Notes: generated by a model not told the origin, from the sequence alone. A stretch of 63,794 nt of DNA, filler included, from Rhabdomonas costata (GCA_019059605.1; 51 parts of 51 records of this genome joined end to end with filler, not necessarily neighbours in it); one strand, 5' to 3'. Positions 1 to 63,794 are shown, numbered from the whole stretch's first letter. Program-made: numbers and translations.

Positions 1-1153
1 GTTGTTTGTTGTCACCTCATTTCTTCTTTTCCGCTGATCAGCCAACTGGTGCGAGCTGGTAATGTCACAGCTTGCACCCCGAACGGGTTTTGTGGGTCTC
101 CTTTACCTCTCCCATTTCCCTTTCTTGCTTCCGTGTTCCAGCCCTGTCGGTTGAACAGAACTCTGGACATTGCTGTTCACCAGTTGATCTCCTCTTTTCA
201 ATTAAGTTGTGGGCTTATCGCATCGTCAATGACAGGGCGTGTTGCACATTTACGGTTTGCAGTAGAATGCATCGTACTCCTGGCCGGAGCCCCCCACCCC
301 CCATCCTGATCCTGTCAGGAGTTTTGCCAAGGCATGCTGACCCCAGGCTCTCCCGTGGGCTCGTGACTTGCTTCCTTGCTGCCGGTTCGTGTTTGATTGG
401 TGTATGCGTGAAGATGGTGAGGATGTAGGTGGATAGACGAAGGACATATGTTGCGCAAAGAACTGCGGCTGCCGTGGTTCTGGACGGGTGAGTGGACGGT
501 GGGAACGTAACCCAGGCTGTGGTCCGCCCACAACCCCGGAATGGGGCTGCACTACCACACCGAGCTGTACCTTCAGTGCGAGCAGCTGCACCACAACGTC
601 CACCGCTTCCTCTCCGCCACAAGTGCCGTGCGCCCTCTCTCAATAGACCTCTTACCGCACGCTTCCCGTTGATGGATGCAAGAAGGGGGGTTTCGCCAGC
701 TGGAGAGGTGGCCCAGAGCAGGGTTGGCATTTTTTTTTTTGCATAAAATTGCAGGAGTGCGAGCTTTGCAAAATAATGGCAAAGAAATATCTCTTCTCGC
801 CTGTGGACAGGGTTTAAAAGGCTGCAGCGTCTTTCTGCTGCTAACAGTGGAAGGAAGTGATTGGGCGGAGTACTGCCTGGTTTTCCGTCATACGATACCG
901 ACGTTCAATGCAGGAGTGGGAGGGTCCTTTTCGCTGGCTGCGGTCATTGCTTATTGCTTGGGCCGCATCCCACCGATGCCTAACTGTTCGGAGGTGGAAA
1001 ATGCGCCTTCATTTTTGTTGCCAAAAAAAATGGCGTAAACGTTGCCATGATAAAATCGGACCAAACTTTATTTTGCAAAGAAAGCGCTGGTCCTGCCCAG
1101 AGCTGATGAGAGGGGGCTATCCCCAGGTTCCAACCCCCCCCAAACACACACCC

Positions 1154-1253
1154 NNNNNNNNNNNNNNNNNNNNNNNNNNNNNNNNNNNNNNNNNNNNTTA
1201 ATTAATTAANNNNNNNNNNNNNNNNNNNNNNNNNNNNNNNNNNNNNNNNNNNN
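1154..1253. other. Artificial contig spacer N44-TTAATTAATTAA-N44 (first of 50 copies, about every 1,253 bp)
   Basis: The identical 100-bp block recurs at 2407, 3660, 4913 ... 62543. TTAATTAATTAA gives stops in all six frames. The intervening contigs are all 1,150-1,155 bp, consistent with size-sorted concatenation. Confidence 0.99.
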
Positions 1254-4200
1254 GTGTGTGTGTCGTACTGTTGTTGTGTGTTTGGGGTGGGGGTTGGATC
1301 AAAGGTTGAGATTGACTGATGGTACAAGATCACGCAAACTTCCGAATGTCTGCTTTTTCTTCTCATTGTCCTTGATGTGGACGGGAACAACATGCGGAAA
1401 CAAATCGATGAGCAAAGAGAACCCGATGGTTGTTCGCTCTGCATTCTAATTTGGGAGACGAGTCCGATATCTCATACCCATCGAAAAACAGCAACAGCAA
1501 CAGAAGAAATCCCACACGCGTGGAAAAAAAACTCAGAACAAAAATGCACCATAAACCTGAAGGAATCAGAAGAGCAAAATGCTACTTTCAATTGCATTGC
1601 ATTTTCCTGAAACAATTATTTTTGTTTGTTGCCGGAAACGGTTTGCATTGCGCTTGTACCCTTTGGGGATTCATACCATATCGACCATATCGAAACTTCT
1701 CTTTGACAATATTAAGCAAGTTGTCGGGCGAGCTATTCATCACATCGAATGAGCTGACATGAATTGGCACCCACCTTTCCTTAACGAAAGATACTGCACC
1801 CAGCGAATCTGATATATCTTACCTTGATTCAGCAGATGGACATTTTCCAATACTAAAATACTACTTTCGAATATAAATGCAAATCAAAATCAAATTCTCA
1901 GTGTGATTTTTCGCATTGTGAGCATAATTTGCTCTTGGGTAATGAAAGAGAACGGCAAAGAGCCGCAAACCGCCCCACTTCCCTCGAAAAGACCAGCAAC
2001 ACAGCTGCAAGCAGGTGACAGTAGGAGTGTGGCAGAAGAAAATAAACACAAGCCCAAACGCTTGGCTACAGTGCAGGCGATGGATCCTTCAACCTCCGAA
2101 CCCAAAGGTCGGAACCCATCCATGCACACACAGGTGGGGTTGGGGGACTGGCAGAATCTAAAGATGGACAATAAATACGCACTGCTGCGGTTGGCAAGCA
2201 GAGACACGCGGTTTGTATGTATGTACGCAAGTGTGTTCGGAGGAGTGGAGTCACTCGCACCGAACCCTTTCTCCTTTCTCGGGTTGCTACCTCAGCTTTT
2301 GCTGCGATGGCCGAGGAAACCACGAAAATAGATTCAAGTGCAATCGCACCAGTTATTCCGGAAAGCTTCAATAAGCCAAACGCACCCCCCACCCCCACCC
2401 ACACCCNNNNNNNNNNNNNNNNNNNNNNNNNNNNNNNNNNNNNNNNNNNNTTAATTAATTAANNNNNNNNNNNNNNNNNNNNNNNNNNNNNNNNNNNNNN
2501 NNNNNNGTGTTGGGTGTGGTTGGGTGGGGGTGGGACAGTTATGGGCAGCTGGTCCTGTGCAAAATGGACACAAATCCCACGCGCATATGAGGCAGCTGTC
2601 CAAATTCCCCACGAAAGCATAGCTGTGAACCAAAAGTCGCAACTCCTGAACAGAAAGCATCCACTCGGACAGCGGTTTATTCTACACAGACGGCACCGGA
2701 CAGACAATTACATGACGGTGGAGTCCAACCTGATTCGCTTTACGGCTGAAAAGGAAAACAAACACCTTGGACAAGATTCGAGTCCAGGATAAACTTTTGC
2801 TCACCAGCCATGTGCCTGAAGCATAACCGACGCGCTGGACTTCTTTTTTCTCGGTTTTCAACGTTTTTTTTTTCCTTTTTAGCTTTTGTGTGGAACGACG
2901 CAGCGGTGAGAGAAGACAAGAACGTCTTCCGAGGTGCTGGACACTGATGAGTGACACGCTTTCGCTTGAGGAGGTGACGAGGGGTGACGTTCGGTTCTCC
3001 AAAGCGGGCGCTTAACCTCATTGTGGCATAACAGTATACAGTACAGATCCTCTCGGCCAGTTCAGTGAAGTGGCCTGCCTTTGAAACACATACACACACA
3101 GAGAGAACATGAGAGCATGTGGCTCTCCTCTGCTCCCTTTCCCGGTGGAAAGGACAGCAGCTGTACAGCAGAAAAAGTGTACAACAAAAAGTGTGCAAAG
3201 GTTTGGAGAATCGCCTCCAGAAATCTATGAGAGGCTCCCCCATACATTGAGAGCACCTCTCACAGATCCGAAAGTAAACGTGGAGACACACAAATGGAAA
3301 GACAGCGGGCAGCACTTCACAATGCTGTCCTCTCCACGGTCCGACAACGAGGGACGGGCGGGGGGAGGGGAGAGGGTCCAAGAACGGATCCATCGGCTGT
3401 AACTGCCTCACAAAGGGAACTGTGGCATCAAAAGAAGCAGCTGTCCCCAAGGGAAGCTGAGCCAGAGAAAAGAGTCTGTACACCGTGTCCGAGCAAAACA
3501 GCGTGGCCTAGAAGGAGCTGGGGAGGGGTGAAATGAAGCAGCACGCAACATCATCGTGTCAAAGGTGCACGGATGGACCAGTGCACCCCAGGGGCGGGTC
3601 GAGGGAAACAGAATTGGAAGGTGGCAAACAATCCATCACAGGGAACATATTCTAAAAAANNNNNNNNNNNNNNNNNNNNNNNNNNNNNNNNNNNNNNNNN
3701 NNNTTAATTAATTAANNNNNNNNNNNNNNNNNNNNNNNNNNNNNNNNNNNNNNNNNNNNCCAGTGGCGCCGTCGGTCTCCACACCAGAGGAAGGGACGGG
3801 GGCAGTAGTCCCTAAGTCTTGCCTGTGTAGCCATATTCGGTCAGTCCGTGTGCGGTGTGCCCTTCGGGAGCGGGAACATGGAAGCCGTAGAATATCCCCT
3901 GTGCTTGGTCCTCCTCCTTGGTTATCTTCCATTCCGTCCCTTCGTTTCTCTTCACTCCCTTCGTCGCGTCTATCCTGCTTTGCTTACTAGTTTGGACCCC
4001 CTTACTAGTTTGGACCACCGCTTTGGCGCACCCCTCTCTCTTATGCAAAACCTCTCGCTTTTTTTTTTTTGCTTTTGTAACTTATTGGCTTCACTGCCTT
4101 CAACTTTGGACAACTTTTGTCGCTAATATAAACATTTGACCGTGAAATACAAAGAGCATCCCCAAAGAAACCCTGCGCGGCCTTGCGTCGGTGAGCCTTC

Positions 4201-4282
4201 CACTGGCGGTTTCTCAGTTGTTTTGGGGGTTCAAGGGATGGGCTGCGCTATCCTCATGTTGTGGGGGTGGGGATTGTTACAG

Positions 4283-4912
4283 AGCAAACCCCTGGAGAGC
4301 GCGTGTGCGACGCCTGGATCCCGGTGTATGTGACCGAGAAGCACCGCCATGGCGAGCGGGTGTGGTGTGTTGCGGTGCTGTGTCTCGCAAGGACCTCAAT
4401 GCTGGTGAATTTCCATTCCAGAGACCGAACAGCGTTTACCGCGCGATCTATCATCTTGGGTCCCACGGCGACCTTCCCTTACCCTTGCACTCAAAATAGG
4501 AATAGCACCCGCGAAAATGTATGTGATACATACATTTCTATCTCCCGCCTCTCCACCGGTCTCTCCTCTCACTTGGCTTTTTGACTTCTTTCTTGTTTAG
4601 ATGTGTGGCTTGACGCACCTCTCTCTGTTGTGCAAAATCTCTCTTGCCTTTTCTTCATCGTAGCTTCTTGGCGACTCTGCTTTCGAACAACCCACCACGC
4701 TGACCAGCTATATTCGATGCATGGATCGCATTGGTATAGGCGCTGGACGCCCTGCGGCCCGCATCGGAGGTCATCATGAGGGCCCCTCCGACGTACGACG
4801 CCGTGGTGGACGTGCTGTGCAGCGCGATGTTGGCAGCAAGCTTTGGATTATTCCTATCGGCGCGACCCCGGGGCAGCCTGCAGCTGTTCTGCTACTTCCA
4901 CCACCAACCCCC
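4283..4912 (+). CDS. Putative exon fragments of an uncharacterised protein (QTPGERVCDAWIPVYVTEKHRHGER; RAPPTYDAVVDVLCSAML)
   Basis: GC-rich, codon-like segments. The first follows ACAG and ends at GTGTGG. No confident family assignment. Confidence 0.35.
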
Positions 4913-6701
4913 NNNNNNNNNNNNNNNNNNNNNNNNNNNNNNNNNNNNNNNNNNNNTTAATTAATTAANNNNNNNNNNNNNNNNNNNNNNNNNNNNNNNN
5001 NNNNNNNNNNNNGGGTTTTGGGGGCGCCATAATGTTTGAGGCTCTTTACTCATCGCAGCTGAAGCATACGTGGGTAAGTTGTTCCTAATCACCAGCGGGC
5101 GGTGTTAGTGAAAAAGAAAGGCGCAGGTTGGGGACAAAATTTGGACTCTTCCACTCATTCCAAAAAGAATCTGTCTCTCCACCTTCCCAAGATCCAAGAT
5201 GAAAGGCTGAAGGCAAAATGAAGTACGCTGTCAAGGTTTTTGGGCAAAGCCGAAGCAGGCCCGGGGCTTTTCTATCCAAAGTTCAATGGTACGGATTCCT
5301 TAACAGCCTTTCCCAAGGTCCCTAACGACACCACTACTTCGCAGGCGGCACCACCCCACTGTTGCTCGACACTCACCATTTCACGAATCTCCGCCAAGGA
5401 GAAGCATTGTGGCTCATCGGGATCGGTCGCACCCGCCGCGTGAGGGCTCTTCGCCTTTTTCGAGAATCGAGCAGTGGGGGACAGAGCTCGGGGTCTGTAC
5501 CCCGCCGAGAAGGCCCGGGAGGACATTCCTATGTCTCTAATTCAAAGTCAAAGTGACTATGATGCGAACGGCTGGGCGTTGCCCAGTGCCCCGCATCCGT
5601 TTCCCACAGCTGTTGGAAGTGAATAAACCAAGCAGGCAGCTCGAGTGCACTCACGAAGTTGGAAAGTGTGAGGCCAAAACACGAACAAGACCTGGAAAAA
5701 AGAAGGATGCATACTTAATTTGAGGGGAAGGGGGGCAGGCATGGTGGACAAGCCAGGGAAGTAGTGTTGTCGGGAACAGACGGAGATGGACCGGGTACTG
5801 CACACCAACTCACACCCGCTTTCCCTAACTTTTTCCCTCCTCCCGCTCAGTGTTTCCTTCCATTACAGATCTGACACCGAATTTCGCGCCGACCGCAAGT
5901 TCCCCGACCCCGACCCTAAGTTCTGATTACAATTGTTCCTAAACAAAAAATTGTCCTTCAATTTCCCTGGCGAACTCAAACGATAGCCTTTTCTTAAGCC
6001 TCCTCGTGCAGGTTTCACATCTCCAATTTCGCACTCTCAATTCTCGCCAACCTATGGATTTCTTCCAGCAGACAACCTGAAACGGCCCAAACAGTAAAAG
6101 GAGTATGGGGCGGTCTGCCTCTGCAATAAGGTAAGATAAGATAAGGTAAGGTATACCAACACAACNNNNNNNNNNNNNNNNNNNNNNNNNNNNNNNNNNN
6201 NNNNNNNNNTTAATTAATTAANNNNNNNNNNNNNNNNNNNNNNNNNNNNNNNNNNNNNNNNNNNNAGGGGGGGGGTGGCGGGTGGCATTGAAGATGGGTT
6301 GGGGAGTGGATCATTCAGTGACTTTCTTTTTTCTGATGGGGCTACGAAATAGTGCATGTTTGGGCAATTTGGGACGCACTCCGTTTCAGAACGAAAGGAC
6401 AGCCACCTCATCTCCCTTCCCACAACTACCCTCCATCACCCTCTTGTGTGTTGTTTTTGGTGTGGGTTGGCAATCCTTTTTGCCTCTTGCTGGAACCCCG
6501 AAATTAGTGCCCCGTCTGGTGGAAGCGTGCCACGCTGTAATGGGAGGTGGTAGTCCTCAAGAATCGACCGAATGGATGTGATTGCTGCCTCTGCGACCAA
6601 GCGGGGATGCCGTTCTCCGTAGGCCACTGCTCTCAACCTCTTTTGGGCGGGCCCTTTGGTAGGGATTTATTTTTTCCCTCTCTACCTTTATATTCGTGCA
6701 G

Positions 6702-7418
6702 GACCTGTGAGGCCCACCTTAGTTTCGTTCTCCTCTTCCCTGACCTGCACCCTGACAACCACCACGCTGCGGTGCACTTGCCCGGCCAGGGGTCGAAAGA
6801 AGGTCACCTTGAACCTCGCCGTCCCCCGAAACTATACTGTGGCTACAGGCGACCCATCCCCTGCCATCGTGGTCAGCGTTGTGATGGTCGACGACGTGAA
6901 CCCAGGTGTGCCTCAGCGGTAATCTGAAACATTCGAACGCACAGGAAGCCCCTTGCACGGGAGGTGCAATTGGTTAAAAGCACCTCTCCAGCTCCCTTCA
7001 TAGGGCGTTGTTTGTGGTTTGAGTGAATTGGACGGACGGCTAGCCTCTGGTTTAGCCGCTGTGTTGTGCCGTTTCGTATGGGTTCCACGGGACGAATTTG
7101 GATGAGAGAATGGGCATCGGCTTTGCCCGTCAGCTGTGCGAAGGCTCAAGGTTGTTGAGCGAAGGCTCAAGGTCGTTGAGCATTTGGGTCCCACCCATAG
7201 CGCAGTGCTCAAAAACCGTTTGGCTTTCTTGTATGCTGGCTTCCATTGAAGCCTGAAGTGATGACTAGCCAGAAGTTGCTTTCGGGTGTGCTTTTTCACC
7301 CGCGCTTTTGCTCTCTCCCTCTCTCTCCACTTCTCTCCCCGGTCCATACCCCCAGACCATGTGGTGATGAACAGCTCCTTCAGCACTGTGGTAACCACCC
7401 CGGATATCGCGATAAGCC
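6702..7418 (+). CDS. Two exons of an extracellular Ig-like/DUF11-like repeat protein
   Basis: Exons 6702-6905 and 7356->7418 are joined by a phase-1 GT-AG intron (6906-7355). The join reads ...TCTLTTTTLRCTCPARGRKKVTLNLAVPRNYTVATGDPSPAIVVSVVMVDDVNP-D-HVVMNSSFSTVVTTPDIAIS, a beta-rich pattern resembling DUF11. Confidence 0.6.
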
Positions 7419-7523
7419 NNNNNNNNNNNNNNNNNNNNNNNNNNNNNNNNNNNNNNNNNNNNTTAATTAATTAANNNNNNNNNNNNNNNNNNNNNNNNNN
7501 NNNNNNNNNNNNNNNNNNGTGGG

Positions 7524-7628
7524 GGTGGTTAAAAATACGGGGTCAACGGTGACGAGTGGTAAAAAAAAAATAGTGCACTATTGTTTTTTTTACCACTCGT
7601 CACCGTTGCCCCCGTACTTTCCACCACC
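7524..7628. repeat. ~105-bp imperfect palindrome centred on TAGTGCACTA
   Basis: CAACGGTGACGAGTGGT-A10-TAGTG pairs with CACTA-TTGTTTTTTTT-ACCACTCGTCACCGTTG. The outer arms are imperfect. Confidence 0.9.
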
Positions 7629-8022
7629 AGTTTTCTACTCTCACAGTGAAAGGGCAGAGTGGTGACGAAGATCTCATGGGAGAGATGGGGGCGCAACCAA
7701 GGCTACCAGTGTCAAAAGCAACAGGCTAGTCTTCATAAATATGCATGTCATACGACATGCAGATATATCGGTGATGTTTCTTGAATCCAGAGAAAAGGAA
7801 GCGCAGCTAGGGAGATTTCGGATTTTCCTTCATACCATACACATGGCGCTATGTATGCCTCAAACATCACCAAAAAGACTGATACCAGATTACCTTGCGA
7901 TATCTAAACTTCGGAAATATATTTTTTAGCTGCAATGCACTTTAAACAAAACACCGGGTCGCGGGACAATTTGACATCAAACGAAAATTTCAGCGAAACA
8001 TACATACCATTCTGTCACGCGG

Positions 8023-8505
8023 TCACTTCGACATTCGAAGAACACCATCGCGAGGCATCTCCCCGGACTCAACGTGCCTGCAGCACTCCACTAGCTTACT
8101 CGACGGGTAGTCCAAGGAAAGAATTGATAACGCTTCCTGAAACCAAGGCAGCGCTTCTTGCGAGTAGCCTTCGCTGAACAGCGCAATGCCCTGCAACAAA
8201 TAAAAAGCAATGTAGATTTCGGCCTCTTCTGGCACACGAGCAACTTGATTGATTGCTTCAAATCGATGTGTGTGTTTTATTATCACTGGAGATGAACCAG
8301 CCAACACCTCGAGGACTGACGGAGAAAAACCCTTTTTGGCGAACTTACGACGCTCTTGTTGGGTGTGCCTTTTTGTTTGAAAATTTGACACTTTCGGACT
8401 TACTAGAGGTTTTTCGGCGGAGAAAAATCTACACTGAGCTACACAAAGGCGGTGACTTCTCCTTGTTCTGAAAAGCGTACCCCAAAAACATTGTCTCGTT
8501 GGCAT
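8023..8505 (-). CDS. Possible coding fragment with one TPR-like motif
   Basis: YLLQGIALFSEGYSQEALPWFQEALSI fits TPR spacing (G..L...G...EA...F..AL). The rest of the ORF is unrecognised. Confidence 0.3.
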   Translation of the reverse strand: MPTRQCFWGTLFRTRRSHRLCVAQCRFFSAEKPLVSPKVSNFQTKRHTQQERRKFAKKGFSPSVLEVLAGSSPVIIKHTHRFEAINQVARVPEEAEIYIAFYLLQGIALFSEGYSQEALPWFQEALSILSLDYPSSKLVECCRHVESGEMPRDGVLRMSK

Positions 8506-9302
8506 CCCAAAGCACCTGAACTTCGCCCCTATCTGGATTTGCGTTTTCAGGAGTATTCCAGGGGAGAAACTGGTGTTTGGTGCGCACTAGATTACTCGTA
8601 ATCCAACCTTTTGAGTTCGCCAAATAAAAGTGTCCACCGCGATATCTACGAGCAGCTCAAAGTATTGANNNNNNNNNNNNNNNNNNNNNNNNNNNNNNNN
8701 NNNNNNNNNNNNTTAATTAATTAANNNNNNNNNNNNNNNNNNNNNNNNNNNNNNNNNNNNNNNNNNNNTGTTGGGGGGGACTGATCTGTTGGGGGACGGG
8801 TTGGGGTCTGTAATCTGGTCTTCCCGGGAACCTCGAATGCCTTGTTGGGCACCCCAGAAGTTCTAAAACCAAGCCCAAGCAGAGGCTCTATTGTTGTAAG
8901 GCGAAAAAGTCTTGAAAGGTGGAGCCCGGTCCGAATTTGTAACCGGGAGTGGCTTTCTGCTGTCGGATCTCAGGCTTTGCTTTGTTCTTGCGGCCAGGGC
9001 ATCCCACACCACGGAACACCTGCACTGGGGGTGGATTTTGGCTTGCTTCTGGACATAGCTGCGCACTTCTGTCCCATCTTTACCCCTATAGGCTGACTGG
9101 ATGAAGAGGGGGTGCCGGCGGGGTTGCTTGCCGAACACTGCTCCCACACGGGAATTGAATAACATCATTCCACAAGTGGTCTTCCAAGATGAGTCTTTGT
9201 GACAGGACCAACGGCTCCGAGAAAGCGTATGTATTTGGGAGACAGATGTCCTGTTTGCTGCTGCTCTGCAGCCATCTTTCCCATCTTTTGCTGTCTTCGC
9301 TG

Positions 9303-9570
9303 ATGGCTGCACTTCCCCGAGGGGTCCTCCCTTTGCTCTGGGTTACGGTTGTGGCCGTGGTGGGGGTGTTTGTCCCGGGGTGTGCGGCCTCGGGTAGCTG
9401 TGGCGGGGGGCAGGTCAACTGCTCGCGCCACTGCTGCCCTGCCGGCTTCACGTGTGGGACAGCACCGGGGGCGTGCCTGGGATGCCCCACCAGCTCGCCG
9501 GTCAACTGCGGAAATGGCTACTGCTGCCCCACGGGCCACACTTGCGGTGTCTTGGGGCAGTGCAAGTCAG
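9303..9570 (+). CDS. First exon of a secreted cysteine-rich protein with granulin-like CCPxGxTC repeats
   Basis: Signal-peptide-like MAALPRGVLPLLWVTVVAVVGVFVPGCAA, then CGGGQVNCSRHCCPAGFTCG and CPTSSPVNCGNGYCCPTGHTCG. The exon ends at CAG|GTGTGG. There is a pyrimidine tract plus AG at 9270-9271 upstream of the ATG. Confidence 0.7.
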
Positions 9571-10052
9571 GTGTGGCTGTGGTGACCACGTGGGTGTCGG
9601 TAATGAGTTATGCCTTTTGCAAGATGAAATTAGTTGACACCAATTGGATATTGCCGAAAACCAATTCAACGCCCCCAATCCCCAACCTGAACTCCCAATC
9701 TGAACTTGCACATGCAATTCTCCCTATCCGATAGAACAAGGCCAACTGCTTTCATTCTGCTGTGCATTGCTTGGGACTCACATGGTTCACATGGTGACGT
9801 CAGTGCAGCTGCAGCTCATTCTACGTTTAGTGTGAGAGCCAGGCTGGGGAAATCGCCCCCGTCTCGGGTCCACAAATTTCATCTTGCAAAAGGCATAACT
9901 CATTACCGACACCCACCAACCNNNNNNNNNNNNNNNNNNNNNNNNNNNNNNNNNNNNNNNNNNNNTTAATTAATTAANNNNNNNNNNNNNNNNNNNNNNN
10001 NNNNNNNNNNNNNNNNNNNNNAGTGGGAAAAAGCAAAGCTCGCACGAGCTCG

Positions 10053-10110
10053 AGGCCTGGGATGCTCACAGACCTGCTCTGAAAGGTGACGAGGACTTTT
10101 GCTGAGGTCT
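10053..10110 (+). ncRNA. Box C/D snoRNA, functional homologue of SNORD25/snR56 (SSU rRNA Gm1490 human / Gm1428 yeast)
   Basis: Degenerate C box GGGATGC, guide TCACAGACCTGCT directly before D' CTGA (10079-82), C' TGACGA, D CTGA (10102-05), terminal stem AGGCC/GGTCT. The guide complements SSU CAGGUCUGUGA, and the D+5 rule hits the same G as U25. Confidence 0.85.
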
Positions 10111-10306
10111 GGCACTGTGGCTTGTGGCTGCCTGCAGCGTTGACCGGTTTGCACTTTTTTGTTTCCTACCCGCCCACACTGGGTGTGGTGCCCCATGGGC
10201 TTCGAACAGCGGCAGGGTAAGGTTCCGCGTTTTTGTCCGTTTTCTTCATTTTCCTTTGATGCCATGCCCACGTTTGCTTTTCCGTCATCGCTGTCTTGAT
10301 CAGCTT

Positions 10307-10374
10307 TCTCACCAGGATGTTTATCGCAGACTGGTACTGACATTTCTGAAGTGAATCCACGGCTGAGTGTGAGA
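10307..10374 (+). ncRNA. Box C/D snoRNA candidate 2
   Basis: Terminal stem TCTCAC/GTGAGA, degenerate C box AGGATGT, D' CTGA 10337-40, D CTGA 10363-66. Size matches the neighbouring snoRNA. Confidence 0.7.
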
Positions 10375-10512
10375 TTCGTGCTTCACGTCGTGCATTCGAA
10401 TCCCGGATACGCTTCTGTGCACACGCGTGTTCCGGTGGTTTTTGTCGAGGTTTCTTCGTGTTTTGTGCGAGTTTCTGGGCAGCGTCCATCTCGGGTTTTG
10501 GTTTTGTTATGT

Positions 10513-10579
10513 GCCGATGATGACAATTGCTACTGACTCACCCTGAAGAAGATGACAGTCACCTTCGCTGAACCCCGGA
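10513..10579 (+). ncRNA. Box C/D snoRNA candidate 3
   Basis: Canonical C box ATGATGA 10517-23, D' CTGA 10533-36, C'-like TGAAGA/AGATGA, D CTGA 10568-71. Confidence 0.75.
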
Positions 10580-10802
10580 GCCGCACTGTTTGGTTTTTAG
10601 CTTTTTAGGGCGAGGCGTTCGAACGCAGTGAGTCAACTTTTGAGCGGCCTTTTTTTCCTGTGGACTTTTGCTGTGGGGGTGGAGGTGTGCAGCTGCAGTG
10701 CGCAGGTTGGCCAAGCCTGGGGAACGGTTTTTTGAGCTGCCTCTCCAGGCTCTATCGAACGGGAGGCCAGGAGTGGGAAAAAGCAAAGCTCGCACGAGCT
10801 CG

Positions 10803-10860
10803 AGGCCTGGGATGCTCACAGACCTGCTCTGAAAGGTGACGAGGACTTTTGCTGAGGTCT
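10803..10860 (+). ncRNA. Second copy of the SNORD25/snR56-like C/D snoRNA
   Basis: Identical to 10053-10110, offset 750 bp. Confidence 0.85.
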
Positions 10861-11056
10861 GGCACTGTGGCTTGTGGCTGCCTGCAGCGTTGACCGGTTT
10901 GCACTTTTTTGTTTCCTACCCGCCCACACTGGGTGTGGTGCCCCATGGGCTTCGAACAGCGGCAGGGTAAGGTTCCGCGTTTTTGTCCGTTTTCTTCATT
11001 TTCCTTTGATGCCATGCCCACGTTTGCTTTTCCGTCATCGCTGTCTTGATCAGCTT

Positions 11057-11124
11057 TCTCACCAGGATGTTTATCGCAGACTGGTACTGACATTTCTGAA
11101 GTGAATCCACGGCTGAGTGTGAGA
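11057..11124 (+). ncRNA. Second copy of C/D snoRNA candidate 2
   Basis: Identical to 10307-10374, offset 750 bp. Confidence 0.7.
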
Positions 11125-12328
11125 TTCGTGCTTCACGTCGTGCATTCGAATCCCGGATACGCTTCTGTGCACACNNNNNNNNNNNNNNNNNNNNNNNNNN
11201 NNNNNNNNNNNNNNNNNNTTAATTAATTAANNNNNNNNNNNNNNNNNNNNNNNNNNNNNNNNNNNNNNNNNNNNGAGGCTTCCCTTCTTGGGGTGTACTT
11301 CTCCGTAGCTTCCACGGTCCCTCCATTTTTTATCTGCCATCTTCATCGTGCTCCTGAGTCATGTTCAGCACCCTTCTGTCAACGGTGAAGTGGAGGTCGG
11401 GATGAAAATCCCCGACACCCCCAATTGTCTTTCTTCCACTTCCTCCGTTTTGCTTCTTGCCGGGCAGCGGTATGGTTTTAAGACCCGCTGTCTGACCTTT
11501 GCTATCGGACAACAAAGTGGTGTGCCTATTCCGTCCATGGGGACCCGAGACCCCCACCGATAGGAGGATTGATGAAGCAGGTTATGTAGCTTTGGTGTAC
11601 TGGTGTTGCTTATATATGTGCATTGCAGAATTGCTCCGATTTCAAATTTAAGAACGGAAATTAATCTGTTGGCCCCACGTCCCCACCCTGCCCAAGGCCT
11701 GATGGAGAGGCTTGGTGGGAAATATTGGGCCCTGTATGACACAAATCACGAAGCGACAAAAACCAACTGAGAGCAATCTGGGTAATGAGGGTACTATGAA
11801 CAAGATGTCCTCAGTTCGATTCAGTGGCTTCAGGAATCAGAATACCCACACAATCCACATCTCGCAAACACCCCAAAAAAGATTGAAAATTCGGTGTGCT
11901 GACGGCAGTTACTTCTCAGCCTCTCAGTGAGCCACGAAAAGGTGACGTTTTTGACTTGTGACCTCGCGGGCACAATGCCTGAAGCACTGTTTTTCTCAGA
12001 ACGGCCAGTCGGGTTTGCGGCAGCGGATGTTCCAATAAATGAGTACAATTTGCATTATATTTTTTTGGCGCAATATACGTTTGGGGTGGGGGAGTCCTAA
12101 CAGAAACCTTATACAAAACAGTTCTTCTTTTAGTTAACAAAAACTTGTGACCTGTGAAGAGGTCGAGAGTAAAGCAGCGAACCATCAGGTAGCTGATGTT
12201 GCACCCTCGAAATGACTTTATATCAGTGTAAGGGGGTTTGGTAAACTTTGCCAGTGCTCCCCGAGATGAGTATTCTTGGTTTGCACGTCAAATCTATGCT
12301 GGCTTTGGACTACCCTATGGCTTTTATC

Positions 12329-12422
12329 GTTTTATATTTTATTACCCAATAGGAAAAATTGTTACCTCTGTTACCGTTGTCAGTGGTAACAATTTTTCCT
12401 ATTGGGTAATAAAATATAAAAC
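12329..12422. repeat. Perfect 38-bp inverted repeat with 18-nt loop
   Basis: GTTTTATATTTTATTACCCAATAGGAAAAATTGTTACC (12329-66) and its reverse complement (12385-422). Confidence 0.95.
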
Positions 12423-12587
12423 CAAAANNNNNNNNNNNNNNNNNNNNNNNNNNNNNNNNNNNNNNNNNNNNTTAATTAATTAANNNNNNNNNNNNNNNNN
12501 NNNNNNNNNNNNNNNNNNNNNNNNNNNGGCCCGCGGACGGGCTTTGGGGAGGCCTTTCACTATTCCTCCGTCTCCTCCCTGTCACAG

Positions 12588-13680
12588 GTTATGACGTGCA
12601 GCTCCGCCGTTACGGTTCCCGGAGAGAACGCCACGGTGATCCGCACCCCAACGATCAACGCCTCCTCTTTGGCGGTGTACCAGACCGCTCTGATCACCAC
12701 TGGGGCCACGGTGCACCTCGACTCCACCTCCTCGGCCACGGTGGTGCTTTCGCAGGATTTCAACACCACGGCGACGTACAACTCCACCACCCAGAACGCC
12801 CCCGCGTATACCATCCAGATGGCTCAGGTTTTCATCTTGGTTTCGTGGTAGGGTTGGCTCGTCGCGGTGATGTGCTTTCGGCGCCCGCTGAGGGTTGGGG
12901 GTAGAAAAAAAGTGCACAAAAAAAATTTTTGGACGTAAAAGATGCAGTTGAAATTGACCTCCTGGGAGGTGGGGGTGGACGGTGTGCTTTTCCGCACACC
13001 TTGCTGGTCAACGTGTTGTTTTGTTGGCTTTTCTGACATGCGCAACGTAGTGATGTTTCGCTGCGGACAATGCATGGTTGGTGGAGTTTTTGAGCTTGTC
13101 CTCTTCATACTCCCAGCAAATTATGTAAATCCTGATGGGAACTTCGTGGGCCGTGTATCCTGTGACTGAGAGACGCGGTGGAACGCTCTTTTTCTGCACC
13201 CCATTTTGTTTTATCGTCTCCCCTCATTTACTTGCCTTTCTTTACTATACTTTCCTTGGAAAATCGTCAGAGTCAAAACGTGAGAAAAAATAAACGTGAA
13301 AAAATTTTCCCGAAATTTCACTTATAAAACATTGGCCAAGCCTTCCACGAACGCCTGCTCGCATGCGTTGCCCCATACAAACATCGGTGCGGGAACGCGC
13401 GCAGGTGCAGACCACGGCGCAGTTCAATGCCACGTTCTCCGCCGATGTCACCACGAACACCACGCTGCAGTACTTCGTGCCGCTGGTCTCGCCGTATTCC
13501 GTGGCGCTGGGCGACTCCTCGGGCGGGGAGGTCCCCGTGAACGGCAGCAACATCACTCTCACCATGGGCTGCCCCACCTGCGGCCCTGGCGCGGCGGGCC
13601 TTCTGACGGACCGCTCCGAGGGAGTGGTGCTGTACCTCCCCTTGGCCACCAACCTCTCTGACCTCTCCGGCAACAACCCC
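12588..13680 (+). CDS. Two exons of a large Thr/Ser-rich extracellular glycoprotein leading into a LamG/concanavalin-like domain
   Basis: Exons 12588-12827 and 13405->13680 with a phase-0 GT-AG intron. Many NxS/T sequons. Ends in GVVLYLPLATNLSDLSGNN, typical of the start of LamG-like domains. Confidence 0.75.
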
Positions 13681-14372
13681 NNNNNNNNNNNNNNNNNNNN
13701 NNNNNNNNNNNNNNNNNNNNNNNNTTAATTAATTAANNNNNNNNNNNNNNNNNNNNNNNNNNNNNNNNNNNNNNNNNNNNGGTGGGGGGGGAGAAGCCAC
13801 CTTCCTCCATTGATGCAGGAACTGCCGTACAAAAGCCCGCTCTTTGCAAGAGATTAGGAGAGAGGATACGACGAGCTGAGCGGCGGCTCCAAGAGGCGAG
13901 GTGCTGGAGGGAATTCGTCAGCATGAGGGAGGGGGACGACGGAAACGGTACCACTAGGGAAGGTGCCACCAGCTTCCAATAAGTGGAGCAACGAGGATGA
14001 GCTACTCGCACCCTCAAAAGATGTGAGCCCTGGGGGAAAGTGAACGAGTCGTTCCCATAAAAATTCACACCGCGTTTGCGCGCGCGCACATGCTGCAAGG
14101 CACAGACTTTTTAGAAATGCTCCACGCCATAGCCCTCACAAAGATGGCGGAGTAAATTGTTCTCCTCCCCATCGCTCTGGTCAGCCGCAGGAGTACTGTC
14201 TAGCTTCCTTTCTTGTGTCGAGGGGGAAGATGTTTCCATTTCAGTATGATGTACACGCATGCCTCATCTTTGAGTCTCAAACTGAACGTATAACCGCATT
14301 CTCGTTGTATCTGTTCTTTGGGCTAACTTTTCTTGTCCTGGCTTTGTGACCCATTCTTTTTCATGTTCCTAG

Positions 14373-14509
14373 GCACTGCCACCGCCACGAGTACCCCATT
14401 CCCAACAGGCCTCACGTTTGAAGTTGACCTATTAGGCTTCCCGCTGAGCTGGTTCTTCCCGGCGCATTTCGTGCTCGCACTGGCCAGTGCCCTGAACCTC
14501 ACCGCAGAG
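14373..14509 (+). CDS. Isolated exon, probable surface protein (TATATSTPFPTGLTFEVDLLGFPLSWFFPAHFVLALASALNLTAE)
   Basis: Pyrimidine tract plus TAG acceptor, GAG|GTTGGC donor, coding-like composition. Confidence 0.45.
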
Positions 14510-15458
14510 GTTGGCCCCAATTTTTCTGTGGTGGTTGCTCACCTGCAAGGAAAGCGGCCGGACCCACCGATAAGGGGTCCTGAATGCCAAGACCACCGTT
14601 TCGGAGAAAGGCTCACCCAACAGGGAGAAAAGCCACTATCGCACAAAAGGGGAGCAGGAGCGCAAAGGGGATGGTACGAGATGCGTACACAAGCTTGCAC
14701 GAACCCAAGCAAGAACGAAGAATCTGCAGGCTCGTCTGCGGACAATCGTTCTGTGGCAGTCTCTCCGTGAAACCCTCGAAGTCCCGATCTCGTTTGGAAC
14801 AAAACTCATCGAGATGGTCATCAGGTCCTTTATAACGTCCTAAAACCTTCACACCCGTGAACAAGGACACAACGGAGAATTTGTGGAGTATTGAGTCGGG
14901 TGGAATGAGTGAGGGATCGGTCCACACACCCCCNNNNNNNNNNNNNNNNNNNNNNNNNNNNNNNNNNNNNNNNNNNNTTAATTAATTAANNNNNNNNNNN
15001 NNNNNNNNNNNNNNNNNNNNNNNNNNNNNNNNNATCTCATGGGTCGTGTGGGCGGACACCGGATATGAAGTGCTGATTCCGAGCATGGTGTGAAGGAGGT
15101 AGTGAATAGCGAGACACGAAGGCTGGCGAAGTAGTTGCCTTTTGGTGGGGTCGTGTGATTGAAGTGCACCAAACCCCGTGATGGCATTCATTTACATTGG
15201 TTGGGACCTCCCTGGTTTCAGGGGTTGCTTTTAAAGGCATAGATCGGAGCACAAAGGACGGGCATTAATTAATAGTGGTATTAATGTATGTGGGAGGAGT
15301 GCAGGTGATTCCTTATACCAAGCGCTGTTTGTATGGAAGAGAACAAGTCCTACCTCAGTGATCCAACTCAGAACATTATTAATTAGATCATGAGCCCTTC
15401 TTCCAGCACTCACACACCAAACAAGCAAATATTGCGTCTCTTCGGGGACTGCCTGCAG

Positions 15459-15751
15459 GCTTCACCTACGACACTGAGGCCAATCGGATGATCACCAGGA
15501 CCCATCGGTACTGGCAGATGCGCCTGGATCGAGTGATGGCCCGTCTTGACCCAGCCCACCTGCGGCTCCACGCCATTTCCGTCTTCGCGGACACGCCACT
15601 GAAACCCACTGTCCCATTCGGCCCTCATTCACCGGCAAAGAAGCCAAAGGTGCCGATAGAAATGGATTCAGTTACCCACCCGACTGAGGAGGACGTGCTC
15701 TTTCCTTCTGACCATTTTGGTTTTGTTGTGGACATAACGGTTTTGCCATAA
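15459..15751 (+). CDS. Last exon of a TDP2-like EEP-family phosphodiesterase
   Basis: GFTYDTEANRM...RLDRV...LFPSDHFGFVVDI*, carrying the TYD..N.M, R.DR and PSDH motifs of TDP2/EEP C-termini. CAG acceptor at 15456-58. Confidence 0.85.
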
Positions 15752-16286
15752 GGTTATTCCCCTTGTGACCTCCTTCCCCCTTTTGCACCCTTCGTGTCGT
15801 TCCCTTCACTTCCTCCTGGCTTTGCCCTAGACTTTGTGTGTGCTCCATTTCAGCGTCAACTGGGGGGTTACAGCAAAGGGGCATTGATATAAACGGATCA
15901 CCCCCACACGGACCGCCTTTCCACCGAGACCGCATATTCTGCTTTTACATTTTCGCGTTCCGAGTGCCGGGCCCACGCAGAAGCAGCAAGGAAAAAGAAC
16001 ACCACATTGGTCAGAGGGGCAGTCCCGGCTCCCACTCCTCCAACGCAGGAAAGGCGACGCGCACAGCAAAAGAAAACGGATGGCAACAAACCTTTTATTT
16101 GCTCATGGGCACGAGCCGGAAAACCGGGCGCAACGCAGCCTGAATGCTGAAGCAATGTTTAACATCGGAATTAGAAAACCAAACAANNNNNNNNNNNNNN
16201 NNNNNNNNNNNNNNNNNNNNNNNNNNNNNNTTAATTAATTAANNNNNNNNNNNNNNNNNNNNNNNNNNNNNNNNNNNNNNNNNNNN

Positions 16287-17439
16287 TTTTTGGTGGAGGG
16301 CCTGCCCCAGGGCTACCGCGGTGATCGCGCTGATCCTCGTTGCTGTGAGGTCGAGGTGCCGCAGCTGGCACCCTGGCTGGCCCAAGACCTGCGCCACCGC
16401 CACCCCAGCCTCGTCGCCGAAGCGGTTGGAGCTGAGGTCGAGCACCTGCAGCGTGGGATTGGCGGCCAGGGCGGTGGCCAGGGCCACCACGGATCTCGGG
16501 GTGAGGGTGGTGTTGGAGAGGTAGAGCTCCACCAGGCAGGTGCTCTGGCGCAGCTGCCGCGCTAGCTCGCGGAGGGAGCTGTAGTGGAACCCCCGGGCGG
16601 GCTGGTGGTGCCTCAGTGCGTTATTAGACTGGAACCGCAGCACTTCCAGGCGGACTCGGACGCGCTTACAGTCCAGCAAGGTGCCCAGCGCCCGCACGGC
16701 GCCGTTGCCCAGGCTGAGATTGGAGGAGAGGTCCACACTACGGATGGAGCTGCTGTGGGCTATCCCCTGCACGAGGATTTCCACAGAGGCGTCCAGGAGC
16801 CCGCACTGAGTGAGTACAACCTCACGCACCCCAGAGTTGGCCTGGAACGCCGCGGAGAGCATTCGGCAGTCCTCCGTGGTGAGGGTCAGCCCGTGCACCA
16901 CGACAACCTTCACGGAGCGGTTGGACTTCAGGGCCTCTGCGAGGGCTTTCAAGTGGGGGTAGAGTTCCGGGGTGATCTCCAGCCGAACCGCAGCCTTGTC
17001 ATTGGTGTAAAGCATCTCCTCCAGCTCCAGAACGTCCGAGGGAATGGCGTGGTCGGCCAGAAGCAGCGCCTATGGAGCGGCACACACAGCGTAGACCAAC
17101 GGCAAACAAGCAGGGTACCCGTCGGAACCCATGAGCCATCATGGGAAAACGCAAAAAAAAAAATCGCAGAAGGTGGAACGCGAGTCCGCAAGGTGAGCCC
17201 TTGACGAGTTCTCCTAGGTGAGTTGAGGAGTAACCCAATTTAGAAGCACAGGCATGCCAACTGACCAGTCCCCTTGTTTTCTGGAAAATGCAAAACACGC
17301 TCATCCTACGTTCCCCTTTCTGAGTGTTCCCCTCGGAGACCTCGCCGCGCTGCTTCGAGGTCTTGCTGATGATCTCCCCCGAGCGCAGCAGGCCGATCAG
17401 GGAGGCCACCAGCAGGCTGCTGGGGAAGTCTGTGGGATC
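16287..17439 (-). CDS. Ribonuclease-inhibitor-type (NLRC3-like) leucine-rich repeat protein, two exons
   Basis: Exons 17439-17341 and 17069-<16287 with a phase-0 GT-AG intron. Repeats such as LQVLDLSSNRFGDEAGVAVAQVL and LVELYLSNTTLTPRSVVALATAL. Confidence 0.9.
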
Positions 17440-18147
17440 NNNNNNNNNNNNNNNNNNNNNNNNNNNNNNNNNNNNNNNNNNNNTTAATTAATTAANNNNN
17501 NNNNNNNNNNNNNNNNNNNNNNNNNNNNNNNNNNNNNNNGTGGTGGGTGTGTTTGGGTGGGGGGGGGGCAGAAGTCACTGCACCAGAAGAGGGGTTCTCA
17601 TGATGTAGACATTGCATCGTTTTCTAACCCCTTGCAAGTCGTATCTCCATTCACAAGGACCATGCATCGTTCATCGCCCTCAAACTCCTTGCGAGACCCA
17701 GGACCGATTTGACTGGACTTTGAGGAAAGCTGTTTGCAATTGTCTGGAACTGTGAGCGGATATAAATGATGAACGAACAGGGTGGGGGTTCATTTGCGAA
17801 GCGGTCGGGGGAGGTATCAAACCGCATAAGATTTAATACAGTGTAGTTGATATAAGGCAAAGTATGAGACCAGTCTATGGGGCTTGACCATCCCTGGTTT
17901 CCAAACTTCCAAACTTGCGTGTTGTTTGCCCCAGGCAACGTCTCCGTATCAGCCACGCGCTTCGGCCGTTTAAAATTTGGGTGAATGGGACATTGTATGT
18001 TTCATAGGCAATCGCTTTGATGAGTGATAGCATGATTACCAATTGTGATTAGCACAACTGGCGCACGCACCCACACAGCACTAGTAGCAAAAACCATATA
18101 AATGCCCTCTAGATGCCTCTTTAACGTTTGCCATTTGCTCTTTACAG

Positions 18148-18532
18148 ACTCGGGAGGGTTTGTGGTTCATAAGACCTCAGTGTCCACCATCCAGGTGCAG
18201 CGGGAACTCTCCCTATGGGTGCGCAAGGCCACTGCAACATGGAAGGAGGTGTGGTCACGGTGTAGGGCAGCACTTTGTTCGCCCAACTTTTGGGATCCAA
18301 ACCGAGCTTTGCCCTTGTGAACAGCTGGGAAGAGCTGTCGGAGCTCTCTGCATCTCTACGTCTCATCCACTCGTCGCTGAAGAAGTGAATTAATGCAACT
18401 TTTAAGTCCTCTCTATATGGCGGCGCTGACAGCGTCTCGTTATCGATTCAGCACTCTCATTCATCCTTCCTCCGAAACCTTTTTCTTTTCACAGCAAGCG
18501 CTGATCGCGTTCCGGAGGCTTGTTGACAGCGA
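18148..18532 (+). CDS. Two putative short exons of an unknown protein
   Basis: ACAG|...SGGFVVHKTSVSTIQVQRELSLWVRKATATWKE|GTGTGG and ACAG|QALIAFRRLVDS|GT, in compatible phase. No homology recognised. Confidence 0.35.
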
Positions 18533-19005
18533 GTGCACGTTTTGAACGACGGACAAGATCACTCTGTTGTTTGTTGTTGTACTGTCGGATGTAGAAACTG
18601 TTTGTACAGATTTGACAACCAGGGAATATCGAGGCAGTAAGTTTTTCCAAGCGATGCAGCCAGGACAACTTTTCGGCGAAAAACAAAACACANNNNNNNN
18701 NNNNNNNNNNNNNNNNNNNNNNNNNNNNNNNNNNNNTTAATTAATTAANNNNNNNNNNNNNNNNNNNNNNNNNNNNNNNNNNNNNNNNNNNNGTGGGTTG
18801 GGGAGTCATTCTCCATGTCACCATTGAGACCTTTGAACTTGAATGAGGAAAAAGAAGGGAATGCCTTTACATGGAGAAGCGGATTTCTGACGTTTCTTTG
18901 TCGGCATTATCTTGTCAGAAGTTGAATAAAATGAAACTTTTTTCATGACTGAACCTGAACCTGGGAGGAGAAGCCCCCGTTGCAACTTGAACCTTCATCT
19001 TGCAG

Positions 19006-19468
19006 AGACCCTGCGGGAGTACCGGCTGCGAGTTCTTCTTATGGCGCTGAGCACGGTGGCGTCGGATTTGCGGATACGGACGTACAACCTCCTGGACGAC
19101 TCCGCGGTGCCCTTTCCCTTCATTGCGGTCGCCCCCAAGATTGAGTACTGGTGCGGGCACTGGCGCCCACGCGCTGCCTCAGCTTCTTCTCTGTTACCTT
19201 CGTAAGGCGAATTTCCGGGGGTTTCCGTGACATCCCTCTCCGTTGTAACCGGAGAGTAATTGAACACTCGCTGCTTCTTTGACTCCGCTAATGTCACATT
19301 TTACCGTTTTTTTGATTCGTGTGCTTGTGGGCGTGGTATGCAGCGGGTTGGCGGAGAAGGACCTTCAGAAGGTTCGGTCCATTCTGAGCACCCAGGCGCG
19401 GGTACGGTTCCAGTCCAGCCCGTACTCCAGCCAGTACCCCTGCGAGTGGCTGGCCTTCGATGCCTTCA
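19006..19468 (+). CDS. Two exons of an uncharacterised protein
   Basis: Exons 19006-19150 and 19344-~19468 with a phase-2 GT-AG intron, reading ...VAPKIEY-C-GLAEKDLQKVRSILSTQARVRFQSSPYSSQYPCEWLAFDAF. Strong GC3 bias. Confidence 0.6.
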
Positions 19469-20996
19469 GTGACGAGACGCAATACTCCGTACTCCCGCAC
19501 CCCCACACAGACCACACCCGCACGCACGCATGGCGCGGTTTCGGTTGCCACCTTGGACAATGTCACCAGGCATTTCTGCTTGCGCTGTGTGCACTAGGTT
19601 GTTGGTGAGGGGTTGTTGGGTAATGGGCTCGTTGTAGGGATATTGGATATGGGCCCCACCCCTTTGACAGCAACCAGAGCCTCCCTCTCCCTCCCACCCT
19701 CGTCGCCGCGCTGGCGCAATGGGTTCTTTTGCTTGCGTTTGCGCTTGTGTTGTGTGGTGGTTTGATGCGAGCAACCGCGGGTAGGCTCCCGTCATGCTAT
19801 CTTCGTCTATGTCAGGTCGACACACACCCATGTTGGCACCCATTGTCGTACTAATGTCGTACTCCCATTGAATCGCTCCTTTGCGGTCATCCATTTTCCG
19901 GTCGCCGCGTTCTCCACCACAACCCCAAACACACACACACCAAAANNNNNNNNNNNNNNNNNNNNNNNNNNNNNNNNNNNNNNNNNNNNTTAATTAATTA
20001 ANNNNNNNNNNNNNNNNNNNNNNNNNNNNNNNNNNNNNNNNNNNNTGCTTGGGTGTGTGGTGTGCGTGTGGTAGATTGCTTGTTTTTGAGCGCATCTCTT
20101 TATTCGCGTAAGCCGCCATTCGTGAGTTTCCATTTATTGTGTCAGCGGGGCGCGATGTGATGGTCTGTCGTGGGGCCGGCGCCGTTTTTTTTTGACTTGG
20201 CCTCGCTTTCCGCTTTACCCCAGACCGATTCATTCGATTTTAATTGTAAAATTTCGCAGCTGCAGGTCCAAGGTCCAAGTCAAAAAAAACGGCGCCGGCC
20301 CCACCACAGACCCTTTCCTATGCGCAGTGCTCAATATGTACAGCCGGACAAAACCCGGGCTCTCAGGGGAGGGCCGAGCGGAGAGAGGAGGCCGGGAGAG
20401 CCGTTATGAGAGAAATCCAGAATTGCAGGAACCGACACTCGCACAGGGACACGGCCACGATGAGGGAGCATACATGCATTGCGACACCGCTCAGCAAAAG
20501 GAAAATTTTGAACACAAAAAACGTCGCAGGTGTGCTTTGTGTTTGATACTTGCGTAACAGGACACCATTCACTTCCATACACATCTAGAGAGGATGAGAG
20601 CAACACCCGCGTTGTTCTTCCATGTAGTCCAGTTTTTTCAAGTCTTTTTTTTTAGGAATGAACACTTCCTGGCACCTCAAAGCGGCACCGCACCGGGCCG
20701 TACGGGGACGCTGCCTGGAAAGAACACCCATCATCCTTGTGTGCGTTGTGCAGAAGTCAAACTGAATGCAGCGCTCCCCTCAAACACAAAATTCAGTATT
20801 CCAGTAGTAAAGAAAGAAAGCCCAATACCTGCAAGAAAGCCCAATACCTCGCCCTCATCCATGTACGCACCGGACCCAGTCCTGTTCCTCCGAACCGTCG
20901 AAAAAGCAATTCACCAAACATTCCACAGCACTGTTATGCTTCGCTCTTCTGCACACATACACATCGACATCCATGGAACGGCGGACAATACCACAC

Positions 20997-21110
20997 CAAC
21001 GCAACAGTCCGTCGAAGAGCACGAGGTGCTCGCACAGGACGTCTTGTAGGGCACCAGGACACGCCCAAGGTTGGTGCACGTTGATGTGGCGAGGTTGCAG
21101 CACAGTTGAG
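20997..21110 (-). CDS. Cys-rich repeat exon (QLCCNLATSTCTNLGRVLVPYKTSCASTSCSSTDCCV)
   Basis: Lies between a TTCAG acceptor and a G|GTGTGG donor, in a frame not shown in the ORF track. The C-x4-C-x4-CC pattern is typical of protist surface proteins. Confidence 0.5.
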
Positions 21111-21384
21111 CTGAACGTGTGAAAAGTGATCCGGTCGAGTGACCATTAATGTCCGATTTAGTCCATGACTAACCCCTTCACCACCGACTTCCAGGGCANN
21201 NNNNNNNNNNNNNNNNNNNNNNNNNNNNNNNNNNNNNNNNNNTTAATTAATTAANNNNNNNNNNNNNNNNNNNNNNNNNNNNNNNNNNNNNNNNNNNNGG
21301 TGTGGGGGGCACCAGGGTCCAGCTTCACCCCTGCCTCCCATCGCTGAAGCTGGACCCTGGTGCCACCCACTAACCCGATAAAAG

Positions 21385-21602
21385 GAGAGAACTGCCTCCA
21401 CCTGGCGATTATCAAGCGGTGCCCTTCCGCTGTACAGTACTACCTCAGCCGCGAGGCTGAGTTCTACCGCGTCAACCCCGACAGCCGTAAGCGCCCCTTG
21501 GTGGAGGACCGGGCCACCGGGGTGTTCTTCCAGCTGGATGGCAGCTGCGGGTACGGGGAGTACCCCCTGTTCTTCGCGGCATGCACCAACCAGCGCGAGA
21601 TG
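21385..21602 (+). CDS. Ankyrin-repeat exon of a TRPV-like ion channel
   Basis: GENCLHLAIIKR...RATGVFFQ...YGEYPLFFAACTNQREM matches the TRPV pattern G.T.LH.AI...A.G.FF...Y.GE.PL..AACTNQ. CTAAC branch-like motif and AAG acceptor. Confidence 0.85.
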
Positions 21603-23896
21603 GCATGTTGTGTGCCCCGCACATCCTTCACTCTATTTTTTTTGTTTCAATTCACCCCCCCCTCCTCCTCCTTATTCACATGGTAAGGACCAGACGTCAA
21701 ACATGAAAATGGTGTCTTCAGCGAGAAATTCGGCACAAGAAGCATGGCCCCTGCTCCTGTACTCCCCTCGCATATCCTCTCCACCCCGCGTTCTACCCCA
21801 GCTTCGCTGGCCTCCCGTCGCAGCACTCTGAGAGTGTGGCTGCAGGCAACATTCCTGAAAAGGCATAACCGAGCATTCAGTGCGCCTTGGTGGGCTTGCA
21901 ACGAAGCCGCAACCACCGCAGAAAAAGGTGTTGAAGGCGCCGCTCACAGCCTACAGCCTTTCAGGAAACGCTCCCTTTTCTTCCGTGGCGACGTTTCGTG
22001 CTATTTTTTACTGCTATTTTTCCTCTTCGCTTCCTCCCTCCTTTTTAACAATTCTTCCAATCTCCACAGTTCTTCGGTACATTGGACTTTGGACGCTGAA
22101 CAACGGCAGATGTGGTCCGACAATTGTTATCTTTCACAACAGTCTTCAGCTGCCCGTGGGCCAGGAAGCATACGCAAGGCAAAAAGAGGCGAAATGGAGC
22201 TATAATCGCTACAAGCTCCATTTAATTCAAGCTTTAAAGCAATAATACGGGACGAAGAAGGAGGCAGCATAATGGTGGGAGGGGGGGGGGCAGAGTCGGC
22301 CGTGGGAACACAACAACGGAAACCTACGAGGAAACAGCAGCAACAATGCAAGAATATTTGGCATAACTCCAAATTACCGGCCATAAGGAAGATCACGAAA
22401 CACACCAAGAGTCATTGGAAGTAGCCATCACGGATGCAGCACAGCAGGGAACNNNNNNNNNNNNNNNNNNNNNNNNNNNNNNNNNNNNNNNNNNNNTTAA
22501 TTAATTAANNNNNNNNNNNNNNNNNNNNNNNNNNNNNNNNNNNNNNNNNNNNTGTGTGAAAGGGAATGGGGCTTCGACACTTGCATACCGTGCCGGGCTC
22601 AGAATACCTTTATAGATCTCCGGAAATGCTGGTTTACAGCACCTCCCTCCACCAGTACCACGGGTCATAGGTTCGAGAACGTGACCTGGTCAAGTTTACC
22701 AAATCCCTAGATGTGCGTGTGTGTTAGGCGGAATCTGCTCATCAGCTCGGTGTGCGGTGTTCTCCTTTTTCAGGGGGTCGGTTGTCACTGTGCCCCTCAT
22801 CGGATGAGTGTGTGTGGGTCTACCCCGCCTTAATTTCCTCTGGGGCTCTTCATTGATAAAGCCCTGCAAGCCGACAGTCCGCCTGCCAGACAGAATGAGC
22901 GAGCATAGCCATCACCGAGGAAGGGGGCACTCACCCACCACGCACACATTGCTGTCAAGAGAAAGAAAGAGAAAACGGCATCACAACCGGGGGGAAGACA
23001 ACACCTCTATGACAGGATTCGCACTCTCTCGCAGGAGGCCGGATTTCCAGGCATAAAAAAAACCGCGGTGGGTGCGTAGAGGCAAAAACGTACACATCCA
23101 GAAGGACCCCCCCCAAAAAAAAGGAGAGGAAAGGAAAGTAGGAACGGAGGAGGAAAGGAGGCGACGCAGCCACAGGCTGGGAAAATAGGCAAAGGCCCAT
23201 CCGCCATCTGGGATTGGGGTGTCCGTTGCAAAGGGGTTGATGTGTATGTGTGTGGATGTCAGCGTATGCGTGAATGAGGGAGAGGGCCAGAGGGCTCTGC
23301 CTTCCCCGCCAAGGGCGAGTGCATCGGGATTGGGGAGGAGCGAAGCCCCCCCCGCTCCCAAAGCAGCAGAAAGCCCCCTAACCCCCCTAGCTGGTGTCGG
23401 GAAGGTGCTGCTTTTGTTCACCTGCAGAGAAGGACTAGAGCTGTACGTGTGTGTGTGTCTGTCTGAGTGTATGGGTATGGTGGGTAAATGAATCCACTTG
23501 GATCCACAACGTCCTCCCGAGGATGCGGGGTGCGTACTGCCACGATGCCTTCGTCCCCCATCGCCCATCCTAACTTCAGCTCTCTGCTCCGAAGACACCC
23601 TGAGGAAACAGTCAACGAGCATACTAAAAAGGCTCAAGCACTCAAGCACAGCCGAAGACAGCACAGGGACCCAAAGCTAAAAACCGGGAAGCAGACCCCC
23701 AAAAANNNNNNNNNNNNNNNNNNNNNNNNNNNNNNNNNNNNNNNNNNNNTTAATTAATTAANNNNNNNNNNNNNNNNNNNNNNNNNNNNNNNNNNNNNNN
23801 NNNNNTTTTTGGGTGCTGCGATTAGAGCCCTTGTGGTCATTTCTATGCCAGGAGAATGTGGGTTGTTGTTGTTGGTGGTGGTGGTGGGGGGTACAG

Positions 23897-24369
23897 GGGG
23901 TTTCCGTTGAGCTGCAAGACTCCTTAATGACCAGTGTGGTATCCTCGCTGGAGAGCTTTGTGGACCGCAGTGAGGCCGTGGTGGAGGTCCTGATGACCTC
24001 CTTGCAGGCCAGCGGAGTCCTCGCTCAGGTGTTCGTGGATGTGGGAAGCTTGGCTGGGCTGCCGTGCCATTGACCGCGTTTTTTTGTTCTGCTCGGACAC
24101 TTTGCCGTGCGATCGTGGCCACATAATCGCGTTGCATTGTTCCGGTGGCCTAGTTTTGCATTGCGGTTTGGGTTGTTTGGCTTTCTCCCATCTTCAGCAT
24201 ACTGCTTGGCCAACTGGAGACTAGGAAGAGATGTCTGTATGTGATGGTTGTATGGGACTTCTGTTGCTTAGTTTCTTTTGGGTGGGTGGGCATTCAGGAT
24301 GGCTCCACTGTTGGGGACACCTTTGAGGTTGTGGGGAAGTACAGCGAAACGGTGTTCAGCATTGTGAAG
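23897..24369 (+). CDS. Two putative exons of an unknown protein
   Basis: ACAG|GVSVELQDSLMTSVVSSLESFVDRSEAVVEVLMTSLQ... and TTCAG|DGSTVGDTFEVVGKYSETVFSIVK. Donor sites are uncertain. Confidence 0.4.
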
Positions 24370-24657
24370 ATCACACCCTGGATCTTTTTCCTAACCGTCT
24401 CTCTGCTGTCCGACATTCGCAATGGGCACGTCCCCCCCCCCCGCCACTCCCTACGGCCTGTTTTTGCATGCGTACTGTGGGGTGGGATGCATCCGGTGCA
24501 TTGGTCTTGAGCAGCTGGACTTGTATCAAGAAGGCTTGGAGTTAGCATCTCTGCGCGGAGCAGTCGCCTTTCTCTCCAGAGAAGACAGCTGATTGCTCGA
24601 CTGAGGGATGATTCGAAAGTGCTACGTGTGAAGATACATAAGCAGAAGCATGCAGAA

Positions 24658-24739
24658 GCATTTTCCTATTCGAAGCCGAAATGGAAGTTATCTCTGGCAT
24701 TTTCCTATTCTGGAGAAGTCGAAATGGAAGTTATCTCTG
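24658..24739 (+). repeat. Two-copy ~40-bp tandem duplication
   Basis: GCATTTTCCTATTC...GAAG(C/T)CGAAATGGAAGTTATCTCTG occurs twice. Confidence 0.85.
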
Positions 24740-25058
24740 CCAAAATCTACCAAGAGACATATGCTTCGGAGCCATTCTTGCCAGCTTATTTGGAACATGT
24801 CTGGCTTGGCTCTGACCTCCGTTTCAGAACATGTTTGTACCTCGCCTCGCGGTCCCTCGTTTCTGCTTCTTCTGCGGCATCGTGTGTGAACACTTCCTGT
24901 TTGCTCCCGGCACACGATTGACGCCGCGCACAGTTCCCTCCGAACAAGGAAGCCGAACNNNNNNNNNNNNNNNNNNNNNNNNNNNNNNNNNNNNNNNNNN
25001 NNTTAATTAATTAANNNNNNNNNNNNNNNNNNNNNNNNNNNNNNNNNNNNNNNNNNNN

Positions 25059-26159
25059 CCCTGCCGCTCTCCATTGACAGCCCCGCTCAGCCTCGATCAG
25101 CACAACCTTCCTTCTGAGAATCTCCAGCTGTGCGACAGAGCCATCGAAAAATATAAGAAGAGCGAAAAAAAAAAGTATGAAAAAAACAGAAGAGACCAGA
25201 AACAACTAAAAAGAACGAATGAAAGAACGAACGAACGAACAAACAGACAAACAGACAAACGAAACCAAAAAGAAGAAGCAAAAAACTGTGCAAGCCACAG
25301 CTTCCAATCCGAAGCACGCATCACGAAAGTGAGAGTCGATCCCCTGTGGTCATGTGCTCAGCGCCCTCTCATGCTTCATTGCTCGTGTGCGGAAAAAGCG
25401 ATCTAGGGTGCTCAGCCTATTACAAACAAATGAGGAGCAAGACGCAAAAGCAGAGAGGGGGGATGGCTGCCTCCCTCCCCACTACTGTGCTCACACCTTG
25501 CTCTCAAGCGCATGCTGCTCCCTCGTCGCGTCGCGGACTTGGTTCTGGTGGTCCTCCAGGAACTCGCACCATGCCTTCTTGTCGAAGGCCTTCTCCCCAG
25601 AAGCAGAGGCCACGCTTTTGCCCAAGGCTGCGGCCCCAACCACCCAGTGAAGGGAAAGAAGGTCCGCCGAGAAAAAACTAATGGGATGCGCACAGGTCTG
25701 TTGTCCAAGGTGGACACCGAACGTTAAAGTGGCGACAGGCGTCCTTATGATGTGACTTCAACATGGGAAGGAGTGCAATGGGGTTTGTGGACCCTCAGCT
25801 TTGGCTCAGCGGCCGGAACACCACCAGACTACGCCAGTGTGGAGAGGAGGACAGCGGTACCCTTTAGCCATGCACGCGGTGCTGCACCCTTCACCAGTCT
25901 TCGGAAATGCTTTGGACGTAAGTCTGACGCCGGCTTTTCAACGGCCTGTGCTGTCCACTTTCGCTCTCTGTGGTGCAAAGAGACCATTTCGGAGCACCCC
26001 CATCATTTGAAAGGCTCTCGGACGAAGTTCTCGAATAAACTCACAACACTTGAGGGCATCACAAACACAAATATCACAACCTGAGATGAGCTCCAGCTTG
26101 TGTTTGCAAAGCTTGATTGCATCCTGCATTTCCTCCTCCTCTTGCTTCAGGCGTTCCAA
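25059..26159 (-). CDS. Three exons of a coiled-coil protein
   Basis: Exons 26159-26081, 25627-25497 and 25127-<25059 join in frame through GT-AG introns: LERLKQEEEEMQDAIKLCKHKLELIS-A-LGKSVASASGEKAFDKKAWCEFLEDHQNQVRDATREQHALESK-LEILRRKVVLIEAERG. Confidence 0.7.
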
Positions 26160-27945
26160 CTGCGCAAGCACAATGCCCACTCACTCAGTAAACCCTCCTC
26201 CCACGAAGTAANNNNNNNNNNNNNNNNNNNNNNNNNNNNNNNNNNNNNNNNNNNNTTAATTAATTAANNNNNNNNNNNNNNNNNNNNNNNNNNNNNNNNN
26301 NNNNNNNNNNNGGTTTGTGTGAACAACTTCTAAATGTATTCATTATAGCACATTGGTCTTAGGTGTACTGCTTTTCCCCCTAGAAAGACATATTTTAATT
26401 TGAGGAGGGTTAGGAAATTTATGACCGTTTAGCAGTGCTAAACGTTAAAAGCCCCCCTCTCCCCGAAAAAATACACGAGGCCCCTTCAGTGCAATCCAAC
26501 TGTCCCTAAGTCAACGAAGAAAACGTCTCGCCTGCAAACGCAGGAATTTTTTTCGCTTCCTCAGCGGTGACCGCGCCCCACACGGCCTCGTACACCCCAA
26601 GCACGGTGTCCAGGAGGGTGTTGTGAAGCGGAACGTTCCTGTCCCAGTCCGACGGTCCTTCAGCCAGATCAAACCTACTCATTCGGCACGGATCGATGCG
26701 CCGTGCTGCCCCCAGATTGTGACGGACTCCTCAAAATGGTGTGAGGCGGAAGAGCCTGGGCATCAGCCCTCACCCGGAGACATGGAGGTCTGATCCAGGC
26801 TGCATGTTTGTAATCTACCCCCTTGTGGTTAGATCGTTAAATCCTCCTATCCTTTTCAGCTGCTCTTGCTTTGTAACACCAATGTACACATTCCCCGGTA
26901 TCCTCTGTCGATCACTGAACCCGGCTGTGCGAATCTTTGCTTGGTTGTTTTCCACCTCCATGGTTTTTTGAGTCTCATTTTCTCGAATTCGCGTTGTCCC
27001 TTTGTTTTGTGAGCTTGCACGCGCAAGTGCCTTTGTTAGGACTGCGCCACGGTTTTGCTCGACGACGGATTGGCTCTTTATCATGGAAAGGACGAAGGTT
27101 GGTGCATCGTGCACCTGCATCGGTTGTGTGTCCTGAGCTGCCAGTAGTTACCTCCCTGCAATAGCCCTCCCTTCTTGTTTACGGATACATCTTTTTTAGG
27201 AGGCGAGGGAGAGAGGTCCTTGGCGATTGCCGCCTTGGCGTTGCGGCCCCTCCAGGTCATTTTTTGCTTGGCGCGATCATCCCCTGCTGCACACCCTGTG
27301 CCAACTGAGCATGTCGGTCGTCACATTCCGGGCCAGTGGACCTGTGATCTCCTCAACAGTCGATGGCTCAAGGTTATGCTTGAGTGCGGGGTGCGACGGG
27401 CGACCGTGCTCGGTCTGCCAAGCCTTGATTTGATTTGCCTCAACCCCACCCCCCCCCCCACCCCNNNNNNNNNNNNNNNNNNNNNNNNNNNNNNNNNNNN
27501 NNNNNNNNTTAATTAATTAANNNNNNNNNNNNNNNNNNNNNNNNNNNNNNNNNNNNNNNNNNNNGGTTTTGTGTTGTTGTTGTGTCTACGTGAAGTGTGT
27601 GTGTGTGTGCGTGTGTGCAGGAGTGGGGATCTTCTGTATGCTGATTATTTTCTGGTCCCATGAAAACACAGTATTCGACAGGGCAGAAAGCTTCAACGAC
27701 GTTAACGATCAACGCGTATGTGACATGATCCTTACGGCGGGTGATAGAAAAGAAAATTTTCAAGATAAGGCGCCCCCAAAACACAAACTTGAGAGACGAG
27801 GCGGATCTGACCCGCTCACATTTGACCCTCGGTGCAGCAGCGTGCCTATAAGGTGGGCTTGCCGAAGCCAGGCGTGCCAACAACTTGGGCACAAGCCGGC
27901 TGGTGCATTCGCTCGGGTCAACCCCCACCCACTCTGCCCACACAC

Positions 27946-28626
27946 CAGCAGGAGCCGGAACTCGCAGCGCTCCACGTAGTCGTCGCCTCGGCTGTGCCCC
28001 CCTTTGTGCTTGTGCACCTTCTTCGCGGCTTGGAAGGCTCGCATGATCACGGGCTTCTGGTCGAAAATCGCTGCAAGCTGCAGTCCAAGCAAAACAGTAG
28101 GTACAGAAATGGAGCTATAAAAAAGATGACTCTGAAAAGGCACTGCCTTCCGCGGCACGCTGCAAGGGAATTGCAAAACGGGCTGCCGAAGCGAATATAA
28201 GTAACTTACACAAGCTCGGTGAAGCGCAGCAGAATCTTGTCAGATGACTAGAGAGCAAAGCCAAGGGCAGTATACGACATCAAGCAAAAGTGCGTCCTCC
28301 AGTGAAATATGGACCATAAAGGCACTGTTTCCGCGGAGAACCTATGGCGGCCAGGGCCATTGCATTGTTCTTCTGGAGACCGTCAGCAGTTTTGCGTCTC
28401 GGGCGGCCAACGCCGAACGAACGAAGGAAGGCAGACAACGCATTCGACAGAAGGATAACAGCAGTACGTGGAGGATGGGCCCGAGGCCGCGGTCCACCTC
28501 GGCCAGGCTCAGGTACCCGTTGCCGTTGGGGTCGAAGAGGGTGAAAAGTTCCGCCCGCTTGGCCTTCGCCTCGGGGGTCCTCTCCGTGGGCAGCTTGGCC
28601 CGAATCTCGGCCCAGTTCACGCTCAT
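27946..28626 (-). CDS. FCaBP: Flagellar calcium-binding protein (calflagin/FCaBP-like EF-hand protein), exons 1-2
   Basis: Exon 28626-28468 MSVNWAEIRAKLPTERTPEAKAKRAELFTLFDPNGNGYLSLAEVDRGLGPILH and exon 28077-27946 LAAIFDQKPVIMRAFQAAK...DDYVERCEFRLLL follow the FCaBP pattern. Phase-0 GT-AG intron. Confidence 0.9.
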
Positions 28627-29059
28627 CTTTGAATCTTTGCGGTGGTGATTCTAATTATCTGAAACCGGAAAAGAAGCTCTTGGAGATCGAAAATGAAGAA
28701 AACGGAACCACCACAACNNNNNNNNNNNNNNNNNNNNNNNNNNNNNNNNNNNNNNNNNNNNTTAATTAATTAANNNNNNNNNNNNNNNNNNNNNNNNNNN
28801 NNNNNNNNNNNNNNNNNATTGCCCCCTGTTTTTCAGTAGCACATCGGAGGGGCACAGTGCACAGGGGCTTAAGTTTAGTGTTTGGTGTACCTACAATGAC
28901 ATGCCCGTGAGGACATTGTCTGTTCATTTTCCATTTTTTTCAAGCTTCTGCAGATGGAAGGACGCTTATTTAAATTACAATCTTCCGGGGATGGGCGCCT
29001 CTTGCAGGGGTGCGGCCGCTTCCTCCCAGTCGTTCGTGTTTCTCACGTTCTTCGTACAG

Positions 29060-29167
29060 GAGGTGTTGTTTGAGTTCAATACGTACTTCAAAGTCAATCG
29101 AAAGCTTGGCCCAGCGATGAAGAAATTCTTTCAGCAGAAGCTGGGCTATTGCCTGGACCGCGTCGAG
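29060..29167 (+). CDS. Exon encoding the C-terminal catalytic strand of an ART-family ADP-ribosyltransferase (EVLFEFNTYFKV...)
   Basis: Pyrimidine tract plus ACAG acceptor, GAG|GTAAGT donor, 36 codons. EVL...NT.FKV is the ART motif that begins at the catalytic Glu. Confidence 0.75.
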
Positions 29168-29245
29168 GTAAGTGGTCTGTGGGTGTGCCTGTGGTGTAAG
29201 CTGGAGTGTGCTTTCTGGGAGTAAAAAGACTTTCATTCATTTCGT

Positions 29246-29321
29246 TGACGCAACTCTTCATCTAAGTATCCTACAGCCCCCTCATCCGGGCTGTAGGATA
29301 CTTAGATGAAGAGTTGCGTCA
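29246..29321. repeat. Perfect 34-bp inverted repeat with 8-nt loop
   Basis: TGACGCAACTCTTCATCTAAGTATCCTACAGCCC (29246-79) and its reverse complement (29288-321). Confidence 0.97.
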
Positions 29322-29468
29322 TCGAAAAAAAGAGAGGAACTTCACGCATGCGGACGCGGCGACAATCCAAAAGAAAGGGAACGAACGGGGACGGGTTCCA
29401 TTGGGGCAACTCACTGCAAAAAAGCATTCCGACAATGAGTATTCCGTGTGGAAGGGGTGAGTGCAGGC

Positions 29469-29663
29469 CTTCTCTTTCGGAAGCGCGGAAAGCCCCGAGA
29501 TCTCATGACCCCGGCTCTGGCCATCAGGTAGGGGGATGATCATGAACATCGTCCCGTCGGTCTTCCCATCGGCGCCCTTGAAGAATTGCTGCGCAACCTC
29601 GGGGTCTATCGTGGTTGAGGAGAAGGCCGACCATACCACATAATGCCCTTCCCGGTACAGCGT
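29469..29663 (-). CDS. Exon encoding the core of an R-S-E clade (NAD:arginine-type) ADP-ribosyltransferase
   Basis: TLYREGHYVVWSAFSSTTIDPEVAQQFFKGADGKTDGTMFMII...GHEISGLSALPKEK contains the W..FSST, A..F, GT.F.I and I..LS..P.E motifs. TTTTCCGCAG acceptor. The apparent donor is AAG|GCCTGC. Confidence 0.85.
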
Positions 29664-31324
29664 CTGCGGAAAAGCGTAGTCAGCATCCACATCCAGGCAA
29701 GAGGATAGAGCAAGAACAAATCTCTCACAGGCTGAGGAAATCTCAGGAAAAAGCCCTAAGACCTCCCAAGCGGTGCACTGGACGATGGATTAGGTAACCA
29801 GTCCCCCGCCCCCAACTTCCGTTGCACCGACCTCCCCAATGTGGGACTGGGGTTGACAGGCGGGATAGATCGGTCCGTGCGAAACCCCAGAAGGGCTTTT
29901 AACATCAAAATATGAGGATGACATTCACCTATCTGCTCCAGTGAAGTGCAGAGCAATCACCACCCCCAACNNNNNNNNNNNNNNNNNNNNNNNNNNNNNN
30001 NNNNNNNNNNNNNNTTAATTAATTAANNNNNNNNNNNNNNNNNNNNNNNNNNNNNNNNNNNNNNNNNNNNTGTGTTGGGTGTGGGTGGTGTGGTTGTTGT
30101 AGAAGGGTAGCGATTTTGTTGGTGGTTACATGAGGTGAGAGCACGAGGTTGACAAACGAAGGAAGCAAAGTTGTATGTGGGGTTCGTTGATTGGAGAGGA
30201 GGCGGGGAAGTGTTGAGGCGAAGGTGATGAGTGGCTCTGCCCGTGGTCAGAAAAAATGTGATTGCAATCATTGGAGTGAATCCCATTGGACTTGGTCAAA
30301 GCCTGAGAACACGGCTTTATGAAGTCCGGAAGACTTTGCTGCCCTTGCAGGAAGAAATCCCCACGGCTCGACGTAAGGTTTTTTCTCTGTTCGGCAATAA
30401 GCCTCCCTCAAGCGAAGAATTGTGGTGCAGAGTGATGGCGTGAAAGCTTTCGAGAGCTCGCGGGGGCGCTCAGGACGAAAAGGTCAGTTGGGCACGCGGT
30501 TATGTCCATGTGGGGACTACGAATTGGAGAAAGCGCCGAGGTTGTCAGAAAAGCCTCATCATCGTTGACAGCCTTTTCCAAGTCTTTCTGCAAAATGAGC
30601 TATTCGACCCTCTCCGAGCGCTTTTCTACATTGGGGAGAACGCCACGACGAAATGTGAAGGAAAGTTTCTCGCCAAATGGAAATGTGGAGCGTTCAAGGC
30701 AGCTTTTTGATCGGAACCAGCGACGCTATCAGCAGGTATTATGTTAATGATGTTCTCTAATGTGCGCTTTCACTGATGGGGCTGTTGGGGACCGCTTGCC
30801 CATGTTCTGCACTGTGGCGCTCATCTTTGCAGTTGTCCTGATGGCAGCATCTTTGCTGCCTTTTAGCCGAGAGGTTTCTGCGTATAACTGAATGAATTTT
30901 TCAGAGCGGCAAGTTCACTACCACAGCCCACCAGAGATCGGCCCGCCACTGACTGTACTTGAGGGTTGATTTCCTCCTTTCCTCGGCACAGGCCGATTAG
31001 GGCCGAGCCTGAGCGCCTTCATTCACAAAAGTCGCTGGGCTGCGATTGTTATCTCACCTTTCCGAGTTTCCATTCCGGCCAGCGCATAGCTGGGCAGGTT
31101 GTGAAGTTAATGAACATAAAAAGGCTGATTTCCCCGTTTGTCCCCTTCAGGTGAATAGCATTCGGAGCCGTCCACAGCCCCAACCGGCACATGCTGTTCC
31201 TGAACGCGTGATTCGCCCTGCTCNNNNNNNNNNNNNNNNNNNNNNNNNNNNNNNNNNNNNNNNNNNNTTAATTAATTAANNNNNNNNNNNNNNNNNNNNN
31301 NNNNNNNNNNNNNNNNNNNNNNNT

Positions 31325-32434
31325 TTGGGTAGATTCGTTCAGTTTTACTGGATTTCTTCCCCTTTTTTTACGTATGAGCTCTTCGAGGGCTGTCAGGACC
31401 CGCAGTGCTCACAGGACGAGACAGACGCGTACGTGCAGGCTACCCCGTTCTGCTTCTTCCTTGGGATCCCAACCCGCGGCGGCACCGAGGGTCCATTGAA
31501 GAGCTCCGGGGATTACAACGAGGGGCCTGTTTTCTGCCGAACGGTGGATCTTCAGGCCGTGGAAGCGGCAGTGGTCAGCATCGCCCAGGCTTATTCCCGT
31601 AGCCTTCGAGAGAAGATTTGGGAGGCCAGCGGGAGAAAGGAGGCCCTGGGTCGCCTTCCAGGTAGCCTTCTCTCCCGCGTGGTTGCTCCACTGGAGGCAT
31701 TGAACGCCGAAGATCTCCAGGATTGGGCATCCGCGGTCAACGAGCTTCGGGATCTGCAGTCCTGTTCCTTCCTGTGGGCGGCCGAAGGCGAAGTTACGGA
31801 CTGGGGGTGTCTCTATCGCCTCTTCACGGAATCCTCGGATTGGCTATGGTCCACCGCAGTGTTCTTCGTCTCCTCCGTCTCCCCAGAGACGATGCAGAGT
31901 GTCTGCAAGCTATATGACGACATGGACGAAGACCAGGACGAGGACGAGAAAGCAGATGGCTCCGACGACCCCAAGTGCTCCAACGATCGTTGCATTCCGC
32001 CATTTGAAATTCGCGAGGTGATCCTTCTCCGTGACAACCAGGTGGCCTCAGGAGAACGCCCAGTCGCCGCCTTTCTTCGCTGCTGTCACCAGGAGGACGC
32101 CACCGATGTATTTATCTTCCACTTCTTCGGAAAAGCACCGGCACAGATGGCGACAACCCTTGTGCAAGCTGAGATCATCCCAGCGGGGGTTCTCTGGAAG
32201 GCCGGTGGGGCCGTCTTGCAGGAAACTCTGCGGGCTTTTCCTTCCGCCCAGGCCGGGGGGCAGATCCTTGCCCAAAGCCGGACCTTCTCGCTTGGTCCCA
32301 CTTGGGTGCTTGACAACGCCCTCACCGACTCGCTGTTGGGGCATCTCGCCTTGCCTGGCGAATCCCAGGCTGGGGTTTCCCGTCGGCCTTTTTCGGAGGA
32401 GCAAACTTTGATTTCCATCGGTGAAAGCGAGTAA
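31325..32434 (+). CDS. Long uninterrupted ORF (369 aa, 5'-truncated), unknown protein with an acidic tract
   Basis: The open frame spans nearly the whole contig, has protein-like composition and includes DDMDEDQDEDEKADGSDD. No family recognised. Confidence 0.7.
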   Translation: MGRFVQFYWISSPFFTYELFEGCQDPQCSQDETDAYVQATPFCFFLGIPTRGGTEGPLKSSGDYNEGPVFCRTVDLQAVEAAVVSIAQAYSRSLREKIWEASGRKEALGRLPGSLLSRVVAPLEALNAEDLQDWASAVNELRDLQSCSFLWAAEGEVTDWGCLYRLFTESSDWLWSTAVFFVSSVSPETMQSVCKLYDDMDEDQDEDEKADGSDDPKCSNDRCIPPFEIREVILLRDNQVASGERPVAAFLRCCHQEDATDVFIFHFFGKAPAQMATTLVQAEIIPAGVLWKAGGAVLQETLRAFPSAQAGGQILAQSRTFSLGPTWVLDNALTDSLLGHLALPGESQAGVSRRPFSEEQTLISIGESE

Positions 32435-32938
32435 GGCAATGTTCCCAATTCCCGACTAATAAAAGTCAACCCAAAANNNNNNNNNNNNNNNNNNNNNNNN
32501 NNNNNNNNNNNNNNNNNNNNTTAATTAATTAANNNNNNNNNNNNNNNNNNNNNNNNNNNNNNNNNNNNNNNNNNNNTTTTGGTGGGCATCAGAGAGCCAT
32601 TGGCTCCTTTCGCGAGGATAGAGGCAGGTGGGTTTTTTGTGCGTTGTGGGTGTCGATAACCCTCCGCTGCATTGGGGAGAACGGATTTAGGAAATTCACG
32701 GCTGGATACCGGCCTGAGTGTGCAAGGACCGGCCTGCGCGTTGTTTTGGAGGCCCTTTGTGCTTGAAAAGACCCAATTCACTAATGTGCAGTTCTATTTC
32801 AAGCCCTGTGAGAGGCTTGCTGTGAAAGTTTCAGTGTGGACCGGGTCCGGGAGTCTCCACTCCTCCGCCCTTGAATTTGAATCCTGCACGTGGCTTATTT
32901 TGTGTCCTGTCACCGGAACTCTTTCTTGATTTTCCCAG

Positions 32939-33717
32939 GGATCCCCACCTGGATGTCCCTCTGCAGCAATACGGCAACTGGAGCGTTGTTGTGCTGGGGG
33001 GTGCGCAGTGGATGGCCAAGGTTTGCGCACTTCTGGGGCCTTATGGACAGTTGTGGTGAGCATGCACCCCAGGGCTCCTTTTGGTTTGGTTGACTGGGAC
33101 CGTACATATTTTTGTACCTTGTAAAAGAAACGCCCCCCGTTTCTTCCACTCCCAGGGTTTTGTGGCGTTGTTTCGTGCTTCTCTGTACCTGTGTCGTGGA
33201 CCAAGCTATAGAACGGTGTTGGCACACCTCAGCTGGATGGATATTTTTGTACATATTTGTATATGTTTGCGCGCGAAAGAAAAACATGGAGAAGAAGGGG
33301 AAAAACGGGAAAGAAAAGGGGAAGAAAAGAAAATGTGTCCTGTGAAGACGCACGCAGCCTGGGTGCTCGCACGGGGCGGGGGTTGGATCCTAGAGCACTG
33401 TCAGGTGCCGTGGGATGCCGGCTCACCACAAGACAGCCCCCTCCCCCAGTCCCGCGGGCTTTAAGGAAAACACGCATGCACCCCTTTCCCAAGTCAAAAA
33501 CACACATCTCCTTCGCGGGAAAACATTTCGCTTGAGACAGCAAATTAAGTCTCCATGTGGAAGTGAATTACGGCGTAAACTTGTGGTCGCTGAGCCACTT
33601 TCTTCTTTTTTTTTTCGCCTTAGTTGTCTCATCCGCTCACAGGAAAACTGGTTCTACTCAACATACAAAAGCTGGCTCCTCAACAAGACGGCGCAAATTC
33701 GTGCGCTGCAGAAGCGG
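32939..33717 (+). CDS. Two putative exons of an unknown protein
   Basis: CCAG|DPHLDVPLQQYGNWSVVVLGGAQWMAK|GTTTGC and ACAG|ENWFYSTYKSWLLNKTAQIRALQKR|GTGTGC join in phase 0. Confidence 0.5.
33345..33437 (+). repeat. Dispersed ~90-bp structured repeat, copy 1 (intronic)
   Basis: Shares a 21-nt identical core GCAGCCTGGGTGCTCGCACGG and downstream blocks with 45865-45948. Confidence 0.85.
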
Positions 33718-34370
33718 GTGTGCTTCCATNNNNNNNNNNNNNNNNNNNNNNNNNNNNNNNNNNNNNNNNNNNNTTAATTAATTAANNNNNNNNNNNNNNN
33801 NNNNNNNNNNNNNNNNNNNNNNNNNNNNNGGGTGGGGTGGGGGCTACTGATCTCAGGTATAAAACCAATAAAAAGGCTGGGGCCATATCAAAAGTGAGGA
33901 CCGAAAAACTACAGCAACTGCTGCGAGCACGTTTCACAAAACATCGGTATATCCCAGAGAAAGCAACCTGAACTTAGGAGCTTCGATTGCACAAGAAGCA
34001 AACGCTGCTGATATGGTTTACTTGATACTTTTATATATAAAAATCACCTACAGCCCCTGTAACCCCTCCTCCCCCTCCAAAAGAAAACACATTTTCTTCT
34101 TTTTACGGCGGCACGGGAAGATCACAGGGAGGTCGCAAAAAAAAAGCAGAGAGGAAAGATTGCAAATACAGTGAGTCCTGAAATCCAACAGGCAAAATAC
34201 TCGGGACAGGTTTAAGGAATACCAAAGCGACATCGAGATATAATCGGCAACCCAAGAAACTCACGACACAAAGGTCAGGCCCTCAACAGCCCCGCATATC
34301 CAATTTCAAGGCAACGTTCTCCACGCTCCACGCACCAATCACCACATTGCGTCAGATGTGTGGGGCACAC

Positions 34371-34454
34371 TTTGCCCTGAACAGTGGTCTTGAATGTGCT
34401 CAGCGAGCGCAGGCCAGCCCGAAGGGCACGGCTCCCGAGCCGACTGGAGAGCAT
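34371..34454 (-). CDS. First exon with a mitochondrial-targeting-like peptide (MLSSRLGSRALRAGLRSLSTFKTTVQGK)
   Basis: Arg/Leu/Ser-rich, acid-free N-terminus. Pyrimidine-rich leader. GTGTGC donor. Confidence 0.6.
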
Positions 34455-35204
34455 TGTTGGAAGAGGGAGAGAGGAAGAAGGTGAGCGAGCGACGAGAAGG
34501 AGCCGCGCGGCTTGTACAAAACAGTGAGGGGGAAGGCGGACGCGGGGGATAGAGTAAAGCAAGCAAGCAGCAGCTGCAGTGGTGGGGAAAGCGCATTCCC
34601 AGCCAGGAAAGAAATGGATGAAGGAAACAGCAAGGCAGCGAAAAACCAAGCCAGGTGGGATTCATTCCCTACTCTGTGTTCTGGAAACATTTTCTGCTCT
34701 GCAACCCCTCGGAACTCATATGCGCTGGGACAGTTCCTGGCAGCGCTGACGTGCAAGAGAACATTTTGTAGTTGCACAACCGAAAATGAGAAAAAAAAAC
34801 AGATTTTGGTCACTTGTCGCCTCCCCACCCCCACCCAGTGCACCCTCGCAGTGTACCCGGGGCATCCCACGCATGTCAGGTCAAAGGTATTACATAGACA
34901 CACTGAAACGAAGGCAGTGCAAGTGCATACATGTACAATGGCAAACCCCCGAAAAAGCAAAACACCATGCACACAACCAACANNNNNNNNNNNNNNNNNN
35001 NNNNNNNNNNNNNNNNNNNNNNNNNNTTAATTAATTAANNNNNNNNNNNNNNNNNNNNNNNNNNNNNNNNNNNNNNNNNNNNTGGTTTTCCCCGTGTGCA
35101 CGGGGAGGCGACCGACGGGGGCCGCCATCACACACATGGCGCCTTGGCGCGTTGTGCTGTGGCGTGTCCTTGTGCTGCTTGTTCTGCACACCTGTTGGTT
35201 TTTA

Positions 35205-35231
35205 ACACACACACACACACACACACACACA
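35205..35231 (+). repeat. (CA)n microsatellite
   Basis: About 13 consecutive AC units. Confidence 0.9.
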
Positions 35232-35978
35232 CCAAAAACAAGGCATTGGTTTGGTGGAGATCTCTTCTGCTTGCAGTGGGTCGTCGAAACTGCTCAAGCA
35301 GCCTGACCGGGTGCGGATCACCGCTTTGCTGCTGATTGGAATTTTTCTTGGGAAAATCTCATCGGGGCATTAAACCTCGGTTCTTGGGACGCTCCAGCCC
35401 TCAAAGCATAGATACACACGTGCAAACTTCGGCGTTCGACGTGCAACGAAGCGAGGGGGAAGGGATAGCCCGCAACCTTCTTTTCACCCACATACCATTC
35501 ATGACCACAATACGAACGCGGCACACACACTTCTTGCACAAGACGTGGTTTTGGTGGAGGTCTTTTCTGCCACTAGATGGACTTTGGAATACTCTCCCCC
35601 CTCTGCCTGGCCGCTTCTCGGGGTACGAATCACAGCATCTCGATCTCGGCACACACACATACATGCTCACACTCCCTCCCTCCCTCCCTCCCTCACTCTC
35701 TCTCTCTACAGTCCCTACACTTCCACTGAGGGCACCTTTCGCTCGCCCATCTCTCTTTGAGTCCTTGAACCATTATTCCCCCCACTGGTGTTGCTCGGTT
35801 TTGGTGGCTTGAATCACCCAGTTCGCGTGCAAAAATACCGCTGGCTACGTACGTGAATGAGACTCAAAGACACCAACGAGAAAAGCTTCTCAGAAATCGC
35901 TTTGCATCTTTTTCCGGGCTTCAGAATCTCACCCTCTGCAACTGTGCCTTGTGTCTTTGTGGGGTGGGTCATCATCAC

Positions 35979-36122
35979 CTTCCACCCGAAGTCCTTCTCA
36001 ATGGCCTTCCGGGAGAGCTCCCTCCATGGAGTGGTGACCTCCCAGGTCTGCCTCAGGTAGGGTTCGTCGTGGGTGACGGCCTGCAGGAAGGCCAGCGCGA
36101 AGCAGTTCACGCTCCAGGGGAT
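35979..36122 (-). CDS. Exon of a PLP-dependent class I/II aminotransferase (HisC/CobD-like)
   Basis: IPWSVNCFALAFLQAVTHDEPYLRQTWEVTTPWRELSRKAI matches the PW.VN..A...........D..Y...T......R..L helix that follows the PLP lysine. CAG and GT boundaries, 48 codons. Confidence 0.7.
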
Positions 36123-36481
36123 CTGCACAAGTCGTGGCGGGCGGAAGCAAACGGGAAGATGGGCGCGGGAAAAAACATGGGATATGGCGGATTCTCAGTG
36201 CCGAAGTTGGCAAAGAAGAACGAATTAACAAAAAACCNNNNNNNNNNNNNNNNNNNNNNNNNNNNNNNNNNNNNNNNNNNNTTAATTAATTAANNNNNNN
36301 NNNNNNNNNNNNNNNNNNNNNNNNNNNNNNNNNNNNNGGGGTGTTTCCTTCCTTTTCCGCCTCTCTCTCTCTCCTCTTTCCTTCATGTGCCCTCTCTTCT
36401 TCTACTGCGCATTCTCAACTTTTTCGTAACAGTTGTCCTGCATTGCTCCCTACGTGCCCCCCCCCCTCAAAAAAAAAACAG

Positions 36482-37490
36482 CTGGGGCTAAGTGCGGACT
36501 CTCAACGCTGCAGTACAAGCTGAGCCAGATGGGCATCGACTACCGCGCCCTTTGGTATTGGACGCTTTCTTCCATCTCCCGCACCTCAACAGTGTGGGCG
36601 GATCGTTCGGATGCACCTGTGAATCCCACGACACGACTTCGATATGTTTGCTTTCAGAAACGCGCACACCAAGAGAGAGGCAAGAAGCGATGGGGCAGTC
36701 AAACAGGGCCTTCCACTTGGAATTGCATCAGAACGTCTCTCTCTCTCTCTCCTCGGTGTTTGTAGCTATGTGGGCGAGCGCTCGAGAATGCATACCAGCT
36801 TCCGCAACCAGCGTATCGCAGTAGAGAGTTGTGGAAAGAAGAACCAAGCGTCAGCTCCGCATCGGCCAGCGCGCTATGCGCTATTTCTTTCTCCTAGGGC
36901 TCAGATCTTGGACACCATTCTGAAGACCCTGGTGTGCGCAGAGGACTCGATTGAGCACGCCCCGGCCTGCTTTGAGGTGTTCGGGTTTGACGTCCTGATC
37001 GACTCCAACCTCAAGCCATGGATTCTGGAGGTCAACGCCTCCCCAAGGTACGTTCAGATGGGAAGGGGCTCCAAAAGGGAGGAAGGTGCGGGCTTCGAGG
37101 GATTCGTGGGCCATAAAGTTGATCTTGGATCCACGATCCACTCGTCTTTCTCAACCTGTCTGTGGCAAAATCTGAAACGCAGGTGATACAGGCTGTAGAA
37201 GCTGCGAAGACACCAATAGGGTAGAGGGGTGGGGGGACACTCTCCCATGGACTTCAATCCACCTCCACCACACTGACGCACTACTTTGCGGGCTTCGTGG
37301 GGAAAGACTAGCCTGGTGCTCGTCCCCTTCCTTCTTCTCAGCATGGATGTCGACCACGACCTGGACCGTGCCGTGAAGGGGGCGATGATCCGGGACACGG
37401 TGCGGCTGGTGCAGCCCTTGCCCTTCGACAGGGTAGCCCTGGCGTCCATTCTGGACCGTCGGCTGGGCTCAGACTTTGGCCACCCCCCCC
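36482..37490 (+). CDS. Tubulin-tyrosine-ligase-like (TTLL) polyglutamylase-type enzyme, three exons
   Basis: Exons 36482-36554, 36898-37047 and 37342->37490 join in frame. Signature [27 protein letters not shown]...[12 protein letters not shown]. Confidence 0.93.
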
Positions 37491-40097
37491 NNNNNNNNNN
37501 NNNNNNNNNNNNNNNNNNNNNNNNNNNNNNNNNNTTAATTAATTAANNNNNNNNNNNNNNNNNNNNNNNNNNNNNNNNNNNNNNNNNNNNGGTGGGTGTG
37601 GTTCAGCAAAAAATGAGCTACTAATGTACTGCAACTATTTGCTGAACCACACCCATCACAACATGGTGTGCAAACACTATCCCCAGTTCCAGAACAGCCG
37701 CCGCCGATCGCAGAGTCCACCCAACCTCTTCACACAGACCCTGAGGCGCCAAATCCACTGGACACTACTCATATTCTACGTCTGCTGAACACTCGCTTTC
37801 ACCATCTCTTGAAGGCTAATCATTCTTCATGAATCTCGTTAATCATCACCATCAAGTTAGTCCTCTTTGGACGATTCCCAACCACTTAGATGGAACTGGA
37901 TCCCACAACCATCTTTAAAACTTCCCGTGATAATGGGTGCGTTATTCCAGCAGAATCTCCACATCGGACTACGATGGTGACGCATTTGCCTCAACTATTG
38001 CAAAATTTTGAGCCAACCGTGCCGTAGCCACAAATACTCAATCAACCCTTAAACCAAGAGCTACCGCAGATTTCACCAACTACCGAACCATGCACTGAAC
38101 GTTACACCAAGAACACCTGCCATCACACCCAAGCAGCTCCTATCAACTATCACTCAAAGCATTGCTCACACCAACGAATCACCAAATTAGGAATAACCAC
38201 TTAGACGGTCCAATTTTGCCCCTATCACACTCACTGTACCTAAATTCCATCCTGACTTATGCTTTCAGTTTGAAACTTTTATCTTTATTCCATGGTGGCA
38301 TTCCATCCTTTGTTTCGTCTGCACATCCTTCTTTCCTCCATTATTCTTCAACATTTCAACTGCTGTTCTCGAAAAAAGTCAGCCAATTATCACACTGTTT
38401 TTGTAGCAAAGCACCATCTTTCACAACCGGCATCTCGCCCAAACGCAGGACATCGGCCATCACCGCTCCGTTGAACTTAGTGTTTCACACAACCTGCGGT
38501 AACTTTTCGTATGCCCCCTCTAGTGGCAGCCATGTAAGTCTTTGTTAGAAACGGCTGCCTTGGAGGTAGACCGCACCCCAACTTCATGCATAACCAGCTA
38601 ACGGGGAGAAGAACTTGTACCTAGTGGATGGGAAATATGGAATTTACCCTGATCCTAGTGCAAAGTCCAACTAGCGTTACCACTTGACACCAATGGCTCC
38701 CGCAAGCTTCCCAGTTCTCAACACCACCGTGACACTCCTACCTNNNNNNNNNNNNNNNNNNNNNNNNNNNNNNNNNNNNNNNNNNNNTTAATTAATTAAN
38801 NNNNNNNNNNNNNNNNNNNNNNNNNNNNNNNNNNNNNNNNNNNGGTCAGTTTGATGTAGGGGGCGTACGCAAGCAAGTTGTAGGTAAGCATGTGGCGATG
38901 TTGGCTTAGATTGTCTTTTCACGGAAGCAGTCGGTCACATCATCATGAAAATTGCAGGGTGTGATTGTGTCTTTCTGCGCCGTGCGGAGATGTTTGTGTA
39001 GCGTATTGAAATCGGAAATCAATTCCGTGTTGGGTGTTGCAATGACACGGGGGGCGACGAATACCTTCCATGGGGTACTTTTGGAAGCGAGGTGCGGTAG
39101 CATTTACTGGTCATTCCCATTTGCGTTTTGATTCCGGCGCCTTCAGTGTTACCGCGGGGCTTCAAGCACACGTTTCATTACCTAAGAGCTCAATCCGGTG
39201 GGCGCCTTAACACCACCATTTTTTCTGGAGCGTGGCCCGCCAGTGGAATCACAGCGGATCACGCAGACCGATACCAGGCACAAAACCTCTCATTTTTCTC
39301 CAGACCCAGGCAGGCATCTCTCATTGTTCCTGGATTTACCAGAACAAAAATAGGCATAGGTGAAAATCGAAACACGGAATCGGCAGGGGAAAAATCTGCG
39401 TAAAATCAGCCCGTGGCGAACACAAAACGGGCAAACGAAAAACCCTATAATTTGGCAAGAAAAAACAATCGGCACCGCAGGGAGTATCCGACAACACAAC
39501 TCTCCTGAACCCACCATCCCAGACACTCTGGGTTTCCCCGTGTTTGTGCGTGCTGTGTGTGTTCCGATTTCCCCCCGTGGTGTTTGCACGCCACGTCTTG
39601 CGGCTTTGTAAAATGGATTTACATTGCCAAAAATTGGACTGATTTGACCTTGTCGTGATAGAAAAACTTTCGTGCGTTCGGGGCAATGCTTTGGGTGGTT
39701 TTCCTGAATCTTTGCTGGGCGTTTCATAACCCTAAACAATGGTTTGATGCACACCATTATACATACCCAAACCGATGCACAAAACATGGCTCCTGTAAAA
39801 AACGACGCTTTCACTTACAAAGATCCATGGAGCCAAAAATGACAAAACAAATAACGAGAGTTTTAAAAACCCAATTGCCGAATACCAAAATATCCACACC
39901 CAGTGGGTGTAGCACACCTAAATTGGCCTAAATCAGCTCCAATTAATGCAAAAACAACGAAGGAAAACGGATTCGACTGCTCCGAGATATGACACTANNN
40001 NNNNNNNNNNNNNNNNNNNNNNNNNNNNNNNNNNNNNNNNNTTAATTAATTAANNNNNNNNNNNNNNNNNNNNNNNNNNNNNNNNNNNNNNNNNNNN

Positions 40098-40326
40098 TGT
40101 TGGTGTGGTGTACAACATTCCTGGGATGACCTTTGCCACGCCACCGCTGAACCTCACCACGCAGCTCCTGGCGGACATCTACCTAGAGCGGGTGACGCGG
40201 TGGGATGACCCTCAGATTGTCGGGCTGAACCCCTATTTGGCGGGGCTGCTGCAGAGCGTCCCCATTACTCGGTTCGTTCGTGCGGACTCCAGCGGCACGA
40301 CCTCCTTGTTCACCGCTGCTCTGAAG
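40098..40326 (+). CDS. Exon of a PstS-like periplasmic phosphate-binding domain
   Basis: VVYNIPG...LNLTTQLLADIYLERVTRWDDPQIVGLNP...ITRFVRADSSGTTSLFT matches the PstS YN.PG, W.DP.I..LNP and R.D.SGTT..FT motifs. Ends at AAG|GTGAAT. Confidence 0.9.
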
Positions 40327-42604
40327 GTGAATTTTCTCTCTCTCCATCCTTTTTTTTCTGTTCCCTTTAATTTCCTTCAGAAAATGTTAAATTATCATGT
40401 CTTTGTGTCAAAGTCACCTTGTCAAACGAAACTCCTCATTCTGCCGAACCTTTGACACGCTCTAGTAGCAGCCCTCACCGGCGCGGAATCTCATCTTCGC
40501 TTACAGTTCAAACCGATGGATTGTTTTTGTCTATTCCGCTCCACTTGGCGAGCGAGATCACTGTGAACAGTCCACGTCACACATCCGCTGGGTTTTGGAC
40601 GAGCGGCTCGTCGTGTACTGGCATTCTGGCACAGCTTTTGCTCAGCGACTTCTTCTCCATGCACTGAGGGAGGGGCAGTGGATGGTAGTTCAGTTGTGAG
40701 GCCGATCTTCCCCATGTTGAGAAAGCAAGATACCTGACCGAACAAGGTAAAATGTGGAAAGTTATAGTAGCGCATATGTCAGGCAGCAGAGAGAGTCACC
40801 AACGAGCACGTCGACGATACGGCGAGGGAGGAAGTGAGTTAGAGTGAGAGCAGAGGTAAATGCCACATGCCCACGTGAGACAGACGCCGTGCACCAAGGA
40901 GAACACTAAAGAACACCAATGAGTGTGGCCACCATCCCTTGATGGGCTCCCCATCCCACAGTCCGCTATAGGAACAACTTTTTCGTTGCGGTACGGGTGG
41001 AGAGAACTGCTGCCTTGTGGGACGGGACTGCGGCTGAGTTGAGCAGGCTCGGTCGAATGATGAGCAGCCGATCATCACAGCTTGCATCATCAACAACAGC
41101 TATTCACTCCTGAACAAAAAACCCACAAAGCACATAGGAGTAACCAGAAACCGGCCCAACTGGCTCAATGGGATAGCACAAGCAGAACAGCCGCCGCCTG
41201 AAGGTGACGTCCCGATGATTAAATCGGACTCACCTCGGTCCCCAACACCCNNNNNNNNNNNNNNNNNNNNNNNNNNNNNNNNNNNNNNNNNNNNTTAATT
41301 AATTAANNNNNNNNNNNNNNNNNNNNNNNNNNNNNNNNNNNNNNNNNNNNGGGTGGGGGGGGTATAAAGTGCTCCGAACCACAACAAAGAAAGGGACAGG
41401 GAAAAAAAGAGGAGATCAGTGGGAGGTGAATGAACGACGGAGCTAGCGCGAGTTGGGACAGCGGGAAAGCAGACAAAAGGCTCAAAGCGGCGGAAGTATC
41501 GACTGCTAAGAACAGAAAATGAGCAGCACAAAAGAAAAAGAAAAACATGGCGCAGAGTCCGATCAGTAAAATAACTAGCATTATCAGATGATAAGTGCAT
41601 TACAGGAGCGTCTTCTACGACTGGGATACCAAGTGGTTTCCACGCGTATGGAGAGGTGACATCATGGCTCGGTCGGCTGACCTGACCTGCCCGCCTGACC
41701 GCATGTACGTGGGACAGCAATAAGTGGTCCGCCTGACCGCATGTAGGCAGGACAGGAAGAAGCGCCATTGCGGGGAGAGGGGGGGAGGGAAGGCATTTAA
41801 ACTTTGGTCAAGTCGGTTTTTGGTGAGATAGGGCTACAATTTGAGCGCAGTTTTCGGCCCGACATTGAACCATGAGAGAAGGAAGGACAAAGATGCAGAA
41901 CTATTTGTCATTTTAGGATCCTATTCTAAGCCTTTTCATTTCAGTTCGCACAACCCCTATCCCTCCACACATTGTTTCTTTCTTGACGTTCTTGATGGAC
42001 CCCCCCCCATCCCATGTTCTGGGGAAACGGCCCCTCATTCTTCCTTTCATTTTGTTTTCTTTGCACCTTTGCTGTGAAACTGACTTTTTCGGGAAGTTGC
42101 AGCGCCCTGTTTTTGCAGAGTTATTGCAACAAAGGTTAGGCCTTCCACTCTGAACCCCCTGCTGCTTTCGCCACTTCACTACGCTCTTTTATTGTTTCTG
42201 CTTCTGCTGTGTTACAGTTACTCCTATGCGGGGCGGGTGTTCCGCATACTGGTCTCTGCTGCAACTGAACAGGAAGCGTACAAGAGAACAACAAGCAACC
42301 GAACAAGTGTACGAGACCTCAGCAAGCGCAGAAACAAGGCAGCACGCACAGCAGCAAGCAAACGAGTAGCAAACCAGATGAGCCTCCGTGGCCCACCTCG
42401 AAGTCAAACTGGGCCGCAGGTTGGTCAACCCCTCACCGCACCTTCACTCCTCTGGCAACCCTCCAATGACCAATTACACGCCCAAACTTTGGGCCAAAAC
42501 ACANNNNNNNNNNNNNNNNNNNNNNNNNNNNNNNNNNNNNNNNNNNNTTAATTAATTAANNNNNNNNNNNNNNNNNNNNNNNNNNNNNNNNNNNNNNNNN
42601 NNNT

Positions 42605-43271
42605 GTGTGGGTGTGCGGGCTGTACCGCCCTGCCAAGGGCTGGGCCCCGCCCGTCCTGGCGGAGCATTTCAACCTCCCCACCCGCACCGAGCTCTCCCCT
42701 CACCTGGTGTGAGAAGGGCGTGAGCGAGTCTGAGGGAGTAAGTGAGTGTGCGTCGGGTGCATAGTGTGCTGGCTTTTGAGGACTGCTATCGACCAACAAG
42801 TGCACACGCTGTTGACCACGGGTGCGCCGCGGCTGTTTCCTCGCAGCTTACGGTGCCGTGGAGTACTGGCTCCCCCCGTGGGTGTATTTTTCCTGTGTGT
42901 TTTTGTGGCCATCTCGATGGAATAATCAAGCAAACCTTGCTGCCGCAGTGCTCTACAACATTATGGACTTACCCAGTGATCATTTCCGCTCCTGAATGAA
43001 TTATAACCGCTTTTGTCTCTTTTTCTTTAAAAATGGCTCAACGGCAACCCAGTTTCCGCTGAAAAGAGAATGGCGGATTGCATCTCTGCTTGAACCGAGT
43101 GCCCTGCTTTGACTTATTTTCATCGAACCAAAGTATCCTTACACAAATGCTACGTGATACACTTCCTCGCAGATCTGGGGTAGCCTGCTGTTTGGCCTGG
43201 GGTGGGGCCTGGCGGGGCAGTGCCCCAGTTCCGCTCTGGCCTCGCTGCCCCGTGCCTGCCCCCTTCAGTGG
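42605..43271 (+). CDS. YeeE/YedE (sulfur/thiosulfate transport) family membrane protein, two exons
   Basis: Exon <42605-42706 ...PPVLAEHFNLPTRTELSPHL joins in phase 0 to an exon from 43173, IWGSLLFGLGWGLAGQCPSSALASL, matching family motif P......F.LP....I...L..G..LFG.GWGL.G.CP. Missed by the ORF track. The 3' end is approximate. Confidence 0.85.
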
Positions 43272-44457
43272 GTGTGGCTGGCCGGCCTGTGCGCTGGGAT
43301 GGCCCTGTGGTGGGCGTTGGACTTCTCCCGGGCCACGAGTGCCCCCCGACGGGCGAAGCGGGAGTGAGGAACCCGCATGTTGGGAGGCTCGATGCTGCCG
43401 GGACTGTCAACAAACCCTCTTTTTCATCGGATTGTTCTGAGAATACCAAACAAGACTTTTTCATACGATGGGTGTTGGACCTCACAAGCCTTTCGAAGGT
43501 GTGTCCTTGCAGCTTTAATTGGTTCTGTAAAAGGTGCAAAAGGGATCGACACCGACTTCTGCCACCCACAAAAAGCACGGCTGGACAACCCCTTTGCCTC
43601 ATTTTTGTGAAAGATCGCAACACTGTGTCTTTTTCCTCTGTGTGCGCTCTTTCGTATCACTCAGGTTTTTACGCGGGGCGAAACTGAGAGCAAAAGGGGA
43701 CGTCATCAGTGGTAGAAGCAAAACCGAAATTGTGATAAACTTTGTCCCCACAACCCNNNNNNNNNNNNNNNNNNNNNNNNNNNNNNNNNNNNNNNNNNNN
43801 TTAATTAATTAANNNNNNNNNNNNNNNNNNNNNNNNNNNNNNNNNNNNNNNNNNNNTAAACGCGCAAAAATCCGGTTCAAAGTCCGGCGCGGTGCAAGAA
43901 GTGGTGCAGATCGGAGCGGTGGAAGGGTCAGTGGGGAGAGAGAGAGGATAGTGCTGGCTGGGATACATATACACAATTACTAGAGAGCAACACCGCTCGC
44001 AATAGACAATGCTGGAATGGGGGATAAATGCTATGTTTGTGCTTGCTCAGATCAAAATCAAGTAAAACATCGCTTTCGGAGGGAGGGAGTGATTGAGAGA
44101 CCAGTCGTGTGGGTGGATGCGTTCAATTCTCTCAAAATACGGCAGGATGCATGCGGTACCCTAAGGATTGGGCACAAGCGGCGGGGTTGCGAATTGTTAG
44201 ATGAGCAGTGTTGTCGAAAATTCTTTCCTGGTTGTGTGACAATTAGCGCCCCCCGAACTTATACCCCTTCCTCTAATAATTCAGTCGTGAAGCCCCCAAA
44301 AAAACCAACTAAAAAGTGTATGGCCCGATAATTCACTGCAAGCAACAGCCTGCGCGCTTTTCCAAGAGCATCCCACCTAGACTGATTCTCTGAGCTCTGG
44401 GAGTGCAAGGATGCTCTCGTGGGAAAGCCCATACATCGACGCGTGGCAAGGCCCGAC

Positions 44458-44604
44458 CTGAGTGTATCCCTGAGAGTACAAAGCAGAGCTCTGGGCAATC
44501 GCATGAGGGGAGCGCCTATCCCTCAACGTGGGGAAGTGGTTGTACTCCACAATCCGGGTGAAGTTGCCGGACTCCAGCTGGGGGTAGTTCACTACAGAGG
44601 CGAC
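44458..44604 (-). CDS. Isolated putative exon, unknown protein
   Basis: ATAG|VASVVNYPQLESGNFTRIVEYNHFPTLRDRRSPHAIAQSSALYSQGYTQ|GTCGGG. Confidence 0.4.
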
Positions 44605-45147
44605 CTATGCGGGTGGAAGGCAGTCCGCTTCACACAATTCATACTTCACACACCCGCAGCACTCCAACCAATCGAATGACTAAGGCGAGAGGCTAATAAG
44701 AACGTTGGCAACCCGCGACCATAATACTAACACCAAACATACCAACGGAGGAACCCAACTGTCACACTCATTCGTATGGCATTGATCCAATAAAAATATG
44801 CCGTTTCGTATGACATTCAACTCCCTTTCCCTCTTCCCCACTCTTATGCTTTTTCCTTCATTCTTCCTTCCCCCATCTGACTTGACTTCTTTGTTTGGAT
44901 GAGTACCATCCCCTGCACTGCCTTCAACTTCGGACATACTGTGAAAGTGAACTTATGTTTCACCGTTCACGATCAATCTCAACATCACGAGGAAACTCTA
45001 AAACCCCCCNNNNNNNNNNNNNNNNNNNNNNNNNNNNNNNNNNNNNNNNNNNNTTAATTAATTAANNNNNNNNNNNNNNNNNNNNNNNNNNNNNNNNNNN
45101 NNNNNNNNNGTGGGGGGTGTGAACCCCGTGTACTACACCCGGCACAC

Positions 45148-45321
45148 CTTGTAGCACAAGGAAAACGTTCCCCCGAGGGTAAACATGAACGACACGGTGG
45201 CTGCTGTTGCACTACCCCGGAGGTTCATTGTAGTGGTACCGGGGGCATAGCCCGCCCCACAGCCGACGGTACCACCAACATTTTGCACAACTTTCACCAA
45301 GTCCTGGGTCGGAGTCAGCCC
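45148..45321 (-). CDS. Exon of a repeated extracellular beta-sandwich module
   Basis: GLTPTQDLVKVVQNVGGTVGCG...ATVSFMFTLGGTFSLCYK. The D..K.V...C...G.(Y/F).LCY pattern is seen in large protist surface proteins. ACAG and GTGTGC boundaries, 58 codons. Confidence 0.65.
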
Positions 45322-45864
45322 CTGTAAGGGAAAAAGCAGCATGCCCAGGCCACACCAAAGGGCGTCATGCCTGCGACACACTCACCTACATACCATACTT
45401 ACGGTACGTGTCATTGAGGGAAGAAGTGCGGAGGAAGGGAAAGCAAGACGGGATAATTTTAAGTCCAGTCCATGTGATATAGAAAATCGAGCAGCTTGCC
45501 CACAGAACTCCCTCTCACCACCCTGTCATCGCGCCATTACTCTGCCCCCTCCCCAATACAATCCATAACAAGCTGTGACACAACACTCCCGGTGCAATGG
45601 AAGTTGGAGGAGTGGTTGTGATAGTTACCAGCGGTAACTGTTACCGGTGGAAAGCTTTACCGGCCTTCCGCTCTGACCCGTCAGCTTCTCCCAAACGCAT
45701 TACAACCCGTGCACCCACAAAGCCACTGCAAGTGCGAGTGTGTTCAATTCTTTGACTTAGGGACAGTTGTGTTTGTTTGTTCGTGTTTGTGTGTGTTTGT
45801 GTGATGTAAAGACACACGTTAAGGAGAGCGATGATGGAAAGAAAAGAAAAGCTGCCCCTAACCT

Positions 45865-45948
45865 AAGACGAGCAGCCTGGGTGCTCGCACGGAGGGTCCT
45901 ATAGCTCTATTGTCAGACGTGGGGTGCCGACTCACCAGACAACAGGCT
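45865..45948 (+). repeat. Dispersed ~90-bp structured repeat, copy 2
   Basis: Homologous to 33345-33437. AGCCTG/CAGGCT and GGTG/CACC can pair. Confidence 0.85.
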
Positions 45949-46520
45949 AAGACCCTCCGCCTGCCCCACGTGTCCCAGGCTTATGTACACAAACGCGCGA
46001 AAGAAACTCTGAGTCCTCCCCCCCAACCGGCGCAACACTGGGGCGAGAAACCCTTGTCGGGGTGTGGTGCAAGCTTTTGGCACGCCCACTCCACTCCCAC
46101 CACAATGCAGGGAAGAAATGCAAAGAACCACCCATGCTGCGGCGGTACACGCACTCATCCCTGTGCACCACTCGGGCGGCCACGAGAACCACCACACCTC
46201 AACCCAGAGCGTTGCTGGTGAGGACACCAAGCCACCACCGGCAGGCATGCACCCACAAAAACNNNNNNNNNNNNNNNNNNNNNNNNNNNNNNNNNNNNNN
46301 NNNNNNTTAATTAATTAANNNNNNNNNNNNNNNNNNNNNNNNNNNNNNNNNNNNNNNNNNNNGTGGTTTGGCAGGGCTCCCCTCATTCTTGATGCATTGC
46401 TGTCACGTCGTTGTCTCAAGCTGAGAGGTTAGAGTGGAAGATAGCCGGTGTTGCTGCTGTGCTTCTTGCCTTCCTTGACCCATGCGCCATCTTTATTTGC
46501 GTGGTTGCTATAGCAGGCTA

Positions 46521-46642
46521 CACCGTAAACTGAGAGTTTTTAACCACGGCACACCACAGATTGCCGCGAAGGACCACCGGCAAAATATAGGCTAAAAAGA
46601 CTCTGTTCGAAATGTCACTACTAAATTCTCAGTTTCGGGGTG
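46521..46642. mobile_element. MITE-like element, copy 1 (imperfect TIRs CACCGTAAACTGAGA...TCTCAGTTTCGGGGTG)
   Basis: Imperfect terminal inverted repeats. The right end CTAAATTCTCA(G/A)TTTCGGGGTG is shared with 54814-54835. Confidence 0.6.
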
Positions 46643-46711
46643 TTACTAGCCTTATGTTGTCGCCATCGATAAATTTGTCTTCGGCGCCTTCTTCTGCCGC
46701 TGCTGTGTCAG

Positions 46712-46833
46712 GTGGACGACCTCAACTCGGAGACGTCGCTGCTTCGGGAGCAGCTCGCGACGGCGCTGCGGATGCTCAGCGAGGAGCGCAACACGTTCTC
46801 CTCCCGCGAGGAGTCCCTGAAGCAGGAGATCCG
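46712..46833 (+). CDS. Coiled-coil exon (VDDLNSETSLLREQLATALRMLSEERNTFSSREESLKQEI)
   Basis: TCAG acceptor, GTAAGG donor, heptad pattern. Confidence 0.6.
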
Positions 46834-47620
46834 GTAAGGCGGGCGGACACACAGGCGTATATCCCGGGCGAAGAGTCACTGCCTTGGGGCAGAGGAGGTG
46901 AGAAAGGTGACCGCAGGGACGATGCCACCACGCACACTTCGAAGCTCAGAGAACGTGACGTTAAGCACACCCGTTGCGGCTTGAAACATAACAAGGCACA
47001 CTGATCTTGGCCCAAGGAGTTTTGCACGCAGCCCCAGGCCGTTCACACATCCCAAGGAAAAGCTCGAAGGTGCGTTTCAACACGAGGCCGCAGCCCCGCG
47101 TAACCGAGTTTTGAGCAACACACTTGATCAGCGGCAATCTTAGTTCGGTAGGTGTGTGCATTGCCGATGACACTGCAAAACGAGCCAGAAACAGACGGGC
47201 TGCTCTGCAAGGTGGAGATTGCCACATGTTGCGGCATTCGCATCCGTCGGGCCCAGTTGTAACCCAAGAATACACGCACCGTACTTTCTGATTGCTTAGG
47301 ATTAAGTTCCAAGCTAGCGGTGACGATGGTTCAGAAAAATCAGCATCATGACATTCGTGCAATTTCTTTTTGATCCCTTGAAGGTCGTTGTAAACACTGT
47401 TAACGTTGGTATAATAGTACTTGACCAGTGATAGCCGGGGAATGTCCGCTCCCGTGCTAACATTAACATTAAAGCCAAATGATCGGTGGAATGATGTCAT
47501 GATATCCCACGCTTNNNNNNNNNNNNNNNNNNNNNNNNNNNNNNNNNNNNNNNNNNNNTTAATTAATTAANNNNNNNNNNNNNNNNNNNNNNNNNNNNNN
47601 NNNNNNNNNNNNNNGTGGGT

Positions 47621-47764
47621 TTGTCCTCGCCCTGCTTAGCACCAGCTGGAGTGAAGTTTAATTGCATCGAATAGGATCACCCAAAGCCTCCTGAGGACAC
47701 TGAATAACTACGCCAGACATGGATAAAACTTCACTCCAGCTGGTGCTAAGCAGGGCGAGGACAA
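47621..47764. repeat. Perfect 39-bp inverted repeat with 66-nt spacer at contig start
   Basis: TTGTCCTCGCCCTGCTTAGCACCAGCTGGAGTGAAGTTT (47621-59) and its reverse complement (47726-64). Confidence 0.95.
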
Positions 47765-49879
47765 CTCCCCCGCCTCGGAGCCATGGCGTGGGCGATTAAG
47801 CCAAACCCTCTGGTCACCTCAGAATAAATAATAGGGCAAAGAGACTACGGCAAATAAGAAAAGATGACCGCGCACAAAATCGCGACTCAGGAGGAATGGG
47901 GTAGAAGAACCACCCATCACGAAATTCGGACTATCAGGGTGGGGGGAAGGCCTACGGCCGTAACTCACTCTGCACCATACAAGCTAAAGCGTGCAATAAC
48001 AATGAAACACGTGGCACATAGAACAATGCTTGGGGGACAACTTCAGACGAAACTGAGAGTCATGTCCTCTCTGTCCCATCCAGTTTGCCGGAAGTTTTTG
48101 CTTCGTGATTTAACGGTGGTTGCTGAGGTTTATTGCTGCGCAAACGCAGCAACTAACGTCTTACGAATCCGGATCTCTCATCCTGCCACTAACCCTTGCC
48201 ACCCTCTTGGCTTTCTGTGGTGATTGCTCTTTCGTCCCAGTCAAGCACGCGCGGCGGTGCACTGCTGAGGCCTCTCAAGCTCTGATTACCCGGACCTATT
48301 CTAAAGCAGAGGGAGAATGATAAAAAGCAAAAAACCACAAATCAAACCACAAATGAAAAAACATCACAAAAAGGCCCCGCCAGAAAACTTTGTGTTGTTC
48401 GATAAGCAAAGTGGCGGGCTTCAGACACGTCCGGAGAAAGGAAAAGGTTGCCGAAGGGGATCAAAGAACGTGAGCGGGAAGAAAGCATTGTAGCAATTGC
48501 AATGAAGAAGAAATGGACAGAAAAACGGGATGGGATCAACGGGTACCCAAAATCACATCACCTCCCCACAAAAAGGAAGAAAGAAAATGTGAAAATGGGC
48601 CGTAAATCACCAATCCGTTTGGATTACCCCCCCCCCAGTCCATCTCCTTCACTTTTGGGTGGATGGCGCCCGCTTCGTCACTCAAAAGTCCCCAACGAAA
48701 AAGCAAGAAAAAGGGAGCCACCAAAAGGACAAAAAAAGAATAACCAAACCAACAGAAACAACCCCACNNNNNNNNNNNNNNNNNNNNNNNNNNNNNNNNN
48801 NNNNNNNNNNNTTAATTAATTAANNNNNNNNNNNNNNNNNNNNNNNNNNNNNNNNNNNNNNNNNNNNGTTGGGGGGTTTGGGTGTGGTGGGCTCTCCACA
48901 GGCTGAGCGGCAGCCGCTGTGCCATCCGTTGCCTTCGGCCAAACCCCAACTCATTATTCCCCCCCTCTCTGTATACCTGTTTTCCTGGTTTATCTGTTTT
49001 GTATGCGTTGCCCGTTTTTTTTCCGCGTGCGCTGCTGTACCTTTGTTGTCTTATCGGTGGGTGGGTGGGTGTGATTTGTATGCCCAGATACTGGTGCCGT
49101 TCTCTTTCGCGCACACTTTTGATGTGGGAGATGGCTCCTCCCTGCCGTCAAAATCGCCGGTGAACTATGTTCGTGTATCGCCTCTAGACCGCTTGTCTCG
49201 GGCCATACCGGTATTCTGCCCATAATCTGCCGTTTGGCCGTGGGTAGTAGGAAGGTAGTAGGAAGCCCATGTCTACTCCAGTTCTACTCTCTTTTGCTCC
49301 AAAAAAAATAATGGCAGCACACCATCTTCCCTGCCGCCGCGCCGCGGAGGAATGTGGATCCATCCCGTCCGTCGCTGACCCCAGAGAAAGAATGCACCTG
49401 GAGTCCCCCTATGTACACGAAAGACTCCAGTCCTGCTTAGGCTTCGCCCTGTATCACCCCTAGGATGTGTTGTTTTAGCACGGAGTCACTCCTCTCCTTT
49501 GCGTGTCCGAGTGGATGTGCCTCCGCAGAATTTCAAGGCTACCTTTGAACCCGCTCGGGAAAAGCAAGAACCAGAAAAGTGTTGCCGCTGGATTATCGCA
49601 AGAGCTCCCTACGACCCTACTCCAGCGGATCCTGAAGCCTTTCGTCAGGCTGCATGTCTTTTGCCTCTTTTTCTGATGCAGACTGCGAAACCTTCTGCTT
49701 TTTATATTTCTGTTTCGGCTTTTGGTGCTGCCCGCTCTGGCAGTGATACTGCACGGGTAGAGCGTGCCTGTACGTTGTCTTCCGTCTTGTTTTTTTTTGG
49801 AGGGGAGGGGGTGAGTTAACGAAGCGTTCCTTCTGCGTGCCCTCTCTCCCGCCATACACCGTGAGAGCGCCCTGCGCTC

Positions 49880-49982
49880 ATGCCAAAGAAGGGCAAGGGG
49901 AAAGCAAAAGATGGTGCCGGTGGGGGTGGAGGCAAGTCCAAGCCGAAGCCGAAGCCGAAGCCAGCCAGCCAGCCTATCCCAG
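49880..49982 (+). CDS. Probable first exon, Lys/Gly/Pro-rich N-terminus (MPKKGKGKAKDGAGGGGGKSKPKPKPKPASQPIP)
   Basis: ATG after a pyrimidine-rich leader. CAG|GTGTCG donor. Confidence 0.55.
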
Positions 49983-52264
49983 GTGTCGTGCACCCGTGCA
50001 CACGCGCGCGCGCACACCCCNNNNNNNNNNNNNNNNNNNNNNNNNNNNNNNNNNNNNNNNNNNNTTAATTAATTAANNNNNNNNNNNNNNNNNNNNNNNN
50101 NNNNNNNNNNNNNNNNNNNNGGGGGGTGGTGTCCAGCACTAATAAGAACATTGTCATCATTCTGAAACTGATGATCAATATGTAACCGTTAATAATTCTC
50201 AACGTAGCGTTCATGATTATTCTGAAAGATCTTTATTCTGCCATCATGCCATCACGAACTACTGTTGGAGCTCTTTTAGATTTTTCTCTATGCCAATGAA
50301 GGGGAAAGTCTTGGTAAAACGTGTGTTGGAAGCTGTAGTTCAAAACGTATGAGAAGTAGTCACTCTCCACAAGTTGATGGACATCTCACAGCGCATACAA
50401 AAACGTCAGATCCTCTGACACTGAATGTGGCCATCAACTAGCTGGGTGTGGAAGGTCCACATAAGGGAGTTGGCTATATACGTCTCCAACAAAGCTCCAT
50501 TTAAGTCCGTAAATCTGTTTTATCAGATCGGCTGGACCAGGTACACCAATTCTTTGTGGTCGATTGTAGCTCTGCAGGCGTCCACGTGTGTAATTACTCG
50601 AACGTTGTTTTCATGGAGTGTATGAAAAAAGACGCAGTAACTGAGTCTGTCACAAAAAAGTGTGCCTTCAAAATCACGTCACTCACATGGACAGTAACAA
50701 AGACATAGTGCAAACAGATTAATGATTCCATTTTTCCCCACTACCATGTACTGTCTGTATCTGTGAATGTGTGGTTACATGACAACAAAATGAAGAAAAA
50801 AGGTGGATTGGTGATGTTGTAGGAGGAGTTCATTAAAGCATATCCCGCATGCAAATGAAATAGTGCATGGTCCAAGTGTGCTGACGCTTCTGACAAAAGC
50901 GGTTCAATAGCTTGGTCAACAAACTGTACAAGCACTGTAGCCGTTGGCTGCCAGCGTCAGGCGGGTTGTACATCGGATTTGATGTCTAATCCACTAAGTG
51001 CAACGTTTCTACTGTGCTGCGGAAGCTTGTGGGACAAATGCATGTCAGTCAGAGTAGTGGTATACATGGACAGTATGTTTATTTTTCTGATGGAGGAATA
51101 AAACAAAGCAAACGTTCCAGTCAACCACAACTCTGAATAGCTCGAGAATTGTATGTAACACAATATGCTTGTGTTAGCACTTATAAGCGAGGAATGGGTA
51201 TTTGAAGCAATGGTTGTTTATATGAACGATCACATAAACGTAGTGAGTGTGATTTACAAAGCGCCAACCCACANNNNNNNNNNNNNNNNNNNNNNNNNNN
51301 NNNNNNNNNNNNNNNNNTTAATTAATTAANNNNNNNNNNNNNNNNNNNNNNNNNNNNNNNNNNNNNNNNNNNNGGTTTGTGTGATGTGGGTGTTTTTTTC
51401 TCTGCCCTCCTAAATGCCGCGGGAACAAGCAATCCCACCACCACCATCCCCACGCGCGCACTGTGCGCATTATAGTTTTATGGGAAGAGCCTCTGGAGCT
51501 GCTCGCTTTCACATCCCAACAGTATGCTGCAGTGCCCGCGCCCGCTTCAAAATTGAAAATGACAATCATGTCACCCACGTGCTCGGGCAAAAATAAAAGA
51601 CGCCAAGGCCAAAATCTGAACTCTCAGCAATGGTCACGGTGGACAGACGGACGCGGATGTGGGCATCACTTGACGTTCAGTAGTGCGCTGGGGCACCCCT
51701 GCTCAGCAATGAAAGTCTTCGTGATGGCATTGTATTGTGTTGGGTTTTTTGCAGGTTTTGGGAGACTCCGTGGATGCGCTGCAGGGTCATGTCCAATCAA
51801 AACTCTGCAAGCTGGACGGGGAGGTGTGGGGGTGGCGCGCTGCCACTTTGGCAGGAATCAAGTTGTAAGCGACCATTTTTGAATAACGACAATTTGTTCC
51901 TCCATTTGTGTACTATGTATGCGGCTTTTGAGCGTTGCATTGCTTTGATATGATGGAGGTTCTGCACAACCTTTCTTTTCCAGGAACAGTGCACCGCGTA
52001 CGTTAAGTGTCGTACCCCTGCAAACTCTGAGTTGCCTCGACAGAAGTCACACAGCGAAAAGGACATCAGCCCGCGTGTAATTTCTGTTTTTGAAAGTGAA
52101 ATTGTTTCAGTCTTGCCTTCATTGGGATTTTTATCATGGTTAGTTACCTCCTTATACTTATTAATTGAAGTCTGGGAATGCCAAAAAAAAGCCGCAGATG
52201 CTTGTTGAGGACTCATCGCCACTCCCATTCCGGCGAGAGAGCCCAACACCCTTTCTTGCTTCAG

Positions 52265-52402
52265 GTGCTGCGGATAGCGGAAAAGAGGGCCGGACTGCAG
52301 GCCGCTCAGTGCGAGCTGCAGGCAGAGGTGCTGCGGCCCGTCACGGAGAGGCTCTGTTTGGTGGAGCAGGAGCTGTCCAAGACCACAGCGCTTCTTCTGC
52401 AA
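52265..52402 (+). CDS. Coiled-coil exon
   Basis: TTCAG|VLRIAEKRAGLQAAQCELQAEVLRPVTERLCLVEQELSKTTALLLQ. Confidence 0.5.
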
Positions 52403-54300
52403 GTCCTGCCGCAATATTACATCTAAATTGCTCTTGTCTTCCCAAGGTCAAGCAAGGGGAACAAAAAAAGACGGGCCTGTCAGGTGCCCACAACCGAAAA
52501 AAGATGACCACACTCAGTCATTCACANNNNNNNNNNNNNNNNNNNNNNNNNNNNNNNNNNNNNNNNNNNNTTAATTAATTAANNNNNNNNNNNNNNNNNN
52601 NNNNNNNNNNNNNNNNNNNNNNNNNNGACTTGTGTGTTTGGTGTTCCCGCATCTTATTGCTTCACACATTTCATTTCGGTTTTGAGATGGGGGTACTCGT
52701 GGGGGTTACAGGACGTCGCCGCGGCAAGGCGGGGACCTGGGGCCTGCGCGGTGGCGGGGATTCTGGGGCGACCGCAACCTTACCGAGCAGGAGAAGAGGG
52801 AGCTTGCAAACACCCTCCGCAGCTGTCACACCACCGCCAGCGCTGCCCCTTCTCCCGTGTCCATGGGATTCCCCGCCGCGGTATGCTGTGGGCGCTGTGC
52901 GCAGTTAGTCGTTGCAGCGGAGTTTCATTTGCAAGAGCGTTGACATCTCCCATCCTCCACACCCTCCTCCAAAGCATCCCACACTTTTTAGAAAACCCTT
53001 GTGAATGAGAACTCTGTCATACCTTGGCGTGTTGTCCGAATTGCGGCGATAGCCCTTCCTGACGGAAAAATGCAGACTTCCCCATAGCAATAATACTGTT
53101 CTGCCCAGGCCTCATTCTGGGGGCGTCCGGCCGTCTGGGGGCGTGGGTATATTACCCGGTTGGGGAGGCTTAAGCTCGCAGCCTAAGAACGAAACCAATA
53201 TCCCGCATCCCGCACATCATCACCTGTGCGCATTCTCAGCGTGGAGGGTCGCCCGTGGCCAGTGGAGCTCCGGTGCTTCCCCCGGTCCACCCTCCTCGCA
53301 GCGGAGGTGGCGCGCGGGCCCCCGCTCCGGCCTCTGCCCTGCCGCACATCAGGTCACCACAGAGAGTCAAGAGGGTCATCGGGTTTCATAGCAGAGAAAT
53401 ATTGAGCGAGCTGCTGCACGAATGTATTGATTTCCGATCAAGAAAATGTCCAAAATGCCATTTTATCTGTGAAAGAAATTTCGGTCAATCAAACCTGGAG
53501 CCCGTCTTTTGGAGTGCCTTCCGAGTGCAAGACAAACAGCACAGTAGCATGGTCAATTTGGCAGAGTTTTGAGGAGTGTTGATGTAAAATCCAGTTTGTC
53601 TGGAGTCACCACACCACGGGGCCTGTTTATTTTGTGTGATTCATGTTTCCTTTTTGCAATGTCTCAATTTGTTTGGGTTTCGTTGGCAGCCATTAAACCA
53701 TCTTTTATCAGGAGCCTTGATGACATCCCCTTGGAGGTGTGTAACATCCCACTGCGCTCGCACACCCTCTTCCTTGCCNNNNNNNNNNNNNNNNNNNNNN
53801 NNNNNNNNNNNNNNNNNNNNNNTTAATTAATTAANNNNNNNNNNNNNNNNNNNNNNNNNNNNNNNNNNNNNNNNNNNNCCCGGTCTGGAACTCCTTCTCT
53901 ACGAGATCTTCAAGGTCCAATTTTGGCCCTTTTAAATGCATTTTCGACATAGAAATTTTCAAGGGCCATTTTCAAGGGCTTCGAAGGGCCGATTTTAGCC
54001 CTTTTTCAGGCGTGCATACTGAGCCTTAGCTTTCGGCCGGGGCCTGCTTAGCATCCCTGTTAGGCCCGAATTTTTCTGTTTAGATCCACGCTAGAGGCCC
54101 TTCAACGGCCATTATTTGGGGCCCTTTGTTTTTGCCCTGGCTTTACATCGGGCTTGGGCTTTGATAAATGAAGGAATTGTAGGCTTGCACACCGTCTGCC
54201 CACCTGCACGCCGGTGTGTGACGATTTTCTGCTCGTTGTTTCGGTTGTGGGTTGTTCCCCCTTGGAGGCTAGCTCTTTGTCTCTGTGGTTCTCCTTGAAG

Positions 54301-54452
54301 GAATCGGTGCGGATGCAGTGGAAGGCCATCATGCCCCTCGCCCGGAAGCACGGCGGGGTGTACGGTGGGGAGGGCAATGGCCGCCGGGGCTACTACCTTA
54401 CTTTCGCCATCGCGTACATCCGTGACTTCTTTTTCGACATGGGAGTCACGGG
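54301..54452 (+). CDS. AGPS: Exon of alkyl-dihydroxyacetonephosphate synthase (ether-lipid synthesis)
   Basis: ESVRMQWKAIMPLARKHGGVYGGEGNGRRGYYLTFAIAYIRDF matches the AGPS motif A.K.GG...GE.NG.RGY.LT..IAYIRD. Confidence 0.9.
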
Positions 54453-54721
54453 GTACCGTGCCACACCCTAACCCCAAATCTTGTCATGTGACTGTGCACC
54501 GAGAGCTTACAGGGGGGTTGCTGGCGACCAGCCCCCAAATTCTCTTTGTTCACTCTTGTGCTTTTTTCAATGCATCCGTTGATGCATACGTTCTTCGGTG
54601 GAAGTCAAATGGAATAGCCGCTAACTCTGGCATTCCTCCGATTTACCATCCCATATTCAGGACGCTGTGCTGGGGTGCGGTGTCGTCTTGTCATTCCAGT
54701 GCTGCAGTGGCATGCAGACTA

Positions 54722-54835
54722 CACCGAAAATCTAGAGAGACTTACACATTCGCGAAGAGACGGCATATGCCACCAAAGCCCAGCGGAATAAATGCAGGTG
54801 AATTATCTTCGGTCTAAATTCTCAATTTCGGGGTG
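54722..54835. mobile_element. MITE-like element, copy 2, flanked by TA on both sides
   Basis: TA|CACCGAAAA...TTTCGGGGTG|TA. Related to 46521-46642. Lies just downstream of the AGPS exon donor. Confidence 0.6.
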
Positions 54836-57800
54836 TAACGGGGCTTATTTTTTTTCCGATCCGTGAAAGAAGCGTCCGCTGGGCTGGGCATGAATGCATC
54901 TTTTCGGGCCTGCTAGTGTATATCAAAGTCTAGGTACTCTTCTGTTCAGTCTGTAGCAGGGCATTTTTCTGCAACATTGGAATCTTGAGGGCTGCCTTTA
55001 GTGCTGAAGCGAACTGACTCGCTCTGAAGTNNNNNNNNNNNNNNNNNNNNNNNNNNNNNNNNNNNNNNNNNNNNTTAATTAATTAANNNNNNNNNNNNNN
55101 NNNNNNNNNNNNNNNNNNNNNNNNNNNNNNTTGTGGTTAGGCAAGTGGTCAAGCACCATTTGCGCCACGTTTTCACATCGAATGAGCTCGAGTATCACCA
55201 GTTATGCCCTCGTAAATGCCTCCGAAACGCCCCCCCAAGCCCGGCATCTGTGAAAACCAACTCTCACCTTACCTAAGAGGTTCCAGGTTCATGGTTTAGT
55301 GGTGCCTGAAAACACAGGACCCCAGGCGTAGAATGCAAGTCACTTCCTGAGCCTCGGCGTCGCCCTTTCACAGGCAAAAAACGAAAACGTTGTGGTCGCA
55401 AGCGTGTTTCTTTGCATCTCGTGCTTAGTTTGGGGGGTGATTGAAGCTTCACCAGAAAATATGTTAGCAGCAGAGCAAAATGTGTTGATTGCACGAAGCG
55501 TCACCCGGATTTGCGGTCCAAGCGCAAAGCCTCGAGCAAGTGCACACAGTTGACAGTTGATTTACATCTCTTCACTAAGACAGCCCAGTACATCCCCCAC
55601 ACGGCCCAGGATTTAGTATGTGAGCTCCCCTTTACTCCAGGACACCCACACACAATAACACAGCAAGAACGCACACCCACTCCTCCATCAACCATACCCC
55701 CCCCGCAGAAGGCTTCGATCAATCTCTTGGTACCTTTACATTTCCAATGTCCTGAACGCATCCACCATCTTCCTAGCGTGACCATTGCAGCGCATTTCCT
55801 CATATTCAAGTCCCAAATGTTATCACTACCAGTCTAAGTCGCTTCTGCGCACCCACCTTTCCTCCCTCCTTGCAAGATCCCAAACTAGCAAAATAGCAAA
55901 ATATTTGTGCTCCCTGTACGCCCCCACCTCTCATTGGTTCTTTACTGCGTACAGTCCTGTGCCCCCCACGTAATTCCAGACGCCGTGGGACCTCTCCATC
56001 CCTTTCTCCATCCATTCATCCCTCGATTCGTTCCTCATCAACTTGTCACCATCGCCCACCTTCTACTCTAGATCATGCTCCATACCTCTAATCCAAGATC
56101 CAAGATCTTTCTCCCATGTTCCGTGGCAATGTGTCACACCGCGTCACCGCACTGGTACCATCATCCGTGTAAGATACCGATCCACCCCATCCATCTGTCC
56201 ACTATGAACAATCAAACCCAAACACACAGCTTCTTCCCAAAGTTATAAAAGCCACAAGAACATCCTCCTACTCCCAAAACAANNNNNNNNNNNNNNNNNN
56301 NNNNNNNNNNNNNNNNNNNNNNNNNNTTAATTAATTAANNNNNNNNNNNNNNNNNNNNNNNNNNNNNNNNNNNNNNNNNNNNCCTGCCCGATTCTGTGAG
56401 TCGTGCTTTTGTGTGTGCTCCTTTTTGTTTTTGTAGAAACTCCTCGGTCCTACTTCCACACCAGCGATCGCGGTGATTTTCTTTCTCCCCCCTTCTCTGG
56501 TCACGGAGGTAGACCTTCGAGGCACTCGATATTGCGGGTCCACGTAGCTCCTTCCTGTGTGCTTTCTGCGCTACAGGCTGAGCTACTACGCTCGCCCCCT
56601 CTCTCCCTCTCTCCCCTTGCCTTGGCCGTAGTACACTGAAGCCTGCGTTCCCCAGTTGCAAAAATGACGTGCGGGGAGGAGTTTGTGTCCCTGGTGTACC
56701 CGTGAGTGTTGGGCACGGGTTGGCCCTCTGGAAGTTAAGGGGGGGGGGGACGGTTACCGTTGGTAACAGTTACCTGTGGTGATTAAGATGATGATGGCAC
56801 CCCCCCCCAATCACATAGGTTTGCTTATCGGGCACACCTGATGAACTTTAGTCACCGAAAACCGCCATTTTAAGTAAGTAACTGTGGTCGATAAATATGG
56901 CCGTGAAAAGAAGGCACCGCCTCCTAACCCCAGGAAGCCGCTGGGGCGGGGGGAACTCCCAGACCCTGCTCCTCCACCGCAGTGCTTCGCGACCTTACCA
57001 ACCCCTTGTCATACAAAAAAGAATACTTTTGCCCATTTCGTGCCGAATTAAATGAACCTGCGCTGAGTATTTACAGTTTGGAAGCGTAGGAGAACGCACC
57101 CCCCACAATCTGCAGTTAGTTTCTGGTGTAACCCCGCTCTGATAGATCATCTGATCTCCGGAGCTACTAATTGTTAACATTCTTGGCTTGAAGCTGTCAT
57201 CTTTTAGGCCACTGAAAAACCTTGGGTTTTCCAGCATCCCCACTAACGGTTCACCTAGGTGAGGGGTGAGAGGTATCTTCTAAAATTGTACAAATGTGTG
57301 TGTGTGCGTGCCATTTTCATCGGTGTTCCGACTTTTTCAATGGGCAAGTTCCGATTCCGATGATTAACTTTCTCAATGGGCAGGTCCTCACGCCATCTAT
57401 CGCATCTATCGTCGGAAAAAGTGTTAAGCCATCATTAATGCAAACTTCTGGAAGTAACCCCACTAAACCCAACCTTGTACCTACTCATCAAAACCACACC
57501 AAACACACCACACACACCCAACCCCAAAAACAAANNNNNNNNNNNNNNNNNNNNNNNNNNNNNNNNNNNNNNNNNNNNTTAATTAATTAANNNNNNNNNN
57601 NNNNNNNNNNNNNNNNNNNNNNNNNNNNNNNNNNTTGTTGTGGTTGTGTTGTGCTGAGGAAGCGAAAATGATTGCCAATTTTGAGGCTTCTCTGGTTTAG
57701 CTGCTCAGAAAGAACAACCGTATGTTGACACTCTCTCTTTGTTGGTTCCACAAATCCCACTACGGTGACACTTTTTCACTATTGTTCCGGTGTGTGGAAG

Positions 57801-58185
57801 TGCAGCTTACATGGATAGGACTGCGGTTTGTCTCAGTAAACTGTTGCTGATGCCAGTGGAATTTTAGACCACATTCACACTGTTCCTGTTGCTACTGCTG
57901 CTGAACTGTGGCAAAGACGCGGTGAATGCCACCTTGCGACGCAATCAAAAACACCAGGTACATTGCCTTATGGTGCGAGACGTTTAGGCTTTGTACTCCA
58001 ATGTACCGTTTGCCAGTGTAAATGCAAGCGGTGCTACAGTCAAGCCATTTGGAGGATGTGAGGGCATGACAGTAAATGGTTAAAGCCACAACATGACGCG
58101 TTGGATGCAAGAAGGATTCAAAAATGAATGATAAGTTGTTACGTGTGGACAGTTATTGAGCGCTAAAAGGGGACAAAAACAAACA

Positions 58186-58438
58186 TGGCATTACTTTAGA
58201 ATTGTACCCACGGCCAGGAACCCTAATCCTAACCCTAACCGTATCACTAACCATGAACCTAACCCTAACCATATCCCTAACCAGAACCCCCAAAGGTAAC
58301 TTCAAAAAATCCAGTAAACATGTGTCACTAAAAGTAGCCGTCTTGGATGTGCTCACATATGTAAATAAAAGGGTACAAGGAGCCGATGTTGAAAAAGAAC
58401 ATGAAGACAGAGGTGGGTACAATTCTAAAGTAACGCCA
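58186..58438. mobile_element. 253-bp MITE with 26-bp TIRs carrying degenerate (CCCTAA)n repeats
   Basis: TGGCATTACTTTAGAATTGTACCCAC (58186-211) and GTGGGTACAATTCTAAAGTAACGCCA (58413-438) pair with one mismatch. Internal AACCCT-like hexamers at ~58219-58282. Confidence 0.85.
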
Positions 58439-59295
58439 CCAATTTTTTATGGAACAGTTTCTTGTTTTGTTGCACGAGGTTTTGCGACTGACAAATTCCT
58501 AATTTTTTCTCTTGCTTTCACTTGCTGGAGCGTTTGAGTAGCAAATCGATGTAACCACCACTCTAAAAATGCTGAAATAACTCGGTAGATATTTTGTGAT
58601 CGGTTTTGAATTTATCGGTACAAATGCCGTGCTAGATATTGTTTTCTGTGACACTGTGGAAATTAGCAACACCAGAATGGAATCATTGCACATTAGTTCA
58701 CTTAATAGAGCATTGCGGCTAATTTTAGCTGCTACAAAATCCTGGTAATTTTGAGCACATAAGCCTAATGCTTTCAAAACCAACACCNNNNNNNNNNNNN
58801 NNNNNNNNNNNNNNNNNNNNNNNNNNNNNNNTTAATTAATTAANNNNNNNNNNNNNNNNNNNNNNNNNNNNNNNNNNNNNNNNNNNNGGGGGTTTGGCAA
58901 AAGGGATGGAAATATAGCAGGCCCTCAATCGTACTGAACAAACTGATCGCATCGAACCAAAGTAGAGAAGACAAGAGATTGGAGGGAAGCCGGAGGACGC
59001 CACAGGAGGGTGAGTCCATTTGTCTGGGTCAGTCACGTCAAGCTTCTCAGGCTGCAAGGGGAGGTTAAGAGCCGCTGCACTGGGTGGATTTTCAGCTTCG
59101 ACCCCCGAAAGAGGAGGCTAGTTTGCGTTCAATGTTTTATCATAATTTCGATTCTTGGCGTGCCGCATATTTTCGGCGTGAAAATGGCAATCGCGATGGA
59201 TTATGGTGATCCTCCTGACAGAAGTTTGCATTGACTATTATTCCCATATCTGCGTACAAATTAACTACCCTGGGTATTACACAAAAAATCCAAAG

Positions 59296-59970
59296 GGTGT
59301 TTGGGGACGGCCAGAACGACGTCTCCTTCACGCACGTGGATAACTACTGCCACGGTCTGATCCTGGGCTACCAGGCGCTGTACCCCGGTTCTCCAGCCCT
59401 GGGGAAGTTTTACATTGTGACGGACGGGGGCTCGCAGAAATTCTGGAGGGTTGTTCCTTTGATGCCCTGCGATGTGTTGTTAGGATATACCACCTGATTC
59501 AGTCGTTTTTCTTTTATGATTGTGGAAGAAATGCTCATTTGTAGCCTGTGGTGAGGAAAGCATTTGCCCAGAGTGGGAACGATCTGCCCATTTTTTGTTC
59601 CTCGCCCCCCCCCTTTCTCCACTACTTTCGCACGAACGTCTCAGTTGCCGCTATTTTTTTTATCATGGATTAAGGTTGGGTACTTCCTCTGACTCATTCG
59701 GTCCGGGAACAGGTCTAGGTGGCCCATACTCACCTTCCCCAAAAAGTATTGCCCGGACAAGCACCTATCCCCGAGCTTCAGTCTCGCTTGCGCTGTGCTC
59801 TGTGGGTGGGATTAGCCTTGCGGCCTGTATTCCCTGCAGGTGCTTGACCAGGCCGTGGTTGCAATGGGCTTTGTCTCGTTGTGGGAGAAGTTTAAGCTCC
59901 CTCTATGGCTTCTGGTGCCTCTGGCATGGTTCCTCGAGCTCATCGCCTTTCTCTTCCGTGGAGGAGAGCG
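59296..59970 (+). CDS. 3-beta-hydroxysteroid dehydrogenase / NSDHL-ERG26-like extended SDR, two exons
   Basis: Exons 59296-59449 (VFGDGQNDVSFTHVDNYCHGLIL...ALGKFYIVTDG...FWR) and 59840-59970 (VLDQAVVAMGF...KLPLWLLVPLAWFLE) with a phase-0 GT-AG intron. Confidence 0.85.
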
Positions 59971-62642
59971 GTACGTTCCCCACTTGGACTCTGCTCTCGC
60001 CACTCTCCCGTGTTTTAAACCATCATGAACCAGAGATCGNNNNNNNNNNNNNNNNNNNNNNNNNNNNNNNNNNNNNNNNNNNNTTAATTAATTAANNNNN
60101 NNNNNNNNNNNNNNNNNNNNNNNNNNNNNNNNNNNNNNNGTGTGTGGTGCGACATCATAACGGCCTGGGGAAAGAGAAAGAATGGAAAGAGGATGATGGG
60201 AACCCCGCTGGGGTGCATCTCATGCACGTGAAGCAACAAATACACGCTGAAATAGTTTTCGCGCCGGTCAGTGAGCGTTAAAGCTGAAACGATAATTCCG
60301 CAAAAAACTTGCCACGCAGCCTCGAGATATACTTCCACTCAAACGGTCGTTTTTTATATCCAAAAAACCCAACTATATTTCCTGAAACCATCCAGAGTCA
60401 TTTGCAATTCGGGAATCCAATGCGATTATGTCGTTTTTTCTGTGCACCGTTGTGAAAAGACCTGCTCCCATCAACCCTGTTGTTTGCGGTATTTCAACAT
60501 AAATTCCACAGCGATCTATTAAATACGAAATGTCACTTAGTTTTTTTATAAGGAGGCTTCTTTAATTCTTTTTTTGAAAGCGCGCTTTGGGTCGTTGCAC
60601 CCCTGGCACTTAATTACTGCGGGCTTGAACAATGCCAAAGACCAGAAAGGGACAAGGTGGGAACCCGGCCAGGCGGCCTCTATTTCCGCTCGCAAATAGC
60701 GGCCTCACAAAATAGGCGAGGGCTGCGGAAATGGGAAGGGACCGTGGTGGGACTCGAAGTTGCGACCACATGGAACAAACAAACAAACCAAAAACCAAAC
60801 AAAACTAAACCCCATCAACCAACCTGCGAACTAACTGCTGTCGTTCACCATGAAGAAATTGAGGGGAGGGGGGCCTTACGGGTCCATCTCCAACGGTTAA
60901 GAGTCCGGCCCGTCGCCGTGTAGGATATCGCTTAGTAGGAAAAGCGCGATGATTAGAGTACATCTAAACACTGTGGGATATTTCTTACCGTCCATCGACA
61001 AGCTCCAAGCTTTCCATACCTGCACAACTCAGACACACGCAACTCAGGTTAAGGGCACAACCCTGCTGCCTGCTGCGGCCCGTTACTACCACTAAAGGAG
61101 CTCGACACTTCCGGGCCCAAGCAAAAGCACCCGTAGCGGCGAGCATTAATGAACGGTAATGTCGGGGTACAACCATTTAAGCACTCACTTAGCGGAATCC
61201 TCCAGCCATCCAACGGACCACGCAGCGATACCTTGGGGTTTCCCGTGGTCCCACTGGTGTAGATCAGGCTGCAGCACTGCCCAGACGGGANNNNNNNNNN
61301 NNNNNNNNNNNNNNNNNNNNNNNNNNNNNNNNNNTTAATTAATTAANNNNNNNNNNNNNNNNNNNNNNNNNNNNNNNNNNNNNNNNNNNNGGTTGTGGGG
61401 GGTGGAAGACGAGGATCAGTGATGGGCTCGAGCGCGCATGCGGTCCTAATGTATTTCGGTCCATCTTATTATTACAACATCATTTTGATGTGCTTTTGCG
61501 TAGGCAGGCTGTAGGCGTGATGTAGATTCAGGACAAGGACAAAAAAATGCACGAGGTCAAATGGTGAGCACACCCTTACCCCTCCACCAACAACTCCTTC
61601 CCACCTGCCGAGGGCGCAGTACAATGATCAATGCAGTGAATAGCGGTCTCTCTTCCCCTCTGAAATTACTTTATCCTGCGCCGCACATTTTCCCGTTCTT
61701 CGGTGTTTTCAGCACATGGAACGCTGGGCTGATGACAAGGTTGTGCCTCCTCAGTGTTTGGCTGCGATGTGGCGCACACGCTCGCTGACAAGCATTGAGT
61801 GCCCCACCTCCCGAGCCCTCGGTCGCAGTGGCGATCAAAGCTCAGCGTCACTGAATTCATTGCAGTTTGAAGCGCAGGCGCTGCGCTGTGGCCACTAAAC
61901 CAGTTGTGGGCTTTTCGAATTGATTACCATCCATCTCCATCTCTCGTCACGCACATACAAGTCGGCCTGGGAGTGGGCCTGTCCTCGGGGGTCCACCCCA
62001 GTGCGCCGCACCGCCCCTGCCAACACCTTTTTATTTAATTCTATTCCGCTGCCAGAAACAAAACACACCACCTGTACGCACTTTCAAAGGAAAGAAAACA
62101 TTGCCGAGGAACGTAGAAAATAAATTCTTGAGGATTGCAGTTTGTGCGGCCTCGGCAAGTGGCAGTGCACCTCCCCCCCGACATTTCCTAATGAGTGCAT
62201 TCGGAAGAGAGAGCCAACGACGAGGAAACTCCGAAGTTACTCAGCCATTTCGAGATGCTCTGAATGGTAATGGGATTACAACAGGAAAACAGGAATCCCA
62301 TTCACCAGTGTCACAGTTCGGATGTCACACACGATTACACGGTCTACGAATCTCTTCTGTGCACGAAAATCCTCTTGAACTCTTCAGGAGGGGGGAGGAT
62401 GCCCGCGGTGGATGGCAATTACAAAAGGCCAAAAAATTCAACACGACCGTTCCAAATAAAAACGCAAGAAGAGCAAAACAGTCGAGGAGTTTATCACCGC
62501 GATTAAAAACCCTCAATGAAGATGTGCACCCCGCCCACGCACNNNNNNNNNNNNNNNNNNNNNNNNNNNNNNNNNNNNNNNNNNNNTTAATTAATTAANN
62601 NNNNNNNNNNNNNNNNNNNNNNNNNNNNNNNNNNNNNNNNNN

Positions 62643-63315
62643 TGTTGGGTGACGAGATACGGCAACGATGCCAACAGCTGGTGCACTTGGGATACCACAG
62701 GGTACCAGTCCCTGGACCCGCAATACACGTACACGGAGTTCATCGAGGTGAAGTTCGCGCACAAGCTGTACCCGCAGCAGCTGGTGCTCTATGAGGTACT
62801 CTGGCCGCTTTGAAGTTGTTCGACGATGTTTGTTGTCTGCGTCGCCGGAATCGCAGATATGCCTGACCTTCGGGGTGCAGTAGGTAAATTGTTTTCCTCC
62901 TGGACTTAGGCACACTGTAAGGAAGTGGAAACTAACTGGGGATTTCTCTAAATGTCCTTCGAAAGAGCTCGAGAGACGGCACCGTCCCCCACAAGAAGGT
63001 AGGGTTGGCGCCATGTATGTTTGCAATGTATATCTGCTTATGCAGAACGATGGCCCCCGGTCGGCTTGAGATTTGGCACCATCTCCCAGATTCCCAGATG
63101 CAAGTATATTTGGCGCTATGTCGCAACAATGTCTTGTTTTGCAGAATAATGGCCCCCGGTCTCTGGTTCGAGTACGTACCCCCGACCCGCGCACCTCGGA
63201 GGCCTGGCTGACGCTGTGGATGGGCAGCGTGATCGCCGCCGACCCCAATTCCCCCATAGAGCGGGTGATCCAGATCTGTGGCAGCCCGTTTCCCGTGGAC
63301 ACTCTTCGCCTGGAG
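62643..63315 (+). CDS. Galactose-binding-like (pappalysin/FBXL4 N-terminal-type) domain, two exons
   Basis: Exon <62643-62795 YGNDANSW...EFIEVKFAHKLYPQQLVLYE joins in phase 0 to 63145-~63315 NNGPRSLVRV...WLTLW.G...FPVDTLRLE. Confidence 0.7.
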
Positions 63316-63542
63316 GTGGCCACGACGACCCCTCTTCTCTATACCCATTCTGTGTTCTTCTCCAAAGGTGTGAATGGGTTGGTCGTCTCGTCTTCGCATC
63401 TGCATATGGGAAAGGGCGGTGCCAGAAGACTCGCCGCGACCTGAACGTCCGGAAAGGGCGGAGAATGCGTGCTGACGGAAGGCAGGCCTTTCTTTATTTC
63501 CAGAGTCGGTGCCCTCATTCGCACATTAGATTGGGCTTTGGC

Positions 63543-63784
63543 GGCAGGAGTGACGTAGCTTCTGGACCTCATTTGACATCCACAATTCAAAGCTTACCGT
63601 TAGACCCTCACTGCTCGAACTGTCAAGAGTGCTGCTTATCCCCTGCTTACCCATCCCTTCCGCAAACTTGGGCGACGGAAGTCCGCAGGATAGAATGGAG
63701 AGCTGGCAGGATAGAAACGCTCCCACCGAAAAAGCTTTGAATTGTGGATGTCAAATGAGGTCCAGAAGCTACGTCACTCCTGCC
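63543..63784. repeat. Perfect 53-bp inverted repeat with 136-nt spacer at contig end
   Basis: 63543-63595 is the exact reverse complement of 63732-63784. Confidence 0.95.
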
Positions 63785-63794
63785 CTCAAACACA

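Follow-up and report, generated by a model that had tools for sequence, protein, structure and literature searches.

Consecutive ADP-ribosyltransferase exons on opposite strands of a euglenid-type contig: most likely an inversion made in vitro from an ordinary spliced gene

The described enzymes closest to the coding sequence considered here are the R-S-E mono-ADP-ribosyltransferases (ARTs; PF01129, also PF03496). Two exons in the window, by which we mean the whole stretch of DNA analysed (63,794 nt), between them carry an FSSTT motif and the two halves of K-E-K-E-V-L, and the closest solved structure by sequence is that of the Vibrio ART Vis (4xzj). The family to which these exons belong nevertheless differs from both secreted bacterial toxins and vertebrate ecto-ARTs: its members are long, intron-bearing protist proteins with C-terminal ankyrin repeats, and they are predicted ARTs, judging from their sequences. 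As regards the disposition of the exons, the nearest precedent is Drosophila mod(mdg4), in which exons on opposite strands are joined by trans-splicing, the order having been proven in unamplified DNA and the mRNA observed. What the two loci have in common is the presence of consecutive coding exons on opposite strands of one locus, with each splice site intact. They differ in that both the mRNA and unamplified DNA are available for mod(mdg4), whereas the locus described here is known from a contig of amplified DNA alone and its relatives are spliced in cis.

Two further systems invite comparison. The nonconventional introns of euglenids, as presented in PMC8219788, resemble this locus in lineage and in having a non-GT donor; since the same source classes GT(GC)/AG introns as conventional, the GC donor of the window is not a nonconventional one. 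Moreover, in nonconventional introns the two ends of the intron pair with each other on a single strand, whereas the palindrome found here is separated from the exon ends by 141 nt and 72 nt and brings no intron ends together. The other system is that of the inverted chimeras of whole-genome amplification, ascribed to template switching of displaced 3' ends (Lasken & Stockwell 2007, PMC1855051). In that study, more than 85% of 475 chimeras from phi29 amplification were inverted with an intervening deletion, and intramolecular events were favoured; these figures serve as an analogy only, because the chemistry of phi29 multiple displacement amplification (MDA) differs from that of the kit suggested by our data. 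The likeness to our locus is considerable: nearby segments are inverted, sequence is missing between them, and the DNA of the window carries primer remnants in a data set with many small fold-backs. The differences are that G/T-degenerate primers were used here rather than phi29 MDA (PMC1855051), that the junction and any microhomology are not locatable, and that a 40-bp palindrome, which a simple switch does not create, stands between the two segments. A limited literature search for inverted chimeras arising from the PCR-based kit found none.

The window consists of 51 unrelated contigs, each of 1150-1155 nt (approximately 1153 nt), placed end to end with 50 spacers of the form N44-TTAATTAATTAA-N44 between them, and features spanning any spacer are meaningless. 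The entire finding is contained in one contig of 1153 nt (28818-29970), which is bounded by spacers on both sides and has unrelated neighbours. A preliminary description of this DNA had placed the hairpin between the exons in mid-contig; this holds in so far as the hairpin is 422 nt and 643 nt from the two ends, but the contig itself is only 1153 nt long and one of the 51 that were concatenated. Its 3' end bears an A/C-only run, CACCACCCCCAAC (29958-29970, plus strand), which we take to be the complement of a G/T-degenerate amplification primer, while no matching G/T run is present at the 5' end.

Exon A lies on the minus strand (29663-29469; 65 codons) and its full translation, TLYREGHYVVWSAFSSTTIDPEVAQQFFKGADGKTDGTMFMIIPLPDGQSRGHEISGLSALPKEK, begins with TLYREGHYVVWSAFSSTT and ends in ...ISGLSALPKEK. 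It contains the S-T-T motif as FSSTT (SSTT at 29621-29610, minus strand) and, close to its end, the first Glu of the E-x-E motif (29474-29472, minus strand). It is preceded by a pyrimidine tract and CAG, with the acceptor AG at 29665-29664, and is followed by a GC donor at 29468-29467. Exon B lies on the plus strand (29060-29167; 36 codons) and encodes EVLFEFNTYFKVNRKLGPAMKKFFQQKLGYCLDRVE; going by the motif, its first codon (29060-29062) specifies the second, catalytic Glu of E-x-E. Its acceptor reads ...CGTACAG, with the AG at 29058-29059, and its donor is a GTAAGT starting at 29168. An intron-like stretch follows each exon: 72 nt after exon B (29168-29239, plus strand), opening with the canonical GTAAGT, and 141 nt after exon A (29328-29468, minus strand), opening with the GC donor. 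We saw no decay in exon A, in exon B or in any of the four splice sites. If the exons were joined, the sequence across the junction would be the exon A end, ...CCGAAAGAGAAG, followed by the exon B start, GAGGTGTTGTTT...; the coordinates, strands and peptides given for them in the preliminary description were all reproduced by translation of the two intervals. Its designation of the donor GCCTGC as non-canonical, on the other hand, has to be withdrawn, GC-AG being an ordinary minor intron class. The residue that follows exon A is Val (GTN) in eight of nine relatives that read through this site and Ala (GCN) in the remaining one, P0004; as the window likewise has GCC at this point, its donor is that of an ordinary GC-AG intron.

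Two minor features of exon A and its flank may be recorded here. At 29628-29630 (minus strand) it has Ser within the V-W-P motif, where 13 of the 14 relatives compared have Pro, which could reflect relaxed constraint, a change specific to this paralogue or an error introduced by amplification; this Ser, in VWSAF, and a Cys in GYCLDRVE are among the variants that distinguish this copy. Further, a consensus-like GTGAGT lies 50-55 nt past exon A (29414-29409, minus strand); immediately preceded by a pyrimidine tract and CAG, it may represent a cryptic intronic splice signal. A prolongation of exon A as far as this GTGAGT was considered and rejected, because the added residues would take the place of the second Glu of E-x-E and no relative shows them.

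When the best-matching relative, P0003, was compared with the window by tblastn, just exons A and B were recovered, on opposite strands; no further exon was found on either strand of the contig, and all other matches had E-values of at least 2.8. The exon for the (Y/F)-R-G strand, which bears the catalytic Arg, is absent from the stretch of contig that precedes exon A (307 nt). In the relatives this Arg is present and belongs to an upstream exon, the motif reading PLYRGIN in P0003.

By themselves, the two exon peptides and a 107-aa read-through had no Pfam match to an ART, the only hit being DUF4426 at a sub-threshold E of 0.15-0.29; hence, the ART identity is drawn from the relatives. Exon A, searched against 1.84 billion representative proteins, gave 21 hits at E<=0.001, of which the best was P0003 (eukprot:RCo016120; E 5.7e-30), a protein of 661 aa with ART and ankyrin domains. 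According to PMC8219788, RCo identifiers denote transcript-derived proteins of the euglenid Rhabdomonas costata; the single text file of its supplement contains 0 occurrences of RCo016120 or of 'ADP-ribosyltransferase'. Exon A matches P0003 residues 414-477 at 89% identity (7 of 64 aligned residues differ), and exon B matches residues 478-513 at 97% (one difference in 36; residues 477-514 at 94.7% by tblastn). The two pieces abut in P0003 without a gap, as ...SALPKEK-EVLFEFNTYFKVNRKLGPAMKKFFQQKLGYSLDRVE-VYELAEV..., and the halves of E-x-E, which are on opposite strands here, are contiguous in P0003, P0007, P0017 and P0020. These alignments identify exons A and B as consecutive exons of one gene family, with the copy in the window probably being a paralogue of P0003; an identity of 89-97% makes R. 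costata or a close relative the probable source of the window.

The relatives also place the family among the ARTs. Against PF01129, the NAD:arginine ADP-ribosyltransferase family with a gathering cut-off of 22.3 bits, P0003, P0007, P0017 and P0020 score 33.9, 39.5, 39.6 and 46.3 bits, respectively, and three of these four also have ankyrin repeats. P0020 aligns with Vis (4xzj) at E 2.6e-8, with YRG, [ST]-S-T and E-x-E all in register, and through P0020 the FSSTT of exon A lines up with paF[ST]ST of Vis. The locus is thus assigned to the R-S-E profile through its relatives, at 33.9-46.3 bits, and the S-T-S/T motif is found in exon A itself. The contiguity in P0003 and the PF01129 matches of the relatives uphold the original proposal that the two exons are the halves of an R-S-E ART split inside E-x-E (K-E-K-E-V-L). 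In the protein searches, P0003 was the only other full-length protein containing exon A. A metagenome scan with exon A recovered a single locus, L001, which encodes a distant ART (52% over 25 residues) with an intronless E-x-E site and is uninformative on the locus at hand.

The usual structure of these genes can be read from the remaining hits. Several are short ORFs that run from exon A directly into intron sequence, and therefore come from genomic DNA. In P0013, exon A is followed by 31 in-frame intron codons (93 nt) and then exon B, all on a single strand; P0014 shows the same succession, again on one strand, with 72 in-frame intron codons (216 nt). P0012 comes from the same locus as P0013 but carries a frame shift: its tail can encode, in a shifted frame, 19 of 24 exon B positions, as against a maximum of 14 in a null of 200 shuffles. 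P0010, for its part, appears to be the P0014 locus. With P0012 and P0010 duplicating P0013 and P0014, the evidence comes from two independent paralogous loci rather than four. Taken at the level of sequence, the family has a conserved phase-0 intron between the two Glu codons of K-E-K-E-V-L, and the gene represented in our contig is an ordinary spliced member of a multi-copy, euglenid-type ART+ankyrin family. A search for a longer ORF that would extend the left side of the contig, and might have placed exon A ahead of exon B in this copy, found no homologue, and neither that search nor the protein searches recovered a collinear version of this very copy.

Between the two exons lies an 88-nt hairpin-forming palindrome (29240-29327), 72 nt past exon B and 141 nt past exon A. 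Its arms (29240-29279 and 29288-29327) are 40 nt long with one mismatch, and enclose an asymmetric 8-nt loop, CCTCATCC (29280-29287); within them is a perfect core of 34 nt (29246-29279, plus, and 29288-29321, minus), in agreement with the perfect 34-bp inverted repeat at 29246-29321 first noted between the facing exons. The window contains exactly two copies of the 34-nt arm, where 0 would be expected by chance. Folded as single-stranded DNA, the hairpin reaches -45.9 kcal/mol, compared with -8.3 +/- 2.3 kcal/mol for shuffled sequences (z = -16.5), and not one of 200 shuffles folds as well. With up to three mismatches allowed, neither the rest of the contig, whose sequence stops 242 nt from exon B, nor the rest of the window contains another copy of the arm. 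A 24-mer from the arm had 0 matches in the genome_contigs and viral_contigs collections, which are not expected to contain this eukaryote. A scan of the whole window against Rfam returned 0 families, and the hairpin is no known RNA. A spliced-leader-like sequence, CTTTTTTTCG (29332-29323, minus strand), adjoining the right arm was rejected as being at chance level: with up to one mismatch it has nine matches in the window against 5.97 expected, and nine or more were obtained in 16 of 100 shuffles.

The hairpin is not a simple snap-back palindrome, in which the flanks would also be complementary. Beyond the arms, the left flank (L) aligned with the reverse complement of the right flank (R) scored 20, the shuffles having a mean of 20.4 and a maximum of 29; direct similarity of L to R scored 18, also not above the shuffles. 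As the flanks are not complementary, the palindrome itself would be natural in nearly every scenario that we consider.

The contig ends of the window carry a clear record of how the DNA was prepared. A G/T-only run of at least 7 nt starts 36 of the 51 contigs and an A/C-only run of at least 7 nt ends 31 of them, whereas the reverse controls, A/C at the start and G/T at the end, gave 0 and 0; among internal positions, 2.25% start such a G/T run. These end runs are the mark of whole-genome amplification with degenerate primers. Untrimmed primer remnants can be seen, for example, at 30071-30100, 17540-17568, 2507-2534 and the 3' end of 56489-57534, and some ends, such as those at 30071 and 17545, retain longer strings that look like fixed primer; such remnant bases are not genomic sequence. 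There is a commercial amplification kit, PCR-based, whose primers have a fixed G/T-rich part and then approximately 10 G/T-degenerate bases, and the G/T-degenerate primers seen here point to a PCR-based kit. The draft genome of R. costata, as described in PMC8219788, was assembled with SPAdes from two separate samples of DNA amplified with GenomePlex (Sigma) WGA4, and has an N50 of 1194 with 36,105 contigs above 1 kb. The window represents material of the same type as this draft.

Ten of the 51 contigs contain a perfect inverted repeat of 18 nt or more whose loop does not exceed 243 nt, whereas each of 20 shuffles of all contigs contained none; repeats with a loop above 300 nt were absent from all 51 contigs. 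In seven of the ten (pieces 7, 8, 10, 18, 31, 39 and 51; 7536-7616, 9590-9916, 12329-12422, 21302-21370, 37593-37655, 47621-47764 and 63543-63784), the outer arm is 2-17 nt from the contig end and adjoins or includes a primer-derived run. With arms of 18-53 nt and loops of 15-243 nt, these terminal repeats match the product of a short, primer-initiated strand that folds onto itself and is extended, with itself as template, as far as its 5' end, and we read them as fold-back products of the amplification. The other three are internal: those of piece 17 (20162-20312), 116 nt from the contig end, and piece 47 (58186-58438), 349 nt from it, and the palindrome of our finding at 422 nt. The first two have arms of 31 and 26 nt, mismatches included, and loops of 89 and 201 nt; the loop of the 58186-58438 repeat opens with degenerate CCCTAA telomere-like repeats (approximately 58212-58290). 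The palindrome at 29240-29327, unlike the seven terminal repeats, has no primer-like run beside its arms. The arms of all ten repeats are at most 53 nt long; fold-backs with longer arms would be expected to collapse in the de Bruijn graph, leaving as their only trace strand-discordant contigs of the kind described here.

On this basis, we consider that the convergent order is probably an inverted chimera generated in vitro or a mis-join. A minor share of that probability goes to a mis-join by the assembler through two inverted palindrome copies in adjacent introns. The exons and the hairpin are real sequence, but the opposite-strand order most likely does not exist in the genome of the living organism. 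Briefly, we envisage the following course of events. The true gene would have exon A, an intron of a few hundred nt, exon B and the next intron in succession on one strand, with the natural 88-nt palindrome situated within one of these introns. Before it was sequenced, the DNA was amplified with G/T-degenerate primers, as the contig ends show. During strand-displacing synthesis, a growing strand might then have come off its template close to the palindrome and continued at a point on the complementary strand some hundreds of nt distant, yielding a product in which the neighbouring segment was inverted and some sequence deleted. This chimeric molecule would subsequently have been amplified and assembled into the contig. 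The chimeric junction, if any, may be anywhere in 29168-29468. What is found accords with such a chimera in several respects: the template was primer-amplified, neighbouring segments are inverted with loss of what intervened, and other inverted artefacts occur in the data set. In addition, the joined pieces are immediate neighbours in the gene, which fits a local, intramolecular switch.

The case for an artefact rests on base rates: it is favoured because in-vitro inverted products are common in this data set, while fixed in-vivo inversions between adjacent exons are rare. The evidence counting against it is that a simple fold-back does not explain the palindrome, that its arms are free of a primer run, that the exons and splice sites are intact and that no collinear copy was found. 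Further, k-mers of ~55 nt or reads of 250 nt span a palindrome of 88 nt unambiguously when its loop is asymmetric; hence, a molecule with the order L-hairpin-R probably existed physically, which a real inversion predicts equally. The contig as assembled is the simplest reading of the sequence, and taken at face value it would mean a genuine in-vivo inversion of the segment bearing exon B, leaving either a disabled paralogue or a structural polymorphism. We regard this as unlikely, as we do the routes by which it might have come about, namely a replication template switch at the palindrome or recombination between inverted palindrome copies flanking exon B. The two segments do have a palindrome between them, and in vivo, too, such events are promoted by palindromes; the Ser for Pro in V-W-P (Pro in 13 of 14 relatives) hints weakly at relaxed constraint; and this copy is not among the transcript-derived proteins found, which comprise only P0003, at 89%. 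Such an absence means little, however, the R. costata transcriptome being incomplete according to PMC8219788. Set against a real inversion are the rarity of its kind in the face of inverted artefacts in 7 of the 51 contigs here, the lack of a second palindrome anywhere in the window, the 242 nt ahead of exon B included, and exons and splice sites that are without decay. The suggestion that an inversion during amplification or assembly is a serious null hypothesis has, thus, become the favoured account, on the strength of the primer remnants, the primer-linked fold-backs in 7 of 51 contigs and the collinear relatives.

Much less probable are two further readings. One supposes two interleaved convergent paralogues, with a plus-strand gene contributing exon B, a minus-strand gene contributing exon A, and the next exon of each beyond the contig. 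The size of the family (21 hits at E<=0.001, several of them genomic read-through ORFs) is in keeping with this, yet we judge it very improbable, as introns of more than 650 nt in the minus-strand gene and more than 800 nt in the plus-strand gene would be needed, each containing the exon of the other in antisense, whereas the relatives have introns of 93 nt and 216 nt at this site. The tblastn search with P0003 found no same-strand partner exon in the contig, and it would be a coincidence for exact neighbours in the coding sequence to face each other in this way. The long introns required and the missing partner exons together speak against the paralogues offered among the initial options. The least probable reading is that the order is functional, either with exon B as an invertible cassette that switches the catalytic Glu on or off, or with exons A and B joined by trans-splicing. 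The intact frames and splice sites on both strands agree with it, mod(mdg4) provides a precedent for antiparallel exons joined in trans, and spliced-leader trans-splicing is used by R. costata (PMC8219788). The cassette, proposed at the outset as a segment bounded by palindromes, has a single palindrome instead: a second is absent from both contig and window. The trans-splicing initially suggested has likewise found no support, since a transcript of this copy is not among the protein matches, and the sole transcript-derived relative, P0003, is a different copy with 89% identity in exon A. Moreover, the relatives splice this junction in cis over a short intron, a plus-strand transcript would also have to run past the antisense of exon A to reach its following exon, and the leader-like sequence beside the hairpin is at chance level.

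Were the convergent order true and in use, it would be the first case outside insects of a nuclear gene with consecutive opposite-strand exons joined in trans or, alternatively, a eukaryotic switch that inverts the exon for the catalytic residue of an enzyme. In either event, a euglenid-type organism, already equipped with spliced-leader trans-splicing, would provide the catalytic Glu of an ART only under certain conditions. Under the artefact reading that we prefer, the locus is of value as a caution: assemblies from primer-amplified DNA can contain local inverted chimeras that mimic exotic gene structures, and such material can be recognised quickly by the G/T and A/C primer runs at the ends of its contigs, combined with small fold-back repeats. 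The solid, if modest, result is a multi-copy ART+ankyrin family in a euglenid-type genome, in which a conserved phase-0 intron splits E-x-E.

Other contigs of the window contain further coding pieces. An ORF fragment at 40099-40455 (plus strand) matches PBP_like_2, a phosphate-binding, PstS-like family, at E 6e-8, and the contig bearing it may be a bacterial contaminant or hold a transferred gene. At 16284-17069 (minus strand) there is an ORF with LRR_6 (RNI-like) repeats, and an open frame of 369 aa at 31325-32434 (plus strand) matches no Pfam family. Finally, a tubulin-tyrosine-ligase exon with canonical AG/GT borders is found at 36905-37049 (plus strand).
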